In this document: positions 1 to 64,000 of the stretch, one piece after another
Layout: each line of letters opens with the position of its first letter
Numbering within the stretch: the first letter of the stretch is position 1
NCBI GenBank assembly: GCA_902782465.1
Contig: CACZNH010000007.1
Coordinates: 53,687 to 117,686 of the forward strand
Direction: 5' to 3'
Origin: an uncultured Bacteroidales bacterium
GTDB lineage: Bacteria; Bacteroidota; Bacteroidia; Bacteroidales; Muribaculaceae
DNA: 64,000 nt
Position numbers and translations under genes: made by a program
The notes under the pieces: generated by a model
Told to the model about the DNA's origin: nothing
Database searches by the model: none
What the model saw: the letters and a program-made list of their open reading frames with translations, nothing else

Positions 1-618
1 CAGAATCCAGGTCTCGTTGTCATCAGGCAGTTGCAGGTATTGTCGCCAGATGGACTCTATCTGGGTCAGTCCACCCTGTACATGCGCCATGGCAACCATG
101 TTAGTCGATGCCATGTCGATGTGTTCCTCGTTGTGTGTCCTTAACGCGACCTCGAGAGCATGACAGTAATACTCCAGGGCAGTAGTGCCCAGTTCATAGT
201 TGTTGCATTCCTCCGACAGGGTCTGATACATACATCCGAATCCCAGGTAGATGTTGGCGTCTTCAAGACCCGTATCGTTGGAAATCTCACGGGCACGAGT
301 AAGACAGTCAAAACATTTGGGATAGTCATAGAAATCATAGAAATATATCGACCATAACCTCATCGTTGCTTCCATGCACTGCCCCTTCTGTTTGGCTGCC
401 ATGGATTGCTCATAGCGATTGGAGATAATCGTGTAACACATCAGTGCAGTATCCTTGCTGCCCCCGTTTGCAATGTCGCGTTTGGCCATGTCTAACAGTT
501 CATCGGTGGACAGCTTAATCCACTTGCTGTGTTCTCGGGGTGGCGTGAGGGCATTCCCTGGCAAAACCATTGTCAAGACTAGAAGAAACAATATGATACC
601 ACGCACGCGCTTCATCAT
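1..618 (-). CDS. N-terminal part of a signal-peptide protein with helical (TPR-like) repeats; the gene continues past the left edge
   Basis: Absent from the ORF track because no stop lies in the window. Manual reverse-strand translation from ATG 618/615 gives MMKRVRGIILFLLVLTMVLPGNALTPPREHSKWIKLSTDELLDMAKRDIANGGSKDTALMCYTIISNRYEQSMAAKQKGQCMEATMRLWSIYFYDFYDYPKCFDCLTRAREISNDTGLEDANIYLGFGCMYQ... and stays open to base 1. The N-terminus is hydrophobic. The function call is only a guess from the helical-repeat look. Confidence 0.5.
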   Translation of the reverse strand, partial: MMKRVRGIILFLLVLTMVLPGNALTPPREHSKWIKLSTDELLDMAKRDIANGGSKDTALMCYTIISNRYEQSMAAKQKGQCMEATMRLWSIYFYDFYDYPKCFDCLTRAREISNDTGLEDANIYLGFGCMYQTLSEECNNYELGTTALEYYCHALEVALRTHNEEHIDMASTNMVAMAHVQGGLTQIESIWRQYLQLPDDNETWIL

Positions 619-788
619 AATCAATGCGATTCACTCTGCAAATATAGTAATTATTTCAAAATCCGAAACCAATTCTATTGCATTGTTCGTCATTAAAGGG
701 CATGATGCACCCCTCAGGAAAATGAAATCAACGGCGGGGATTGCCCCGCCGTTGAATAAAGGTCAGTTAATGGTATAGGGGTTTTATC

Positions 789-2165
789 TTAACCCAGTCG
801 TTTGAGCTTCACGGTGAAGTGGCGCATCAGGGGTGCTTCCCACTCGATGGCAACACCGCGCGTAATCTCGTTGCGACGGTCATAGACGTTCTTCAGCGCA
901 GCGGCAATCACGTTCATGTGGTTGTCAGTGTACACGCGACGGGCGATGCACAGGCGCAGCAGGTCGAGGCCGCCGAAGCGGTTCTCACGGGTCACGGGGT
1001 CACGGTCGGCCAGGATGTAGCCGATTTCGCAACCGCGGATACCTGCCTCCAGATAGAGCTCGCAGGTCAGCGTCTGAGCGGGGAACTCTTCCTTGGGAAC
1101 GTTGCACAGCACCTTGTCAGCGTCGATGAACAGGGCGTGACCACCCACGGGGCGCTGATAAGGAATGCCATACTCGTCAAGCTTGCTGGCGAGGTACTGA
1201 ACCTGGTGGATACGGGTCTCGAGCATGTCAAACTCGGTGTTCTCGTCAAGACCGACTGCCAGAGCGTTCAGGTCGCGGCCGTTCAGACCACCATAGGTCA
1301 GGAAGCCCTCGAAGGGGATGCAGAACAGCTTAGCGCCCTCGTACCAGTCCTGGTTGTTGGTAGCGATGAAACCGCCCATGTTCACGAGGCCGTCCTTCTT
1401 GGCCGACATCGTCATGGCGTCAACGTAGGAGTACATCTCGCGGGCAATCTCCTTGATGGTCTTGTCGGCGTAGCCCTCCTCACGGGTCTTGATGAAATAG
1501 GAGTTCTCGGCAAAGCGGGCGCTGTCCATCACGACGGGCACACCATACTTGTGGCACAGTTCGCAGGTATCCTTGATGTTCTGCATCGACACGGGCTGAC
1601 CGCCAACGGTGTTGTTGGTAACGGTGAGAACCATGAAGGGGACGTTGCCCTTGTTCTCCTCAAGCACCTTCTCAAGCTTCTCCAGCGATACGTTGCCCTT
1701 GAAGGGGAGCTCGAGCTGCGTGTCCTTGGCCTCGTCGATGGTGACGTCGATGGCCTTGGCCTTGCGGGCCTCGATGTGACCCTTGGTGGTGTCGAAGTGG
1801 GCATTGCCGGGGATCACGTTGCCTTCCTTCACCAGATAGGAGAACAGCACGTTCTCCGCGGCACGACCCTGGTGGGTGGGGATGACATACTTGAAGCCGA
1901 AGATGCGTTGTACAACGCTCTCAAACTTGTAGAACGAGGTGGCACCGGCGTAACTCTCGTCACCCAGCATCAGCTCGGACCACTGACGGTCGCTCATAGC
2001 GCCAGTACCGGAATCGGTCAGGCAATCAATGTAAACCTGCTCAGCCTTGAGCATAAACACGTTGTTGTGAGCCTCCTTGAGCCACTGTTCGCGCTCGGCA
2101 CGGGTGCTCTTGCGAAGCGGCTCAATCATCTTGATTTTCCAAGATTCAGCAAATGGTAATTCCAT
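789..2165 (-). CDS. tnaA: Tryptophanase (PLP-dependent beta-eliminating lyase)
   Basis: 458-aa ORF with motifs LTDSGTGAMS, PTHQGRAAEN, VVMDSARFAENSYFIK and MSAKKDGLVNMGG (PLP-lysine region). From my memory of the reference sequences, the VVMDSARFAEN stretch matches E. coli TnaA rather than tyrosine phenol-lyase. Confidence 0.9.
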   Translation of the reverse strand: MELPFAESWKIKMIEPLRKSTRAEREQWLKEAHNNVFMLKAEQVYIDCLTDSGTGAMSDRQWSELMLGDESYAGATSFYKFESVVQRIFGFKYVIPTHQGRAAENVLFSYLVKEGNVIPGNAHFDTTKGHIEARKAKAIDVTIDEAKDTQLELPFKGNVSLEKLEKVLEENKGNVPFMVLTVTNNTVGGQPVSMQNIKDTCELCHKYGVPVVMDSARFAENSYFIKTREEGYADKTIKEIAREMYSYVDAMTMSAKKDGLVNMGGFIATNNQDWYEGAKLFCIPFEGFLTYGGLNGRDLNALAVGLDENTEFDMLETRIHQVQYLASKLDEYGIPYQRPVGGHALFIDADKVLCNVPKEEFPAQTLTCELYLEAGIRGCEIGYILADRDPVTRENRFGGLDLLRLCIARRVYTDNHMNVIAAALKNVYDRRNEITRGVAIEWEAPLMRHFTVKLKRLG

Positions 2166-2253
2166 TGTATATCAATTATTTAGGTTAAACTTTTTAGACA
2201 AGTTTTCAGCAAAATCGAACCCCCAAAAAAGGTAATTATATTCAATTTTTATG

Positions 2254-2261
2254 CAAAGTTA
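2254..2261 (-). promoter_or_regulatory. Candidate Bacteroidetes -7 promoter box (TAACTTTG on the minus strand) for tnaA
   Basis: Plus-strand caaagtta is the reverse complement of TAACTTTG and fits the TAnnTTTG consensus. It lies about 90 nt upstream of the tnaA ATG. Confidence 0.35.
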
Positions 2262-2484
2262 CGGCAACTTGCCGAACTGACAAATTTTTCCACCTTCATT
2301 CACGTTTTTTAACAATCGAAGTTCATCTTGCTGAATCACGCGCCAAGAACACACAGTTATTCTTGGATTCAATTACAATTCTTTTAGCACCTACCCGCGC
2401 TGCTATTGAAAGTTTGCAGGACAGCTATTAGCAAACAGGGCACATAGCGTCTAATTCCGCCCTCTCTATGTTTCAAAGATTTGT

Positions 2485-3597
2485 TTAAAGATCGGGCGTA
2501 AGGGCTAAGCGTAGTCCAAGATGTCCACCGGTATCCGATGGATTCCAACCATACCGGCGTGATACTCGACAACTACTGTCACGACTGCCCCAACTACCGC
2601 CACGGCTAGCGCGTTTATTGGAATGACCTGTATCTACATCAACATAACCTTCAGAGTCATATTTGTCCTCACACCACTCCCAGACATTTCCGCTCATATC
2701 ATACAAGCCCAATTCATTTGGAGTGCCGCTGGCAACCCTATGCGTCCTGCCATCCGCATTGCCTCTGTACCATGCCACATAAGCAACCTCATTGCTGCCA
2801 GCATATTTAAACCCTTTGCTGCTATTACCTCCTCGGGCTGCAAATTCCCATTCCGCTTCTGTGGGCAGGCGAAAAGTCTTGCCAGTTATTTCGTTCAGTT
2901 TAGTAATAAACGTCTTACAATCATTCCAAGAAACACTTTCGACAGGTAGGTCTGTTTCACCATAAAAAACGCTAGGATTATCACCCATCACGGCTTCCCA
3001 CAAGGCTTGAGTTACTTGAGTCTCACCAATCCAGTAATTTGATAAAACCACTTCGTGAATAGGCTTTTCATCATCTTGAGCTTCAATAACCTGCTCGTCA
3101 GTAGCTCCCATCATAAACGTGCCGCCATAAACATAAACCATCTTGAATTCCACACCATTAACTGCAAATTCTTCAGTTGCTGACTGTACTGGACCTCCAA
3201 CAAATGGCAGCTTCACTTTTTTGGATTCAACAGTCTTGATGTGTTTTTTCTTTTCTTGCTTCTTTTGTTGTTTACGCTGTTCTTTACTTGCTGACTTTTC
3301 TTGGCTATCTTGTGAACTTGACGCGTTTCTATCGTTCTCCTCTTCCATGAAAACCACTTTTAATTCTTCCCAAAGTTTATCCTCATCTTCATAAGGCAAA
3401 TGGTTTTCAAGCTTTTGAAGAATCCTCTTTTCTTTGGTACCACCTTCGGATAGCCAATCTTTGAGTATTCCATCTTTATAAGCTGATATCAAGTCTTTGC
3501 GCAATTGAGAACCTTTATCTGACATACTTGAGAAATACTCTTTCAACTCCTCGATATCCAAGCAATACTCATTATTGATATATAGAACTGTCTTCAT
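2485..3597 (-). CDS. Cytoplasmic FGE-sulfatase/SUMF1-fold protein with an unknown N-terminal domain and a K/E/S/Q-rich linker
   Basis: The C-terminal ~230 aa carry GGTFMMG, ALWEAVMG, LPTEAEWEFAARGG, NELGLYDMSGNVWEWC and RGGSWGS...C..SRRYG...GLRLA, typical of the formylglycine-generating-enzyme fold. There is no signal peptide. Residues ~90-125 are a low-complexity linker (SSSQDSQEKSASKEQRKQQKKQEKKKH). Confidence 0.85.
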   Translation of the reverse strand: MKTVLYINNEYCLDIEELKEYFSSMSDKGSQLRKDLISAYKDGILKDWLSEGGTKEKRILQKLENHLPYEDEDKLWEELKVVFMEEENDRNASSSQDSQEKSASKEQRKQQKKQEKKKHIKTVESKKVKLPFVGGPVQSATEEFAVNGVEFKMVYVYGGTFMMGATDEQVIEAQDDEKPIHEVVLSNYWIGETQVTQALWEAVMGDNPSVFYGETDLPVESVSWNDCKTFITKLNEITGKTFRLPTEAEWEFAARGGNSSKGFKYAGSNEVAYVAWYRGNADGRTHRVASGTPNELGLYDMSGNVWEWCEDKYDSEGYVDVDTGHSNKRASRGGSWGSRDSSCRVSRRYGWNPSDTGGHLGLRLALTPDL

Positions 3598-3697
3598 CTC
3601 GTTTAATTGATGCTATATTATAATCAAATCCTTCATGCTGAAATTGCCTTAAACCAAAATATATAAGTTTCTACCAGCATACAAATCAAGCAATTCA

Positions 3698-5446
3698 CTA
3701 ATGAAACCACTTTTTAAACGTTCTTCTTCTTTTTTTGGCCGGAAGAAATCCTGGTTTTTCAGAAACCTTTTCAGAGGCATCTTTAAATTTGTACTTATTC
3801 TGCATTTCAATAATGCGCTCGATATTGGTCCATTCCTCTGGGCGTTTACGCTCTCGATTCTCAATATAATCAACACTATGCTGATTAGCCATAACTGAAT
3901 CTTTTAACGTCTCCACAGCGCGTGCAAAATCCTGTTCATCAATAGGTATCTTTGATGGAGAATCCGTCTTGTCAGAATACTCTGCAAACTTCTTCTCCAT
4001 CACCATATCAACAACACATTTTATCTCCGCGCCAGAGAAACCTCCGTACACTCCTTTCATATCTTTGACAATTCTCGCATGACACACTTCATCAGATTCA
4101 GGGAAATTAATGACAAAGATGCTATTAGGAATTTGACGGTATGGTTTAAGCGTTTTCTTTAATATATCTACACGCTCTTTGTCATTGGGAAAACCAACAA
4201 AATACACCTCGTCAAAACGGCCTTTTCTCATAAATTCAGGGCGCATCACATCATTCGCCGTGGCAACAATAAAAACAGGTGTTGAGCGTTCCTGCATCCA
4301 AGTGAGAAAATGCCCCATCAAACGCATGACCAACATATCATTATTATGACGACTGTTGCTTCCAGCAAAAGCCTTCTCTATTTCATCTATCCATAGCACA
4401 CATGGATGCGCAGCCTCGGCAGTAGCAAGAGCCTGTCTTAAATTATTCTCACTTTCGCCTACATATTTACCCATGAGGCGGCTAACATCCAAACGTAACA
4501 ACGACATTCCAAATTCATTAGCAACAGACTTTGCAATCATCGTTTTACCGCATCCAGGCATACCAATAATCAACACGCCTTTTGGAATGCTCACCTTATT
4601 TCTTTGGGCTTCACTCAAATTATTGAAAATCTTTGCTTTTCGCTTTAAATCACTCTTCAAGATTTCCAAACCACCAATCTTACTAAAGTCTTCATCTGCA
4701 TCAATAACCTCAATGATACCCGATTTGCGCACAATACTTTTTTTCTCTTCTAAAGCCAAGCGAATAGTCGTTTCCGTTATTCTGTTTCCTGTACGCACCA
4801 ATGTGGATTTTAAAATCTGCTTAATCTCATACTTCTGTAATCCATGTAAAGTACGACATAATTCCTTTCTTAAATACTCTTCTTTTTTCTTTTCATTTTC
4901 ATCCTGAGATTCTGGGACTACTTCTTTTAAAAGCTCATTAATTTCTATCTCCTCAGGAGCCTTGATATCGATGACTGTGATATATTTCTCTATTTCGCAA
5001 GGCAATGCTGTTACTGGTTGTGGGGATACTATTATAATCGTTGAGAAATGATTATATTCCTCCTTCTCATATCGTAAGGCAAACATCGTCAAAAGGCTCT
5101 GGATTCTTGGATCATGAAGAATGGAGAAATTCTTTAGTAACAAAATGGTTGGTTGGACCGAAAGTTTATTCATAACCAATTCAACCAGCAATGAATGAAC
5201 TTCCCCAAAATTATTGTAGTCATCATGGAGTTCCTTATCAGAAAAACTAACAACTTTCTGACGTCCACAATCAAATTCTATCACATTTTTCTCTAGAGAG
5301 ATATTATCAAAAACCCTATGAGGACTTTCTTGACTAATGATTCTACTCAACTGCTCTTCAATAAACTGAATGTGGAAATGAGGTATGTAAACGATAGGAC
5401 AACTCAAAATCGCTGTCATCAATTGATTCTTAAACTCCTTCTCCAT
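3698..5446 (-). CDS. Two-domain AAA+ ATPase: degenerate N-terminal half plus classical-clade AAA module and a basic C-terminal tail
   Basis: Walker A GMPGCGKT, Walker B VLWIDEIE, and a second region of homology VATANDVMRPEFMRKGRFDEVYFVGFPNDKER. The first ~290 aa have no P-loop. The tail is PAKKRRRTFKKWFH. Confidence 0.85.
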   Translation of the reverse strand: MEKEFKNQLMTAILSCPIVYIPHFHIQFIEEQLSRIISQESPHRVFDNISLEKNVIEFDCGRQKVVSFSDKELHDDYNNFGEVHSLLVELVMNKLSVQPTILLLKNFSILHDPRIQSLLTMFALRYEKEEYNHFSTIIIVSPQPVTALPCEIEKYITVIDIKAPEEIEINELLKEVVPESQDENEKKKEEYLRKELCRTLHGLQKYEIKQILKSTLVRTGNRITETTIRLALEEKKSIVRKSGIIEVIDADEDFSKIGGLEILKSDLKRKAKIFNNLSEAQRNKVSIPKGVLIIGMPGCGKTMIAKSVANEFGMSLLRLDVSRLMGKYVGESENNLRQALATAEAAHPCVLWIDEIEKAFAGSNSRHNNDMLVMRLMGHFLTWMQERSTPVFIVATANDVMRPEFMRKGRFDEVYFVGFPNDKERVDILKKTLKPYRQIPNSIFVINFPESDEVCHARIVKDMKGVYGGFSGAEIKCVVDMVMEKKFAEYSDKTDSPSKIPIDEQDFARAVETLKDSVMANQHSVDYIENRERKRPEEWTNIERIIEMQNKYKFKDASEKVSEKPGFLPAKKRRRTFKKWFH

Positions 5447-5458
5447 CTAAAAATCTAT

Positions 5459-6271
5459 TTAGGACAATAACTGAGTATTCGTTTCATCTTTGTCTTGAGG
5501 CAACTTGTCTTGAGGCAACTTGTCTTGAGGTGATTTGTCTTGAGGTGATTTGTCTTGAGGTGATCCAGTTTGTTGCAACTCGTATTGGGCTTTTTCCCAA
5601 AGTCGTTGTATTTGTAATTTTATCTTAGTTTCTGTTTTCAAAACCACATAACCAATAGCTCTTCCAACCTCTGTAGATTTCATTTCTTCGTAGTAATTAT
5701 GTAGTGTCCCTAAAGCATTATCGCAAATTTCCTTAGAGTTCATAATGAGTGATTTGCGTACTTCAATAGGAAGAATCTCCCACAAGAGTTTGCTTGTGGT
5801 ATAAATTACTGCAAAACACTTGTAACCGCTAATAATACGAATAAGACTTAATACGGTCAATGCACACTTTTTCGCTTCACTTAATTTGGCTACGATTTGA
5901 ACTAACGGTATAGCACGCTTTCGCCGATTATATTCCTGAACAGTTACAATGCCTTTTACCGTTGCATGGTATTCTAACTTTGCATAACGCATCGTCTCAC
6001 GCAAGTAGCGGGCATTCATTAATGCCACATGTTGTTTCTTATCTTCTGGTATATTTGGATTAGACCTTACCGTCATTATGGCTGCTACACTCAAGATAGT
6101 CTCGACTTTTGTTTCAATTTCGTCATCAAGTGGAGTTTCAAAATATTCAACTATAAATTTATTCTCAAAAAACTTTTCATCAATAGAGAATAACAAATAC
6201 TTGTTGTAACGACGCAAAGTGTTTATTGCCGAATAGATATTACCCAGTTGATTTAATCTACTATAACTCAT
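5459..6271 (-). CDS. Hypothetical protein with a C-terminal (S/L)PQDK pentapeptide repeat tail
   Basis: 270-aa ORF. It lies 12 nt upstream of the AAA+ start and 17 nt downstream of the preceding ORF, in the same AT-rich composition. I recognise no motif. Confidence 0.7.
   Translation of the reverse strand: MSYSRLNQLGNIYSAINTLRRYNKYLLFSIDEKFFENKFIVEYFETPLDDEIETKVETILSVAAIMTVRSNPNIPEDKKQHVALMNARYLRETMRYAKLEYHATVKGIVTVQEYNRRKRAIPLVQIVAKLSEAKKCALTVLSLIRIISGYKCFAVIYTTSKLLWEILPIEVRKSLIMNSKEICDNALGTLHNYYEEMKSTEVGRAIGYVVLKTETKIKLQIQRLWEKAQYELQQTGSPQDKSPQDKSPQDKLPQDKLPQDKDETNTQLLS
5490..5564. repeat. 5 x 15-bp tandem repeat (ttgtcttgagg + caac/tgat) inside the 3-prime end of the 270-aa ORF
   Basis: Read directly: 5490-5504 and 5505-5519 end in caac; 5520-5534, 5535-5549 and 5550-5564 end in tgat. 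It encodes SPQDK SPQDK SPQDK LPQDK LPQDK. Confidence 0.9.
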
Positions 6272-6288
6272 AACTATTGGCCTCCTGA

Positions 6289-6690
6289 TTATTCCATTGA
6301 ATCCACTTCATTTGTAAACTGTCCAATTTCCTTGACAATTGCTTTCTCAAGATTCTCCTCTATGGCTTTTTTAACGCTTTCTATATCCTTTTCAGTAGCA
6401 TCAGGAACCAACTGCTTGACTTGTCGATCCATCCATTTATCAGTATCAAAATCTGACTCTTTAAAGTCTGCCATCAGACGATGTTCTGTATTCACTTGAT
6501 TACAAATCATGCTAATAAGATCTTTCTCAATCTTATTATTTCCTTGAGATATCAACCAAGCATTTAATTCTTTATCATTTTTTCCATTAATTGTTTTAAA
6601 AAGAGAATCTGCATTTTGGGAAAAAGAATCTAAACCACCTTCAATGTAATCATTGTCAATCAGGTTCTCATCAAAAAATTCTTCTATCAT
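6289..6690 (-). CDS. Small acidic hypothetical protein (first gene of the cassette)
   Basis: 133-aa D/E-rich ORF on the same strand and with the same composition as the three downstream genes. No recognisable motif. Confidence 0.6.
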   Translation of the reverse strand: MIEEFFDENLIDNDYIEGGLDSFSQNADSLFKTINGKNDKELNAWLISQGNNKIEKDLISMICNQVNTEHRLMADFKESDFDTDKWMDRQVKQLVPDATEKDIESVKKAIEENLEKAIVKEIGQFTNEVDSME

Positions 6691-6798
6691 AACATTTTGA
6701 AAGTTTAAAATAACTGAATTATATGAAAAAGCAACTGGTTTGTTGTTTAATGATTAAACAATATCAATAAAGAACTAGCCAATTATCTTCCGTTTTTG

Positions 6799-6806
6799 CA
6801 AAATTA
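6799..6806 (-). promoter_or_regulatory. Candidate -7 promoter box (TAATTTTG on the minus strand) for the four-gene cassette
   Basis: Plus-strand caaaatta is the reverse complement of TAATTTTG and fits TAnnTTTG. It lies about 110 nt upstream of ATG 6690 and is embedded in a cluster of TTGCAA hexamers. Confidence 0.3.
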
Positions 6807-7034
6807 CAGATTTTTTTGAAAAAACAAAGAAAAATGCAAGAAAATTGCAAGATTTATTTGCAATTCTAGCATTACTTTAACCGATTGCAATCAAATCGAA
6901 AAATCGCTAATAAAAGATAAGAGCGTATTATCAATAATTATTTAATGCCAAAGAAGTAGTGTTAAATACCTTTCCTATATTGAGTAATCATCAGTAAGGT
7001 GTAGGTCATAGATGGCAAAGAAGGGATAAAACAA

Positions 7035-7077
7035 CATCAGGGACCTAGAGGCCCGTGGGCCAATAGTGTCCCTGATG
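7035..7077 (-). terminator. Hairpin downstream of the yqaE-like gene
   Basis: catcagggac (7035-7044) pairs perfectly with gtccctgatg (7068-7077). On the minus strand it is followed by a T-rich stretch, ttgtttta. Confidence 0.45.
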
Positions 7078-7129
7078 GTATCTATAATGCTTTTATGAAG
7101 AAACTTTTTTCCTTATTCAGACTGCATCG

Positions 7130-7330
7130 TTAGCGCTGAGTGGGGTATGTCGGGTAAGTGGGATAGTTGACGACGGTGGTTTCCTTATTCAGAATCACCA
7201 GGGCACCAATCACTCCCGGAATCCAGCCGCAGCAGGTGAGTATCGTTACAATCAAGAACGAGCCACAACCCTTGTCCAGCACAGCCAGCGGCGGGAAGAT
7301 AATCGATAATATTACCCTAAACAGTGACAT
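7130..7330 (-). CDS. YqaE/Pmp3-family small membrane proteolipid
   Basis: 66 aa with two hydrophobic helices (ILSIIFPPLAVLDKG..FLIVTILTCCGWIPGVIGALVIL), characteristic of UPF0057/Pmp3. The C-terminal tail is YPTYPTYPT. Confidence 0.8.
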   Translation of the reverse strand: MSLFRVILSIIFPPLAVLDKGCGSFLIVTILTCCGWIPGVIGALVILNKETTVVNYPTYPTYPTQR

Positions 7331-7423
7331 AGTTTTACTCCTTTCTTTTTATTAACCAAAACTCATTCCACCATACACCTGCAAATCCCATGCCAACTTC
7401 TCACCCCATCAGTTTTCGCCCAG

Positions 7424-7757
7424 GGCAACCGCACCAAAATCGGTTGTGTGCGACAAGTCATGCTGTGTGTCCAGACGCCCAAAGGGCGGCACATTGAATA
7501 ACCCCCAGTAAATCAGGCGACCGAGCGTGAGCGAGGGCACCTGATTCACTGGGGGTATAGAGGCCATCTCCTCGGGTCGCCTTCAGCGACCCCAATGTCG
7601 ATGACAAGTAAGGGGTCGCCTCCAGCGACATGGATTGTTGCATGCTTATCCCCGGGTAACGCAATCCACTTCGCTATCACTCAGCGAATTGCGTTGCCCG
7701 GGGTTACTCAGAGGCCACCCTCCGGGTGTTTTTGCGACACATTTTGGTGCGGTTGCC
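7424..7757 (+). other. Structured non-coding element bracketed by a 17-bp perfect inverted repeat (candidate ncRNA or MITE-like element)
   Basis: ggcaaccgcaccaaaat (7424-7440) is the exact reverse complement of attttggtgcggttgcc (7741-7757). Internal hairpins: 7502-7517/7540-7555 (15 of 16 bp); 7574-7580/7586-7592; 7615-7619/7625-7629; 7650-7665/7688-7703 (16 bp with one G-T) plus 7671-7675/7683-7687; and 7716-7720/7724-7728 followed by TTTTT. Strand assignment is tentative. Confidence 0.5.
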
Positions 7758-7872
7758 GTGGTTTTCTCTCTCTTTTCTTATCTATTTTGATTTTTATTAT
7801 TACCTTTGCCCTCGAGCAGTGACCACTGTCGCTGCTTGACATCGTGGATAACAATTAGCGTTGGCTATTATT

Positions 7873-7990
7873 CAAACGTTCAGAAACTTGCAGGTAGAAG
7901 AACAAACCAAAAGAATAATGGTGACGCTCACCTTGTGTGGGCGTTTCCAGTCTTTTGGTTTAGGTTTCCTGCAAGTACCTTGAACGTTGG
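7873..7990 (+). other. Long interrupted hairpin in the leader of the methyltransferase operon
   Basis: The left arm caaacgttcagaaacttgcaggtagaagaacaaaccaaaaga pairs with the right arm tcttttggtttaggtttcctgcaagtaccttgaacgttgg in three blocks (aacgttca, acttgcagg, aaaccaaaaga). Confidence 0.5.
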
Positions 7991-8091
7991 ACGGGGATTC
8001 GTCCACCTTCTGTGTCCATAGGGGTGCTTGCAGGAACGCTTTGTTTATTGGCCCAGCGCATTAATAATAACGACAACATTATTAATGCTTT

Positions 8092-9201
8092 ATGGCAAAC
8101 GAAAGTCTATCTAAGGCTAAGGAGGCCAAAAATGATGAGTTCTATACTCAATACCATGATATTGAGAAAGAAATCTCGGCCTATCTTGAGTATAACCCAG
8201 ATGTGTTCCGTGGCAAGACGGTGCTATTGCCGTGCGATGACCCCGAGTGGAGCAACTTTACCAAGTATTTTGCCCAAAACTTTGAAAATTTCGGCTTGAA
8301 AAAGTTGATTTCCACCAGTTATGCCCCCGAGAGCAAGCGGTACAAATTTGGCTATGTACCCACCCTGTTCGAGACGGAGGCACCACACTTTGATGCCGAC
8401 AAGAGCAAGACGCACGGCAAAATCTTCATCCTTGACCATGACGTGACCGGGGATGGAAAAATCAACGTCGAGGACCTGCAATGGCAATACCTGGAGGGCG
8501 ACGGCGACTTCCGCAGCCAGGAAATCTGCAACTTGCGCGATCAAGCCGATTTTATCATTACCAACCCACCTTTCTCTCTGTTCCGTCAATTCCTAGCCTG
8601 GGCTATGGACGTTGATAAAAAATTCTTAATTGTAGGCAATAAGAATGCTGTTACATATAAAGAAGTTTTTCCTCTTATCAAAGATAATAAGCTCTGGTCT
8701 GGCAGAACTGAATGGGCTGGCGGAATGTGGTTTGAGACCAAATACGAGGATGTGGATAGAGTGATCAATGGAGTAAAAATGAAAAATGTACCTTCCATCT
8801 GGTTTACTAATATTGACCATGGTCGCCGACATCAGCCATTAGCATTGATGACGATGTCTGATAATCTGAAATTTAGCAAACACAAGGAATTAAAAGGAAA
8901 AGACAGTTATTATCATTACGATAACTATGATGCAATCGAAGTTCCTTATACCGATGCTATTCCATGTGATTATGAAGGAACAATGGGAGTACCCATCTCA
9001 TTTCTTGACAAATACTGCCCCGAACAATTCGTAATAATCGGAATGGCTAAGCGAGGAGCAGGGGACCCAGCATTAAAAAGCAAAGTATATACTAAAGAAG
9101 ATTATCCAAATTACAGTGATTTAAACGCTACACCTGTGATTATCACTGATGGAGTACCTAAAAATACTTATCCCAGAATTTTAATCCGCAAAAAACAATA
9201 A
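8092..9201 (+). CDS. N6-adenine (amino) DNA methyltransferase, EcoRI-methylase-like family
   Basis: N-terminal NDEFYTQ motif, LLPCDD and the catalytic FIITNPPF (motif IV). The family assignment is from memory of PF13651-type proteins. Confidence 0.85.
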   Translation: MANESLSKAKEAKNDEFYTQYHDIEKEISAYLEYNPDVFRGKTVLLPCDDPEWSNFTKYFAQNFENFGLKKLISTSYAPESKRYKFGYVPTLFETEAPHFDADKSKTHGKIFILDHDVTGDGKINVEDLQWQYLEGDGDFRSQEICNLRDQADFIITNPPFSLFRQFLAWAMDVDKKFLIVGNKNAVTYKEVFPLIKDNKLWSGRTEWAGGMWFETKYEDVDRVINGVKMKNVPSIWFTNIDHGRRHQPLALMTMSDNLKFSKHKELKGKDSYYHYDNYDAIEVPYTDAIPCDYEGTMGVPISFLDKYCPEQFVIIGMAKRGAGDPALKSKVYTKEDYPNYSDLNATPVIITDGVPKNTYPRILIRKKQ

Positions 9202-9207
9202 GACGAT

Positions 9208-10368
9208 ATGGAAGCGATATTAAGGACTGATATTACCGTTCGCGACATCTGCGAGGGCTTTATCTATAACGAGTTGGAGGGCAAGGGCCTGTTTGGAATG
9301 AATGGAAAATTAACCATCCAACCCGAATACCAACGCAACTACATTTATGCCGACGGCAAAAAGGATGTCGCTGTCATCGATTCGGTACTGAAAGGTTATC
9401 CGTTAGGGGTTATGTACTTTAACCAAGTGGGTGACGATTATGAGGTGCTTGACGGGCAGCAGCGCATCACGAGCCTGGGCCGCTTTGTGACCCACAAACT
9501 TGCCATCAAGGACAAGAACGGCATGCAGCAATACATTGACGGCCTCAACGAGGAAGACCGCGACAAGGTGCTCAACACCCGTCTGCTCATCTACATCTGC
9601 AAGGGCACCGAGAGTGAAATCAAGGAATGGTTCCAAACCGTCAACATCCCTGGCGTGAACTTGAACAATCAGGAAAAACTCAATGCCGTCTATTCGGGAC
9701 CGTTTGTGACCGCTCTTAAAGAAGAATTCAGCAACTCACAAAACGCCAATATCCAAAAGTGGAGTGCCTATGTCAAGGGCTCGGCCAACCGTCAGGACTA
9801 TCTTGAGCGTGCCCTGCAATGGGTAAGCCAGGATAATGTGGATGCCTACATGAGCAAGCATCGACAAGATACCGACATCACTCCAGTCAAGGTTTATTTC
9901 AATGCCGTGATTGATTGGGCTTCAGGCGTGTTCAAGGATGTGCTGCCCGAGATGCGCGGCCTGGAATGGGGGCGATTCTATGAGGAGTACCACAACAAGC
10001 CTTACAATGTGGACGCCGTCTCCAAGCGTGTGCATGAACTGTATGCCGACCCCTATGTGACCAACCACAAGGGCGTGTTTGAGTACATCCTGGGCGGCGA
10101 GCAGGATGCTAGCCTGTTGAACATCCGCGTGTTTGACCGTGCGACCATCAACCGCGTCTATGCCAAGCAGACCGAGAAAGCCAAGCAAAAAGGCGTGAGC
10201 AACTGCCCCGACTGTGCGCTGCAAGAGGGCGGCAACAGCACCCGCATTTGGAAACTTGCCGAGATGGATGCCGACCACGTCACGGCATGGAGCAAGGGAG
10301 GCGCCACCAACGAGTCCAACTGCCAGATGCTGTGCAAGCACCACAACCGCTCCAAGGGCAACAAATAG
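9208..10368 (+). CDS. DUF262 (ParB/Srx-fold, GmrSD-N-like) protein with a C-terminal HNH nuclease domain
   Basis: IQPEYQRNY and LDGQQRITSL motifs in the N-terminal half. The C-terminus is CPDC...DADHVTAWSKGG..NESNCQMLCKHHNRSKGN (HNH). The start is 7 nt after the methyltransferase stop. Confidence 0.85.
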   Translation: MEAILRTDITVRDICEGFIYNELEGKGLFGMNGKLTIQPEYQRNYIYADGKKDVAVIDSVLKGYPLGVMYFNQVGDDYEVLDGQQRITSLGRFVTHKLAIKDKNGMQQYIDGLNEEDRDKVLNTRLLIYICKGTESEIKEWFQTVNIPGVNLNNQEKLNAVYSGPFVTALKEEFSNSQNANIQKWSAYVKGSANRQDYLERALQWVSQDNVDAYMSKHRQDTDITPVKVYFNAVIDWASGVFKDVLPEMRGLEWGRFYEEYHNKPYNVDAVSKRVHELYADPYVTNHKGVFEYILGGEQDASLLNIRVFDRATINRVYAKQTEKAKQKGVSNCPDCALQEGGNSTRIWKLAEMDADHVTAWSKGGATNESNCQMLCKHHNRSKGNK

Positions 10369-10397
10369 ACACTAAATAGCCAGAAACAATTTCTTCA

Positions 10398-10481
10398 CAC
10401 GAATGGCCATCAATGGCCATGAATGGAACATGAATAAAATATTATTGATGACCATTCGTGGCCAATTCACGGTCATTCGTG
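10398..10481. terminator. Long imperfect palindrome downstream of the HNH gene (terminator/REP-like)
   Basis: cacgaatggccatcaatggccatgaatgg faces ccattcgtggccaattcacggtcattcgtg. The arms are about 30 nt with a few mismatches. Confidence 0.5.
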
Positions 10482-10520
10482 TTCTAATACACATTACCGA
10501 CTACTTTGAAAATTTCATAA

Positions 10521-10585
10521 AAAACTAATATTTTTAGTTTTATTAACTAAAATAATTTGTTTTATAACTAAAACATTTAGTTAAT
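10521..10585. promoter_or_regulatory. Cluster of AACTAAA/TTTAGTT inverted boxes upstream of blaI-like gene (candidate operator)
   Basis: aaaactaa (10521-10528) pairs with ttagtttt (10534-10541). attaactaaa (10542-10551) pairs with tttagttaat (10576-10585). There is an extra ataactaaaa at 10564-10573. Confidence 0.35.
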
Positions 10586-10619
10586 TTGCGTCGTAAAACT
10601 CAAAAAGGCCCATTGAAAT

Positions 10620-10988
10620 ATGAAACAGTTAACAAACAAAGAAGAGGAAATCATGGAGCACATGTGGGACAAAGGCCCCATGCTGGTGCGCGAACTGCAA
10701 GCCTGCTACGACGAGCCCCGCCCCCATGTGAACACCTTGGCCACATTGATGAAGATATTGGAAGAGAAAGGCTTCCTGGGCCACAAGGCAATTACCGCCC
10801 GCTGCTTCCAGTATTTTGCCCGCATCAGCCGCGAGGAGTATCGCGGCGGCTCGTTGACCAATGTGGTCAACAAGTTCTTCGGCAAGTCCTACCTGAGCGC
10901 CGTCTCGGCCCTTGTCAAGAGTGAAAAGGTCAGCATCGACGACCTGAAGGAACTCATTCGCGAAGTGGAACAGAACAACCAACAGTAA
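10620..10988 (+). CDS. BlaI/MecI/CopY-family transcriptional repressor
   Basis: 122-aa winged-helix protein (EEEIMEHMWDKGPMLVRELQ...VNTLATLMKILEEKGFL) directly upstream of an M56 peptidase gene. Confidence 0.85.
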   Translation: MKQLTNKEEEIMEHMWDKGPMLVRELQACYDEPRPHVNTLATLMKILEEKGFLGHKAITARCFQYFARISREEYRGGSLTNVVNKFFGKSYLSAVSALVKSEKVSIDDLKELIREVEQNNQQ

Positions 10989-11004
10989 AAACTTCCCAAT
11001 CGCC

Positions 11005-12267
11005 ATGTTGCTTATCTATCAAATCAAAGTGGGCATTTGCCTCATCGCCTTCTACCTGGTGTGGAAGCTGCTGCTGAGCCGCGAGACCTTTCACCGCTTC
11101 AACCGCGTGGCGTTGCTGATGGTCATGGCCATCGCCCTAGTGCTGCCGTGGATTAAGGTCACGCTCGACAGCCCAGTGCAGACTGCAGCCCCGATTATCG
11201 TGCTTCAGGAGTTGCTGGTCGGTCCAGCCGATGCTGGTCAGTCCGTGCAGGCAGCACACTCGTGGAGCGTGCTGGACATTGCTAATGCGTTCTATTTCAT
11301 CGGGATGGCTGCGGTGCTGTTTTGGTTGCTGCACAGCCAGTGGAACCTGCGCCGCATATTCAGGCAAGGAAGGAGCGAGTCACTGCCTGGCGGCATCACC
11401 CTGCATGTGGTTCCTGGCAACGTGTCACCCTTCAGCTACTTCAACCACATTGTTATTAATGAGCAGGACTATCGGGACAACCCGCGCGAAATCCTGATTC
11501 ACGAGCAGGCACACATCAACCTGCGCCATTCCATCGATGTGGTATTCACAAGCCTGGTGACCCTGTTCCAGTGGTGGAATCCGGCTGCCTGGCTGCTGTG
11601 CCGTGAGTTGAGGCAAGTGCATGAGTATGAGGCCGATGAGGCCGTAATCAACGAGAACGTCGACGTCAAGCAGTACCAGTTGCTGCTGATACGCAAGTCC
11701 GTCGGGGACCAGCTATTCTCGATGGCAAATAGTTTCAATTATCAATCTCTAAAAAAACGAATCCGTATGATGACGATTAACAAAAGCAGCCGATGGAATA
11801 AATTGCGTGCGCTGGCTGCGGTGCCCGTGATAGCATTGGCCCTGTTGGCTTTTGCCAACCCCGAAACCGACACAGCCGAACTGGTTGTCGTGGCCTATCA
11901 GCAGGACAAAACAGAATCCGACCAGGTCTATAAGTCCGTTGAGCAGATGCCGCAGTTCCCCGGCGGCGAAGCAGCGATGATGAGGTATCTGTCACAAAAC
12001 ATCAAGTATCCTCCCAGTGCGGCCAAGAACAATATCGAGGGCCGAGTGATTCTGCAGTTTGTGGTGGAGAAGGATGGACAGATTGGAGAAGTCAAGATTG
12101 TCCGTTCGGTAGATCCCGAGCTTGATGCCGAGGCAGTCCGCGTGGTCAAGACAATGCCCAACTTCATCCCCGGCCGCCAAGACGGCAAACCCGTCGCCGT
12201 ATGGTACACCATCCCCATCTCCTTCAAACTCCAGGGCAAGCCCGAACAAACCCAGCAGCCCGAATAG
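11005..12267 (+). CDS. BlaR1/M56-family membrane peptidase fused to a C-terminal TonB-like domain
   Basis: N-terminal TM helices, the zinc motif HEQAHINLRH and a downstream YEADEAV. The C-terminal ~90 aa (MPQFPGGEAAMMRYL...GRVILQFVVEKDG...VAVWYTIPISF) resemble a TonB C-terminal domain. Confidence 0.85.
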   Translation: MLLIYQIKVGICLIAFYLVWKLLLSRETFHRFNRVALLMVMAIALVLPWIKVTLDSPVQTAAPIIVLQELLVGPADAGQSVQAAHSWSVLDIANAFYFIGMAAVLFWLLHSQWNLRRIFRQGRSESLPGGITLHVVPGNVSPFSYFNHIVINEQDYRDNPREILIHEQAHINLRHSIDVVFTSLVTLFQWWNPAAWLLCRELRQVHEYEADEAVINENVDVKQYQLLLIRKSVGDQLFSMANSFNYQSLKKRIRMMTINKSSRWNKLRALAAVPVIALALLAFANPETDTAELVVVAYQQDKTESDQVYKSVEQMPQFPGGEAAMMRYLSQNIKYPPSAAKNNIEGRVILQFVVEKDGQIGEVKIVRSVDPELDAEAVRVVKTMPNFIPGRQDGKPVAVWYTIPISFKLQGKPEQTQQPE

Positions 12268-12676
12268 GCTCAATACCCAGTTATTAAAGTTCAAAAAACA
12301 ACGAGCGCCAGGGTCCCCCACCCCAGCGCTCGTTAGTTTAATTGTAGCATCACACAAAAAGCCACTTTGCTCTTTGACGAAAGAATGCGGATGCCCTCAG
12401 AACTTTCAGATTTATCAGTTGTTAGAACGCAATAATGTCAATTTTATTCGATGAATTCGTTAAATTCGCCGATATTCAATTGACGCAGATGCCAACAAAA
12501 AATTGTTGTTTGTGTTGTTCAACGTTGTCATTGTTGTTTGAAAAAAGCGAAAGAAAGACCCCGGCGTTGCGGTGGGCAATGCCGGGGTTGTGGAAGATAT
12601 ATATCGGCGCGGGGATTACGCCCCGCGTAACCAGAGGCGGTTACTTCACTAATCTCTATTCTCTAATCTCTAATCT

Positions 12677-12701
12677 TCAAGTTCTGAAGGTTTCAGAACT
12701 T
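12677..12701. terminator. Perfect 11-bp hairpin between the convergent blaR1-like and gyrB genes
   Basis: caagttctgaa - ggt - ttcagaacttg, 4 nt beyond the gyrB stop. Confidence 0.5.
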
Positions 12702-12704
12702 GAA

Positions 12705-14714
<2,010 letters not shown>

Positions 14715-14839
14715 TCAAAAATCGGGGGTGTCTAAAAACGTACAAAATTACAAAAAACTGCCCATTCACCAAAACTTTCAATCCTTAAAAAACCATAATT
14801 CCAACGGGTATTTATGGCAATTGTGCTACTTTTGCAGCG

Positions 14840-16204
14840 ATGAATTTACCGGAGGCGTTTATAGAGCAATTACGAGACCTGCTGCCCGATGAATGGGAAG
14901 CTCTGACTAGTGCCATCACGACAACCGAACCCAGCGTTGCCGTGCGTGTCAACGAGGCCCGTGGAGCGTCGGTGCCCGATGGTGTCCGCCGTGTCCCCTG
15001 GTGCGAGCAGGGCCTTTATCTGGCCGACAGGCCCGTATTCACCTTCGATACCGACTGGCATGCTGGTCGCTACTATGTTCAGGACGCCTCGTCGATGTTT
15101 ATCGCCCACGCCATCAAGCACCTGGTTCACGAACCCGTGCGCTACCTTGACCTGTGCGCTGCACCCGGCGGCAAGACCACGGCCGCTATCCAGGCGCTGC
15201 CGTCCCCCTCACTGGTGGTCGCCAACGAGATTGTGCCGCCACGCGCCCGCGTGCTGGCCGACAACGTCATCCGCTGGGGCAATCCACGCTGCGTGGTGAC
15301 GAGCAACGCCCCCGCACAATTCAGCAAACTGACGCATTTCTTTGACGTCATCGCTGCCGACGTGCCCTGCAGTGGCGAGGGCATGATGCGCAAGGACGAT
15401 GAGGCGGTGGCCCAGTGGTCCCCTACCCTAGTCGCCCAGTGCGCCCAGCGGCAACGTGAAATCCTCACCGATGCCTGGCAAGCCCTGCGACCCGGCGGAC
15501 TGCTCATCTACAGCACCTGCACCTATAACCGTCAGGAAAACGAGGATATGGCCGACTTTATCGTCAACGAGTTGGGCGCCACCTCGCTTGAAATACCCAT
15601 AGAGCCTTCATGGAATATCCATCCTGCCATCGGCAGCGATTGCCACTGCTACCGCTTCATGCCCCATCGTGTGGACGGTGAGGGTCTGTTTATGGCCGCA
15701 TTCCGCAAGGAGGGCAACGGCACGCGCCAGATGCCGCGAATCAAGGAAAAAACCATAAAAAAAGTCGATGAAACCGTCAAAAAGTGGCTATCATCGCCCG
15801 ACGGCTTCATTATGGACCAGCAAGGCGACCTCTTCATTGCCGTGCCACAGGACATCCGCAGCGAAGTCGCAACCCTGCGTGCCACACTGAACGTGTTGCA
15901 TGCCGGCGTGGAGATGGCGACGTTGATGGGACGCAAAACGGTGCCGCATCACGCCCTGGCGATGTCATTGGCAAGGTCCGCCGATGCCTTCCCAATGTGC
16001 GAGGTGGACTACCCCAGCGCACTGCGTTACCTGCGCGGCGAGAGCATCAGCATTGACGGTCCGCGTGGTTATGTTCTCGTCGCCCATGAGGGAGCCGTGC
16101 TGGGCTTTGCCAACAACCTGGGGAATCGAGCCAACAACCTATATCCCAAATCATTACGCATATTAAGCACCCATCTTCCCGACGAGAAACCACACTGCCT
16201 GTGA
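14840..16204 (+). CDS. NOL1/NOP2/Sun-family rRNA cytosine-C5 methyltransferase (RsmF/RsmB-like)
   Basis: SAM-binding motif DLCAAPGGKT and catalytic Cys motifs DVPCSGEGMMRKD and YSTCTYN. Confidence 0.8.
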   Translation: MNLPEAFIEQLRDLLPDEWEALTSAITTTEPSVAVRVNEARGASVPDGVRRVPWCEQGLYLADRPVFTFDTDWHAGRYYVQDASSMFIAHAIKHLVHEPVRYLDLCAAPGGKTTAAIQALPSPSLVVANEIVPPRARVLADNVIRWGNPRCVVTSNAPAQFSKLTHFFDVIAADVPCSGEGMMRKDDEAVAQWSPTLVAQCAQRQREILTDAWQALRPGGLLIYSTCTYNRQENEDMADFIVNELGATSLEIPIEPSWNIHPAIGSDCHCYRFMPHRVDGEGLFMAAFRKEGNGTRQMPRIKEKTIKKVDETVKKWLSSPDGFIMDQQGDLFIAVPQDIRSEVATLRATLNVLHAGVEMATLMGRKTVPHHALAMSLARSADAFPMCEVDYPSALRYLRGESISIDGPRGYVLVAHEGAVLGFANNLGNRANNLYPKSLRILSTHLPDEKPHCL

Positions 16205-16208
16205 AGCC

Positions 16209-17510
16209 ATGAACCGCGAAATCCTGAAAATTGCACTGCCTGCGATTGTCGCCAATATCACTGTCCCGTTATTGGGGCTGGTGGATACCGCCATTGCCGG
16301 GCACCTGGGTGACAAGGTGTTTATCGGCGCCGTGGCGGTGGGTGCGATGATGTTCAACCTGGTGTATTGGAACTTCGGATTCCTGCGCATGAGCACCTCG
16401 GGCATGACCGCACAGACCTATGGCAGCGGCGACTTCAAGGAGAGCGCCAAGCTGCTGGGCGAGTCCACTGCACTGGCGGCACTCATCTCTGCCATCATCA
16501 TCGTGCTGCAATGGCCCATCCGCCAACTGCTGCTGTGGATTATCGGCCCCTCTCCCGATGTCACCTCGCTGGCCATTACCTACTTCACCATCTGCATCTG
16601 GGGCGTGCCGCCCGTGCTGGTGATGATGGCATTCAAGGGATGGCTCCTGGGCATGCAGGATTCCAAGAGCGCGATGTGGATATCCATCATGACCAACGTC
16701 TTTAATATCGTGGCAAGCCTCGTCTGCGTCTATCTGTTCGATATGGGCTTTGTGGGCATCGCCGTGGGTACTATGGGGGGCGAATGGCTGGGATTGCTCT
16801 ATGCATCGCTGACGGTTCAGCACAAGTTTCCACGCCTGAACGGCATGCTGGACTGGCGCCGCGTGTGGCGTTTCAAGGGCGCAGGTCGCTACTTCAAGGT
16901 GAGCCGCGATATCTTTGTGCGCAGTTTCCTGCTGATGACCGTTAGCCTGGCATTTGTCTCTATCGGAGCCCGCAGCGGCGACCTCATCCTTGCCGTTAAC
17001 GCCCTCATCCTGCAGCTATTTACCCTCTACAGCCACTTTATGGACGGCATCGCCTTTGCCGGTGAAGCAGTCGTAGGCAAATATTACGGCATGGGTGACA
17101 TGGCCCGCATGAAGCGCTGCGTGCGCCTGCTCTTCGGCTGGGGACTGGCTGTCGCCGCCGTTTTCACGCTGGTTTACTCCTTTCCCCGCATCGCCTTCTG
17201 GCTGCTGACCGACCAGCAGAGCGTCATCGAGGCAGCGATGGACTATCGCGTGTGGTGCGCCCTGATTCCCGCAGCGGGCATGGCGGCCTTTGTTTGGGAT
17301 GGCGTGTTCATCAGCCTAACGCGCTCCATGGGCATGCTTATCAGCGCGGGCATCGCCTGGTCATTGTTCTTTGTCATCTACTGGCTCACGCCGACCGAAT
17401 GGGGCAACAACCGCCTGTGGATAGCCTATCTGAGTTTCCTCGCCCTGCGCGGCATCATCCAGACCATCCTCTACCGCAGCTATCTCGCCCACGGTGTGTT
17501 CAACCACTGA
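16209..17510 (+). CDS. MATE-family efflux transporter
   Basis: 433-aa polytopic membrane protein. The N-terminus ILKIALPAIVANITVPLLGLVDTAIAGHLG is typical of MATE/DinF transporters. Confidence 0.8.
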   Translation: MNREILKIALPAIVANITVPLLGLVDTAIAGHLGDKVFIGAVAVGAMMFNLVYWNFGFLRMSTSGMTAQTYGSGDFKESAKLLGESTALAALISAIIIVLQWPIRQLLLWIIGPSPDVTSLAITYFTICIWGVPPVLVMMAFKGWLLGMQDSKSAMWISIMTNVFNIVASLVCVYLFDMGFVGIAVGTMGGEWLGLLYASLTVQHKFPRLNGMLDWRRVWRFKGAGRYFKVSRDIFVRSFLLMTVSLAFVSIGARSGDLILAVNALILQLFTLYSHFMDGIAFAGEAVVGKYYGMGDMARMKRCVRLLFGWGLAVAAVFTLVYSFPRIAFWLLTDQQSVIEAAMDYRVWCALIPAAGMAAFVWDGVFISLTRSMGMLISAGIAWSLFFVIYWLTPTEWGNNRLWIAYLSFLALRGIIQTILYRSYLAHGVFNH

Positions 17511-17603
17511 TTCCGACATTATACCCAAAACTGATGTGACGACAAGGTCTATACCCTGCCGCCACATCTTAACTTTCTATCGATTATACCATCAACAGGT
17601 ATT

Positions 17604-20441
17604 CTAATTCAGAATGAGGTCAATCAAGGCAGTGATGTCGTTGATGGTAACTTCGCCGTCTTGATCCACATCGGCACAGATAGTGCACAGGCTTTGTTCA
17701 TTCAGAACGTAGTCAATAAGTCTTGTCACATCAGCAATGGTTAAGCTTCCATCGTGGTCAACGTCACCAGGCTCAAAGCCGTGACCGTTCTCAAACAATG
17801 TCACTTGTTGTTTGTTGCTCCATGCGCTCTCAGTGCCATCGATGTACTGTGTTTTCACCCTGTAGATAAAGGTGCCCTCGGCAAGGAGGCCTTCGACAGT
17901 ATAGAACATATCGGTGATGCCCGTAATGAGACGAGAGGTCTCATCACCAGTTTCAGTAGCACGAAGACTGGTGGTCAGCTCACCGGCATAGACCGTAACG
18001 CCCTTGACACTGGAATAGGTGTTATTGCCAGCATTGGCAAGCTTAACAGCATCCAAGGCATTGCAGTCCAACACAATAGTGTATTCGGTGAAATCACCCG
18101 TCAACGACAAATCCTGATAATCGGAGCCGGTAGATACTCTCATGGTGGCACTATTGTTTCCGTAAGCTGCGGCCTTGACAATCACAGTAACCTTATCATA
18201 ACCATTCATGTCATAGGTCGGGGTCATGATTGAGCCGCTGTAGGCCATAATCAGTGATCCGCCATAGGCAGCGAGATAGGACATTGCCGACCAGCCATCG
18301 GGCAAGTAGCCCTCAGTATTCTCACTGATATCAACCAGATAACCGTTTTCTACAGCATTGGGTACTCCCGTGAAGTCGGCCGTCTCAAGCAGTTCAGAGC
18401 TGGGCTTGGGAGCTACTTCCAGCGTATAGCTTAATACATTCTCAGCTGGAGTCTGGTCAGTCCAGTCAGCACGGAACGTGGTCAGGTTGATGTAAGCACT
18501 ATCGGCAGGCAGCATTACCGGGGTGTAACCCTCAAGTCTACCCTTACCCGTAAGTGCTACAACGACATCCTCAGCACCATTGCTGCTCAAGGTCAACGTA
18601 GCGTTATATTCCTGAAGTGCCACAGGGTCAAAAGTCACTGTAACAGTGGTGCCGTTGGTGATTTCGGCGGCACTGATAACCGTCGGATTGACAGCAAACA
18701 CACCATTGGCATCGTTGACCGTGAGGGTCACATCGCCCGTCATGGCCACACCGATAACATTGAATGTTGCGGTACCTGTCGTATTCATCATCACTTCACC
18801 ACAATCGAGGAGATCGGTGGAGACTGAGATGACAGGACTGGTCGCAGAGTTCTTCATGTACCAGAAACTGGCCGTACCATCAGGATTAATGACCATTTCG
18901 GTCACAGGCTTGCCCAGTGAACCTGCACTGCTGACGATGCTGCCATTGGCTCTCATAAAGAGTTTGGTGGCAGGCGTGGAATTGTCGGTCAGGTCACGCT
19001 TATTGCCCTGAGGCCACAGGTCACCAGTTTCGTCATAGTATGACCAACTGTTGTCTGCATTGACAAGCTGCAACAGCTGGATGTTCTCGTTGTTTACCGT
19101 ATTACCAGCCCAACGGTCAGCACTATAAGTGACATGGGTCACCATGATGCCCTCGGCAGGCATATAACGGTCCCAACCCTGCTTCTTGCGGTTCTCAAAG
19201 ATGAAATACTCGTTCTGGTTCAAGTCGCTCTTGATGCACACTGCCTTATCGGTAGCAGCATTCTTCAGGTTCATGGCAGGCAAGGTGAAGTAGGTGCCTG
19301 GACGTGGAGTGATGTAGTCAATCCATCCCATGAACACCTTCTCATAGGCACTATAGCCTGGCGGAGTGAAACCGTCATTGTTGTAACATCCCATGCACAT
19401 GATGTCCCAGTCGCCCATACCGTAATGACCGCCATTTGCTGTGTCATACATGTCGGGCAAGCCCAGGCAGTGGCCAAACTCATGGGTAAACGTGCCGATA
19501 CCGTCAATCGTTGAGCCGTTGTCATTATCACCGTACAACTCATTGAAAACAGCAAAGGTATTTACAATCGGGTCCCCGTTTTTGGGGCGGAATGCGCCAT
19601 TACCGCCAAAACCATAGTAAGATGCCGAGTAGAGGTCCCAGTTGCAGGGCCAAATGGCCTCGGGATGCGTCGTTGAGGCCTGAGCCTCACCGACACCGGC
19701 ATATATGACGATAACCACGTCACAGTAGTCGTCGCTATTGGTGTCATAAGGGGAAAACGACACACCGTCACTCGACGCCATCTCGACCGCCTCGCTTACC
19801 ATTGCGCCAAGGCCTTTATCCGAACCATTGCGATTGCCGCCGTAGTACTGGCGGGTCTGAGACAGGGAGTAGATGCCATACACGTCAAATTCAGGCTCAT
19901 ACAAGCCGTTGGACTGGTCACGGAAGTACTGGCCAACGCTCTCGTTGCCGGTCAGCATCGCATCGATGATGTCCTGACGCGAGTTGTTGAACTTTTTGTC
20001 CTTGAACTCCACCAGAATGATGGGGATGCGGCGCTTGCCGATAGCGGGAACACCAGACTCCTCATTGCTGCCGCCGACACTGAACATGGGCCGTTGCTGC
20101 GATTGACGCTGGTAGGACTTATAGGTCATTTTCAGATTTCCGCGCTGTGCATTGACAAAGGCATTCTCACTGGCGCTGCGCTCACCAACCTCATGGGCAC
20201 GCACGGCGGTGAGTCCCGTCAACGAGGAGGTATAATAAAAGTCGCCATCCTTGCCTTTTGCGACCGTCAATCCGTCGCTGGTCAGGATGGCATTGTTAAA
20301 GGCGTTACCCACGGCCTGAACCTTCAGGATAGTGCCGTCACTCTGCTTGATGGTGTGCCAGCCTGGCTTGGCAGGCATAGCCACAGCTGCGATGCCGCAA
20401 CATAGGAGCATCAACAGGGTCAAAAACTCTTTTCTCAACAT
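17604..20441 (-). CDS. Secreted M6-like zinc metalloprotease with Ig-like repeats and a C-terminal dockerin-like module
   Basis: Signal peptide MLRKEFLTLLMLLCCGIAAVA (I prefer ATG 20441 over the track start 20474). Zinc motif HEFGHCLGLPDMYD. The last 54 aa contain two DxDxDG...D EF-hand-like repeats. Confidence 0.75.
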   Translation of the reverse strand: MLRKEFLTLLMLLCCGIAAVAMPAKPGWHTIKQSDGTILKVQAVGNAFNNAILTSDGLTVAKGKDGDFYYTSSLTGLTAVRAHEVGERSASENAFVNAQRGNLKMTYKSYQRQSQQRPMFSVGGSNEESGVPAIGKRRIPIILVEFKDKKFNNSRQDIIDAMLTGNESVGQYFRDQSNGLYEPEFDVYGIYSLSQTRQYYGGNRNGSDKGLGAMVSEAVEMASSDGVSFSPYDTNSDDYCDVVIVIYAGVGEAQASTTHPEAIWPCNWDLYSASYYGFGGNGAFRPKNGDPIVNTFAVFNELYGDNDNGSTIDGIGTFTHEFGHCLGLPDMYDTANGGHYGMGDWDIMCMGCYNNDGFTPPGYSAYEKVFMGWIDYITPRPGTYFTLPAMNLKNAATDKAVCIKSDLNQNEYFIFENRKKQGWDRYMPAEGIMVTHVTYSADRWAGNTVNNENIQLLQLVNADNSWSYYDETGDLWPQGNKRDLTDNSTPATKLFMRANGSIVSSAGSLGKPVTEMVINPDGTASFWYMKNSATSPVISVSTDLLDCGEVMMNTTGTATFNVIGVAMTGDVTLTVNDANGVFAVNPTVISAAEITNGTTVTVTFDPVALQEYNATLTLSSNGAEDVVVALTGKGRLEGYTPVMLPADSAYINLTTFRADWTDQTPAENVLSYTLEVAPKPSSELLETADFTGVPNAVENGYLVDISENTEGYLPDGWSAMSYLAAYGGSLIMAYSGSIMTPTYDMNGYDKVTVIVKAAAYGNNSATMRVSTGSDYQDLSLTGDFTEYTIVLDCNALDAVKLANAGNNTYSSVKGVTVYAGELTTSLRATETGDETSRLITGITDMFYTVEGLLAEGTFIYRVKTQYIDGTESAWSNKQQVTLFENGHGFEPGDVDHDGSLTIADVTRLIDYVLNEQSLCTICADVDQDGEVTINDITALIDLILN

Positions 20442-20580
20442 AATCTGGAAGTTTATTAATAGCATTAATGTCATTATTTTACTCTAGTGCAAAATTAATG
20501 ACAAAAAACGAATCAATAAACAGATATGGATGGTTTTTCTAAAAAAAGATACAAAAAGCAACCTTATGCAGCCATCATCA

Positions 20581-22389
20581 TCACTCCTGAAGATTCTGTA
20601 TGAGGGTTGCGGCCTTGGCAGGGCCAATTACCGCAACCAGTTCCTCCTGGGAGGCCTCGCGGATGCGCTTGAGTGACTTGAAGTGCTTGAGCAGCGTTTC
20701 GCGCGTCTTGGGGCCGATGCCAGGGATATCGTCGAGGGCACTGTGCAGCTGCCCCTTGCTGCGCTGCTTGCGGTGGAAGGTGATGGCAAAACGGTGAGAC
20801 TCGTCACGCAGCCGCTGGATGACGTGCAGCGTCTCGCTGTTCTTGTCGATATACAGGGGCACACTATCGCCCGGGAAATAGACTTCATTCAGGCGTTTGG
20901 CAATGCCCACAACGGCGATTTCGCCATGCAGCCCAATGCCGTTGAGCGCCTCGATGGCTGCCGTCACCTGCCCCTTACCGCCATCGACGACAAGCAGTTG
21001 CGGCAGTTCCTGCCCTTCCTGAACGAGGCGGCTGTAACGGCGGGTGACGACCTCGCGCATGGTGGCAAAATCGTCGGCCCCCTCAACAGTCTTGATGTTG
21101 AAATGGCGGTATTCTTTCTTTGACGGTTTGGCGTTGCGGAACACAACGCATGAGGCTACGGGACTGGCGCCGCTGATGTTGCTGTTGTCAAAGCACTCGA
21201 CATGGCGCGGCAACACCGTCATGCGCAGGTCGCGCTGCATGGTGGTTAGGGTGCGCGTGGTGCGTTGTTCAGGGTTGAGCTTCTCCATCATGCGAAGGCG
21301 TTCGGTGCGCTTCTGTGTGGCATTCTTGACGGCGATATCCAGCAATTTCTTCTTGTCACCACGCTGCGGGATAATGAACGTGAGTCCGGCAAACTCCACG
21401 TCGGGGATGACGTTGACAACGACCTCGGTGACACGGTCACGGCGATAAGTCTCGGCAAAGCACTGGCGCACCTCGGCAATCGCCATCGACATGATTTCGT
21501 CATCGGTCTCGTCGTGCGTCGAGAGGCGATATTCCAGCGTCAAGGACTGCACCACTGCCCCACCCCGCACGTGCATAAAGCTGACCCAGGCGGCATCGTC
21601 ATCGCGCAGCAGCCCGAAGACATCGATGTTGTGGACCGTTGGGCTGACGATGACCGAACGCCGCCGCACGTTCTCCAGCAGTTTGTAGCGTCGTTTGACG
21701 AGCTCAGCCTCCTCAAAGCGCAACTCACTGGCCAACTGTTGCATCTGCTGCATCAGCACATCCATCAGCACGTGGGTGTCGCCGTTGAGAATCTGCCTGA
21801 TTTCGGCGATATATTCGCCATATTGCTCAGGCGACACCAAGCCCTTGCAGCATCCCTCACAACGGTGGATGTGGTACTGCAGGCACAGGCGGTGCTTGCC
21901 TGCATCGATGGTTTCACGTGAAACATTCAGGCGGCAAGTGCGCAGCGGATATATCTGCCGCATGGTGTCAATGAGCACCTTAGCGACTTCGGCACGGGGA
22001 TACGGCCCATAGAAGCGGTCACCCTTGGAACGGGCATCGCGAGTGATATAGACACGCGGATAAAGACCGCCCGAGATGCATATCCAGGGATAGCTCTTGT
22101 CGTCCTTGAGCAGGACATTGTAGCGCGGCTGATATTCCTTGATGAGGGCATTCTCGAGGTCGAGCGCCTCCTCCTCGGTATTGACGACGGTATATTCCAG
22201 GTCGGCGATGTTGCGCACAAGCATGGTGGTGCGCACCGACTCATGCTCACGGTTAAAGTAGGAATTGACGCGGCGCTTCAGGTTCTTGGCCTTGCCCACA
22301 TAGATAATGGTGCCCTCCCGATTGCGGTAGCGGTAAACGCCCGGATCGTCGGGAAGCAGCGACAATTTCAACTTCAACTCATCGGTCAT
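20581..22389 (-). CDS. uvrC: Excinuclease ABC subunit C
   Basis: GIY-YIG N-terminus (GVYRYRNREGTIIYVGKAKNLKRRVNSY), 602 aa, C-terminal HhH region (IPGIGPKTRETLLKHF). Confidence 0.9.
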   Translation of the reverse strand: MTDELKLKLSLLPDDPGVYRYRNREGTIIYVGKAKNLKRRVNSYFNREHESVRTTMLVRNIADLEYTVVNTEEEALDLENALIKEYQPRYNVLLKDDKSYPWICISGGLYPRVYITRDARSKGDRFYGPYPRAEVAKVLIDTMRQIYPLRTCRLNVSRETIDAGKHRLCLQYHIHRCEGCCKGLVSPEQYGEYIAEIRQILNGDTHVLMDVLMQQMQQLASELRFEEAELVKRRYKLLENVRRRSVIVSPTVHNIDVFGLLRDDDAAWVSFMHVRGGAVVQSLTLEYRLSTHDETDDEIMSMAIAEVRQCFAETYRRDRVTEVVVNVIPDVEFAGLTFIIPQRGDKKKLLDIAVKNATQKRTERLRMMEKLNPEQRTTRTLTTMQRDLRMTVLPRHVECFDNSNISGASPVASCVVFRNAKPSKKEYRHFNIKTVEGADDFATMREVVTRRYSRLVQEGQELPQLLVVDGGKGQVTAAIEALNGIGLHGEIAVVGIAKRLNEVYFPGDSVPLYIDKNSETLHVIQRLRDESHRFAITFHRKQRSKGQLHSALDDIPGIGPKTRETLLKHFKSLKRIREASQEELVAVIGPAKAATLIQNLQE

Positions 22390-22436
22390 CGACTATGATA
22401 TAGATGCTATAGACACTATAGAAGCTATAGGGTCTA

Positions 22437-22970
22437 TCAGAAGGTGAACAGCGAGGTGATTTCCACCTCGGGCGGAAAGACATCGCGACCGTTGAGGTCG
22501 GCAAGGTCACAGATAAAGCTGATGTAAACCTTCTTGGGATTCATCGACTTCACCAACTCATAAGCCGCCAGCATGGTGCCACCCGTGGCCAGGAGGTCGT
22601 CATGGATAACCACCACATCGTCAGGAGTGATGGCATCCTTATGGATTTCGATGGTGTCAGTGCCATACTCCTTGGTATAGGACTTCTGGATAACCTCTGC
22701 GGGCAACTTGCCAGGCTTGCGCAGGGGCACGAAACCTGCGCCCAACTGCGTGGCGAGGATTGCACCGCCAATGAAGCCTCGCGCCTCAATGCCAACGACC
22801 TTGGTCACGCCCTTGTCACAATACTGCTCAGTCATGGCACGGGTCATGATTTGGAGTGCCTCAGGGTCCTTAAAAGCGGTCGTCAGGTCCTTGAACTGGA
22901 TGCCTGGAACGGGAAAGTCAGGAATGTTGCGCACAACGCTTTTAACGCGTTCAATTTCTTGCTTATTCAT
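22437..22970 (-). CDS. apt: Adenine phosphoribosyltransferase
   Basis: 177 aa with the PRPP-binding motif VVVIHDDLLATGGT. Confidence 0.9.
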   Translation of the reverse strand: MNKQEIERVKSVVRNIPDFPVPGIQFKDLTTAFKDPEALQIMTRAMTEQYCDKGVTKVVGIEARGFIGGAILATQLGAGFVPLRKPGKLPAEVIQKSYTKEYGTDTIEIHKDAITPDDVVVIHDDLLATGGTMLAAYELVKSMNPKKVYISFICDLADLNGRDVFPPEVEITSLFTF

Positions 22971-23013
22971 TGTAAATCAGTATTTTATGTTAATATTGTT
23001 TCACGTGGAACGT

Positions 23014-24891
23014 TTATCTGCCCAATAACACGAGCAGAATATTGATATCACTGGGCGAAACGCCAGGAATGCGGGACGCCTGCCCCACCGTCTCGGGGTC
23101 GATGGCCTGAAGTTTCTGTCGAGCTTCGGTCGAAATCTGGTGAATCTGCGAGTAGTCAAACTTCCCCTTGAGGGTGACATTGTCGAGTCGAGCGACGCGG
23201 TCGGCGATGAGCGTCTCACGCTCGATGTACCCTCGGTACTTAATCGAGATTTCGGCAGCCTCGATGATTTCTTCACGACGTGCGTCCTCAAGCGCATCCA
23301 ACCTGGCTTGGAACTCGGGTAATACCTGAGCAAGCATTCTCACATTGAGCTGAGGCCTCAGCAAGAGGTCATGCAGTCGCTGTCCCTGTGATAAGGGTTG
23401 CAGCCCCAAGGACTCCAACACGGGATTGATGACAGCGGTCTTGACCGTAAATTCCCGGCAGAACGACACCAGTTCATCCATCTGTTGGCGTTTTGAGAGC
23501 ATCAGGTCATAGCGTTCCTTGGTAGCCAATCCCAGCCGGTAACCTTTTTCGGTCAGGCGCATATCAGCATCGTCTTGACGCAGCAGGATGCGGTGCTCGG
23601 CGCGCGAGGTGAACATGCGGTAAGGTTCATCGACACCACAGGTCACCAGGTCGTCAATCAGCACGCCGATGTAAGCCTCGTTGCGGGCCAGTGTGAAGGG
23701 TCCTCCCCCAATCACATTCTGGTGCGCATTGATACCTGCCACAAGCCCCTGCCCTGCCGCTTCCTCATAGCCAGTCGTTCCGTTGACCTGTCCTGCCAAG
23801 AAGAGGTTCTTGACCAACTTGGACTCCAAGGTATGCGTCAACTGCGTGGGGTCAAAGAAGTCATATTCGATGGCATAACCGGGACGGAAAGCATGCACGT
23901 TTTCCAGTGCCGGAATGTGTCGCAAAGCCTCGAACTGAATCTCCCATGGCAACGATGACGAGAAGCCGTTCAGGTACATTTCATGGGTATCGGCACCCTC
24001 AGGCTCGATGAAAAGCTGATGGGATGTCTTGTCGGCAAAAGTGACTATTTTGGTCTCGATACTGGGGCAATAACGGGGACCGATGCTGGTGATTTGTCCA
24101 TTATAGAGCGGTGATTCAGGCAGTCCCTTCTGCAGCACTTCATGCACTTTTTCGTTGGTATGCACAATCCAGCAGGGACGTTGGGGCAACTTAGAAGCGA
24201 CATCCGGGAGATAGGAAAAATGATGGAAATCATCCTCACCATCCTGACGGATACACTGCGAGAAATCAATGGAGCGCTCATCTAAACGCGGTGGTGTACC
24301 GGTCTTCATGCGTCCAACGGTGAAACCGAGCGACTGCAGCTGTTCCGTAATCCCCCTAGCGGGTGGTTCAGCGACACGTCCTCCAGGCGTCTGAACGCGT
24401 CCCACGTGCATCAAACCATTGAGGAAAGTGCCTGCAGTCAGCACCACTGCCTGGGCCGTAAAAGTCATGCCTAAGGCGGTTTTCACACCCTTGACTACCC
24501 CACCCTCAATAACGAATTCATCGACTGAATCCTGCCACATATAGAGATTTGGGGTGTTTTCGAGGACTTTGCGCCACTCAAGGATGAACTGCTGGCGGTC
24601 GCTCTGTGAACGCGGACTCCACATGGCGGGTCCCTTGCTGCGGTTGAGCATCCTGAACTGGATGCTGCTACGGTCAGTCACAATGCCCATTTGGCCGCCC
24701 AAGGCGTCAATTTCACGCACAATCTGCCCCTTGGCGATGCCACCCACCGCCGGGTTGCAGCTCATCTGCGCTATCTTGTTCATGTCGATAGTGATGAGCA
24801 ACGTGCGTGAACCAAGCCGTGCGGCGGCACTTGCCGCCTCACAACCGGCATGGCCGGCACCCACCACGATGACATCATAGTCGTTTCTCAT
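23014..24891 (-). CDS. mnmG: tRNA uridine 5-carboxymethylaminomethyl modification enzyme MnmG (GidA)
   Basis: FAD motif DVIVVGAGHAGCEAA, 625 aa, full-length family-typical sequence. Confidence 0.93.
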   Translation of the reverse strand: MRNDYDVIVVGAGHAGCEAASAAARLGSRTLLITIDMNKIAQMSCNPAVGGIAKGQIVREIDALGGQMGIVTDRSSIQFRMLNRSKGPAMWSPRSQSDRQQFILEWRKVLENTPNLYMWQDSVDEFVIEGGVVKGVKTALGMTFTAQAVVLTAGTFLNGLMHVGRVQTPGGRVAEPPARGITEQLQSLGFTVGRMKTGTPPRLDERSIDFSQCIRQDGEDDFHHFSYLPDVASKLPQRPCWIVHTNEKVHEVLQKGLPESPLYNGQITSIGPRYCPSIETKIVTFADKTSHQLFIEPEGADTHEMYLNGFSSSLPWEIQFEALRHIPALENVHAFRPGYAIEYDFFDPTQLTHTLESKLVKNLFLAGQVNGTTGYEEAAGQGLVAGINAHQNVIGGGPFTLARNEAYIGVLIDDLVTCGVDEPYRMFTSRAEHRILLRQDDADMRLTEKGYRLGLATKERYDLMLSKRQQMDELVSFCREFTVKTAVINPVLESLGLQPLSQGQRLHDLLLRPQLNVRMLAQVLPEFQARLDALEDARREEIIEAAEISIKYRGYIERETLIADRVARLDNVTLKGKFDYSQIHQISTEARQKLQAIDPETVGQASRIPGVSPSDINILLVLLGR

Positions 24892-25328
24892 TTCTTGAAT
24901 ACATCATCAGGAAGTATGGCAAGCGCTTCGTCCTCGAATTGTTCCATGATTTCGCGCTCGCCAGGACCCTTGTCATTGATGCCGCACAGGTGCAGCACGC
25001 CGTGAATCATCACACGCATCAGTTCCTTCTCGTAGGCGACACCCAGCATTTCGGCATTGCTGCTGACGGTGTCGAGCGAGATGACCATGTCGCCGGCAAT
25101 GTGCCGCGAATTGGTGTAATCAAAGGTGATGATATCGGTATAAAAGTCGTGACCGAGGAATTCACGGTTGGTCACAAGGATATACTCATCGTCACAGAAG
25201 ACATAGGTCAAGCACCCCACGCGCTGTCCATGTCGCTGTACCACCTTGACAATCCAGTCGAGAACTGCAGCCTCGTTGAGGGCAGGTAACGTGACATTAC
25301 CCTGAGTCATGTAATTGATTTCGGTCAT
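24888..25328 (-). CDS. ybeY: rRNA maturation endoribonuclease YbeY
   Basis: Zinc motif HGVLHLCGINDKG. I place the start at the internal ATG 25328 (MTEINYM...). The upstream 76 codons of the track ORF are AT-rich and look non-coding. The stop overlaps the mnmG ATG (ATGA). Confidence 0.85.
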   Translation of the reverse strand: MTEINYMTQGNVTLPALNEAAVLDWIVKVVQRHGQRVGCLTYVFCDDEYILVTNREFLGHDFYTDIITFDYTNSRHIAGDMVISLDTVSSNAEMLGVAYEKELMRVMIHGVLHLCGINDKGPGEREIMEQFEDEALAILPDDVFKK

Positions 25329-25827
25329 AACTATAGATTTTGAAAAATGGGATACAAAGATAGCCAAAAAAATTGGAAAAACAAACTTATCAGGGCAAGA
25401 TTTGCTCTCAAGAGCCCAAATTGGCAACATAATAGAGTAGGGCAGGGCAATTCTGCTCCAGCACGTCTCTTTCTGATTTATCTGAACTGGATGCAAAAAA
25501 CGCCAAAACGACTGAAAAACAGCCAAAAACGGCATTTTAACCGCTTGAGAATTCAAAATTCCAGCTCATCAGGATAACGACACGGCTATTTTTAACGGAT
25601 TCTGGCACAAAAAATGTTCATTTAATAATCGTACTGCCACTCAATGGAGATGTCACATGAGTGACACTATAAAGAGGAGAATCAACCTGGTTTTATCCTT
25701 CGGGTGGGACGGCTAAAATTTTTTTTGATTTTTTTTGCCAAAAATGTAGTTTTTTGATGTAGTGCTGCGTCTAAGGGGTGAGACTAAAAAACAAACAACA
25801 TACAACAACAACTAAAACGCTACAACT

Positions 25828-26280
25828 ATGATCGAGTTTTTCACAACCAATCTATGGCTCCTGTGGATTATCATCTCCATTGTATGCCTCATTCTAGAAT
25901 TATCATCGGGTGATTTCTTCATCCTGTGCTTTGCCATCGGCGCCGCAGCAAGTTCACTCCTTGCCGGCTGCGGATTGTCACTGACCTGGCAGATTATCGC
26001 TTTTGCCGTCGTGTCGGCCCTGAGTCTGTTTCTGGTGCGTCCCGCACTCATCAGGAAACTGCACAATCCTCACCGCGAGCGTCTGAGCAACGCCGAGGCC
26101 ATGATTGGCCAAATCGGTCGTGTGAGTGAGCCCATCGAGGCCAACGGCTATGGCCGCGTTGCCATCGACGGCGACGACTGGAAAGCCCGCAGTGTTGACG
26201 GCATCGCCATCAAGAAGGGGACCCGCGTGCGTGTCACCAGGATGGACAGCATCATCGTCACTGTCGAACCCATCGACTAA
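25828..26280 (+). CDS. NfeD-family membrane protein
   Basis: 150 aa with N-terminal TM helices and a C-terminal OB-like segment (GRVAIDGDDWKARS...GTRVRVTRMD). It sits directly upstream of an SPFH gene, the classic pairing. Confidence 0.8.
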   Translation: MIEFFTTNLWLLWIIISIVCLILELSSGDFFILCFAIGAAASSLLAGCGLSLTWQIIAFAVVSALSLFLVRPALIRKLHNPHRERLSNAEAMIGQIGRVSEPIEANGYGRVAIDGDDWKARSVDGIAIKKGTRVRVTRMDSIIVTVEPID

Positions 26281-26328
26281 ATTGCCAATTTTCAACTGAT
26301 ATTAACAACCATTTAAAACTTTATAGCT

Positions 26329-27294
26329 ATGACACCACTTTCCATTTTCCTCATCGTCCTGATTTTACTGGCATTGGTTCTGGTAAAGAATTCGCTCGTC
26401 ATCATCCCGCAGAGCGAGACCAAAATCATCGAGCGCCTGGGTAAGTACTATGCTACGCTCAAGCCCGGTATCAACATCATCATCCCGTTCATCGACCGCG
26501 CCAAGAGCATCGTCGCCTATGAGCACGGCCGCTATCGCACCACGACGGTCATCGACCTGCGCGAACAGGTCTATGACTTCGACAAGCAGAACGTGATTAC
26601 CAAGGATAACGTTATGACACAGATTAACGCCTTGCTGTATTTCCAGATCATGGACCCCTTCAAGGCTGTGTATGAAATCAACAACCTGCCCAACGCTATC
26701 GAGAAGCTGACGCAGACCACGCTGCGTAACATCATCGGTGAACTCGAGCTGGACCAGACGCTGACCTCGCGCGACACCATTAACAGCAAGCTGCGCGCCG
26801 TCCTCGACGACGCCACCAACAAGTGGGGTATCAAGGTGAACCGCGTCGAGCTGCAGGACATCCAGCCGCCGCAAACCGTACTGCAGGCCATGGAGAAGCA
26901 GATGCAGGCCGAGCGTAACAAGCGTGCTACCATTTTGACCAGCGAGGGTCAGAAACAGGCCGCCATTCTCCAGTCCGAGGGTCAGAAGACCGCCCGCATC
27001 AACCAAGCCGAGGCCGACAAGCAGACCGAGATCCTGCGCGCCGAAGGTGAAGCCCAGGCACGCATCCGCAAAGCCGAGGCCGAGGCTATCGCCATCGACA
27101 AGATTACCCAGGCAGTAGGGCAGAGCACCAATCCCGCCAACTACCTGCTGGCCCAGAAGTATATCCAGATGCTCGACACCGTTGCCAGCGGCGACAAGAC
27201 CAAGACGGTTTACCTGCCTTACGAGGCCACGAACCTGCTCGGCTCCATCGGTGGCATCAAGGAACTCTTCGGCTCCGACGGCAAGAAAGAGTAA
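26329..27294 (+). CDS. SPFH/band-7 (stomatin/slipin-like) protein
   Basis: N-terminal TM helix, an SPFH core (IIERLGKY...VTKDNV...LRNIIGELELDQTL) and a C-terminal coiled coil. Confidence 0.88.
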   Translation: MTPLSIFLIVLILLALVLVKNSLVIIPQSETKIIERLGKYYATLKPGINIIIPFIDRAKSIVAYEHGRYRTTTVIDLREQVYDFDKQNVITKDNVMTQINALLYFQIMDPFKAVYEINNLPNAIEKLTQTTLRNIIGELELDQTLTSRDTINSKLRAVLDDATNKWGIKVNRVELQDIQPPQTVLQAMEKQMQAERNKRATILTSEGQKQAAILQSEGQKTARINQAEADKQTEILRAEGEAQARIRKAEAEAIAIDKITQAVGQSTNPANYLLAQKYIQMLDTVASGDKTKTVYLPYEATNLLGSIGGIKELFGSDGKKE

Positions 27295-27441
27295 TGGGGT
27301 AGGGGAGATTTAAGAAATTCTTTATACCTTTGTGGCGATGATGGCAAAGACATACCACCATCGCCACTTTTATTAACCTATACATCCATACACTTTACAC
27401 CTTACACGTGAGCAAGCCTCAACTTGCGAACATTAAAAAAG

Positions 27442-28578
27442 ATGATTAACGTTTTTCATATCGTTTCCAACAAGCACTGGACCGGTGCAGAGCAATATAC
27501 CTATGACCTGGTGGACCGACTGCGCAACGACCCGGACTTCTATGTCGAAGTCGTCTGCCGCAAGCGCCCTGTCGTGCTCAAGCAATACCGGCGCCTGGAA
27601 ATCCCCGTCTCCATCCTCCCGCTCAAGGGCGTGACCGACATCGACTCGCCCGTGCGTTTTGCACGCCTGCTGCGCAAGGGGCAGAACATCATCCACGTGC
27701 ACAGTTTCAGGGATGCCTTCATGGCTGTGATGGCACGACGCATCAGCGAGAACCGCGACACACGCGTGGTGGTAAGCGTCCACGGCGTTTACAAGCCCAA
27801 GAAGAACTACATGTACACCAAGCTGTACAAGTCCATCGACTGCTTCGTGTTCTCGTCCGAGATGGCCCGCGACGCCTTTCTGGGTAAGGCCAAGAAGCAG
27901 TATGCCGACCGTGGCATCGTGCTGCGCGACAGCGTGTGCGACAGCCAAATCGGCACCGAGGTGCCCGACCTGCGCCGTGAACTGAATCTTGACAGCCACC
28001 AGGCACTCATCATGTACCACGGCAAACTTGCCCCGGAAAAAGGCTTAGACACGCTTCTGAGCGCGTTAACCCATGTGGATAAGGCCAAGTACCACCTCGC
28101 CATCATCGGCGACGGACAGCCCAAATACAAGGCAAGAATCAAGGGTTTCATCGTTGCGAGCGGACTCGTGCATAACGTGTCGCTGCTGGGCTTCAGGGAC
28201 AACATCCTGGAATACCTGCGTCAGGCCGACTTCGGCGTGCTCCCCTCTATCAATCCTGAAGCACTGGGTATCAGCAACTTGGAATATATGATGGCTGGCA
28301 AGGCGCACATCTGCAGCAACAATGGCGCCCAGCCCGAGTATGTGAGCAACGGCGTCAACGGCATCCTCGTGTCTCCCGGCGATGAGCAGGCGCTCACCGA
28401 TGCCATCAACCACCTCATCAACGACACCGCCGCCCGCTCACGCATGGGCACCCAGGCACAGCGCGATTTCCAGGAGAACCTCGACTATCCCGCCTTCTAC
28501 AAGAAGATGACCGACCTGTACCGCAATCTCCTCAAGACCGCGCCCGTAGTCGATATCGACATCCCCACCGAGGAATAA
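27442..28578 (+). CDS. Glycosyltransferase family 4 (GT-B, group 1)
   Basis: I prefer ATG 27442 (MINVFHIVSNKHWTGAEQY) to the TTG track start. The C-terminal donor-binding region is LPSINPEALGISNLEYMMAGKAHICSNNG. Confidence 0.8.
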   Translation: MINVFHIVSNKHWTGAEQYTYDLVDRLRNDPDFYVEVVCRKRPVVLKQYRRLEIPVSILPLKGVTDIDSPVRFARLLRKGQNIIHVHSFRDAFMAVMARRISENRDTRVVVSVHGVYKPKKNYMYTKLYKSIDCFVFSSEMARDAFLGKAKKQYADRGIVLRDSVCDSQIGTEVPDLRRELNLDSHQALIMYHGKLAPEKGLDTLLSALTHVDKAKYHLAIIGDGQPKYKARIKGFIVASGLVHNVSLLGFRDNILEYLRQADFGVLPSINPEALGISNLEYMMAGKAHICSNNGAQPEYVSNGVNGILVSPGDEQALTDAINHLINDTAARSRMGTQAQRDFQENLDYPAFYKKMTDLYRNLLKTAPVVDIDIPTEE

Positions 28579-28628
28579 CACCCGCAGTTGTCGCTGCCGT
28601 CATCGTATCGCGAGCAGCTGGCTCGCAC

Positions 28629-28671
28629 AAAAAAAACGCCGCCGGGGCTCTTGCCTCGGCGGACGTTTTTT
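28629..28671. terminator. Bidirectional intrinsic terminator between the GT4 and SusD genes
   Basis: An A-run, then the GC hairpin acgccgccg...cggcggacgt, then a T-run (tttttt). Confidence 0.6.
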
Positions 28672-28699
28672 AAATCAGATAGGGTAGGGGACTACTCTA

Positions 28700-30679
28700 T
28701 TACTGGATGTAGCTAAAGTACTCCTCATCGGTTGCGCAATCCCACCATACGGGCAAGCTCCAGATGTAGTTCTGATTAGCATTCTTATTCACCAACAGAG
28801 CCTGAGTCTCGTTGTAGGTCAACTCGAGGGTTGCGGGCAGACGCCAGCGGCGGGGCCAGTACTGGACATCATTCTTGTTGCTGCCGGGCAGTACGGACTG
28901 ACCGGTGAACATGGCAGGATGATCCATACCAGGATATACTACACCGAAGTTGCCAACATTACCAGCGCTATAGTTGAAGCGACGCATATCGACATAGATC
29001 TCAGAGCAGCAGCCAAGTGCTACATACTTCTGGAGCATGATGTCGCTCATGGTGAGGTCACTGGCATTCTGACAAACAGCAGCACTGTTCATATAGGCAG
29101 TAATCTTGGCATTGTCCATGGGAGTTAAGATAAAATTGGTATAACCAGCACCTACATAGTCGTTGGCCTGAGCCTGAATGTCATCTATACTTGCCTGGAT
29201 GCCAGCCTTGTAAGCGGCAAGTGCACCAGCCTTATCACCCTTACGGAAGAGCACCTCGGCCTTGATGAAGCAGCACTCGCTGTAGGTCATCAGGTCGAAC
29301 GGGCTCATGGGCTGTACCTGGAAGATACCCGTAGAGCTTGCACCAGCGTCGCGGGCGGTGGTGAGCTGGAAATGCCAGTAGGTGTCCATGGGATTATGGG
29401 CATTACCCGTGAGGGTAGAGTTGGCACGCAAGTTCACATAAACCGTGTCGCCGGCAAGAATATAGTTGGTGCTGTTGACATAGAGTGAACCGGGAGCATA
29501 GGTTACAGTGACTTTCTCACCATCGACGCTGACTGCGTGGTTCAGCTTAGCCTCGGCTACAAACTTAGCGCGGGCATCTTCATTCTTGATCTCATAGGTC
29601 AGATCCTTGCTCACGTTAGTCCAAGTGGGAGCGCTGATTGAGAAAGCGCCACCGGCATGCAGACGTCCATTGGCATCGTTGATGATATCAACAGGCTGCG
29701 AGCGCATCCAGATGGCGTCGGCCACGTTGCCATTGGCATCCAGCCTCATATTGGTCATCACCCAGGGGATATCCTTGTCGGCACGGGGATCCTCAACACC
29801 GGCACCACGCATGTTGGTGAGCAGATCATAGTGATACTTCGACATGCGCTGGTTGCTACCATAGGCCAGGTAGTTCCAGTTACCGTTGGTCATCACGGGG
29901 TCACCCATGAGGTAGTCGGTAACATCGCTGCCCGAGTTGTAGCAAGTGAATGCGAGGTTGTCGTTGTTGTTCTGCGGACCCTTAGCCAGGCAGTCAAGGA
30001 TCATGTCGGGATTGAACTCAGCCTTCTTGGAGATACGGAGCAGGTAGCGGGCCTTCAAGCCATAAGCGAGCTTGAGCCACTTGTTCACATCACCGCCGGC
30101 GATGTCACCGCTGCTCAAGGGCACTGCGGTGGCTGACTGCGGAGTCTGCAGCAACTCGATAGCGCGGTCAATTCTTGCCAGGCAGCCCTCGTAGATGACC
30201 TTACCATTGTCGTAGGAAGGAACAGCCGAAGCGCCGAGTGCCTCGGTATAAGGCATCTCGCCATAGAGGTCAAGCATGTCCATGAAGCCGTAGGCATAGA
30301 TGAGTTCGGCCACACCCTCGTAGTGGGTAGCACCGTCCTTCTGAGCCTTCTCGATGATGTCGGGCAGGTTGGCTGCGCAACCTACAAACCAGCTCTGATA
30401 AGGCGTAGTCGTCGAACCACCGCCAAATTCCCAGTCGCCACATCCCAGGTTACCAGTTGTGGAATAGAACACGCCGATGTTGCACGACGTGCGCATGTTC
30501 ACGATACCATGCTCATACATGAACCAGCGCTCAATCCAGGGGAGGCGGTTCTCGACCAGCGCGCTCTTGTTGTTAGGGCTGTCGGGGTCGGTATTCACAT
30601 CGAGCCAGTCGTTACAGGATGCTAGGCCGAGCGAAGCGGCAAAGCATGCCAGTGCGATGAAATATTTTGAAATTTTCAT
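28700..30679 (-). CDS. SusD/RagB-family outer-membrane lipoprotein
   Basis: Lipoprotein signal LGLASC, 659 aa, immediately downstream of a SusC gene. Confidence 0.85.
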   Translation of the reverse strand: MKISKYFIALACFAASLGLASCNDWLDVNTDPDSPNNKSALVENRLPWIERWFMYEHGIVNMRTSCNIGVFYSTTGNLGCGDWEFGGGSTTTPYQSWFVGCAANLPDIIEKAQKDGATHYEGVAELIYAYGFMDMLDLYGEMPYTEALGASAVPSYDNGKVIYEGCLARIDRAIELLQTPQSATAVPLSSGDIAGGDVNKWLKLAYGLKARYLLRISKKAEFNPDMILDCLAKGPQNNNDNLAFTCYNSGSDVTDYLMGDPVMTNGNWNYLAYGSNQRMSKYHYDLLTNMRGAGVEDPRADKDIPWVMTNMRLDANGNVADAIWMRSQPVDIINDANGRLHAGGAFSISAPTWTNVSKDLTYEIKNEDARAKFVAEAKLNHAVSVDGEKVTVTYAPGSLYVNSTNYILAGDTVYVNLRANSTLTGNAHNPMDTYWHFQLTTARDAGASSTGIFQVQPMSPFDLMTYSECCFIKAEVLFRKGDKAGALAAYKAGIQASIDDIQAQANDYVGAGYTNFILTPMDNAKITAYMNSAAVCQNASDLTMSDIMLQKYVALGCCSEIYVDMRRFNYSAGNVGNFGVVYPGMDHPAMFTGQSVLPGSNKNDVQYWPRRWRLPATLELTYNETQALLVNKNANQNYIWSLPVWWDCATDEEYFSYIQ

Positions 30680-30698
30680 AGTCTGAAATAATTAATTG

Positions 30699-33600
30699 TT
30701 AGAACGTAACATTTACACCAAATGTGAAGCTGGAAACGGCGGGAACGCTGTTCCAGTCGATACCCACGGCACCCGAACCACCGGTACCACCAGCGGTGCT
30801 GACCTCAGGATCCATACCCTTGTAGTTGGTCCAGGTGAACAGGTTGGTGCCCGTAACATTGAGGGCGAGACGCTTAACCACGTTCTGCTTGTTGGCAATC
30901 AGACGGGTCAGGTCATAGGTGAGCGAGAGCGAGCGCAGCTTCAGCCAGTTGACGTCGGTGATGAAGTTGTAGCTGTTGCTGGCGTAGTTGCTCCAGTAGC
31001 GCTGGATCATGTTGCGGCCCGAATAGGTCGTACCATTGATCACGTAGTCCTGATCGGCATAGTAGGTCTGCTCAAAGTCCTCACCAGTGTTCCATACCTT
31101 ACCCTTAACGGTAACCGACTCACGGTTGTTGAGGGTGGTGATTTTGCTCAGACCGTTGGAAACCATGCTGTACTCGGTACCGTTGTAAACGGCGCCGCCA
31201 AAGCGGAAGTCGAGCAGGAACGACAGGGTGAAGTCCTTGATGCGGAAGATGTTGTTCAGACCGCCGATGAGCTTGGGCTCACGGTTGGCGACAACCTCGT
31301 TGCTCGATGAATACAGGTAGTACAGACCGGTGGTGGGGTCAACGGCATAGATGCCAGATTCCTTATCCTCGATGGGGTTCTTCTTGGCGTCATCCGAGAA
31401 TTGAACTTCGCCACCCTCCATCAACGGAGCATACTGGAAGCGCGAACCTACCATGGCCATGAACTTGCCACCGTTGGGTACCGATGCCGAGCGGATGGTA
31501 CCGAACTGAGCATCAGTCGGGTAGAACATACCCACGCCATCCAGGAAGTCACCCAGCTTGCCGCGGTTGTAAGACATGTTCAGGATAACATCCCAGTCAA
31601 AGTCGGCCGACTGGATAGGACGGGCGTTGATGGCAATCTCCATACCCTGGTTGATTACCGAACCCGAGTTGATCGAAGCGAAGATGTAACCGTTGGCATT
31701 AGACAGACGCGGTGAAGCGATCTGGTTCTTGGTCGAGCTGTGGTAGTAGGTCCAGTCAAGACCCAAGCGGTTGTTGAAGAAACGCAGCTCGGTACCAACC
31801 TCCCATGCGGTCTGGATCTCGGGTTTCAAGAACATGTTACCCTGATAGTACTGGTTACCTACACCCTGGAACTGGCCGTAAACCATCGGGTTGTTAAGAT
31901 AGGTGAGGGTTGCATACACATTGGCATCCTTACCAACCTGTGCCCACGATGCGCGAACCTTACCGAACGACAGGATGTCGTTGTGGGGCATCAGCTCGGT
32001 GAAGACGAACGCACCGCTTACCGAGGGATAGAAGTAACTGCGCTCGTTGACGGGAAGGGTCGAAGACCAGTCGTTGCGGCCAGTCACAGTCAGGAACAGG
32101 GTGTTGCGCCAGCTGGCACGAGCCTCGCCAAAGAGGCTGACCATGCGCTTGCGGCTGTTGCTGTCCTTGAAGAACTGGTTGTCGTCGGACATGTTGGCGA
32201 AGCTGATGGTACCGGCAGTGATGAAGTTGTAACCCCAGTGGTTCTGGTTCATGCGCTTGGTATCATCGGTGCTGGTGCCCAGCATCAAGCCCAGATCCCA
32301 GTCGCCAAAGCCCTTGTGCCAATCACTCATGATGTTGGTCGACAGGTACTCATAGCGATAGTCGGCCTTGCTCAGACGACCATTCTGATAGAGCTCACGA
32401 GCTACCGAACCGGGAGCGATGTAGGTGTAGGCATCGGTGGTGTAGTTGTCATAGCCTACACGGCCGCTCACGGTCCACCAGTCGGCGATTTCAAACGAAG
32501 CGTGAACAGCGCCGGTGAAGCGGTGAGTCTTGTCATAAATGTTGTTCATGTTGATGATCCAGTAGGGATTCTCCTTATCATCGGCAAGAGACCAGATGCC
32601 ATCAAACAGGCGATACTTGCTACCATCCTCGTTGAGGTAGTGAGAAACGTCCTGATCGAGAGGCCAGGAATAAAGGGCGTTCATGGCACCAGTGCCAACA
32701 GGCGACTGCGAACCTTCCCACAAGCCACCCGAGGTAAGGGTCTTGTTGGTCTTGGCGATGCTGTAGGTAACGTTGGCGCCCACGGTCAAGCGACCATACT
32801 TCTGCTCACCATTGAAGCGAACGGTAGTCTTGTCATACTTGGTCTTGGGCACGATACCCTTCTGGTCATAGTTTGAAAGCGACAGGTAGAAGGTACTGTT
32901 CTTGGAACCACCGCTGATGCTAACGTTGTTGTCAAAGATAGTACCGTTCTGGAAGAAGTTACCGATGTTGTCATAGATGGTCTCGCCTGCAGCAAAGGGC
33001 TTACCCCATGAGCTGTAGGTCTGGTCGCTGAAGGCACCATTGGTCGCATAGGAACCACGGCCGAAGGTGGTCTGCACCTCGGGCAGCTTGTTGGCCCACG
33101 AGGTACTAACCTTGCCCGTGTAGTCCACGCGAACGGTACCCTCGGCACCCTTCTTGGTCGTGATGATGATAGCACCATCGGCAGCACGCGAACCGTAAAG
33201 AGCGGCAGCGGCGGCACCCTTCAGTACCGTCAGGCTCTCGATATCCTCGGGGTTGATATCCATCACACGGTTCGAGAACGTGGTGGCATTACGGGTAATA
33301 CCGTCCTGACCGGAGTTACCGAGCACGGTGGTCGAGTTATCATAGATGATACCATCAACCACGAACAGCGGGGTGTTGTCACGGCCCTCACTGGTCGAGT
33401 TGGCACCACGGATGATGATGCTCGCACCGGCACCGGCGGCACCACTGTTCTGGGTAACGTTCACACCGGGAACCTTACCAGCCAGTGAGTTGATCACGTT
33501 GGTGTTCTTGTTGCGCATCAGTTCCTCGCTCTTGAGGTCGGTCACGTTGTAACCCAGTGCCTTGCGTTCCTTCTTGATACCCAAGGCGGTAACAACCACC

Positions 33601-33947
33601 TCGTCAAGCAGCTGGTTGCCAGCCTCATAGTTGATGTCCATCGTGCCGCTGCCCACGGTAACCTCCATGGGTTTGCTGCCCACGTAGGAAATCACGAGGA
33701 CGTCGCCACGGTTGGCGTTGATCGAATACCTGCCGTCAACATCGGTGGCGGTACCGCGGTTGGTACCCTTGACCTTAACGGTCGCACCAATGAGAGGCTC
33801 TCCTTGTGCGTCACGTATGACGCCAGTTACTTTGTTGGCCTGAGCAACAGCTGTGAAACCCGTGCTGGGAAGCGAAGTCATCCCGGCGGGTGCTCCACAA
33901 GCAATCGCGAGTGCAGCCAACAGTGCTAATTGTTTTTTCATACGCAC
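30699..33947 (-). CDS. SusC/RagA-family TonB-dependent outer-membrane transporter
   Basis: Signal peptide, CarboxypepD_reg-like N-terminal domain (GVIRDAQGEPLIGATVKVKGT..GTATDVDGRYS), plug (DEVVVTALGIKKERKALGY) and barrel ending in ...FGVNVTF. Confidence 0.9.
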   Translation of the reverse strand: MRMKKQLALLAALAIACGAPAGMTSLPSTGFTAVAQANKVTGVIRDAQGEPLIGATVKVKGTNRGTATDVDGRYSINANRGDVLVISYVGSKPMEVTVGSGTMDINYEAGNQLLDEVVVTALGIKKERKALGYNVTDLKSEELMRNKNTNVINSLAGKVPGVNVTQNSGAAGAGASIIIRGANSTSEGRDNTPLFVVDGIIYDNSTTVLGNSGQDGITRNATTFSNRVMDINPEDIESLTVLKGAAAAALYGSRAADGAIIITTKKGAEGTVRVDYTGKVSTSWANKLPEVQTTFGRGSYATNGAFSDQTYSSWGKPFAAGETIYDNIGNFFQNGTIFDNNVSISGGSKNSTFYLSLSNYDQKGIVPKTKYDKTTVRFNGEQKYGRLTVGANVTYSIAKTNKTLTSGGLWEGSQSPVGTGAMNALYSWPLDQDVSHYLNEDGSKYRLFDGIWSLADDKENPYWIINMNNIYDKTHRFTGAVHASFEIADWWTVSGRVGYDNYTTDAYTYIAPGSVARELYQNGRLSKADYRYEYLSTNIMSDWHKGFGDWDLGLMLGTSTDDTKRMNQNHWGYNFITAGTISFANMSDDNQFFKDSNSRKRMVSLFGEARASWRNTLFLTVTGRNDWSSTLPVNERSYFYPSVSGAFVFTELMPHNDILSFGKVRASWAQVGKDANVYATLTYLNNPMVYGQFQGVGNQYYQGNMFLKPEIQTAWEVGTELRFFNNRLGLDWTYYHSSTKNQIASPRLSNANGYIFASINSGSVINQGMEIAINARPIQSADFDWDVILNMSYNRGKLGDFLDGVGMFYPTDAQFGTIRSASVPNGGKFMAMVGSRFQYAPLMEGGEVQFSDDAKKNPIEDKESGIYAVDPTTGLYYLYSSSNEVVANREPKLIGGLNNIFRIKDFTLSFLLDFRFGGAVYNGTEYSMVSNGLSKITTLNNRESVTVKGKVWNTGEDFEQTYYADQDYVINGTTYSGRNMIQRYWSNYASNSYNFITDVNWLKLRSLSLTYDLTRLIANKQNVVKRLALNVTGTNLFTWTNYKGMDPEVSTAGGTGGSGAVGIDWNSVPAVSSFTFGVNVTF

Positions 33948-34378
33948 TTTGCTATTAAGTTATTAAAAAATTAATATTTAATCATCAATATCTTATCTTC
34001 AACCGTATGGTTCACATGATTATTAGACTGCCTAAAGTGATAGGACATTTGCGCACGTGGCGCGCGCCCGAACCACTTAAGGAAAGGCAAATTTGCAAAC
34101 AAAAATTTACATGACCAAAAAAACGGGCGACGAAATTCTCTTTTACTACCAAAATCGGTAAATTTTGACAAAATTTTTTGATATCATATACTATTTTTCG
34201 GGGATTTTAACATTTACGATTGTAAAATTCAGCCATTTTCTTTGCCATTTCAAAAATTTTATAGAATTTTGCATTTTCTAAACTTCTTATTGAATGCGCA
34301 CATGCGCGTAAGCGGCAAATTGAGTAAAATAACATAACTGGATTAACAAATTTTATATTAACTAATTAAAACGTGCTT

Positions 34379-37300
34379 ATGAAAAGACATTTAGCTCTTT
34401 TGGGCGCCCTGTTGATGCTATGCGGCACTGGTTACCAGGCCCAGGCAACACCCGCGCCCCAGGTGTCGGCAGCAACCGCCACCAGCATTGTGACAGGCCG
34501 CGTTGTCGATGAACAGGGAGAACCCGTCATCGGCGCCAGCATTGTCGAGGTTGGAACGACCCGTGGCACATCGACCGATGTGGACGGTAACTTCTCGTTC
34601 AAAGCTAGCCCTAACGCTAAGCTTCAGATTTCATTCATCGGCTACAAGACCCAGACGCTGCGCGCCAGCAACGGCATGCGTGTTGTCCTTGCCGAGGATA
34701 ACGCCAAGCTCGATGAAATCGTTGTCGTAGGTTACGGTACGCAGCGCAAGGCCAACCTGACCGGTGCTGTTAGCACCGTCGATGTTGACAAGGTGCTCAG
34801 TTCCAAGTCCGAGACTGACGTCAGGAAGTCGCTGCAGGGTAACGTTCCCGGCTTGACCATCCTGAATGCAAACGGTGACATCAGCGCTGACCCCTCGATT
34901 GTAATCCGTGGTATCGGTACGCTGTCCAACAGCGGCGTTTCCAATCCGTTGTACATCGTTGACGGTGTGCCCGTTGAAAGCCTTGGTGACCTGAACCCCG
35001 CCGATATCGAGAACATCAGTGTCTTGAAGGATGCTGCTTCGACCTCGATCTACGGTACGCGTGCAGCCTTTGGTGTTGTATTGATTACCACCAGGACTGC
35101 CCACGTCAAGGACAACGTGAGGGTAAACTACAACAACAACTTCGCTTGGAGCCAGGCTACCACCTTGCCCGACTATCCCAACGTTCCCACCCAGGTTAGC
35201 GCCCTGAACGACGTGAACCACCGCATGGGCGTTGCATCGGAGCTCTTCGGTATGTACATGGACAGCGAGGCCTTCCAGAACGGTATCAACAACTGGATCA
35301 AGAAGCATGGCGACATCAAGGACAAATATCGTCAGATGGTCTATGGTGACGACTATGATGAGAACGGTTACTATGCCAACTGGGATGTGCCTGGCATCAT
35401 GTTCAACAACCATGCTCCCAGCCAGAGCCACAACCTGAGTGTAACCGGCAACTCAGGCCGCATCAACTTCTACACCAGCGTTGGTTACAACCAGAAGCAG
35501 TCTTTGATGAACTTCAACCCCGACAAGTTCCGCAAGTACAATGCCACCGCCAACGTTTCGGTGCGTGCTACCGACTGGTTGGAGTTGGGCACCCGCATCA
35601 GCTATGTTGACAGGACCTTTGAGACTCCTTACAAGCGTGGTGCAGGTACCTATCAGTACCTGTGGCGCTGGGGTTCGTTCTTCGGCCCCTACGGCTACTT
35701 CGTGGATCCTAACGACGGCAAGCAGTATGACGCCCGCACCATGATTGGTGGTCGCAACACCGGTGGTGACTGCTACTACAAGATGAACAACATGAGTCTG
35801 GGTGTGTTTGGCAAGATTTACTTCGGTTATGGCCTGAGCTTCAATGCCGACTACACCTTCATCAAGAGGACCACCAGGTATAAAGGTATCGGTCTTCCCT
35901 CGGTTGTTTACAACACTTGGGGTCTGAATCCTCAGGGTCCCGTGGACATCACGGGTTCAACCTTCATCGAGACCGACCGCAGCTTCGCCGAGAACCATGT
36001 TGCTAATGGCTACTTCGACTGGCACCGCTCATTCAACGATGTACACAACTTCAACCTGAAGTTGGGTGCTAACGTGGATAAGTATGATTATGAGTACCTG
36101 TACTACGAGCGCCACGGCATCCAGGACCTCAACATGCCTGAGCTGGCACTCTGCAACGAGGACTACAGCTATAGCCACAAGCACGACCACTGGGGCTCGG
36201 CAGGTTTCTTTGGCCGCATCAACTATGACTACAAGGGCATCTACCTGCTCGAGTTGAACGGTCGCTACGACGGTTCGAGCAAGTTCCCCAAGAAGGACCA
36301 GTGGGCATTCTTCCCCTCGGCTTCTATCGGTTATCGCATCAGCGAGGAGGCCTTCTGGGCTCCCATCAAGAACACCATCAGCAATGCTAAGATCCGTGCA
36401 TCTTATGGTATGATTGGTAACCAGGAGGTTGGTCAGTACATGTTCCTTGAGACCATGGCTAAGCAGACCAACACCGTGAGCTGGATTGGTAACGGCAACT
36501 CTAAGTATGATTACTTCTCGGCTCCCAAAATGGTTTCCGAATCCCTGACCTGGGAGAAAATCCACACCCTCAACGTCGGTCTTGACCTGGCCTTCTTCAA
36601 CGGCCACCTGAACGTGACCGCCGACTGGTTCCAGCGCGAGAACAAGGACATGCTTGCTCCCGGCAAGGCTCTGCCTTCGGTTATCGGTGCTAGCGCCGCT
36701 TGGGAGAACGCTGGTGACATGCGCACCCGTGGATGGGAAGTCAGCGTTGACTACCGCAACCGCTTCGGCAATGTTGATTTCTATGCTACCGCTATCTTGA
36801 GTGACTATAAGACCAAGATTACCAAGTGGGACAGCAACAACATGATCAACACCAACTACTCTGGTAAGGAGTATGGCGAGATCTGGGGCTTTGAGACCGA
36901 CCGCTACTTCGACTTCAACGACTTCAATGCCGACGGCACCTACAAGCAGGGTGTTGCCGACCAGACCAAGCTGCAGTCCAACGGCTTCGTTTACGGCCCT
37001 GGTGACATCAAGTTCAAGGACCTGAACGGTGACGGCGTCATCGACTGGGGTAAGGGTACTCCCGAGGACCATGGTGACCTGAAACGCATCGGTAACTTCA
37101 CCCCGCGCTATCAGTACTCACTGCGTCTGGGTGCTGCCTGGAAGGGCTTCGACGTTGACTTCTACCTGCAGGGCGTAGCTAAGCGCGACATGTGGACCCA
37201 GTCTGCATTCGTCATGCCGTTCATGCGTGGTGCTGACGCTATCTACGTCAACCAGACCAGCTACATCACCGAGGCTGACTATGCCGCCGGCAGGATTGAC

Positions 37301-38215
37301 CAGAACGCCGACTTCCCCCGCATGTGGGCTGGTGGCGCTGGCCGTGGTAACGCTTCGAGCGACATCCTCGATTTGGGTAAGTTCAACTTCTATCCCCAGA
37401 CCAAGTATCTGGTTAACATGAGCTACCTGCGCATGAAGAACATCACCGTGGGTTACACGCTGCCTCAGCACCTGACCCGCAAGGCCATGATCGAGAAGCT
37501 GCGCATCTATGCTTCGACCGACAATCTGTTCGACATCATCAATCACAACAACGGTACCGGTCTCGATCCCGAGATCAACACCGGTGTGGGTTCCTATGGT
37601 AACGGCGTTTGGGGCCGTACCGAGCCCATCATGCGCACCTACTCTTGCGGTCTGCAGCTGACCTTCGGTAGCAGCAGCCACATGAATGCACCCGTTTCTG
37701 GCGACGTTAGCGCCCTGAATGCTCAGATCAATGACCTGCGCAACCAGCTTGCTGACGTTGAGAACAGCTACAACGGCCGTCTGGGCGACCTCCAGAGCCA
37801 GCTCAACGCTGCCAACAACCGCAACGCCCAGCTGCAGAAGGACCTCGCCGCTTGCCAGAACAGCAAGAGCAACATGATTGACAAGTCGCTGCAGTACATG
37901 ACCGTACTGTGTCACTTCCCCGTGAACAAGACCAACGTGACCAATGACCAGCAGCCCAACGTTGAGCGCATCGCAGCTTACATGAAGAGCCATCCCGAGG
38001 CAACCTGCACCATCAACGGTTACGCATCGCCCGAGGGTCCTGCTGATCACAACATCAAGCTCGCTGAGGGCCGTGCCGCCAGCGTGAAGGATATGCTCGT
38101 GAAGAAGTATGGTATCGATGCCAAGCGCATCAATGCACAGGGTCAGGGCATCAGCAACATGTTTGATGAACTGAGCTGGAATCGTGTTTCGGTTTGCGAG
38201 ATCATCGTGAAGTAA
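34379..38215 (+). CDS. SusC/RagA-family TonB-dependent transporter fused in frame to a C-terminal coiled-coil plus OmpA-like domain
   Basis: ATG 34379 (MKRHLALLGALL) is preferred to the GTG track start. CarboxypepD_reg domain and plug (DEIVVVGYGTQRKANLTG) are present. The barrel ends in the canonical ...YSCGLQLTF at 37666. It continues without a stop for 182 aa: a coiled coil (LNAQINDLRNQLADVENS...) and then FPVNKTNV...INGYASPEGPADHNIKLAEGRAASVKDMLVKKYGIDAKRINAQGQG. Confidence 0.85.
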   Translation: MKRHLALLGALLMLCGTGYQAQATPAPQVSAATATSIVTGRVVDEQGEPVIGASIVEVGTTRGTSTDVDGNFSFKASPNAKLQISFIGYKTQTLRASNGMRVVLAEDNAKLDEIVVVGYGTQRKANLTGAVSTVDVDKVLSSKSETDVRKSLQGNVPGLTILNANGDISADPSIVIRGIGTLSNSGVSNPLYIVDGVPVESLGDLNPADIENISVLKDAASTSIYGTRAAFGVVLITTRTAHVKDNVRVNYNNNFAWSQATTLPDYPNVPTQVSALNDVNHRMGVASELFGMYMDSEAFQNGINNWIKKHGDIKDKYRQMVYGDDYDENGYYANWDVPGIMFNNHAPSQSHNLSVTGNSGRINFYTSVGYNQKQSLMNFNPDKFRKYNATANVSVRATDWLELGTRISYVDRTFETPYKRGAGTYQYLWRWGSFFGPYGYFVDPNDGKQYDARTMIGGRNTGGDCYYKMNNMSLGVFGKIYFGYGLSFNADYTFIKRTTRYKGIGLPSVVYNTWGLNPQGPVDITGSTFIETDRSFAENHVANGYFDWHRSFNDVHNFNLKLGANVDKYDYEYLYYERHGIQDLNMPELALCNEDYSYSHKHDHWGSAGFFGRINYDYKGIYLLELNGRYDGSSKFPKKDQWAFFPSASIGYRISEEAFWAPIKNTISNAKIRASYGMIGNQEVGQYMFLETMAKQTNTVSWIGNGNSKYDYFSAPKMVSESLTWEKIHTLNVGLDLAFFNGHLNVTADWFQRENKDMLAPGKALPSVIGASAAWENAGDMRTRGWEVSVDYRNRFGNVDFYATAILSDYKTKITKWDSNNMINTNYSGKEYGEIWGFETDRYFDFNDFNADGTYKQGVADQTKLQSNGFVYGPGDIKFKDLNGDGVIDWGKGTPEDHGDLKRIGNFTPRYQYSLRLGAAWKGFDVDFYLQGVAKRDMWTQSAFVMPFMRGADAIYVNQTSYITEADYAAGRIDQNADFPRMWAGGAGRGNASSDILDLGKFNFYPQTKYLVNMSYLRMKNITVGYTLPQHLTRKAMIEKLRIYASTDNLFDIINHNNGTGLDPEINTGVGSYGNGVWGRTEPIMRTYSCGLQLTFGSSSHMNAPVSGDVSALNAQINDLRNQLADVENSYNGRLGDLQSQLNAANNRNAQLQKDLAACQNSKSNMIDKSLQYMTVLCHFPVNKTNVTNDQQPNVERIAAYMKSHPEATCTINGYASPEGPADHNIKLAEGRAASVKDMLVKKYGIDAKRINAQGQGISNMFDELSWNRVSVCEIIVK

Positions 38216-38248
38216 TGTTTTATGAACTCAATTAAAACAGATATAATT

Positions 38249-39964
38249 ATGAAATCACTCAAATCAATTATACTGTGTGGACTGGGTGTTGTCCTGCTGT
38301 CGCTGGCTTCTTGCTCGGATGTGCTCGACACTGAGCCTTATGATCAGTTTACCAAGGACAACTACTTTACCAGTGAGACCAATGTCCAGCTGTTCGCCAA
38401 CTATTTCTACAACACCTTCACGGGTTATGGCAGCGGCAGTGGTGACTACTATTTCAACACCCTGAACGACGACCAGGCTTCCACGGGTATCACTCAGTGG
38501 AGCTTCACGAGTGTTCCCGGTAGTTCTGGCTCTTGGAACACCCCCTATGTGGAAATCCGCCGTGCCAACACCCTTATCGAAGCTGTTCCCGGTGTTGACG
38601 CTATGTCCGAGGCCAAGAAGGCCAACTGGATTGGTATCGGTCGCCTGTACCGCGCATGGCAGCACTACAAGCTCGTTCGCAGCTATGGTGACTGCTACTG
38701 GGTGGACAAGGTGCTTGATCCCAATGACGAAGACATCCTCTATGGTCCCCGTCAGCCCCGCAACGACGTGATGGACAAGGTGCTCGAGGACCTGAACTTC
38801 GCCTGCGCCAACATCACCGACAACGCCAACTCGCGCGTCGCTTTCAACAAGTGGGTTGCTCTGGCTATGAAGGCCGAGGTTTGCCTCTATGAAGGTGACT
38901 ACAGCAAGTATATGACCAACAACACCGAGCGCGCCAACCGTTACCTCAACGAGGCCAAGAACGCCTGCGAGCAGATCATGAGCTCGGGCAACTTCAGCCT
39001 GAACGGCAATTTCCAGGCTAACTTCAACTCGCTTGACCTGGCTGGTAACCCCGAGATGATTATGTACAAGAAGTACATCCAGAGCACCTTTGCTCACGGT
39101 ACCATCGACTACACCTGCGGTTCTACCCAGGTTAAGGGTATGACCAAGGATGCCTTCGACAGCTACCTGTTCCGTGATGGTAAGCCCCTGGCAACCACCA
39201 GCCTGAACAAGAGCGATCACGGTACCATTGTTGTCCTCGACGACAACTCGGGTCTGGGTGAGGCTCCCCACATCGACATCAGCAACGTGCTCGCCAACCG
39301 CGACCCGCGTCTGAGTGCTCAGGTGGACAAGATTCTCCAATTCCCCGGCAGTGGCTACGCCCGCTTTGGCGGTGCCCAGTCTACCGCTTCGACCGGCTAC
39401 GGTGTTTACCTGTTCGATACCAACCTGATCGACAACACCAACCGTCAGAGCACCTATGGTAACTGGACCGACGCTCCCATCTTCTGGTATGCCGAAATTC
39501 TGTTGAACTATGCCGAGGCCTGCGCCGAGCTGGGTAACATCAGCCAGAACGACCTCGACAAGTCCATCAACCTGCTGCGTGACCGCGTGGGCATGCCCCA
39601 CCTGCTGACCAGCGTTGAGGCCGATCCCGCCAACAACATGGGCGTGAGCAATATCATCTGGGAGGTTCGCCGTGAGCGTCGCGTCGAGATGATGTACTGC
39701 ATGAACGACCGCTACTTCTCGCTGCTGCGTTGGAACAAGCTCTCGCTGCTCGACACCGATGCCAACCCCAACCTGAGCCGTGGTGCTTATGTTGCCGGAT
39801 TTGATGCTATCAGCCTGGCTGAGGTTGATGTTGACCCCGACGGTTACATCAACTGCTCGAACAACGGTACTCCCCGCAAGTGGGATACCAAGTACAACCT
39901 GTTCCCCATTCCCGACGATCAGCGCAACCTGAATCCTCAGATTGGCCAGAACCCCGGTTGGTAA
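38249..39964 (+). CDS. SusD/RagB-family outer-membrane lipoprotein
   Basis: Start preferred at MKSLKSIILCGLGVVLLSLASC (lipobox). Downstream partner of the SusC fusion. Confidence 0.85.
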   Translation: MKSLKSIILCGLGVVLLSLASCSDVLDTEPYDQFTKDNYFTSETNVQLFANYFYNTFTGYGSGSGDYYFNTLNDDQASTGITQWSFTSVPGSSGSWNTPYVEIRRANTLIEAVPGVDAMSEAKKANWIGIGRLYRAWQHYKLVRSYGDCYWVDKVLDPNDEDILYGPRQPRNDVMDKVLEDLNFACANITDNANSRVAFNKWVALAMKAEVCLYEGDYSKYMTNNTERANRYLNEAKNACEQIMSSGNFSLNGNFQANFNSLDLAGNPEMIMYKKYIQSTFAHGTIDYTCGSTQVKGMTKDAFDSYLFRDGKPLATTSLNKSDHGTIVVLDDNSGLGEAPHIDISNVLANRDPRLSAQVDKILQFPGSGYARFGGAQSTASTGYGVYLFDTNLIDNTNRQSTYGNWTDAPIFWYAEILLNYAEACAELGNISQNDLDKSINLLRDRVGMPHLLTSVEADPANNMGVSNIIWEVRRERRVEMMYCMNDRYFSLLRWNKLSLLDTDANPNLSRGAYVAGFDAISLAEVDVDPDGYINCSNNGTPRKWDTKYNLFPIPDDQRNLNPQIGQNPGW

Positions 39965-40014
39965 TTAGACTCTAAGCGTTAGGCTCTAGGCCTAACGACC
40001 AAAACATCCAATAA

Positions 40015-40063
40015 CGGCTGCCGCCGCGTCGATTCACCTCGACACAGCGGCAGCCTTCATTTT
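40015..40063 (+). terminator. Intrinsic terminator after SusD
   Basis: ggctgccgc (40015-40023) pairs with gcggcagcc (40046-40054). There is an inner gtcga/tcgac pair. It is followed by ttcattttt. Confidence 0.5.
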
Positions 40064-40312
40064 TGCCCAAAGCCCGTAAGGGCTGGCAAGACTATAGGCA
40101 GGTGGTGAAGTGAGCTGTAAGCTCACGAAACCCCTGCAAACAGGAATTATATAGGATGAGCCCTGTAGGGGCGGCAGACTAGGTGGTCAGTACTTTTCTG
40201 TCACTCCTTCGGAGTTTTGAATTTGTGTGCTACAAAGCAGGGGCTCCACTCGGCTATGCCTCGTTTCACCCCTGCCTATTATCTTTGCAGGCCTTCGGCC
40301 TTCTTATGTCCT
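40064..40312. repeat. Nested-palindrome intergenic element (MITE/REP-like)
   Basis: ataggcaggtggtgaa (40093-40108) faces ttcacccctgcctat (40274-40288). cccctgc faces gcagggg. There are several small tetraloop-type hairpins (agccc gtaa gggct; gtgagc tgta agctcac; actcc ttcg gagt; ggcc ttcg gcc). Confidence 0.6.
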
Positions 40313-40329
40313 CACCTAAAAGCTTAAAA

Positions 40330-41097
40330 TCACTGATAGTCGCGGATGCGGACGTCGATGCCGCTGCCGTCGAGGAGTTTTACTACCTGCTGGATGTCGG
40401 TCTGGCCGTAGTGGTAGGGGAAGAGTACGGTGGGCTTAATCATCATGGCGGCCTGGGAACACTGCTCGGGCGACATGGTGTAGGGCAGGTTGCAGGGCAG
40501 GAAGGCCACGTCGATGTCCTTGATGGTACCCATCTCGGGGATATCCTCGGTGTCACCAGCAATGTAGATGCGCATGCCCTCGATGGTGAGCACAAAGCCG
40601 TTGTCACGGCCCTTGGGGTGGAACTGCAGTTTCTCGGGCGAATTGTTGTAGGCGGGAACAGCCTCGACTACCCATTCCTCGGGCAGGATGCGGGTGTCGC
40701 CGTTGGCCATCACGTCGCCCTTGCCGCCCAGAATCTCGTGGCAGCGGGCATTGGTAATGAGGACGGTACCCTGTTTGCTCAGCTGGTTGATGGCCACCGA
40801 GTCCAGGTGGTCAAAGTGCTCATGCGTCACCAGGATGTAGTCGGCCTTGGGTAGGGTAGAGTAGTCGGTCACAGGCTCCACAGCCTTGGTGACGGGGTCA
40901 ACATAAATCCATTTGTCGCCCACTTGCATCCTGAGGCTTCCGTGCTTGATGCAGTACATTTTCACTGTCGTGCCCTCTCTGGTCTGGAACACGTCACAAC
41001 CCTGTTCTACACTCTCTCCACTCTGCGCAGTGCAACAGCACATGGCGCCAACAATCGTCATTGCCATAATCAAAAATTTTACTCTCATTGTTATCAA
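40330..41097 (-). CDS. MBL-fold metallo-hydrolase (probable lipoprotein)
   Basis: HEHFDH (HxHxDH) motif. The N-terminal hydrophobic segment ends in MCCC. Confidence 0.8.
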   Translation of the reverse strand: MITMRVKFLIMAMTIVGAMCCCTAQSGESVEQGCDVFQTREGTTVKMYCIKHGSLRMQVGDKWIYVDPVTKAVEPVTDYSTLPKADYILVTHEHFDHLDSVAINQLSKQGTVLITNARCHEILGGKGDVMANGDTRILPEEWVVEAVPAYNNSPEKLQFHPKGRDNGFVLTIEGMRIYIAGDTEDIPEMGTIKDIDVAFLPCNLPYTMSPEQCSQAAMMIKPTVLFPYHYGQTDIQQVVKLLDGSGIDVRIRDYQ

Positions 41098-41177
41098 TAG
41101 TTTGGGTTTACAGCGCTAAAGGTAGTCATTTTATTTAAAAACAAATGCCAAAACGATGATTTTTCAAGATTTTTTCC

Positions 41178-41185
41178 TACCTTTG
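41178..41185 (+). promoter_or_regulatory. Candidate -7 promoter box TACCTTTG
   Basis: Fits TAnnTTTG, 34 nt upstream of ATG 41219. The same octamer also precedes the GT4 gene (27325-27332) and nifJ (61695-61702). Confidence 0.35.
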
Positions 41186-41218
41186 CCCCTCAAATAAACT
41201 CAAAAGTACTGGGAAATC

Positions 41219-42904
41219 ATGAAGAAGTATGATGAGCTCAAGGTGTTCTGCAAGAATACCAACGAGTATATCAGTATAGACGGGGGCGACACGCTGCTCG
41301 ACTTATACGACTCCATTAAGGGCCGTCTGGGACTCCAGGGCGAAGCAGTGTGTGTGCTTGTCAACAACAAGGTCGAGGACCTTAATTACCCTGTGTTCTC
41401 ACCCAAGCACGTTGAGTTCATCGATGCCACCACCAATGCAGGCTACCGCGTGATGACACGCTCGCTGTGCATGGTGCTCTACAAAGCGCTCAACGACCTG
41501 TTTCCCGGTAAACGTCTGTGCATCCAGCACAGCATCAGCAACGGCCACTATTGTCAAATCAAGCATGAGGAGGATTTCCTCACGCCCGAGATTATCGGGC
41601 AGCTCAAGGAGCGCATGGCCGAGATTATCGCTGCCGACATTCCCTTCAAGCGCCGTGAGCGCCTCACCACCGACGTCATCGAACTGTTCCGCAAGCAGGG
41701 CCTAAAGGACAAGGTGCGCCTGCTGGAAGGCATCAATCAACTCTATACCGTCTATTACAGGCTCGATGACATCGTCGACAGCTTCTTTGGTCCGCTGGTG
41801 CCCTCGACAGGGCTGCTCAAGACCTTTGACCTGGTGCCCTACGAGCAGGGAATGCTGCTGCTGGGACCCGACCGCAAGAATCTGGACCAGGTGATCAAGT
41901 GGGAACCGCAACCCAAACTGTTCCAGGCCTTTACCGACTACATCAACTTCAACAAGATTATCCGTCTGGGCGACGTCGGCGAGTTGAATCAAGCCATCAA
42001 AAAGGGTTATGCCCCGTTGCTCATCAACGTCGTCGAGGCACTCCACAATAAGCACTTCATCCAGATTGCCGACGAGATTACACGCCGTTACAACGAGGGC
42101 GGTGCCCGCGTGGTGCTCATTGCCGGTCCCTCATCGAGCGGCAAGACCACCTCGTCCAAGCGCTTGGCTATCCAGCTGATTACCAACTGCATCGTCCCCA
42201 AGGTTATTGAACTCGACAACTACTTCGTCAACCGCGACCGCACGCCGCGCGACGAGAACGGCGATTATGACTACGAGTCGCTCTACGCCCTCGACCTGGA
42301 GCAGTTCAACAAGGACGTCACCGACCTGCTTGCAGGCAAGGAGGTCGCTCTGCCCACCTTCAATTTTGTGAAGGGCGAGCGTGAATATCTGGGCAATACC
42401 CTCAAACTTGAGCAGGGTGATATCCTGCTCATGGAAGGCATCCACGGTCTGAATCCCGAACTGACGCGCCTCATCCCCGAGGAGCAGAAGTTCCGCCTCT
42501 TTGTGTCGGCGTTGACCACGTTGAGCATCGACGACCACAACTGGATTGGCACCTACGACAACCGACTGCTGCGCCGCATCATCCGCGACCACCAGTACCG
42601 TGGCAGCAACGCCCAGCAGACCATCCAGCGCTGGGCCAGCGTACGCCGCGGCGAAAACAAGTGGATTATGCCGTTCCACGAGAATGCCGACGCCATGTTC
42701 AACTCGTCGTTGCTGTTCGAGCTGTCGGTGATGAAGAACTACGCGCTGCCCATCCTGCAACAGGTGCCCAGCAACACGCCCGAATATGCCGAGGCGTCCC
42801 GACTGATGAAGTTCTTGAGTTACTTCGAACCTCTGGACGAGAAAGACATTCCCAGTACGAGTTTGCTGCGTGAATTCCTGGGCGGAAGCAGCTTCCACTA
42901 CTAA
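41219..42904 (+). CDS. Uridine-kinase/phosphoribulokinase-family P-loop kinase with a long N-terminal (TGS/ThrRS-additional-domain-like) extension
   Basis: P-loop IAGPSSSGKTTSSKRL in the C-terminal half, 561 aa. The description of the N-terminal half is from memory of similarly sized 'nucleoside kinase' proteins. Confidence 0.75.
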   Translation: MKKYDELKVFCKNTNEYISIDGGDTLLDLYDSIKGRLGLQGEAVCVLVNNKVEDLNYPVFSPKHVEFIDATTNAGYRVMTRSLCMVLYKALNDLFPGKRLCIQHSISNGHYCQIKHEEDFLTPEIIGQLKERMAEIIAADIPFKRRERLTTDVIELFRKQGLKDKVRLLEGINQLYTVYYRLDDIVDSFFGPLVPSTGLLKTFDLVPYEQGMLLLGPDRKNLDQVIKWEPQPKLFQAFTDYINFNKIIRLGDVGELNQAIKKGYAPLLINVVEALHNKHFIQIADEITRRYNEGGARVVLIAGPSSSGKTTSSKRLAIQLITNCIVPKVIELDNYFVNRDRTPRDENGDYDYESLYALDLEQFNKDVTDLLAGKEVALPTFNFVKGEREYLGNTLKLEQGDILLMEGIHGLNPELTRLIPEEQKFRLFVSALTTLSIDDHNWIGTYDNRLLRRIIRDHQYRGSNAQQTIQRWASVRRGENKWIMPFHENADAMFNSSLLFELSVMKNYALPILQQVPSNTPEYAEASRLMKFLSYFEPLDEKDIPSTSLLREFLGGSSFHY

Positions 42905-42914
42905 CGAGAATAAC

Positions 42915-42952
42915 TAGGCTCTATTGCGCTGTGCGATAGAGCCTAATTTTTT
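42915..42952 (+). terminator. Intrinsic terminator between the two kinase paralogues
   Basis: taggctctat (42915-42924) pairs with atagagccta (42936-42945), followed by tttttt. Confidence 0.55.
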
Positions 42953-42991
42953 AATTGAAAATATATCAAAACTACATAAACGACACAACGA

Positions 42992-44038
42992 ATGACTGAC
43001 ATTACAGCAAGCACACAAGGGCAGCAGACCGATGTTAAGAAACAGCATCAGTCACTGGAGGAATTCTGTGGTGACATCCGCCGCATGGAATCCCAGGGAA
43101 TGGATGGCATATCGCTCTTTAACAAGGTTATTTCCAGCGGTATGGCTCCTGACCTGATTGCCGAGGATGAGGTGCAGCACAGCCGCTGGCTGGAACGCAT
43201 TACCACCGAAATCACACGCCGTTTCCGCCAGGAAGGCATGCGCGTGGTGCTCGTCGCCGGACCCTCCTGCTCGGGCAAGACCACCACGTCGCGCTTCCTC
43301 AACCACATGCTGCGTGACAACGGCATTCAACCCTGCGTCGTCTCGCTGGACAACTATTTCCTGAATCTGGACCAGCGTCCGTTGGATCCCAACGGCAACA
43401 TAGACTATGAGTCCTTCTACGGTCTCGATGTCAAACAGTTGGGCCGAGACGTTGCCAGTCTGCTGGCTGGAGACCAAGTGTCGATGCCTACCTACGACTA
43501 CATTAAGGGAGAGCGCACCTACCGCGGCAACACCCTCAAACTCGAGAGCAACAGCCTGCTATTCCTTGAGGGTCTGCATGCCCTGAACCCGCTGCTGGTG
43601 CCCGACATTGATGAGGACAAAAAGTTCAAACTCTTTGTCACCGCCCAGGCAACCGTCTATTACGGCGAGAAATCGGGCCTTGATGAACACGACAACCGAC
43701 TGCTGCGACGCATCTACCGCGATTATAACAGCCGCGGTGCCAGTGCCCTGCAGACCCTGCAGTGGTGGCCCGGTGTGCTGCGTGGTGAGAACCTGTGGAT
43801 TTTGCCGTTTGCCTGCCAAGCCGATGCCTGGTTCAACACCTCGATGGTGTTTGAATTCTCGGCCATCAAGTCACGCGTGTCACAGTTGCTCAAGGAGGTT
43901 CCCGAGAGCGAACCCGTCGAGTACAAGATTGCACAACGTCTATCCCGAATCCTCGACCGCATCGCCCCGCTCACCCAGGAAGACTTCTCGGCCATCGCCC
44001 CCAAGCGCAAGTTCCTGCTCAGCAACGACGGGAAATAA
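42992..44038 (+). CDS. Uridine-kinase-family P-loop kinase, short paralogue of the upstream gene
   Basis: P-loop VAGPSCSGKTTTSRFL. It is colinear with the C-terminal half of 41219..42904 (LDNYF.N.D..P.D.NG..DYES.Y.LD, LLRRI.RD...RG..A..T...W..V.RGE..WI.PF). Confidence 0.75.
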   Translation: MTDITASTQGQQTDVKKQHQSLEEFCGDIRRMESQGMDGISLFNKVISSGMAPDLIAEDEVQHSRWLERITTEITRRFRQEGMRVVLVAGPSCSGKTTTSRFLNHMLRDNGIQPCVVSLDNYFLNLDQRPLDPNGNIDYESFYGLDVKQLGRDVASLLAGDQVSMPTYDYIKGERTYRGNTLKLESNSLLFLEGLHALNPLLVPDIDEDKKFKLFVTAQATVYYGEKSGLDEHDNRLLRRIYRDYNSRGASALQTLQWWPGVLRGENLWILPFACQADAWFNTSMVFEFSAIKSRVSQLLKEVPESEPVEYKIAQRLSRILDRIAPLTQEDFSAIAPKRKFLLSNDGK

Positions 44039-44103
44039 ACAGCCTCCCATCTAGGTGCTCTAGATTATCTAGTATATCAACATCTAGCATAAGATAATGC
44101 GGC

Positions 44104-44229
44104 CGTGTCATAATTCAATTGCAAGGATTATAACCGCCCTGCGGGCGGGAAATTAAGCAAATTAATAATAAAATTTGTTTAATTTCCCGTGCGAAAGCAC
44201 GGTTATATTACCATGTAGCAATTATGACA
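44104..44229. repeat. ~125-bp compound palindrome between convergent genes
   Basis: gtgtcataatt (44104-) faces aattatgacac (-44229). Inner ataacc/ggttat and gggaaatta..caaatt / aatttg..taatttccc also pair. Each arm carries its own small hairpin (cgccc tgc gggcg; ccgtgc gaaa gcacgg). Confidence 0.7.
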
Positions 44230-44236
44230 CAGCGTC

Positions 44237-45460
44237 TCATTCTTCATCCGGGTCGCTGACGACTTGGAAGTCCTTGTTCTCGTCCTCGTAGTCGCTCTCC
44301 CAGTATTCCTCGCTCCATTGCTTGCTGCCCGAGTCCACCATCTTGCCGCCGGCATCGGGAGCCTCATCCTCCAGGTCCTCGGCGCCAAAGATGAAGTCGT
44401 CCTCGGCCTGCTCGCGGTGGCGGGCATCCAGGTCGTGGTGGGTCAACGTGTCGGGGATACGGTTGCGCTCGTCGTTGATGGTGCGCCACAACAGGTCCTT
44501 CAGTTCCGTCAGGCCCATCTGCGCCACACTTGAGATGAAGACACAGGGAATATCGTCGGGCACTTCAGGGCGCATTTGTTCGATGAGTTCGTCGTCCAGC
44601 ATGTCACACTTGGTGATGGCGAGCACGCGAGGTTTCTCTACCAAGTCAGGGTTGAACGTCTCCAACTCACGGCACAGGATGCCGTATTCCTTGCGGATGT
44701 CGTCACTGTCGGCAGGCACCATGAACAGCAGCACAGCGTTGCGCTCGATGTGGCGCAGGAAACGCAGTCCCAGGCCGCGGCCCTCGCTGGCACCCTCGAT
44801 GATGCCGGGGATATCGGCCATGACAAATGACTGCTGCCCGCGATAAGAAACGATGCCCAAGTTGGGCTCCAGCGTTGTGAACGGATAGTTGGCGATTTTG
44901 GGCTTCGCAGCGCTGATGACACTCAACAGGGTTGATTTTCCCGCATTGGGAAAACCTACAAGTCCCACGTCGGCCAGCAGTTTCAACTCCAGAATGACAG
45001 CCTTTTCCACGCCCTTCTCGCCTGGCTGGGCAAAACGCGGCGTCTGCCTTGTCGCCGTCTTGAAATGCTGGTTTCCCAGACCGCCACGGCCACCGCGCAG
45101 CAGGCGCACGACCTGGCCGTCCTGCGTCACGTCACACAGGAACTGACCCGTCTCGGCGTCATAGACTGCCGTGCCGCACGGCACCTCGATGGTGCGGTCT
45201 TCACCATCCTTGCCCGTGCACTGGTTCTCGCTGCCAGCTTGTCCGTCGGTGGCAAACACATGGCGCTGGTACTTCAAGTGAATCAACGTCCACAGGTTGC
45301 GGTTACCCTTCAGAAAGATGTGGCCGCCACGGCCGCCATCGCCGCCGTCAGGACCGCCCTTGGGGACATACTTGGCGCGGTGGAGGTGAGCCGAGCCGGC
45401 GCCACCCTTGCCACTACGGCACAATATCTTCACATAGTCGATAAAATTGCTCTCTGCCAT
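44237..45460 (-). CDS. obg: GTPase Obg/CgtA
   Basis: Start placed at the internal ATG 45460 ([17 protein letters not shown]...[12 protein letters not shown] glycine-rich Obg fold). G motifs [18 protein letters not shown] and TKCD are present, with an acidic C-terminal tail. The upstream 148 codons of the track ORF overlap the lgt promoter region on the opposite strand. Confidence 0.9.
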
Positions 45461-45547
45461 AACAATCCATATTTTCTGCAAATATACAGATAATTCTCGG
45501 AATTCTCCGTAATTTTGCATCCACAAAACAAAAATAACAACATTAAT

Positions 45548-46423
45548 ATGATATTGGATTCTGTTACTTGGACCGCGAGTCCTGAACTGTTCAGCACCGG
45601 TGCCATCACCGTCAGGTGGTATGGGCTGATGTTTGCCATCGGTTTTCTGGTGGGCTATGAGATTGTCTATCGCATCTTCCGCCACGAGGGAGCCAAAGAG
45701 AGCTGGGTGGGCAGTTTGTTCATCTATGTCGTGGTGGCAACCATCGTGGGAGCCCGCCTGGGTCATGTGTTTTTTTATGACTGGAGCTACTACAGCCAGC
45801 ATCTGGGCGAAATTCCCAAGATTTGGCAGGGTGGACTGGCCAGCCACGGCGGCACATTGGGCATCATCATCGCCATCTGGCTCTATAGCCGCTATGTGAC
45901 CCATAAACCCATGCTGTGGACCTTAGACCGCCTGGTGGTGCCCGTGGGATTGGTGGCAGCACTCATTCGCATCGGCAACCTGATGAACCATGAGATTTAC
46001 GGCGGTGAGACGTCGCTGCCTTGGGGTTTCCGCTTTATCGAGAATGTGGGACAATGGATGCAGGGAGCCGAACCCGTCTTCACTGCTCCATGCCACCCCA
46101 CACAGATTTATGAAGCAGCCTTCTACCTGCTGACCTTTGTCCTGTGCTTGCTCATGTACTGGCGCTGGCGTTGTCAGGAGAGGGAAGGACTGATCTTCGG
46201 CGTGTTCATGCTGGGCATCTTCGTGCCGCGCTTCTTCATCGAGTACATCAAGAACGTGCAGGAACCATGGGAAATCGCCATGCGTGCCAATTGGGGCATC
46301 GACCAGGGACAGTTGTTGAGCATCCCCTTCATTATCTTAGGCATCTGGCTCATCATCAGGGCTATGCGCCGCCCGCGCGTGCCACTGCAGTATCCCGACC
46401 GCTTTGCCGACGAGAAGAAATGA
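45548..46423 (+). CDS. lgt: Prolipoprotein diacylglyceryl transferase
   Basis: ATG 45548 (MILDSVTW) is preferred to the TTG track start. Motifs [10 protein letters not shown] and GGLASHGG, polytopic membrane protein. Confidence 0.88.
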
Positions 46424-46458
46424 TTAGTGATTAGAGATTAGTGGTTAGAGATTAGTGA

Positions 46459-47001
46459 ATGGGACAGAAGAAGTCGATGGTGGAACTGCACCGCGTGGGT
46501 GTGGAAGAATATAAACGGGTGGAGAAACTGCCGGTGACGGTGGTGCTCGACAACGTGCGCAGCGAGATGAACGTGGGGTCGGTGTTCCGTACTGCCGACG
46601 CCTTCTTGATTGAGCGCATCTGCCTGTGCGGATTCACGCCGCAGCCGCCCAAGGCCGAAATCCACAAGACGGCCCTCGGCGCTGAGGATTCAGTATCATG
46701 GCAGCACTATTCTACCACTCTCGACGCCGTCAAACAACTTCGCAGCGAGGGTTACACCATCTGTTCCATCGAGCAGGTGCACGACAGCGTGAGCCTGGAA
46801 CAGTTTGACGTCGATAGGGTAGGAAAGGTCGCCATCGTTCTTGGCAATGAGGTGAAGGGCGTTGCCCAGGAGGTGGTCGATGCCAGTGACCTGTGCGTGG
46901 AGATTCCCCAAGCGGGTACCAAGCACTCGTTGAACATCTCGTGCTGCGCCGCCATCGTGATGTGGCACCTTTATCAACAGATAATAGATAACAGATATTA
47001 G
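46459..47001 (+). CDS. SpoU/TrmH-family RNA 2-prime-O-methyltransferase
   Basis: Motifs NVGSVFRTADAF, VLGNEVKGV and IPQAGTKHSLNISCCAAIVM. Confidence 0.85.
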   Translation: MGQKKSMVELHRVGVEEYKRVEKLPVTVVLDNVRSEMNVGSVFRTADAFLIERICLCGFTPQPPKAEIHKTALGAEDSVSWQHYSTTLDAVKQLRSEGYTICSIEQVHDSVSLEQFDVDRVGKVAIVLGNEVKGVAQEVVDASDLCVEIPQAGTKHSLNISCCAAIVMWHLYQQIIDNRY

Positions 47002-47015
47002 ATATCGTTTTGTAA

Positions 47016-49370
47016 ATGATGAGATTCAGGATATTATTGATAGCTGTGTGTTGCTTGATGTGGTCGCTGGATACCCTGGCGGTACTGAAGGAGAGCAGTA
47101 TGGACCAGACGTTGGGCGTGCTGTGCGAGGAACTGAGCGACACCCACCGTGAGCACAAGGAGATGATGCAGCGCTTTGAGCAGCGCAACAAGCAGTTTCA
47201 GCGCTCCATCGGTCGCGACCTGGAACTGTGCAACAACATCGAGTTGATGCTCTACAGCCAGAAGGAGCAGAACGTCTTTGACCTGGCATACGCCTGCGGA
47301 CAAGCCACCAGCCTGTACAACCGCTTGTCACGTACCCGCTCGTTCAAGCAGTTTGAACAGCAGCAGGACGAGAAAATAGCGCAATACGAGAAACTGATTA
47401 ATGCCTTAAACCGCATTCCTGACCACCTGCTCAAGACACAGGAGATGCGTATCACGCGCGACAGCTGCATCTATCTCGCCAAAATCATCGAGGGCGACAT
47501 CCGCAAGGCACGCGAGACGATGAAGGACAACCACGAGCAGAGACAATGGGTCGCCGAAAAGGCCAAGTCGCTGAACGACTACGCCCTGGGAATGTATGAG
47601 CGCATTCGTCAGGATGTCTTTGTCAACGGTGGACAGAACTATTTCCAGATTCTGAAACGTTTAGGTTATAACCTGACCAACAGCCGCGAAGACTTCGCCG
47701 AGAAATACACCCCTGCACGCAAGACGCGCAGCGATTGGCGAGGCGGAAACATCGGTTTCCTGTTCATCTTCATGGCAATATACATTGTCGGTGCCTTGTT
47801 GATCAGTTGGCTCATTCTGCGTTTTGCCATTCCCAGCCGTTTCATCTCTGTCAAGTTCCGCAAAAAGCGCTCATGCATCATCATCTGTGTGGCTGCAGCG
47901 GTATTCGGCATCGCCACGCTCATCATCTCAAAGGTGTTGACACACCAGAACTTCATGATAATGGCAACACAACTGCTCAGCGAGTATGCCTGGCTGATTG
48001 CTGCCATCACATTGTCCATCATCATCCGCATGGACGGTGACACGGTCAAGAGCGGTGTCAAACTATATGTTCCAGTGCTGGTGGTCGGCTTTGTGGTGTT
48101 CTTTTTCCGCATTGTGTTTATGCCCAGCACCATTGTCAATCTAGTATTCCCGGTACTGTTGCTGGTTTGCACCGTTTGGCAGTTCATCGTCAACCGGCGC
48201 CACAACGTTAACGTGCCTCGCAGCGACGTCTTCTACTCGTGGATTTCATTCATCGTCATGGCTATTTCCTGCGTTATGTCATGGATGGGATACACATTGA
48301 TGAGTGTACAGGTACTTATCTGGTGGATTATGCAGTTGACGCTCATCCAGACCATCACCGTCATCTATGACCTGTTGCACAGTTACGAGGACAAGTATAT
48401 TGCCAAGGATGCCGACATTCGCAAGACCTGGTTCTATGACGCAGTCTATAAGATGGTGATTCCCATTGCCGCAACCATCAGCGTGGCACTGTCCATCTAT
48501 TGGGCAGCACAGGTGTTTGACCTCACGCAGTGGTGTTACCACATCTTCCGCTACAAGTTCGTCAATCAGCCGGGACTCATCGTCTTGTCGCTCGAAAAAA
48601 TTCTTTTCTGCGTTGCCCTGGCGTTTGTATTCAATTATTTCATCTACTTGTGCGTCGAGGGTTATCAGTTGTGGAAAGCTTACAAGACAGGCAGCGACAA
48701 GAAGGCGGTCACCCTGTCGATGAACATCATCAAGTATATCGGCTGGGGTATCTACATTTACATCGTGCTGGTAACACTGCAGGTGAGCCGCACGGGTATC
48801 ACCTTCATCCTCACGGGTCTCTCGACCGGTATCGGTTTTGCCATGAAGGATACTCTTGAGAACCTGTTCTACGGCCTGTCGCTGATGAACGGCCGTGTCA
48901 AGATCGGCGACGTCATCGAGTGTGACGGCGTGCGCGGCAAGGTCAGCAACATCAACTATCAGAGCACGCTGGTAGAGACCATCGACGGCTCGGTCATAGC
49001 CTTCTTGAACAGTCAACTCTTTACCAAGAATTTCAAGAACATGACCCGCAACCACGGCTATGAGATGGCCAAAATTACCGTTGGTGTAGCCTACGGCAGC
49101 AAGATTGACCAGGTGCGTGAGTTGATTATAGAGCGCATCAGCCGTCTCGACTGCTATGATCCCGAAAAGGGCATACAGGTGCTGTTCCAGAACTTCGGCG
49201 AGAGCAGTGTGGATTTGCTTGTGGTCGTGTGGGTGCGTGTAAAATCACAGGTTGCCGACATCTCCCTTATCAAGGAGAACATCTACGCCGTCCTCAACGA
49301 GAACGGCATCGAAATCCCCTTCCCGCAGACCGATCTCCACATCCGCACCGCCATTCCGCCACAACAGTAA
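47016..49370 (+). CDS. MscS-family mechanosensitive channel with a large N-terminal coiled-coil/periplasmic and multi-TM extension (MscK-like)
   Basis: 784 aa with multiple TM helices. MscS core: GLSLMNGRVKIGDVIECDGVRGKVSNINYQSTLVETIDGSVIAFLNSQLF. Confidence 0.85.
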   Translation: MMRFRILLIAVCCLMWSLDTLAVLKESSMDQTLGVLCEELSDTHREHKEMMQRFEQRNKQFQRSIGRDLELCNNIELMLYSQKEQNVFDLAYACGQATSLYNRLSRTRSFKQFEQQQDEKIAQYEKLINALNRIPDHLLKTQEMRITRDSCIYLAKIIEGDIRKARETMKDNHEQRQWVAEKAKSLNDYALGMYERIRQDVFVNGGQNYFQILKRLGYNLTNSREDFAEKYTPARKTRSDWRGGNIGFLFIFMAIYIVGALLISWLILRFAIPSRFISVKFRKKRSCIIICVAAAVFGIATLIISKVLTHQNFMIMATQLLSEYAWLIAAITLSIIIRMDGDTVKSGVKLYVPVLVVGFVVFFFRIVFMPSTIVNLVFPVLLLVCTVWQFIVNRRHNVNVPRSDVFYSWISFIVMAISCVMSWMGYTLMSVQVLIWWIMQLTLIQTITVIYDLLHSYEDKYIAKDADIRKTWFYDAVYKMVIPIAATISVALSIYWAAQVFDLTQWCYHIFRYKFVNQPGLIVLSLEKILFCVALAFVFNYFIYLCVEGYQLWKAYKTGSDKKAVTLSMNIIKYIGWGIYIYIVLVTLQVSRTGITFILTGLSTGIGFAMKDTLENLFYGLSLMNGRVKIGDVIECDGVRGKVSNINYQSTLVETIDGSVIAFLNSQLFTKNFKNMTRNHGYEMAKITVGVAYGSKIDQVRELIIERISRLDCYDPEKGIQVLFQNFGESSVDLLVVVWVRVKSQVADISLIKENIYAVLNENGIEIPFPQTDLHIRTAIPPQQ

Positions 49371-49375
49371 TCAAA

Positions 49376-49444
49376 CTACGAATTACGCGAATTAGACTAA
49401 TCCTGCTTCCGCATTCAATGAGTACGAATTCGCGTAATTCGTAG
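49376..49444. repeat. Copy 1 of the CTACGAATTACGCGAATT palindromic repeat family (terminator-like)
   Basis: ctacgaattacgcgaatt (49376-49393) is the exact inverted repeat of aattcgcgtaattcgtag (49427-49444). It begins 6 nt after the mscS-like stop. Confidence 0.85.
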
Positions 49445-49554
49445 CTTTTAATGTCATTCATGAGATTTAATGGGAATCTCTTGGTTATATCTAATTTTTA
49501 GACGATATTTGCAGGTGATAATTCTGATAACATCAATCCTAAAGATATTTCAAG

Positions 49555-50151
49555 ATGAAAAAGTTATTGATAGGCATTGTGTTTCTGCTTAGTGCATTAA
49601 CACCAGTGCAAGCTCAGGAAACTATTGGCCTAGAAGAAACCAGTTACGAAACGAGCAACGTCATCAAAGTGAATTTCGGCCCTGGTCTAGTGTATTCAGA
49701 TATCTATGATTATGACTTTTCTAAAGCCATACGTCACAAGACCTCGCTCTCGCTTGACCTTTCGTTAGATTATGCCCACACCTTCAAGAGCGGACTTGGT
49801 TTTGGGCTGAACTTCATCCAATCCCATCTAAATGCCATTGGCAGCAATGATTTTTATGCTGGTGCCAGTTTGTATTATGGTTATCTGCTCAAGAACCGCT
49901 GGTATTTTGATATTTCAATGGGTGCGGGATATGCAAGAAACGACTATGGCGAGTATAAGAACGGCTTTGGATTGTTTGAGCAGATAGGTGCCCACTACAA
50001 GTTTACCAAGCATTGGGGCGTGGGTGCAGAAATTCGTTTGCTCAATTGCTTCTACAAGCAGCCTAACGGTTGGGAAGAAATCGTTGGCAAGGATACAAGT
50101 TTCGGCACTAAACGCGCCGCTTTGACGCTGGGAGCGCAATACTACTTCTAA
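49555..50151 (+). CDS. Small outer-membrane beta-barrel protein
   Basis: Signal peptide ending PVQAQE, an alternating-hydrophobic pattern, aromatic-rich, C-terminal ...LGAQYYF. Confidence 0.7.
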   Translation: MKKLLIGIVFLLSALTPVQAQETIGLEETSYETSNVIKVNFGPGLVYSDIYDYDFSKAIRHKTSLSLDLSLDYAHTFKSGLGFGLNFIQSHLNAIGSNDFYAGASLYYGYLLKNRWYFDISMGAGYARNDYGEYKNGFGLFEQIGAHYKFTKHWGVGAEIRLLNCFYKQPNGWEEIVGKDTSFGTKRAALTLGAQYYF

Positions 50152-50176
50152 ACGCTGACCGCAACAATAATTAAAC

Positions 50177-50244
50177 TACGAATTACGCTAATTAAACTAA
50201 TTTGGCATCCGCATTCAATTAGTACGAATTAGCGTAATTCGTAG
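50177..50244. repeat. Copy 2 of the palindromic repeat family
   Basis: ctacgaattacgctaatt (50177-50194) faces aattagcgtaattcgtag (50227-50244). The loop (..ccgcattcaat.agtacg) is shared with copy 1. Confidence 0.85.
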
Positions 50245-50372
50245 TTTATTAGTTTTTTGCCAGGGTGTTGCATGAATAATAAATAATGGTTATATTTGCA
50301 GCAATAATGAGAAATATTCTCCTATTACCAGAATCATCAATAAAACTCAATAACATCTAAAGACAACCGACT

Positions 50373-53282
50373 ATGAAACAAATTCAACTCAAGTCATTAT
50401 TATTGCTGTTCCTTGCACTATTGATGCCCGCTACAGCATCCGCTTATGGCATAGAGGTAGATGGAATTTACTATGACATAGACGACTATAACTATCAGGC
50501 TACTGTCTGTGGTCTTGTCTATGGATCATCCCATTCAAGTAGCCTTTCCATTCCTGAAACAGTGATTTGGAAAGATAAGACCTACGCAGTTACCGCAATT
50601 GAAAGTAGCGCGTTCCGTTATAGCAGTATGACCAGCATCACCATTCCCAACACTGTCAGTTATATCGGAGAAGAGGCGTTTGAATATTGCGAGAACCTAA
50701 CCAGTATCTCTCTACCCAACGCTATCACCGAAATCACTGCCCGCTTGTTCTATGGATGCAAGAGCCTGAATAATGTCACTATCCCCGAATCCGTCACAGA
50801 GATTCATGAAGAAGCCTTCCTGGATTGTGAGAACTTGACTGATATCGTAATTCCCAATTCGGTTTACATGATTCATTCTTATGCTTTGGACGGAACTGGT
50901 TGGTACAACAATCAACCTGATGGCGTGGTTTATGCCGGTCTTGTGGCTTATGAATACAAGGGAGTTATGAAAAGTGGTACTGTTATTACCATTAAAGATG
51001 GTACTCTTGGCATTGCTGACATTGCATTCAAAGATTGCTATAATCTGAAATCAATAAATCTTCCCAATTCCATAATAATCATCGGTGACGATGCTTTTAA
51101 TAGTTGCAATACCATGAAATCCATAACCATCCCCGGCTCAGTCACAACAATTGGTTGTAGGGCTTTCAGTGGTAGTTATCTTTCTTATAGTCTTGAAATT
51201 CCCAATTCAGTCACTGAAATTGGCGAGTATGCTTTCAGTAGTACCAATATATCTAGTGTCACCATCCCCGAGTCAATCACTGTTATCAGTGATGGATTAT
51301 TCGCATATTGCGGCAAATTGAAGAATATCGTTATTCCTAACTCAGTAACTAGAATAGGTGACTCTGCACTTTCAGGATGCACTGGATTAATCAATATTTC
51401 CCTTCCCAATTCAATCATTGAAATTGGGAATGATGCATTTTCATACTGCACTGGATTAACCAATATCATCCTCCCTAACTCGGTCACTCTAATAGGTAAT
51501 GATGCATTTTCATACTGCACTGGATTAACCAATATCATCCTCCCTAACTCGGTCACTGAAATTGGTGTATCTGCTTTTTATGACTGCAGCAACCTGGCAA
51601 GCGTTTCTATTGGCAGCGGTGTCAACCAAATTGATTATCATGCGTTCGATAATTGCAATAATTTGTCCAGTGTTACCAGCCTTGCGACAACACCACCAAA
51701 TTATTACGGTCATGCGTTCCGTTATATTTTTTCTGAAACTGTTTACATCAAAGCCACATTATATGTTCCTGCAGGCTCGATAAATGCCTATCAGGAAACC
51801 TTTGATTGGAAGGATTTTAGAAAAATCCATGAAATTGATTTTAACTCTCAAGTCATCAATTTTGCTGATGACAATGTCAAAGCCCTTTGCGTTCAATATT
51901 GGGACAATGATGGGGATGGGGAGTTAAATTTTGAGGAAGCATCAACGATTTCCGATTTGGGTATTGTTTTCAAAAATAATAGTACTATCACCACATTTGA
52001 TGAGTTACAGTACTTCACGGGACTTTCAAGTATTGGAAATGGCGCTTTCGATAATTGCAGTTCGCTATCCAGCATAAAACTTCCCATTTCGATAACGTCA
52101 ATCGATGATTTGGCTTTCAGTAACTGTATCCAGTTGACCAACATCGACATCCCCGATTCGGTCACCTTGATTGGAAAGTCAGTTTTCTACGGGTGCAGTG
52201 GTTTGACCAGCGTTACCTTTCCCAACTCCCTTACTATAATCGGCGATGGAGCTTTCTCGAGTTGTAAAAATCTGACCAGCATCGACATTCCCAATTCGGT
52301 AACCTCGATTGGGAAGTCAGTTTTCAGCGGGTGCAGTGGTTTGGTCAGCATTTCCCTTCCCAACTCCATTACTACAATCAACGAGGGTACATTTTTGGGG
52401 TGTAAAAATCTGACCAGTATCGACATTCCCAATTCGGTCACATCAATTGGGAAGTCAGCTTTCAGCGGGTGCAGTGGTTTGACCAGCATCACCATCCCCA
52501 ATTCTGTCACTTCGATTGGGAAGTCAGTTTTCAGCGGGTGCAGTGGTTTGGTCAGCGTTTCCATTCCCAACTCTATTTCTACAATCAGCGAGGGGGCTTT
52601 CTCTGGTTGTAAAAATTTGACCAGCATTACTATTCCCAACTCAGTAACTAAGATAGAGGTTTCGGCATTCAATAACTGCACTGGACTGACTAAGGTCAAT
52701 ATTAAAGATTTAGAGGCTTGGTGCAGAATCACATTCGATGATTCATCTGAATCAAATCCCCTGAGATATGCACGACATCTGTTCTTGAATGATGTGGAAA
52801 TAACCAACCTGGTGATTCCTAAATCAATCACGACAATAAAAAGTTGGGCTTTTTATGCTTGTAGTGGTTTAAGTAGTGTTACTATTCACAAAGATGTCAC
52901 CTCAATCGAGGACAAGGCTTTTTTGAGCTGTACTGGTTTGACCAGCGTCACTTGCCATGCTGTCACACCGCCCAGTGTTGGCGGCACCAGTGTGTTCACG
53001 ACGTCCATCATCAAGAATGCTACGTTATATGTACCAGGCGAATCGGTTGAAGTGTATAGTTCAAAGATTCCATGGAGAGATTTCGGCAGCATTGTCGGTA
53101 TTGATGAAGTTGAAGAACTAACTGGCGACACCAACAGTGATGGCGTGGTGAACATCGCCGATTTAAACATAATAATAGATATTATTTTAGGTGGAGGAAA
53201 CAATGCAGCTGCCGACATAAATGGTGATGGTGTGGTGAACATCTCCGACATAAATGCTATCATCAACATCATTTTAAAATAA
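50373..53282 (+). CDS. BspA-like leucine-rich-repeat surface protein with a C-terminal dockerin-like module
   Basis: Signal peptide. There are more than 25 copies of a ~23-aa LRR unit (IPNSVT.IG..AF..C..L..I). The last 52 aa are GDTNSDGVVNIADLNIIIDIIL...DINGDGVVNISDINAIINIILK. Confidence 0.85.
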   Translation: MKQIQLKSLLLLFLALLMPATASAYGIEVDGIYYDIDDYNYQATVCGLVYGSSHSSSLSIPETVIWKDKTYAVTAIESSAFRYSSMTSITIPNTVSYIGEEAFEYCENLTSISLPNAITEITARLFYGCKSLNNVTIPESVTEIHEEAFLDCENLTDIVIPNSVYMIHSYALDGTGWYNNQPDGVVYAGLVAYEYKGVMKSGTVITIKDGTLGIADIAFKDCYNLKSINLPNSIIIIGDDAFNSCNTMKSITIPGSVTTIGCRAFSGSYLSYSLEIPNSVTEIGEYAFSSTNISSVTIPESITVISDGLFAYCGKLKNIVIPNSVTRIGDSALSGCTGLINISLPNSIIEIGNDAFSYCTGLTNIILPNSVTLIGNDAFSYCTGLTNIILPNSVTEIGVSAFYDCSNLASVSIGSGVNQIDYHAFDNCNNLSSVTSLATTPPNYYGHAFRYIFSETVYIKATLYVPAGSINAYQETFDWKDFRKIHEIDFNSQVINFADDNVKALCVQYWDNDGDGELNFEEASTISDLGIVFKNNSTITTFDELQYFTGLSSIGNGAFDNCSSLSSIKLPISITSIDDLAFSNCIQLTNIDIPDSVTLIGKSVFYGCSGLTSVTFPNSLTIIGDGAFSSCKNLTSIDIPNSVTSIGKSVFSGCSGLVSISLPNSITTINEGTFLGCKNLTSIDIPNSVTSIGKSAFSGCSGLTSITIPNSVTSIGKSVFSGCSGLVSVSIPNSISTISEGAFSGCKNLTSITIPNSVTKIEVSAFNNCTGLTKVNIKDLEAWCRITFDDSSESNPLRYARHLFLNDVEITNLVIPKSITTIKSWAFYACSGLSSVTIHKDVTSIEDKAFLSCTGLTSVTCHAVTPPSVGGTSVFTTSIIKNATLYVPGESVEVYSSKIPWRDFGSIVGIDEVEELTGDTNSDGVVNIADLNIIIDIILGGGNNAAADINGDGVVNISDINAIINIILK

Positions 53283-53304
53283 ACATTAAGGACATATCTG
53301 ATTG

Positions 53305-53345
53305 ACACTGGCAACTTCTTGTTATCAAGTTGCCAGTGTTTTTTG
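53305..53345 (+). terminator. Intrinsic terminator
   Basis: Perfect 13-bp stem, acactggcaactt / aagttgccagtgt, followed by tttttt. Confidence 0.7.
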
Positions 53346-53384
53346 AAAATTACAATATCAGTAATTTAAAATGTATTATATAAC

Positions 53385-54152
53385 CTAACGATAGAAGGTA
53401 ATCCAGTTGGTGCAGTAGCGGGATTTGTCGGCCTTGGGGTGAATTTCTATGACTTGTCCCTTGCCGTCACGCCACCAGGAGTGGTTCCAGCCGGCTCCCA
53501 TGTCCAGGTAGAGGGCATGACGCGGTGCTAATTTTTCAAGCATCGCCACAAAATCGTCATATTCCACCTCGCTGCGGCTATCGACAATGCACAGGCTACC
53601 GTCCTTCTCACACAAGGCACGGTACTGGTGTTCACCGTCGCGCCACAGGGGCCTGATGGTCTCTCCGTTATAGATGATGATGGCTTGACCGAAGCCCATG
53701 CCGCCTGCCTCAGCCACGCTGTCGAGCAATTCACCATACTCGCCGTGGACAAATTCCCATGTGGTGTCGCTGAACCACGCAAAGGCACCGCTGTTATCAA
53801 GACAATCGGCACCCGTGTAGCGCTTGCCGCCGCTCACGTGGTCACCGTCGATGTTGCTGTGGGAAAACTCATCCAGCAACTCGTGGGTGAAGGCCGCCTC
53901 GGCACAAAAGATGACACTGGTATCGCGCTTGGCGGGCATCTTGCCGCAAACCAGGTCGATGCGGCTGAATAGGGGATAATAGACGCGTAATCCGGCAACA
54001 GTAGTGTCGTCGATTTCAACGGGAGAGCCTTGCATAACGGGAATGGGCATTTTTGTTCGGTTTTTATTGATGGCTTGTTGAGGTGTCCTGGTGCAGCAGC
54101 ACAGTAATCCTATTGCCAGCAATGGAATGATATATTGGAGTAATGATTTCAT
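53385..54152 (-). CDS. Lipoprotein, possibly phosphodiester-glycosidase (DUF2233/NAGPA-like) family
   Basis: Start preferred at MKSLLQYIIPLLAIGLLCCC. The C-terminal region ...ALYLDMGAGWNHSWWRD... resembles the LDGGGS-type segment of that family. This is a weak assignment made from memory. Confidence 0.5.
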   Translation of the reverse strand: MKSLLQYIIPLLAIGLLCCCTRTPQQAINKNRTKMPIPVMQGSPVEIDDTTVAGLRVYYPLFSRIDLVCGKMPAKRDTSVIFCAEAAFTHELLDEFSHSNIDGDHVSGGKRYTGADCLDNSGAFAWFSDTTWEFVHGEYGELLDSVAEAGGMGFGQAIIIYNGETIRPLWRDGEHQYRALCEKDGSLCIVDSRSEVEYDDFVAMLEKLAPRHALYLDMGAGWNHSWWRDGKGQVIEIHPKADKSRYCTNWITFYR

Positions 54153-54471
54153 TTTCAATATAGTTTGGTTATTGTTAACTGTTCCTGTTGATACAATTAT
54201 GATAAACACACCACAAAAATAATACAATATGCCGAAACAATGCCGTACATTTGCCGTGAATTATATCTCCATTGATGATGACCTTGTCAATAAGGCTGTC
54301 AATTGTTGTTGAAAACTATTTGAAAAAAATCAATAAAAAATGCTTGACAAATTCAAATTGATTTTGCTTATCAATCTTTTTGAAGCCGCCAAAAAAGTTA
54401 GCACAAAAATTTTATTGGTCTTTATACATGGTTTTCATCAAGATTTGTGGGAAAAATTCATAGGAAATTAT

Positions 54472-54479
54472 TAACTTTG
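54472..54479 (+). promoter_or_regulatory. Candidate -7 promoter box TAACTTTG far upstream of nadA
   Basis: Fits TAnnTTTG and would give a leader of roughly 255 nt before ATG 54744. Confidence 0.3.
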
Positions 54480-54743
54480 CAGGTTGTTTACACCCTGTTA
54501 ATAAAGTGGCTTTATTAGGCTTTAGGTGTTAGGCTTTAGGCTTTATAAATAGGATGTTATGCAGCCAAACTGAGCACTAATGGGCTTGTCAATAAAATAT
54601 CAATAACCTGAAAATGGTGTTGATATCACTCTAACGGGTTTTATGGACCAAAAAGTTTTCAACACAATTGACAGGCATTATAGTTGTAGTTAAATTTAAA
54701 TTTTTGAAAAATTAAAAAACTAAAAAACTAAAAAATATATATT

Positions 54744-55730
54744 ATGAATGTCGAAAAAGGATATGTCGATGAACCCATCGAGGAGGGTATCGACCTGCGT
54801 GAAGAAATCTTGCGCCTGAAGAAGGAGCGCAATGCCGTCATCATGGCACACTATTACCAGCGTGAGGAAATCCAGCAGCTGGCCGACTATATTGGCGACA
54901 GTCTGGCTCTGGCTCAGCTGGCTGCAAAGACCGATGCGCCGGTTATTGTGCTGTGTGGTGTTCACTTCATGGGCGAGACGGCCAAGATTCTGTGTCCCGA
55001 CAAGACGGTTATTGTGCCCGACCTGAGTGCCGGTTGTTCGCTGGCCGACAGTTGCCCTGCCGACAAATTTGAAGAATTTGTCAAGGAGCATCCCGATCAC
55101 ACTGTTATCAGCTATGTCAACACCAGCGCTGCCGTCAAGGCAGTGACCGACGTGGTGGTGACTTCGGGCAATGCCAAGGAGATTGTTGGCAGTCTGCCTC
55201 AGGACGAGAAAATCATCTTCGGTCCCGACCGTAACCTGGGCAACTACATCAACAGCATCACGGGACGAGAGATGCTGCTGTGGGATGGTGCTTGCCATGT
55301 GCATGAGAAATTCAGCGTGGCCGCCATAGCCGACCTCAAACGCGAGCATCCCGATGCCAAGGTGCTGGTTCACCCCGAGTGCCCCAAGCCCGTGCGCATC
55401 ATGGCCGACAAGGTAGGTTCGACAGCGGCATTGCTCAATTATGCCGTTGACAGCGACAGTGAGGAGTTCATCGTCTGCACCGAGAGCGGCATCCTGATTG
55501 AGATGCAGCGCCGTTGCCCTGACAAAACCTTCATTCCCGCACCTCCCGAAGACGGCACCTGCGCCTGCAACGAGTGCGAGTATATGAAGCTCATAACGCT
55601 CGAGAAATTGTATAATTCGCTCAAGTTCATGGCACCCCAGATTGAGGTGGCTCCCGAAATTGCCGAGCACGCCGTGAAACCCATCCAGCGCATGCTTGAC
55701 ATCTCCCGTGAACTGGGCATCATCAAGTAA
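54744..55730 (+). CDS. nadA: Quinolinate synthase
   Basis: 328 aa, family-typical throughout ([44 protein letters not shown]). Confidence 0.92.
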
Positions 55731-55735
55731 TCATT

Positions 55736-56338
55736 ATGAAAAAGACTATTTTATCGCTATTCATCATATTTAATGTATTGAACATTATGGCACAGAATGT
55801 ATATGACTTCACTGTGAAGGATCGTCGTGGCAACGACGTGTCATTAACCGAATATAAGGGCAAGGTGCTGCTGATTGTCAACACCGCCACCCGCTGCGGT
55901 TTCACCCCGCAATACGAGGAATTGGAGGCACTATATAAGAATTATAAGGAGCAGGGTCTGGAAATACTTGATTTTCCCTGCAACCAGTTCGGTCAGCAGG
56001 CTCCAGGTACCGAGGAGGAAATCCATCAGTTCTGTACACTGAATTTCGGTACGGAATTTCCCCAGTTCAAGAAAATCGAGGTCAACGGCGAGAACGAGTC
56101 GCCGCTGTTCACGTTCCTGAAGGCGCAGCGCGGTTTCCAGGGCTTTGACCTTGACCACAAAATCGGCGCTCTGCTGAATGACATGCTATTGAAGGCCGAC
56201 CCCGACTATGCCAGCAAGCCCGACATCAAGTGGAACTTCACCAAGTTCCTCATTGACCGTGAGGGCAACGTCGTGGAGCGCTATGAACCCACCACCGACT
56301 GCAAAGTCATCGAGGAAGACATCAAAAAATTACTTTAA
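55736..56338 (+). CDS. Glutathione peroxidase (signal-peptide bearing, Cys-type)
   Basis: Motifs [24 protein letters not shown] and [10 protein letters not shown]. Confidence 0.9.
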
Positions 56339-56389
56339 TTCAACTATAAACTAATAGCTAAATTATAATAGCTAAAAGCTTAATAAATA

Positions 56390-59161
56390 ATGGATTACAA
56401 TTATAAAGACATAGAGAAAAAGTGGCAACAGTATTGGCGTGACAACCACACCTATAAATGCGAGGTGGACCACAACCGCCCCAAATTCTATGTGTTGGAT
56501 ATGTTCCCCTATCCCTCGGGAGCAGGTCTGCACGTGGGACATCCGCTGGGATACATCGCCAGCGACATCTATGCGCGATACAAACGCCTGAAGGGCTTTA
56601 ACGTGCTGCATCCCATGGGCTACGATGCCTACGGTCTGCCTGCTGAGCAGTATGCCATTCAGACGGGTCAGCACCCCGAAATCACCACCAACGAGAACAT
56701 CGCCCGCTATCGTGATCAGCTCGACAAAATAGGTTTCTGCTACGATTGGGACCGTGAGGTACGCACCTGTGACCCCACCTATTACAAGTGGACACAGTGG
56801 GCCTTCCTGCAGATGTTCAAGAGCTATTACAACACCGAGCTCGACAAGGCACGTCCCATCGATGAGCTGGTGGAACACTTCGAGAAACACGGCACCGATG
56901 GCTGCAATGCCCACACCAACTGCACAGACGAGTTTACCGCCGACGAGTGGAAGTCAATGACTCAGCTGGAAAAGAATAATGTGCTGATGAATTACCGCAT
57001 CGCTTATCTGGGCAACACGATGGTGAACTGGTGTCCCAAGCTGGGAACCGTGCTGGCCAACGACGAGGTGAGCGAGGGCGTTTCGGTGCGTGGCGGCTAT
57101 CCCGTTGAGCAGAAGATGATGAGCCAGTGGTGCCTGCGCGTGTCGGCCTATGCCGGCCGCCTGTTGCGTGACCTGGATACCATCGAGTGGACCGAGTCCA
57201 TCAAGGAGACGCAACGCAACTGGATTGGCTACAGCGAGGGTGCCGAGATGACCTTCCCCATCGCCGACAGTGACAAGAGCCTGTTGATTTTCACCACGCG
57301 TGCCGACACCATCTTCGGTGTTACTTTCATGGTACTGGCGCCCGAGAGCATCTACGTTGACGAGGTGGTGACGCCCGACCAGCGTGCTGCCGTCGATGCC
57401 TATCTTGACGAGGTGAAGCACAAGACCGAGCGCGAACGCATGATTGAAAAGAAGGTGAGCGGCGTGTTCACCGGCAGCTATGCCGTCAACCCCATCACGG
57501 GCAAGAACATCCCCATCTATATCAGTGACTATGTGTTGGCAGGCTACGGCACGGGTGCCATCATGGCGGTTCCCGCCCACGACAGCCGCGACTATGCCTT
57601 CGCCAAACACTTCGACCTGCCCATCATCCCGCTGATTGAGGGTGCCGATGTGAGCGAGGAGAGCTTTGACGCCAAGGAAGGAATCATGGCCAACTCGTCC
57701 AACGAGCGCCTGCAGCTCAACGGCTTGCAGGTCAAGGAGGCGATTGCTAAGACCAAGCAGTATATCGAGGAGGCCGGCGTCGGTCACGTGAAGGTGAACT
57801 ACCGCCTGCGCGACGCCATCTTCAGCCGTCAGCGCTACTGGGGCGAGCCGTTCCCCATCTACTACGATGAGAACAACCAGCCGCAACCCCTCGACGAGAG
57901 TCTGTTGCCGCTGCAGTTGCCCGAGGTGGACAAGTTCCTGCCCACCGAGACGGGTGAGCCTCCCCTGGGCCGTGCCAAGGGTTGGGTGACCACCGACGGT
58001 TATCCCCTGGAGTTGAACACCATGCCGGGCTTTGCCGGTTCGTCGGCCTACTACCTGCGCTATATGGACCCGCACAATGACAAGGAGCTTGTTTCGCACG
58101 AGGCCAATGAATATTGGCGTCAGGTGGACCTCTATGTGGGTGGTACCGAGCATGCTACAGGTCACTTGATTTACAGCCGTTTCTGGAACAAGTTCCTCTA
58201 TGACTACGGCTATGTGTGCGAGGCTGAGCCTTTCCGCAAACTCGTCAACCAGGGTATGATTCAGGGCCGCAGCAACTTCGTTTACCGCATCAAGGACACC
58301 AACAAGTTCGTCACGCTCAACAGCAAGGATGACTATGACGTAACCCCCATCCATGTGGATGTGAACATCGTAGATGCCGACGCGCTTGATATCGAAAAAT
58401 TCCGCGAGTGGCGTCCCGAGTTCAAGAATGCCGAGTTCATCCTCGAGAACGGCAAGTACATCTGCGGCTGGGCCATCGAAAAAATGTCCAAGTCGATGTT
58501 CAACGTCGTGAATCCCGATGACATTGTGGAGAAGTTCGGTGCCGACACGTTGCGTCTGTATGAGATGTTCCTGGGTCCCGTCGAGGCCAGCAAGCCTTGG
58601 GACACTAACGGCATTGATGGCGTGCACCGCTTCCTCAAGCGCCTGTGGGCACTCTTCTTCAAGGGTGACGAGATGCTGCTCACCGACGAGAAGCCCGATG
58701 AGAAGGCTCTCAAATCAGTACACAAGCTCATCAAGAAGGTGAGCGGTGACATCGAGACCTTCAGCTACAACACGTCGGTGGCAGCCTTCATGATTTGTGT
58801 CAATGAGTTGACCGCGCTCAAGTGCCGCAGCCGCGAGATTTACGAGCCGCTGGTCGTGTTGCTGGCTCCTTTCGCTCCCCATATCGCCGAGGAACTGTGG
58901 CACGTGCTGGGTCACGACACCACCGTGTGTGACGCCCAGTGGCCCACCTGGAACGAGGATTACCTGAAGGAATCGACAGTGAAATACGGCGTTTCGTTCA
59001 ACGGCAAGTCACGCTACACCATCGAGGTGCCTGCCGATGCCGACGAGGAGCAGGTGAAGCAACTCGCCCTGGCCGATGCCGGTGCCGAGCGTTGGCTCGA
59101 CGGCAAGCAGCCCCGCAAGATTATCTTCGTGAAGGGCAAACTCGTCAACATCGTTGTCTAA
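56390..59161 (+). CDS. leuS: Leucine--tRNA ligase
   Basis: HIGH motif ([10 protein letters not shown]), KMSKS motif, 923 aa. Confidence 0.95.
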
Positions 59162-59173
59162 TTAATTATTTAA

Positions 59174-59231
59174 CTACGAATTACGCGAATTGAACGAATT
59201 ATTATTTTCGCATAATTCGCGTAATTCGTAG
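59174..59231. repeat. Copy 3 of the palindromic repeat family
   Basis: ctacgaattacgcgaatt (59174-59191) faces aattcgcgtaattcgtag (59214-59231), followed by tttttt. The arms are identical to copy 1 but the loop differs. Confidence 0.85.
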
Positions 59232-59245
59232 TTTTTTATTCAGTG

Positions 59246-59836
59246 ATGAAAAAGATTGTTTTTGCTACCAATAATGCCCACAAGCTGCAGGAACTGCGGC
59301 AGATGCTGGGCGACCGCTATGAGATACTGGGCCTTGCCGACATCGGCTGCCACGAGGATATCCCCGAGACTGCCGACAACATCGAGGGCAATGCCCAAAT
59401 GAAGGCACGATACGTCAAGGAGCATTACGGCTATGATTGCTTTAGTGACGACACGGGGTTGGAGATTGACGCCCTGGGCGGTGAACCTGGCGTTCACTCG
59501 GCACGTTATGCCGGGCCGGGTCACGACAGCGAGGCCAATATAGACAAAGTTTTGAAGAAACTCGATGGGGTAGGGATGAGCGAGCGTACAGCCCGCTTCC
59601 GCACCGCCATTGCCCTGTTGCAGGGTGACGAGATGCACCTGTTCGAGGGTCAGGTCGAGGGCCTTATCCTCACCGAGCGCCACGGCACGGGCGGCTTTGG
59701 CTACGACAGCATCTTCCAGCCCGTGGAGGGTGCCGGCAGCACCTTCGCCCAGATGTCACCCCAGGACAAGAACAGCATCAGCCACCGCGGCCGTGCCGTC
59801 GCCCGCCTGGTCGCCTACCTCAACGGTCATCAGTAA
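59246..59836 (+). CDS. rdgB: Non-canonical purine NTP pyrophosphatase (RdgB/HAM1)
   Basis: Motifs FATNNAHKLQE, SDDTGLEIDAL.G.PGV.SARYAG, GFGYDSIF and SHRGRA. Confidence 0.88.
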   Translation: MKKIVFATNNAHKLQELRQMLGDRYEILGLADIGCHEDIPETADNIEGNAQMKARYVKEHYGYDCFSDDTGLEIDALGGEPGVHSARYAGPGHDSEANIDKVLKKLDGVGMSERTARFRTAIALLQGDEMHLFEGQVEGLILTERHGTGGFGYDSIFQPVEGAGSTFAQMSPQDKNSISHRGRAVARLVAYLNGHQ

Positions 59837-59882
59837 CCACTACACGATGAATGTGATTAATAACCTAAGTATTCCAATGATT

Positions 59883-61568
59883 ATGAGAAAGATTTCCAAT
59901 TTTTTACTGAAAAAGCTGGCTGTGCTGGCCGTTATAGTTACGGCTTGTTCGTTCACGGCATCGGCCTATGATTTCATGGTGGACAGCATCTGCTACAACA
60001 TCATAGGCGAGAATGAGGTGGAAATCACCCAAAATGAAGCGTATAAAGTGAGTGGCGAGGTTATTCTTCCCGGTACTGTCAATTATGATGGCGTAACCTA
60101 TAACGTCACGTGTATTGGCAAGTATGCCTTCGATAATTGTAAAGAGATAACGTTTGTTTCAGTTCCTGAAGGTGTGACGGCGATTCGTTATTTTGCTTTC
60201 GCAGGCTGCAGTAGTCTGGAGTATGTCGAATTGCCTAATTCGCTCACCACAATTGAGCAACATGGATTCTATTGTTGCACGTCAATGAAGGAATTCCACA
60301 TTCCCCGCAACTTGACCAACATTGCCTACAATGTGTTCAATTCATTTGCTAACCTCCTTTATTACACCTGCAGTCCTTTGAATCCCAGATACCGTGCCGT
60401 TGACGGTCTTCTCTATTCCAAGGATATGACGGAGTTGGTGGCCTATCCCGCTGCCAATCCTGCCACGAGCTTTGACATCCCTACCTACGTCACCAGGTTG
60501 GGTGACTACTGCCTGCACAATTGTGACAACTTGACCGAGATCAACATTCACGAGAATGTCACCGAGATGGGTATGAACATCTTCAGCGGTTGTGACAATA
60601 TTGAATCCATCTACATTCCTGACGCAGTTACCTGCATGGGCGTAACGGTATTCGGTGACTGCAAGAAATTGTCTCAAGTGCATCTTCCTGCCAGTGCCGA
60701 CTCCCTCCTCAGTTCCTTCTTCACCAACTGTCCTTCGTTGACCGAGGTGACCATTCCGCGTAATATCCGCTACATCGGCACCTTTGCTTTCGCCGACTGT
60801 AAGAATCTGAAAACCATCAACTTTGAAGAGGGTAGCCGCCTGAATAAAATCGACTTGCGTGCCTTCGAGAAGTGCTATGCGCTCGAAGAATTCATCATGC
60901 CTGATTCAGTGACCGTTTTAGGAGGACAAATCCTTGGCTACTGCAACGGTTTAAAGAATGTACACTTGAGCGATAACCTCCAGATTTTGGCAGGCGCCAC
61001 CTTCTGGTATTGCACAGGGTTGACCGAACTTGATATTCCCGGCACGGTGACTTTTATCGGTAATGCAGCAATCACTGGCTGCACCTCGCTGAAAAGAATA
61101 AAAGTCGGCGATAAAAACAGTACTCCAAACATCACTTTTATTGAGGATTGCGCCTTGGATTGTGCAAACATTGAAAGAATTGAGTTGGGTGTAAACATCG
61201 ATTCTATTGACAGTTATGGTCTGGATATGTCCCAGAATCTGAAAGTATTAATCAGTTGGTCAACCACTCCACCCAAGACTGGATCTTACGGTTTTTACCC
61301 CTATGATGCAGTCCTGTATGTTCCCAAAGCCTCGGTTGAAGCCTATAGAACGGCTCCCAAGTGGAATACTTTCAAAACCATCCTGCCTATTGAGGACGTG
61401 GGCGATATTGACGGTAACGGCAGCATTGGAATCAGCGACGTCACAAGACTTATTGACATGATCCTGAATGGTGGCGATAGCAATCCGTTGGCCGACGTGG
61501 ACCTGAATGGCTATATCAACATCAGTGACATAACTGAACTGATTGACAAAGTCCTCAACGGCAATTAA
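59883..61568 (+). CDS. BspA-like leucine-rich-repeat surface protein with a C-terminal dockerin-like module
   Basis: Start placed at MRKISNFLLKKLAVLAVIVTACSFTASA (ATGs at 59847 and 59877 are also possible). The first 79 codons of the track ORF overlap rdgB in another frame. LRR units are present. The last 55 aa are GDIDGNGSIGISDVTRLIDMIL...DVDLNGYINISDITELIDKVLNGN. Confidence 0.8.
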   Translation: MRKISNFLLKKLAVLAVIVTACSFTASAYDFMVDSICYNIIGENEVEITQNEAYKVSGEVILPGTVNYDGVTYNVTCIGKYAFDNCKEITFVSVPEGVTAIRYFAFAGCSSLEYVELPNSLTTIEQHGFYCCTSMKEFHIPRNLTNIAYNVFNSFANLLYYTCSPLNPRYRAVDGLLYSKDMTELVAYPAANPATSFDIPTYVTRLGDYCLHNCDNLTEINIHENVTEMGMNIFSGCDNIESIYIPDAVTCMGVTVFGDCKKLSQVHLPASADSLLSSFFTNCPSLTEVTIPRNIRYIGTFAFADCKNLKTINFEEGSRLNKIDLRAFEKCYALEEFIMPDSVTVLGGQILGYCNGLKNVHLSDNLQILAGATFWYCTGLTELDIPGTVTFIGNAAITGCTSLKRIKVGDKNSTPNITFIEDCALDCANIERIELGVNIDSIDSYGLDMSQNLKVLISWSTTPPKTGSYGFYPYDAVLYVPKASVEAYRTAPKWNTFKTILPIEDVGDIDGNGSIGISDVTRLIDMILNGGDSNPLADVDLNGYINISDITELIDKVLNGN

Positions 61569-61582
61569 TCATGGATTAAATG

Positions 61583-61633
61583 GATAATCAGCTAAAATCA
61601 GATTTTTTTTCGGATTTTAGCTGATTATCTTTT
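61583..61633 (+). terminator. Intrinsic terminator
   Basis: Perfect 17-bp stem, gataatcagctaaaatc / gattttagctgattatc, followed by tttt. Confidence 0.7.
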
Positions 61634-61766
61634 GATGAAAGGGTGGTATTTAGGTTTTTCCGTTATTCATATACCTTATTATAAAAATAATGCTTACCTT
61701 TGCACCCTGTTAAGCCAAATAGCATAAAACGACTAATAACTAACTATATCAGTTTTTTCAAAATTT

Positions 61767-64000
61767 TATGAGTAAGGAAAAGAAATTCATGACGTGTGAC
61801 GGTAACCAAGCTGCCGCCCACATCAGTTACATGTTCACTGAGGTAGCCGCTATCTACCCCATCACTCCGTCATCAACGATGGCCGAGCACGTGGACGAGT
61901 GGGCCGCCGCCGGCCGCAAGAACATCTTCGGTGAGACCGTTATGGTACAGGAGATGCAGAGCGAGGGTGGTGCCGCCGGTGCCGTTCACGGTTCGCTGCA
62001 GGCAGGTGCCCTGACCACGACCTACACTGCATCGCAGGGTCTGTTGCTGATGATTCCCAACATGTACAAGATTGCCGGTGAGTTGCTCCCTGGCGTGTTC
62101 CACGTTTCGGCCCGTACGCTGGCCAGCCACACCCTGTGTATCTTTGGTGACCACCAGGACGTGATGGCTACCCGCCAGACCGGTTTTGCCATGCTCGCCG
62201 AGGGCAGTGTGCAGGAGGTAATGGACCTCGCCGGTGTTGCCCACCTGAGCGCCATCAAGGCTCACGTGCCTTTCGTCAACTTCTTTGACGGTTTCCGCAC
62301 CTCGCACGAGATCCAGAAGGTTGAGGCCATGGATCAGGAAGACCTGCGTCCCCTCATCGACATGGAGGAGCTGGCCAAGTTCCGCAAGGGTGCCATGAAT
62401 CCTGACAAGCCCGTTACCCGTGGTACCGCCGAGAACCCCGACGTGTTCTTCCAGCACCGCGAGTCGTGCAACGACTACTATACCGCAGTTCCCGCCATCG
62501 TCGAGGACTACATGAACAAGATCAGCGAAATCACTGGCCGCAAGTATGGTCTGTTTGACTACTACGGCGCCAAGGATGCCGACCGCGTCATCATCGCCAT
62601 GGGCAGTGTGACCGAGGCTATCCGCGAGACCATCGACTATCTGACCGAGAAGGGTGAGAAGGTCGGCCTCGTCGCTGTTCACCTGTATCGCCCCTTCAGC
62701 GCCAAGCACTTCCTCGCAGCCGTTCCCAGCACTGCCAAGCGCATTGCCGTGCTCGACCGCACCAAGGAGCCCGGCGCCAACGGCGAGCCCCTGTATCTTG
62801 ACGTGAAGGACTGCTTCTACGGCACCGAGAACGCCCCCGTTATCGTGGGTGGCCGCTACGGTCTCGGCAGCAAGGACACCACGCCCGCCCAGATTCTCTC
62901 CGTTTATGAGAACCTGGCCCTGCCGATGCCCAAGAACCAGTTCACCATCGGTATCGAGGACGATGTTACCTTCGCCTCGCTTCCCATGAAGGAAGAGGTT
63001 GCCATGGGTGGCGCCGGCATGTTCCAGGCCAAGTTCTACGGTCTGGGTGCTGACGGTACCGTGGGTGCCAACAAGAACAGTGTGAAGATTATCGGTGACA
63101 ACACCGACAAGCACTGCCAGGCCTACTTCTCCTACGACAGCAAGAAGTCGGGTGGTTTCACCTGCTCGCACCTGCGCTTTGGCGACGAGCCCATCCGCTC
63201 GACCTACCTGGTGACCACGCCCAATTTCGTTGCTTGCCACGTTCAGGCTTATCTGCACATGTATGACGTGACCCGCGGTCTGCAGAAGGGTGGTACCTTC
63301 CTGCTGAACACCGTTTGGGACGCCGACAAGCTGGCCGAGAACCTGCCCAACAACGTGAAGAAGTACTTCGCCGACAACAACATCAAGGTTTACTACATCA
63401 ACGCCACCAAGATTGCTCAGGAGATTGGTCTGGGTAACCGCACCAACACCATCCTGCAGAGCGCATTCTTCCGCATCACCGAGGTTATCCCCGTTGACCT
63501 GGCTATCGAGCAGATGAAGAAGTTCATCGTGAAGTCCTACGGCCGCAAGGGTGAGGACGTGGTTAACAAGAACTACCAGGCCGTTGACCGTGGTAACGAG
63601 TACACCGAGCTGCCCGTTGATCCCGCTTGGAGCAACCTCACCGTCGAGGCTCCCGCCGCCGACAATGCTCCCGCATTTGTACACAACGTGGTACGTCCCA
63701 TCAACGCCCAGAACGGCGACCTGCTCAAGGTGAGCGCCTTCAAGGGTCGCGAGGACGGTACTTGGGATGCCGGTACCGCTGCCTATGAGAAGCGCGGTGT
63801 TGGCGCCTTCGTTCCCGTCTGGAAGGCCGAGAACTGTATCCAGTGCAACAAGTGCGCGCTCGTCTGCCCGCACGCTGCCATCCGTCCCTTCGTTATGGAC
63901 GAGGCCGAGGCTGCCGCATCTCCCTTCAAGGACAGCGACAAGCTCAAAGCCATCGGCAAGGGCTTCGAGGGCATGACCTTCGTACAGGTTGTTGACGTGA
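61767..64000 (+). CDS. nifJ: Pyruvate:ferredoxin (flavodoxin) oxidoreductase, 5-prime ~745 codons; continues past the right edge
   Basis: Absent from the track because there is no stop in the window. Manual translation from ATG 61767 gives MSKEKKFMTCDGNQAAAHISYMFTEVAAIYPITPSSTMAEHVDEWAAAGRKNIFGETVMVQEMQSEGGAAGAVHGSLQAGALTTTYTASQGLLLMIPNMYKIAGELLPGVFHVSART..., and later ENCIQCNKCALVCPHAAIRP (4Fe-4S motif). The 666-aa track ORF on the opposite strand is its antisense shadow. Confidence 0.92.

Follow-up and report, generated by a model that had tools for sequence, protein, structure and literature searches.

A four-gene cassette (A to D) in this 64-kb window, the whole stretch of Bacteroidales DNA analysed, looks like an undescribed and widespread bacterial conflict or defence system. 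Our preferred reading, to which we give a probability of roughly 45%, is a conflict system centred on an ATPase and spread by horizontal transfer, whose targets are most probably phages or other mobile genetic elements; in it D would be the sensor or adaptor and B a membrane-acting partner. The defence role is suggested by association. The first-pass annotation could match the genes to no named defence system, and neither could we: no name for the cassette as a system was found in PADLOC 2.0, NCBIfam, Pfam or the literature, PADLOC returning only generic AAA matches (IetA, TRIP13) for C. The earlier picture of an unnamed mobile unit, with an AAA+ ATPase of the class then recognised and lying in defence islands, survives; its assignment of the effector role to the FGE-fold protein and of accessory roles to A and B finds no support.

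Layout, composition and recurrence of the cassette

The four genes share one strand and are separated by gaps of 17, 12 and 100 nt (A/B, B/C and C/D), as first described, and the flanking genes are also those then proposed.

6691-6900, minus strand: upstream region, candidate promoter/operator, AT-rich (GC 0.30)
6289-6690, minus strand: gene A, leading the cassette; 133-aa acidic protein, fold unassigned
5459-6271, minus strand: gene B; 270-aa basic all-helical protein (ORF call)
5489-5564, minus strand: 15-nt tandem repeat, 5.1 copies (TRF), coding for the (S/L)PQDK tail of B
3698-5446, minus strand: gene C; 582-aa classical-clade AAA+ ATPase (ORF call)
2485-3597, minus strand: gene D; 370-aa protein, DN plus FGE-sulfatase-fold domain (ORF call)
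3343-3597, minus strand: N-terminal DN domain of D, ~85 aa, no name in the libraries searched
3163-3342, minus strand: low-complexity, K/E/Q-rich linker between DN and the FGE domain of D
2485-3162, minus strand: FGE-sulfatase-fold (C-type-lectin-like) domain of D (PF03781, E 7e-43)
789-2165: tnaA, flanking the cassette
7130-7330: Pmp3, flanking the cassette on the side opposite tnaA
8092-9201: EcoRI-like methyltransferase, starting ~1.4 kb from the cassette
9208-10368: GmrSD_N (DUF262)+HNH enzyme, adjoining the methyltransferase

The contrast in composition, first noted from two single lines of sequence, is exact in its counts (19 G+C in 4621-4680 of the cassette, 37 in 1021-1080 of tnaA) and extends to whole genes: GC is 0.378 in the cassette against 0.576 in tnaA and 0.586 in gyrB, and GC3 is 0.26-0.37 in the cassette genes against 0.78-0.82 in tnaA and gyrB. 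This gap is far beyond chance and thus points to horizontal acquisition. The adjoining stretch with Pfam calls, ~14-34 kb of the window, holds housekeeping genes. The region 6691-6900 carries a candidate Bacteroidetes-type -7 box TAATTTTG, repeated TTGCAA and 11-nt repeats (one at 6827-6852), and may serve as promoter/operator of the operon.

It had been proposed to ask whether the genes co-occur elsewhere; the same four families are found together beyond this genome and at unrelated sites, with the order A-B-C-D in at least six unrelated flanking contexts. Permuted orders, seen in distant relatives, are A-B-DNx-C in Segatella copri (L017, L105), C-A-B-DN.FGE in L103, A.B / DNx / C on an Exiguobacterium plasmid and DNx-C-A.B on a Clostridium butyricum plasmid. 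Fusions join C to FGE (L101 and L110), A to B (the distant relatives L091, L167 and L168) and B to C (P0040, on 5 contigs). In L007, L010 and L086, A and B are together replaced by a zincin-like protein (HExxH...QPxE) and a 150-aa partner. Since they recur together at unrelated sites, in permuted orders and with B-C, A-B and C-FGE fusions, the four genes are a real conserved, mobile unit and not a chance cluster.

Known defence genes are often present in the flanks, in keeping with the defence-island layout first suggested for the window. Across loci the neighbours include type II R-M, McrBC, PDDEXK/REase, TIR, CHAT and DUF4011 helicase genes, as well as Shosta-like genes, Eleos LeoA/LeoBC, PDC-S01/S27 and WYL regulators; the L004/L171 context, between Omp85 and the Nqr operon, holds no known defence genes. 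Two diverged alleles occupy one site in one species (tnaA protein 100% identical) and are 52-90% identical within the cassette and 99-100% outside it. Allelic divergence, composition and context together suggest a conflict-type locus.

The AAA+ ATPase and its relatives

The classification of C as a two-domain, classical-clade AAA+ protein stands. Residues 291-418 match PF00004 (E 3e-30), and the D2 motifs are Walker A GMPGCGKT, Walker B WIDEIE, pore loop KYVG and the SRH RPEFMRKGRFDEV, which carries RKGRFDEV; the Walker A, Walker B, pore-loop and arginine residues are invariant across the C-family alignment. The D1-like alpha/beta domain (residues ~1-240) is degenerate, lacking Walker A and containing a conserved PIVYIPHFH. 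Sequence matches in the PDB are to p97/Cdc48 D2 (E 5e-49), and Foldseek aligns the AF2 model (pLDDT 80) over ~560-600 columns to the D1-D2 modules of Rix7, p97, NVL and AFG2 (TM 0.55-0.60), at only 16-21% identity. Because the motifs are invariant and the model matches D1-D2 unfoldases along its full chain, C is, as judged from motifs and model, a type-II-like AAA+ protein with a degenerate D1 and a predicted active, threading D2.

The type II classical AAA+ unfoldases Cdc48/p97, Rix7/NVL and AFG2 act together with adaptors that recruit their substrates. C has in common with these unfoldases the tandem AAA-fold architecture, the pore-loop-1 K-Y-V-G and the Walker/SRH motifs, and the logic of a ring ATPase with interchangeable binding-domain adaptors is analogous. 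The differences are that (i) D1 of C has PIVYIPHFH instead of a P-loop; (ii) C has no room for a separate N domain, the Foldseek alignments starting at the D1-like domain; and (iii) A, B and DN are unrelated to the UBX, SHP and Ufd1-Npl4 adaptors.

IetAS is reportedly a defence system of an AAA+ ATPase and a protease (Gao et al. 2020), and IetA is the top PADLOC match of C (E 5e-22, across the AAA module). This match is confined to the generic AAA domain; the NCBIfam model IteA requires 510 bits and gives C 59, the cassette has no IetS subtilase and IetA has no D1-like domain.

From about residue 100 onwards C is 30-40% identical to the Ycf46-like/phrog_8638 family of bacteria, archaea, plasmids and phages, and its homologues are labelled 'SpoVK/Ycf46/Vps4 family' by JGI. 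Most members have no A, B or DN-protein neighbours. In C, the HFH motif and the stretch up to about residue 100 are specific to the cassette-linked clade. Since this wide family is found without A, B and D in many bacteria, archaea and phages, the ATPase alone is not defence-specific.

Such relatives bear on a role in mobile elements or in antagonism between bacteria (anti-defence, superinfection exclusion, or toxin loading into a secretion or contractile-injection apparatus), with the AAA+ protein as cargo-loading chaperone and DN as delivery tag. Phage AAA+ homologues (phrog_8638, E 5e-86; a mycobacteriophage 'AAA-ATPase', ~30% identity), a distant variant (L173) on a contig classed as viral, Firmicute versions on plasmids beside transposases and recombinases, and the motif HELxHARQ of the zincin-like replacement, which we take to recall toxin-associated metallopeptidase domains, would all fit. 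We regard this role as quite improbable, since IMG/VR and GenBank phages contain no close relative (>40% identity), secretion, injection-system and phage structural genes are absent beside every cassette examined, visual inspection of the A-D N-termini shows no signal peptide, and DN proteins bear binding modules rather than toxins.

Genes A and B

A is acidic (pI 4.3) and B repeat-tailed, as first noted, B being basic (pI 9.1). None of the models in PADLOC 2.0, NCBIfam, Pfam and PHROGs assigns a name to A, B or DN. A has no match in Pfam, PHROG, NCBIfam or the PDB and nothing significant in PADLOC (a single marginal LeoBC match, E 0.003); its homologues lie directly upstream of B in L001-6, L009, L088 and L169-172. 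B has no significant match in PADLOC and none in a PDB fold search, and its AF2 model (pLDDT 68) is all helices. In the alignment a conserved helical domain makes up the N-terminal part of B (~12-120); a hydrophobic/Gly-rich hairpin of helices (~137-166) comes next, and amphipathic helices followed by the SPQDK repeat tail form the C-terminal part. Copy number in this tail differs among close relatives: P0121, at 98% identity, is one copy short of the window protein. The tail is absent from other B homologues in the alignment. For each of the eight Bacteroidales B family members scored, 19-residue hydropathy peaks within 1.66-2.24, the hairpin of the window allele being only marginally hydrophobic (KD19 1.71); the peak is 1.38 in the Gly-rich L090 protein. 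Distant members give sub-threshold matches to Gly-zipper_Omp, C19orf12 and YtxH. B is predicted to be a membrane-hairpin protein that would act at the membrane.

A and B had been cast as accessory or specificity proteins. Because B has a membrane hairpin and A+B are replaced by the zincin-like pair in sister cassettes, they are better effector candidates than the FGE-fold protein; the swap itself appears effector-like, and B would be an effector beyond a mere anchor. Alternatively, B could act as a membrane anchor or be a substrate.

Anchoring is central to a rival account, that of a non-immune housekeeping or stress machine for membrane protein quality control. Here a Ycf46-like AAA+ protein would be anchored by a YtxH/glycine-zipper-like B, and lectin-fold adaptors would bring in endogenous clients, glycosylated or envelope ones for instance, to be extracted or unfolded. 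This account draws on the spread of the wider AAA+ family across bacteria, including cyanobacteria, and archaea, mostly without A, B and D; on the NCBI label 'YtxH domain-containing' of a Microcystis A.B-like partner; on the similarity of the B-C fusion to membrane-anchored AAA+ proteins; and on the lack of a classical toxic enzyme in the window cassette, profile searches finding a recognisable enzymatic killing domain in none of its four proteins. It is made unlikely by the patchy distribution and strongly foreign composition, different insertion sites in different genomes, two highly diverged alleles at a single site in one species, tandem D paralogue arrays and hypervariable binding faces, and links to a DGR, a TIR-FGE protein and many known defence genes. 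To our knowledge such behaviour is not usual for housekeeping systems.

The lectin-fold protein D and a proposed mechanism

The recognition of D as a cytoplasmic FGE-fold protein is upheld: PF03781 spans residues 152-365 and there is no signal peptide. D has no significant match in PADLOC. The best PDB match of its lectin-fold domain is TvpA (2y3c, E 1e-31), true FGEs following at 4e-17, and GSRDSSC replaces the FGE motif LCHDSYC, so that the first of two catalytic cysteines is missing; the domain is probably non-catalytic. Hypervariable ligand-face positions are interspersed in a conserved scaffold (RGG..C..R..G.RL). In L009 a neighbouring TIR-FGE protein has a very similar FGE domain, which departs from that of D at the C-terminal variable region.

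DN is N-terminal in every one of 73 representative DN proteins from a library of 1.84 billion proteins, and DN proteins adjoin an AAA+ gene in all loci examined, with tandem copies in L086 (five) and L172 (two). A PDB search gave no match for DN, and hhalign shows no homology between DN and any stretch of C (probability 1.4%). Partner domains elsewhere are FGE (28/74), Lcl_C, WG_beta_rep (WG repeats) and Sel1, and the individually inspected DN proteins contain no enzymatic domain. A scan of 74 members gave a single SMODS match, not assignable to one member. DN would be an adaptor domain. Because D is TvpA-like, lacks a catalytic cysteine, has DN, a domain fused to binding modules, and displays a hypervariable ligand face, it is best read as a putative sensor or adaptor, and the effector role first proposed for it is unlikely.

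D might instead be a plain DGR variable protein, the cassette being the target module of a DGR elsewhere in the genome, like the AAA-CLec targets of CPR bacteria. TvpA, its closest structural relative, is a DGR target; in the distant locus L022 a DGR reverse transcriptase and a template repeat rich in Asn accompany several FGE proteins and a related AAA+ protein; and CLec-AAA ATPase fusions, common DGR targets in CPR bacteria according to PMC10907252, offer a precedent, AAA-FGE fusions also occurring in the cassette relatives L101 and L110. In the cassette, however, the lectin domain belongs to a protein distinct from the ATPase, and that protein has a predicted adaptor domain of its own. The 64-kb window holds neither template repeat nor reverse transcriptase, there being no repeat of the D 3' end and no ORF of at least 200 aa with the RT-type motif Y[AVLIMC]DD. 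The C-terminus of D has no Asn-codon-rich signature, and the two species alleles share 99% identity in the segment that encodes the VR equivalent (2485-2700) but differ by 10-48% over the remainder of the cassette. Diversity here arises from paralogy and module swapping. A DGR target module is very improbable.

A conflict system, our preferred reading, has parallels in NTPase-centred systems with intracellular FGS (FGE-sulfatase/C-type-lectin) sensor domains, for which a role in binding molecules from invaders has been proposed (Kaur, Burroughs, Iyer & Aravind 2020, PMC7159879; Kaur et al. 2021, PMC8195603). As those accounts present them, they share with the cassette an NTPase core coupled to an FGS/lectin-fold domain, swappable modules, multiple paralogues and occasional DGR linkage. 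Their cores are MoxR-vWA-VMAP, (i)STAND or GAP1 GTPase, whereas that of the cassette is a classical-clade D1*-D2 unfoldase; neither vWA nor VMAP was found in the cassette. DN could not be matched to any domain that the accounts set out and is not duplicated on the NTPase, so the 'EAD principle' of these systems does not hold, and A and B have no counterparts among the components given there.

We propose that the products of A, B, C and D form one complex. C would be a ring unfoldase resembling Cdc48/Rix7, in which D1 is inactive while D2 hydrolyses ATP and threads the substrate. D would be the specificity subunit, with DN docking on C and the TvpA-like lectin-fold domain binding an invader-derived protein or glycan. 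Swapping of the binding module, or extra tandem D paralogues, would alter or broaden recognition. The hydrophobic/glycine-zipper hairpin of B would hold it at or in the inner membrane, and acidic A would be the partner of B. Binding of ligand by D would switch on C, which may then remodel A/B such that B perturbs the membrane and brings about abortive infection, or may unfold the captured target directly. The FGE-like protein would be the sensor rather than the weapon of the system.

Layout, recurrence and alleles of the cassette

The cassette consists of four minus-strand genes separated by gaps of 17, 12 and 100 nt, placed just as in the first-pass annotation.

6690-6289, minus strand: gene A, ORF of 133 aa
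6271-5459, minus strand: gene B, ORF of 270 aa
5446-3698, minus strand: gene C, ORF of 582 aa
3597-2485, minus strand: gene D, ORF of 370 aa

The block lies between tnaA and a Pmp3 gene and is compositionally foreign. GC is 0.378 over A-D with GC3 of 0.26-0.37, as against 0.576 and 0.78 for tnaA and 0.586 and 0.82 for gyrB. Both the flanking genes and the foreign composition had been recognised at the outset, and the two base counts then quoted (19 G+C in a line of the cassette and 37 in a line of tnaA) are exact. No tRNA, Rfam RNA or integration-site features occur in window 1-20 kb. Over 12,165 nt the window matches an ENA gut-metagenome scaffold at 100% identity, the closest named genome being a Muribaculaceae MAG. 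Upstream of A (window 6780-6900, minus strand) motifs that contain TTGCAA recur, alongside an 11-nt tandem repeat at 6827-6852 and a TAATTTTG element that resembles the Bacteroidetes -7 box; these may form an operator/promoter architecture.

Full-length homologues of C, the AAA+ ATPase, are abundant (at least 120 clusters at 90% identity, each sharing 50% or more identity with C; the matches listed align over 72% or more of its length). Wherever context was fetched for the closer homologues, the same four families stand in the same order in unrelated surroundings: (i) alongside GH97 and PDDEXK genes; (ii) with Omp85 on one side and the Nqr operon on the other; (iii) alongside a CHAT protein and a DUF4011 helicase; (iv) in Bacteroidaceae MAGs. 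More distant versions were recovered with HMMs built from the cassette proteins. In their gene orders, DN denotes the ~85-aa N-terminal domain of D, DN.FGE its fusion to an FGE domain and DNx another DN protein.

Gene orders in more distant versions
A-B-DNx-C: Segatella copri (L017) and the related metagenome contigs L105 and L096
C-A-B-DN.FGE: locus L103
A.B / DNx / C, three genes, A and B fused: Exiguobacterium acetylicum plasmid
DNx / C / A.B, three genes, A and B fused: Clostridium butyricum plasmid

B and C form a single ORF (P0040) on five contigs, A and B share one polypeptide in distant relatives, and C is fused to an FGE domain in L101 and L110 (769-797 aa). Such fusions tie the components together physically. 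The question of whether the four genes keep company beyond this genome, raised with the first-pass annotation, is answered by families that recur together both as neighbours and as fusions. The seemingly truncated forms of A (61 aa) and C (484 aa) on related contigs come from different gene calls on DNA that is itself identical.

Within one species (11 contigs with 100% identical tnaA protein) two cassette alleles occupy the same site. Their DNA is 99-100% identical in the flanks, 52-90% identical in the cassette interior, lowest in the 3' half of B, and 99% identical over the C-terminus of the D lectin domain. Abrupt mosaic borders of this kind are typically seen at loci where selection is diversifying or alleles are often exchanged. 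A housekeeping role, with C acting in a Ycf46-like quality-control machine, is a possible explanation of the cassette, against which stands its patchy, foreign, polymorphic and modular behaviour.

The AAA+ ATPase and its lectin-fold partner

The second AAA-fold domain (D2) of C matches D2 of p97/Cdc48 with an E value of 5e-49, and the best matches of C, which are CDC48, PAN and FtsH, place it in the classical clade. Across 22 homologues G295-K301, D354/E355, Y328-V329-G330 and R402/R407/R410 show no variation or almost none; the pore loop is K-Y-V-G, and Walker A/B and the SRH arginines are present in the active domain. An AlphaFold model of C (pLDDT 80) aligns in Foldseek over ~560-600 columns with the D1-D2 tandems of Rix7, p97, NVL and AFG2 (TM 0.55-0.60). 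GxxxxGK is absent from residues 1-240, and the superposition on D1-D2 tandems indicates that this region is a degenerate, P-loop-less AAA-fold domain. By its predicted structure, C is a type II classical AAA+ protein, unfoldase-like in the manner of Cdc48 and Rix7, and its earlier description as 'two-domain' was right.

At the position of the lost D1 P-loop, residues 17-25 of C (window 5372-5398) carry a P-x-x-Y-I-x-H-x-H motif (PIVYIPHFH) that is invariant in the cassette-linked clade and replaced by acidic residues in more distant relatives; the motif may mark a new site for a ligand or partner. In P0027, a homologue on a metagenome contig of the same species (L193 2377-3732), a 48-nt stretch takes the place of 148 nt of C, with loss of sensor-1 and the SRH arginine fingers and retention of the reading frame. 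Either the allele was inactivated in nature or the change is an assembly artefact.

D has three parts: DN, a low-complexity linker and an FGE-sulfatase-fold domain (PF03781, E 6.8e-43, residues 152-365). The best solved relative of the latter is TvpA, a lectin-fold variable protein of a diversity-generating retroelement (DGR) (2y3c, E 1.3e-31), with true FGEs at 4e-17. Aligned to the Streptomyces FGE 6muj, D has GSRDSSC for LCHDSYC, so that the first catalytic, Cu-binding Cys is Ser, the second is kept and the C-x4-C pair of FGE/SUMF1 is incomplete. Catalytic FGE activity or sulfatase maturation was rejected, one catalytic Cys being gone and no sulfatase family occurring in the genes called or annotated around the cassettes examined.

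DN has no match among Pfam, NCBIfam, PADLOC or PHROG models or PDB sequences, and a DN-only word-index search of a 5.8-billion-protein database gave none. An exhaustive search of representatives found 73 representative DN proteins. The FGE-sulfatase domain is present in 28 of the 74 DN proteins scanned; in others DN is joined to Lcl_C (itself lectin-like), to WG beta-repeats or to Sel1 repeats, and many of the proteins consist of DN only. No enzymatic effector domain was found among the DN proteins inspected individually. The AAA+ gene adjoins a DN protein gene in all loci examined, and DN genes can stand in tandem, two in L172 and five in L086. The five L086 genes (8687-15317) are consecutive, follow the AAA+ gene and encode four FGE folds and one protein with another C-terminal part.

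The first-pass annotation took the FGE-fold protein for the effector. The replaced catalytic Cys, the likeness to TvpA and the fusion of DN to binding modules speak against that role, and D is probably a sensor or adaptor, as judged from sequence. Two further loci strengthen the sensor reading. In L009 a TIR-zinc-ribbon-coiled-coil-FGE protein (6739-8610) lies directly upstream of the cassette; it is 55% identical to D over 346 aligned residues including the dissimilar linker, is visibly much closer in the FGE part and diverges from D at the C-terminal variable segment. In L022 (1-12041), from an Acidobacteriia MAG, a related AAA+ gene is followed by genes for five short FGE proteins and a Ser/Thr-kinase fusion protein, with a DGR reverse transcriptase at 8492-9634 and, within 6597-7757, a segment that is Asn-rich and template-repeat-like. 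L022 shows the AAA+/lectin partnership in a DGR-diversified form.

Among 36 DN-FGE proteins the C-terminal scaffold RGG..C..R..G.RL is kept and the positions interspersed in it are the most variable of the domain, an arrangement that DGR variable regions also have. That the window cassette is itself a simple DGR target was rejected in cis. Window 2401-3000 is not repeated elsewhere in the 64-kb window, which holds no template repeat for it, and no ORF of at least 200 aa in the window has the reverse-transcriptase motif Y[AVLIMC]DD. Between strains there is no adenine-directed hypervariation, and the variable-region equivalent (2401-2700) is 99% identical between alleles whose interiors are 52-90% identical.

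A, B and the effector position

A is acidic (pI 4.3) and has no relatives outside the cassette in Pfam, NCBIfam, PADLOC, PHROGs or PDB. B is basic (pI 9.1) with an all-helical model (pLDDT 68) that has no structural neighbour in PDB, the best Foldseek E value being not below 0.38. Its N-terminal half is strongly conserved. A hydrophobic, Gly/Pro-centred hairpin of 30-40 residues, with RRKR just before it, becomes an overt glycine zipper in distant members, and the C-terminal helices are amphipathic. The tail of B repeats the pentapeptide SPQDK / (S/L)PQDK, encoded by a 15-nt x 5.1 tandem repeat (window 5489-5564, minus strand). One copy fewer is present in P0121, a 98%-identical homologue, and other homologues have no tail; it looks like a slippage-prone appendage with no obvious function.

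In L007, L010 and L086, A and B are replaced by a zincin-like protein of ~250 aa (HELxHARQ...QPxE, with weak Pfam support) and a partner of ~150 aa, and C and the DN protein stay. Profile comparison relates neither B to the zincin-like protein (hhalign probability 4%) nor A to the 150-aa partner (0.3%), and remote-homology searches of A, B, DN and the zincin-like protein gave nothing credible against PDB sequences. Component swapping of this kind is usual at effector positions. The exchange makes B, or the zincin-like protein, the better effector candidate, and A would be an acidic partner or regulator of B. The B-C fusion fits B as a membrane anchor of the ring equally well as it fits B as effector.

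Upstream in L086, the zincin-like protein and its 186-aa partner are encoded along with two large unknown proteins, of which one has Sel1 repeats. L087 (2492-5112) and L088 (3076-5660) have, ahead of A-B-C, an extra Hsp70/actin-like ATPase of 617 aa (Pfam HSP70 weak, E 0.0045) and a protein of ~240 aa whose N-terminal segment is hydrophobic. Their DN protein is only 102 aa, DN alone, and the arrangement looks like an extended variant of the system.

Neighbourhood, known systems and proposed function

Most contexts have known defence genes no further than ~10 kb away.

Defence-related neighbours of the cassette and its relatives
Window and L001: type II R-M
L002: PDDEXK/REase-ARP gene
L009: TIR-FGE protein, and RelA/SpoT-like protein directly downstream (13099-13989)
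Exiguobacterium: McrBC
C. butyricum (by annotation), L101 and L110 (similar by eye): WYL regulators directly upstream
L169: Shosta-like genes
L172: CHAT protein and DUF4011 helicase

PADLOC, run on 144 flanking ORFs of 17 loci, gave strong matches to LeoA/LeoBC, PDC-S01, PDC-S27, PDC-M37B, mad3, WYL, ShosT and AbiLi; taken from the cassette loci alone, these matches are suggestive of a defence neighbourhood and are not a measured enrichment.

In the window, the R-M-like pair begins 1.4 kb from the cassette, as first noted, and comprises an EcoRI-family methyltransferase and a GmrSD_N+HNH enzyme (8092-10368, plus strand; PADLOC MTase_II, E 4e-83, and REase_II, E 8e-88). The methyltransferase is mosaic between two strains of the same species (69-87% identity at 8400-9300, 96-99% either side), which may reflect a changed specificity domain. 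The Pmp3-methyltransferase intergenic region at 7200-7800 is 11-61% identical between strains otherwise 99-100% identical; it contains short ORFs only, with no tRNA or Rfam family, and represents DNA replaced at the edge of the island. Beside the R-M genes (10620-12267, plus strand) lie a BlaI/Penicillinase_R-like repressor gene, recognised by homology to an L001 gene call, and a Peptidase_M56/TonB_C sensor gene; this pair is 99-100% conserved between strains.

A phage or mobile-element function, or a part in secretion loading, is a rival explanation that draws on the distant AAA+ homologues found in phages (phrog_8638). Against it, the cassette has no close relatives in GenBank phages or IMG/VR, on which ground phage or prophage origin was rejected, and the adjoining window stretch of ~14-34 kb is annotated housekeeping. 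The flanks examined hold no secretion or injection genes, including the sheath, tube or baseplate genes of an Afp15/Pvc15-like ATPase context.

The cassette had been said to match no named system, and it does not: PADLOC and NCBIfam give only generic AAA matches or sub-cut-off scores, to IetAS, TRIP13, DolB and mad8. C scores 59.4 bits against NF042959 of IetAS (cut-off 510), its PADLOC IetA match covers the AAA module only, and no peptidase_S8, as in the IetS subtilase, occurs in cassette or flanks. CBASS TRIP13 is matched at just E 2e-9 across the AAA module, and neither HORMA nor CD-NTase gave a match. The MoxR-vWA/iSTAND systems (Kaur et al. 2020) share the FGS (FGE-sulfatase/C-type-lectin) domain with D, its invader-binding role there being a proposal. 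They combine MoxR-type AAA+ with vWA and VMAP/iSTAND, whereas C is classical-clade and no vWA family is found in the cassette. They also carry the same EAD on NTPase and effectors, whereas DN is not on C (hhalign probability 1.4%) and no AAA domain is among the families listed in Pfam scans of DN proteins.

In their accessible parts, two papers (PMC7159879, PMC8195603) propose that FGS domains bind invaders inside the cell as modules of MoxR-vWA, STAND and GTPase systems, a third (PMC10907252) mentions that fusions of CLec with AAA ATPases are DGR targets in CPR bacteria, and none of the three describes the cassette itself. An incomplete search of the literature on FGE/FGS with AAA+ or anti-phage, on Ycf46 with defence and on CLec-AAA gave thematic precedents and no description of the cassette. 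The cassette is best filed, on comparative grounds, as a putative variation on a known theme, namely an NTPase core with a lectin-fold sensor and swappable effectors, in which the Cdc48-like unfoldase core and the adaptor domain DN would be new.

Comparative genomics thus supports the cassette as a candidate conflict/defence system not yet described, the part of the first-pass proposal that stood; the roles it assigned are probably inverted, with the FGE protein as sensor or adaptor and B as membrane-acting partner or effector. We tentatively propose, at a probability of roughly 0.3, that this is a new class of immune system in prokaryotes with a Cdc48-like unfoldase at its centre. Lectin-fold receptors that can be exchanged for one another (DN-FGE, DN-Lcl_C, DN-WG, DN-Sel1), sometimes in tandem or DGR-diversified, would capture invader proteins or glycans and pass the target to the ring ATPase. 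The ring would then either unfold the target mechanically or release the glycine-zipper membrane protein (in sister systems, the zincin protease), killing the cell. This would be a bacterial counterpart, for immunity, of adaptor-guided p97 action, in Bacteroidota, Bacillota, Spirochaetota and others. Since related versions exist in cultured Segatella copri N016-9, Clostridium butyricum CBUT and Exiguobacterium acetylicum UTDF19-27C, the hypothesis is directly testable.

If the cassette is a defence system, its core would be distinct, a protein-threading classical AAA+ in place of a STAND, MoxR or ABC-type ATPase, and DN would be a new adaptor domain marking a family of swappable intracellular receptors. 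The label 'formylglycine-generating enzyme family', which many cytoplasmic proteins carry, would also be corrected under this hypothesis. The cassette occurs commonly in gut metagenomes, and the 'antigen sensor' idea for lectin folds, which comes from DGR and conflict-system genomics, would be linked to the abundant Bacteroidales of the human gut.

Follow-up and report, generated by a model that had tools for sequence, protein, structure and literature searches.

An adenine methyltransferase gene and a gene for a nuclease that unites a DUF262 domain with a C-terminal HNH domain lie side by side in the window, the whole 64,000-nucleotide stretch of an uncultured Muribaculaceae bacterium that was analysed. 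Sequence comparison identifies this methylase and DUF262-HNH pair as a real and already catalogued system, and the copy in the window is one ordinary member of the family. The explanation that we prefer, and consider likely, is a restriction-modification (R-M) operon of classical logic carried on a small and highly mobile cassette. The features concerned are listed here.

7349 to 10518, no strand assigned: present/absent cassette made up of a MITE, the methylase gene, the nuclease gene and a 3' spacer (metagenome junction)
7342 to 7361 and 10533 to 10552: imperfect 20-nt direct repeats at the cassette ends (repeat search)
8092 to 9201, + strand: EcoRI-family N6-adenine DNA methyltransferase, 369 aa, stop codon TAA at 9199-9201
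8500 to 9230, + strand: recombinant block covering the 3' two-thirds of the methylase gene and the junction (sister-strain comparison)
9202 to 9207, + strand: spacer GACGAT separating the methylase stop from the nuclease ATG, 6 nt (read from the sequence)
9208 to 10368, + strand: DUF262-HNH nuclease, putative restriction endonuclease, 386-aa open reading frame
9313 to 9693, + strand: DUF262/GmrSD_N domain of ParB/Srx fold, residues 36-162 (PF03235, E=2e-19)
9700 to 10200, + strand: all-helical middle domain, residues about 165-331 (AF2 secondary structure)
10204 to 10365, + strand: zinc-ribbon HNH nuclease domain, residues 333-386 (PF01844, E=3e-7)

Organization of the locus

The initial annotation placed the methylase stop and the nuclease ATG 7 nt apart; this is the difference between their coordinates, and 6 nt lie in between. 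A spacer this short implies operon organization, and translation of the methylase and the nuclease is probably coupled. The GC content of the cassette (37-56%) differs from that of the flanking host genes (57-62%). Rfam and tRNA scans of the upstream gap returned no match, and a strong RNA fold in this gap was rejected as an RNA feature, being part of a MITE. A sigma-70 promoter scan, run with a model that does not include Bacteroidota promoters, found sites no more common than in shuffled sequence. The run labelled RNA (X15) was set aside as evidence of transcription, its contigs being exactly identical to those of the DNA run X14.

The methylase and its mosaic gene

Over its full length the methylase is covered by the Pfam family EcoRI_methylase (PF13651; E=1.6e-119, 399.7 bits against a gathering cut-off of 26.4). 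Type II methyltransferases are recognized by a (D/N)PP(Y/F) catalytic motif together with an AdoMet-binding motif, and the methylase qualifies on the strength of its NPPF (residues 158-161, nt 8563-8574) and the full-length PF13651 match. The PADLOC model MTase_II (PDLC03297) likewise matches it (E=3.8e-83), and alignment with the genuine M.EcoRI gives 43% identity over residues 2-320.

Comparison with the corresponding locus of a sister strain, L096, demonstrated that the methylase gene is a mosaic. Both flanks are 97-100% identical between the two loci, whereas the stretch from about 8500 to 9230 is only 37-84% identical. Residues 1-142 of the L096 methylase are identical to those of the window, its length is 377 aa against 369 aa here, and its nuclease is 98.7% identical to the nuclease of the window. 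GC content within the recombinant block is 38%, compared with 48% in the 5' part of the gene. As judged by this alignment, the 3' part of the methylase is an allelic replacement relative to L096. The methylase of the closest metagenomic relative, L092, is discordant in the same manner (N-half 95%, C-half 64%). Across relatives, the identity of the methylase C-half and that of the nuclease middle domain gave a Spearman coefficient of 0.20, and the sequences show no sign of paired specificity switching of methylase and nuclease.

Linkage of methylase and nuclease across relatives

The initial annotation had made its reading depend on the two genes being conserved together in other genomes, and they are, across phyla, on plasmids, in a phage and once as a fusion. 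In all, 70 of the 71 related genome loci in which 1 kb or more of sequence precedes the nuclease gene have an EcoRI-family methylase upstream in the same orientation, and more than 12 phyla are represented among them. The methylase stop falls within -35 to +20 nt of the nuclease start in 69 of 82 related loci, the commonest spacing being the -4 nt ATGA overlap (28 of the 82). This tight spacing is a property of the family beyond what chance would give. One relative of 688 aa carries EcoRI_methylase, GmrSD_N and HNH fused in a single protein. The pair was found on plasmids of Moraxella, Enterococcus, Macrococcoides, Gordonia and Pseudarthrobacter and, as a moron, in the Flavobacterium phage laban6-1; a methylase partner stands even beside a relative of only 34% identity. 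Type II R-M systems are marked by a methyltransferase gene and an endonuclease gene that are separate but adjacent and move as a unit, and the pair follows this pattern. Apart from cases at contig ends, no solitary nuclease was seen among the related loci. The Chryseobacterium methylase is unannotated and was detected by tblastn only, as a match in two pieces. On plasmid B of Microbacterium sp. No. 7, a methylase truncated by IS256 (188 aa) adjoins a nuclease with all key residues intact, an arrangement that strict R-M logic would predict only if the nuclease were silent or the host had another methylase to protect it.

Domains, conservation and fold of the nuclease

The combination described in the initial annotation, a DGQQR-type DUF262 domain with a C-terminal HNH (DHV...N...HHN), was borne out in full by Pfam and by the sequence. 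The DUF262 domain contains PEYQR (39-43) and DGQQR (82-86). The HNH region runs in the order CxxC ... DH ... N ... CxxxC ... HHN, with zinc cysteines C333-x2-C336 and C372-x3-C376 and with DHV at 356-358, N371 and HHN at 378-380. D356-H357, N371 and H379-N380 supply the DH...N...(H/N) signature of an HNH nuclease, in a beta-beta-alpha fold, and C333/C336/C372/C376 its zinc cysteines. Pfam gave no match to DUF1524/GmrSD_C (PF07510) in the nuclease at E<=0.1 and none of any kind for the helical middle domain.

Conservation was evaluated in an alignment of 93 nuclease sequences reaching down to 32% identity. Q42, R43, D82, G83 and R86 are invariant, as are C333 and H357; D356, C336, N371 and C376 are nearly so. 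Invariance or near-invariance of the NTP-pocket motifs (QR, DGQQR) and of the HNH residues suggests that the nuclease is an NTP-gated restriction enzyme, and it can be argued from the same conservation that its activity is under selection. The DUF262 domain is a predicted NTP-binding switch. R195, Q196, W205, W237, F242, W254, R307 and F309 of the helical domain are invariant or near-invariant, and this domain is a candidate DNA-recognition or methyl-reading module.

An AF2 model built from the 93 diverse sequences reached a mean pLDDT of 92.6 and replaced a poor model built from 32 close homologues (pLDDT 67.7). The best PDB match of the model in Foldseek was BrxU (7p9k, E=3e-3), to which both DUF262 motifs align. 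CTP/CDP-bound ParB structures (probability 0.96-0.98) and the HNH nickase Gme HNH (4h9d, probability 0.97) were also recovered; the match to SspE was weak (E=0.37), and no solved type II restriction endonuclease appeared among the Foldseek matches. Single-sequence and profile searches of the PDB with the nuclease gave at best a chance-level match, BrxU at E=0.46. In BrxU and SspE the NTP pocket is located at DGQQR and NTP drives conformational control (PMC10952713).

Classification of the pair

The PADLOC model REase_II (PDLC03418, "Type II restriction enzyme") spans the whole nuclease (positions 5-372 of the 372 in the model, E=7.8e-88), showing that the family is already catalogued. The nuclease is in this respect matched by a model built from catalogued type II restriction endonucleases, although the PADLOC label may have been taken from a REBASE prediction and not from biochemical work. 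An attempt to name the enzyme behind PDLC03418 through its best-scoring relatives, P0279 and P0321, was abandoned because neither has a name in any source. ApoI, AcsI or MluCI, which are Micrococcales enzymes with AATT-core sites, might be members of this family. The description of the pair as non-canonical and poorly characterised needs dividing: a literature search found no publication on a methylase-linked DUF262-HNH enzyme or its working, and the family is absent from reviews of DUF262 defence proteins, but with an end-to-end model and thousands of relatives in the protein database it is not new to the catalogues. A Paracoccus "HNH R-M" paper proved to concern an unrelated 16-kDa protein.

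Type II enzymes need Mg2+ alone, without NTP. An NTP requirement of the nuclease is plausible because the NTP-pocket motifs of its DUF262 domain are invariant, and on this trait the sequence points away from a need for Mg2+ alone. Of the traits that define GmrSD type IV enzymes, the nuclease has the DUF262 domain with DGQQR; a C-terminal DUF1524 is replaced by the PF01844 HNH, and the gene does not stand alone without a methyltransferase.

Recognition site

Its 43% identity to M.EcoRI prompts the guess that the methylase recognizes a motif with an AATT core. A palindrome scan of 895 kb of host flanks revealed depletion only of the generic GGCC, CTAG and GATC. Observed-to-expected ratios in these flanks were 0.75 for GAATTC and 0.93 for AATT, so palindrome avoidance, used as a proxy, gave no signal for an AATT-core site. 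Motifs of this type carrying m6A (AATT, RAATTY, GAATTC) are common in published methylomes, none of them tied to this methylase gene.

Mobility of the cassette

One contig of metagenome run X1 joins position 7348 to position 10519, skipping 3170 nt, and the 3.2-kb cassette is a present/absent polymorphism. Of the direct repeats, the copy at 7342-7361 straddles the left joint and the copy at 10533-10552 lies just outside the right joint. The cassette holds no integrase. Between phyla the nuclease remains 62-70% identical, in a comparison that takes in CPR bacteria and a DPANN archaeon, and in several related loci other selfish genes are inserted between the methylase and the nuclease. Insertion sites differ between genomes, with no common homing site evident. 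At locus L094 a canonical GmrSD adjoins the cassette, which indicates that the GmrSD and methylase-nuclease types share defence islands. The present/absent state, the cross-phylum identity of the nuclease and the mosaic methylase beside a steady nuclease are typical of the selfish, mobile behaviour of R-M systems. Carriers of the cassette include Bacteroidales of the gut and the rumen, resistance plasmids of enterococci, CPR bacteria and a phage; with so broad an occurrence, the cassette probably forms a frequent obstacle to DNA transfer and to genetic manipulation of the organisms that carry it.

Proposed mechanism and alternative explanations

In the mechanism that we favour, the EcoRI-family methyltransferase would mark a short host motif with N6-methyladenine (m6A), and the nuclease, for which translation of the shared mRNA would begin a few nucleotides after the methylase, would cut DNA that lacks its partner's m6A mark. 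By analogy with BrxU and SspE, the DUF262 domain may bind and hydrolyse NTP and serve as a conformational switch; reading of the site and of its methylation state probably falls to the helical domain, and the HNH domain would make the cut. The nuclease would be a GmrSD-type machine reversed, with modification preventing cleavage instead of being required for it. We infer the m6A block of cleavage, the NTP gating, the DNA-reading domain and the motif. A more specific proposal, that NTP in DUF262 licenses the HNH cut at sites without the partner's m6A and thereby yields an NTP-gated ParB-fold restriction enzyme of the classical direction, is offered tentatively, as a possibility we hold with less than even confidence. 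To our knowledge, all characterised DUF262 nucleases sense modified DNA, which counts against our explanation.

The initial annotation left two readings standing, a type II-like system in which m6A protects self DNA and a modification-dependent nuclease whose specificity spares its partner's mark. Comparative genomics favours the former, and we infer this choice from sequence patterns: obligate same-strand linkage with a methylase fits classical R-M logic and is at odds with a type IV enzyme that stands alone. That methylation would protect self DNA and that the nuclease alone would not be tolerated fits the same pattern. On the type IV reading, the nuclease would be modification-dependent like GmrSD and BrxU, and the methylase would either lay down a mark that the nuclease leaves unattacked or serve another purpose, such as protection from the enzymes of other hosts. 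The GmrSD_N family membership of its N-domain, BrxU as its best structural match, the names "McrA" and "GmrSD domain protein" often given to relatives in the sources, the intact nuclease beside a truncated methylase on the Microbacterium plasmid and the GmrSD neighbour in L094 all speak for such an enzyme. Type IV enzymes stand alone, however, and here the methylase is essentially obligate, lies on the same strand, usually overlaps the nuclease gene and in one case is fused to it; the C-domain belongs to PF01844 HNH and not to DUF1524, and the full-length PADLOC fit is to a type II model, not a type IV one. We accordingly regard the type IV reading as improbable.

It is similarly doubtful that the pair works in the manner of SspE, with host m6A as a positive cue that stimulates the NTPase of the nuclease, so that unmarked invading DNA is nicked or cut and the mark is both licence and shield. 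SspE offers a precedent, being a DUF262 nuclease with a dedicated host modification system whose mark activates the NTPase (PMC10952713; PMC9646914), and the NTP-pocket motifs of the present nuclease are indeed invariant. SspE nevertheless carries DUF1524, is much larger (771 residues in PDB 7drr) and matches weakly in Foldseek; a simple methylase-to-nuclease operon, a fusion protein and carriage on small plasmids resemble ordinary type II cassettes. Cross-phylum nuclease identity, a 3.2-kb polymorphism without an integrase and the selfish genes between methylase and nuclease could also be accounted for if the HNH protein were mainly a homing-type endonuclease that spreads the cassette to empty sites, with the methylase guarding occupied genomes and defence secondary. 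The varying insertion sites tell against this very improbable reading, and ordinary R-M systems are themselves known to spread selfishly, which is compatible with restriction.

DUF262 proteins, among them GmrSD, BrxU, SspE and Dazbog, are currently described as modified-DNA sensors. If the R-M operon reading is true, the role of the module would need re-reading, as a nucleotide switch in place of a modification reader, and the automated labels "DUF262", "McrA" and "GmrSD" would direct users to the wrong, type IV behaviour. The more specific NTP-gated proposal, if true, would make this very widespread family an evolutionary link from type IV GmrSD enzymes to ordinary R-M systems and would give DUF262 the general function of a nucleotide switch, not that of sensing modified DNA.

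Comparison with known systems

EcoRI shares with the present pair the Pfam family of the methylase and the layout of a two-gene cassette on mobile DNA, but its gene order is nuclease to methylase rather than methylase to nuclease, and R.EcoRI is a PD-(D/E)XK enzyme (PMC4081073) unrelated to the nuclease described here. As here, the type II HNH enzymes KpnI, Hpy99I, PacI and MnlI are built on an HNH core whose zinc cysteines are structural and are paired with a methylase (PMC4081073), whereas a ParB/Srx NTP-binding domain is described for none of the HNH restriction enzymes named in the reviews consulted. Menshen NsnA and PD-T4-2 A have DUF262 in common with the nuclease, and NsnA also shares the following helical region (PADLOC); in relative P0245 the alignment with the NsnA model takes in residues 30-360 (E=8.6e-32). 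The PADLOC models of both miss the HNH, aligning to DUF262 and the helical region only, and the two systems have other partner proteins, with no methylase partner given (PMC10952713).

SspABCD-SspE likewise joins a DUF262 NTPase-nuclease to a host DNA-modification partner and has unmodified DNA as its target (PMC10952713). Its phosphorothioate mark is made by four proteins, in contrast to the m6A predicted to be made by one methylase here, and SspE has DUF1524 rather than HNH, with weak structural similarity. GmrSD and BrxU resemble the nuclease in their N-terminal DUF262 domain of ParB/Srx fold with QR and DGQQR and in a C-terminal His-Me-finger nuclease. They differ in that DUF1524 takes the place of the zinc-ribbon HNH (PF01844) and in that the nuclease of this family is about 200 residues shorter; GmrSD and BrxU stand alone and need modified DNA, whereas the nuclease described here is obligately linked to a methylase.

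Methylase and nuclease genes

The initial annotation described an adenine methyltransferase gene followed closely by a gene for a DUF262-HNH nuclease. Analysis of the window sequence confirmed this observation, as both same-strand reading frames (separated by 6 nt), their domains and the motifs quoted for the nuclease (DGQQR, DHV, N and HHN) are all present.

8092-9201, + strand, methylase, 369 aa
9208-10368, + strand, nuclease, 386 aa

The methylase is a full-length match to the EcoRI_methylase family (PF13651, E=1.6e-119), has an NPPF motif at residues 158-161 and shares 43% identity, in both halves, with genuine M.EcoRI, taken from the E. coli plasmid where it adjoins R.EcoRI. Within the nuclease, residues 36-162 match GmrSD_N/DUF262 (E=2e-19) and residues 333-386 match HNH PF01844 (E=3e-7), accompanied by two cysteine pairs as typical of zinc-ribbon HNH domains; a Pfam domain search detected no DUF1524. 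There is no gene for a controller (C) protein. A 14-nt inverted repeat (7966-7979 / 8023-8036), with a hairpin between its arms (7988-8005), lies 55-125 nt 5' of the methylase start and may serve the operon as an operator or as a leader structure.

Conservation and predicted fold of the nuclease

An exhaustive HMMER search found 4273 representative clusters of the nuclease family at E<=1e-3 and 407 at E<=1e-30, full-length members being mostly 360-420 aa. Across 93 aligned members, reaching down to 32% identity, Q42, R43, D82, G83, R86, E156, W237, R307, F309, C333 and H357 are invariant and Q84, Q85, C336, D356, N371 and C376 nearly so. The nucleotide-pocket motifs of DUF262 and the HNH active site are hence both under selection. 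A profile search aligned PEYQR and DGQQR with the equivalent motifs of BrxU; BrxU and SspE have their NTP pocket at DGQQR, and NTP binding or hydrolysis controls the conformation and nuclease activity of these enzymes (PMC10952713). The 93-member alignment gave a confident AlphaFold2 model (mean pLDDT 92.6, pTM 0.61), in which a mixed alpha/beta N-domain is followed by an all-helical middle (~165-331) and a C-terminus of beta-beta-alpha type. Foldseek comparison of this model with the PDB returned BrxU (7p9k, E=3e-3) as the top match, followed by CTP/CDP-bound ParB and Noc N-domains (probability 0.92-0.98) and then the Gme HNH nickase (probability 0.97), with no solved type II enzyme among the matches. 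For the whole chain these E-values are weak, and they fit a protein in which known domains are newly arranged.

Linkage of the two genes across genomes

A profile-guided scan of species-representative genomes yielded 452 confirmed nuclease relatives, the best 80 of which share 62-70% identity with the window nuclease. They are spread over Bacteroidota, Ignavibacteriota, Chlorobiota, Chloroflexota, many Patescibacteria, Melainabacteria, Bacillota, Actinomycetota, Pseudomonadota, Spirochaetota, Planctomycetota, Verrucomicrobiota, Armatimonadota and one DPANN archaeon. Of the 71 loci with 1 kb or more of sequence upstream of the nuclease, 70 have a same-strand homologue of the window methylase there; in the sole exception (L078) a Fic gene is inserted directly upstream of the nuclease and the contig then ends. 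The distance from methylase stop to nuclease start has a mode of -4 nt and falls within -35 to +20 nt in 69 of 82 loci, and even a relative at only 34% identity retains an EcoRI-family methylase upstream. Searching plasmids by tblastn recovered nuclease relatives (41-63% identity) from Moraxella, Enterococcus faecium, Macrococcoides, Chryseobacterium, Gordonia, Pseudarthrobacter and other hosts; each annotated case has an EcoRI-family methylase immediately 5' of the nuclease on the same strand. On the Chryseobacterium plasmid the methylase was detected by tblastn only. The pair also occurs as an opposite-strand moron in a Flavobacterium phage, and one 688-aa protein fuses EcoRI_methylase, GmrSD_N and HNH. 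The initial annotation had held that a lack of co-conservation in other genomes would speak against a functional pair; the linkage across phyla, plasmids, phage and the fusion protein demonstrates that the two genes are kept together.

Six loci have other genes between methylase and nuclease (L043, L078 and L094 are among the loci with insertions), namely Fic, AlbA_2/HATPase_c_4, Bro-N and a NUMOD4/HNH_3 homing-type gene, and other selfish genes seem to insert preferentially at the methylase-nuclease junction. At L094 a canonical GmrSD (GmrSD_N + GmrSD_C) lies 3' of the cassette.

Local history of the cassette

The cassette lies where GC content is lower, with a Pmp3 gene on one side and blaI/blaR-like genes beside gyrB on the other; similar 20-nt direct repeats are found at its two ends. 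One contig of sequencing run X1 joins 7348 to 10519, an allele without the whole cassette. The same cassette occupies this site in metagenome contigs whose BlaI protein is identical; their nuclease is 98.7% identical to that of the window, and their methylase (377 aa versus 369 aa) diverges sharply from ~nt 8500 to 9230, at 37-84% DNA identity. The 3' two-thirds of the methylase has thus been replaced by recombination. Discordant N-half and C-half identities indicate that such mosaicism is common in the family, and it does not follow nuclease divergence. Two further elements adjoin the genes:

7397-7760, MITE insertion, 364 nt, ORF-free
10369-10504, spacer indel 3' of the nuclease stop, with a 17-nt inverted repeat (10398-10414 / 10444-10460)

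The 7397-7760 insertion is missing from the sister strain (L096), has 21-nt terminal inverted repeats (7420-7440 and 7741-7761) and has an extremely strong predicted fold on both strands (z = -10 and -11). The 20-mer at its end was found in at least 120 contigs from metagenomes, frequently where a contig stops, and in 18 of these the repeats flank a ~1.4-kb element coding for a 364-aa transposase that looks ISAs1-like. Because its repeats bracket a transposase element elsewhere, the insertion is a MITE; a structured RNA gene was considered and rejected on the inverted repeats and transposase-bearing relatives, and Rfam gave no match in this interval. The 10369-10504 spacer aligns poorly with the sister strain, is skipped by contigs of two runs (joint 10368 to 10505) and represents a second short insertion or deletion, which may be a terminator hairpin or one more small mobile repeat. 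Run X15, labelled RNA-Seq PolyA, gave contigs, depths and variants over 7300-10700 identical to those of the DNA run from the same sample (X14), and its RNA label is therefore untrustworthy for expression.

A low-GC block (29-43%) 5' of the cassette, at 2485-6690, may be another acquired defence-like cluster:

within 2485-6690, minus strand, FGE-sulfatase-domain gene
within 2485-6690, minus strand, 582-aa AAA+ ATPase, its ATPase core matching PADLOC IetA models (E=5e-22)
within 2485-6690, minus strand, 270-aa protein ending in SPQDK/LPQDK pentapeptide repeats
within 2485-6690, minus strand, 133-aa protein of no family

Proposed mechanism

Tight, strict and occasionally fused linkage to a methylase typifies nucleases that do harm when their methylase is missing. 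Carriage on 9-10 kb plasmids and on a phage is likewise typical of them, and the logic is that of classical R-M. Stand-alone type IV enzymes lack such a linkage pattern, and on these grounds we favour the type II-like alternative of the initial annotation and regard a true type IV enzyme as improbable. An SspE-like enzyme activated by the mark is just as improbable, and a mainly homing-type function is more doubtful still. In the restriction-modification scheme, which we consider probable, the methylase would place m6A on a short motif and the nuclease, made from the same transcript, would attack DNA without this mark, with DUF262 as the NTP switch, the helical domain as the DNA reader and HNH as the cutter; we infer the steps from m6A blocking of cutting onward. 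A real caveat comes from plasmid B of Microbacterium sp. No. 7 (L223, NZ_CP012699.1 29068-30818), where an IS256 insertion leaves a 188-aa methylase fragment beside a nuclease that keeps every key and invariant residue. This apparent nuclease without a methylase would be intolerable under classical R-M logic unless compensated. As to the recognition site, AATT-core m6A motifs (AATT, RAATTY, GAATTC) are frequent in published methylomes, with none linked to this methylase, and palindrome avoidance in the host flanks gave no signal for an AATT-core site.

Comparison with known systems

PADLOC model PDLC03418 ("Type II restriction enzyme") matches the nuclease end to end (positions 5-372 of 372, E=7.8e-88), so that this library, which may draw on REBASE, already lists the family as a type II REase; PDLC03297 (MTase_II) matches the methylase. 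The next-best models match only the N-terminal part of the window nuclease (Menshen NsnA, residues 32-184; PD-T4-2 A, residues 32-215), while in the relative P0245 the NsnA match reaches residue 360. The enzyme that seeded PDLC03418 was not found, its best-scoring relatives (P0279, P0321) having no informative names, and public sources use "DUF262 domain-containing", "GmrSD domain", "HNH" and "McrA". We found no description of a methylase-linked DUF262-HNH enzyme in literature on GmrSD phylogenomics, R-M, DUF262 defence or His-Me finger classification, and the mechanism of the family appears unstudied in the accessible literature. A 2023 review lists GmrSD, BrxU, SspE, Menshen, Dazbog and PD-T4-2 as DUF262 defence proteins.

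The window carries a real and intact cassette of R-M type; it is very mobile and, within a large family that is already catalogued, an ordinary member. Unlike GmrSD, its nuclease lacks DUF1524 and is methylase-linked rather than stand-alone. Compared with type II R-M, the pair has the gene-level features, and its invariant NTP pocket hints at an NTP requirement atypical for a type II system. The family is of note as a "modified-DNA sensor" architecture that would have been turned to classical restriction.
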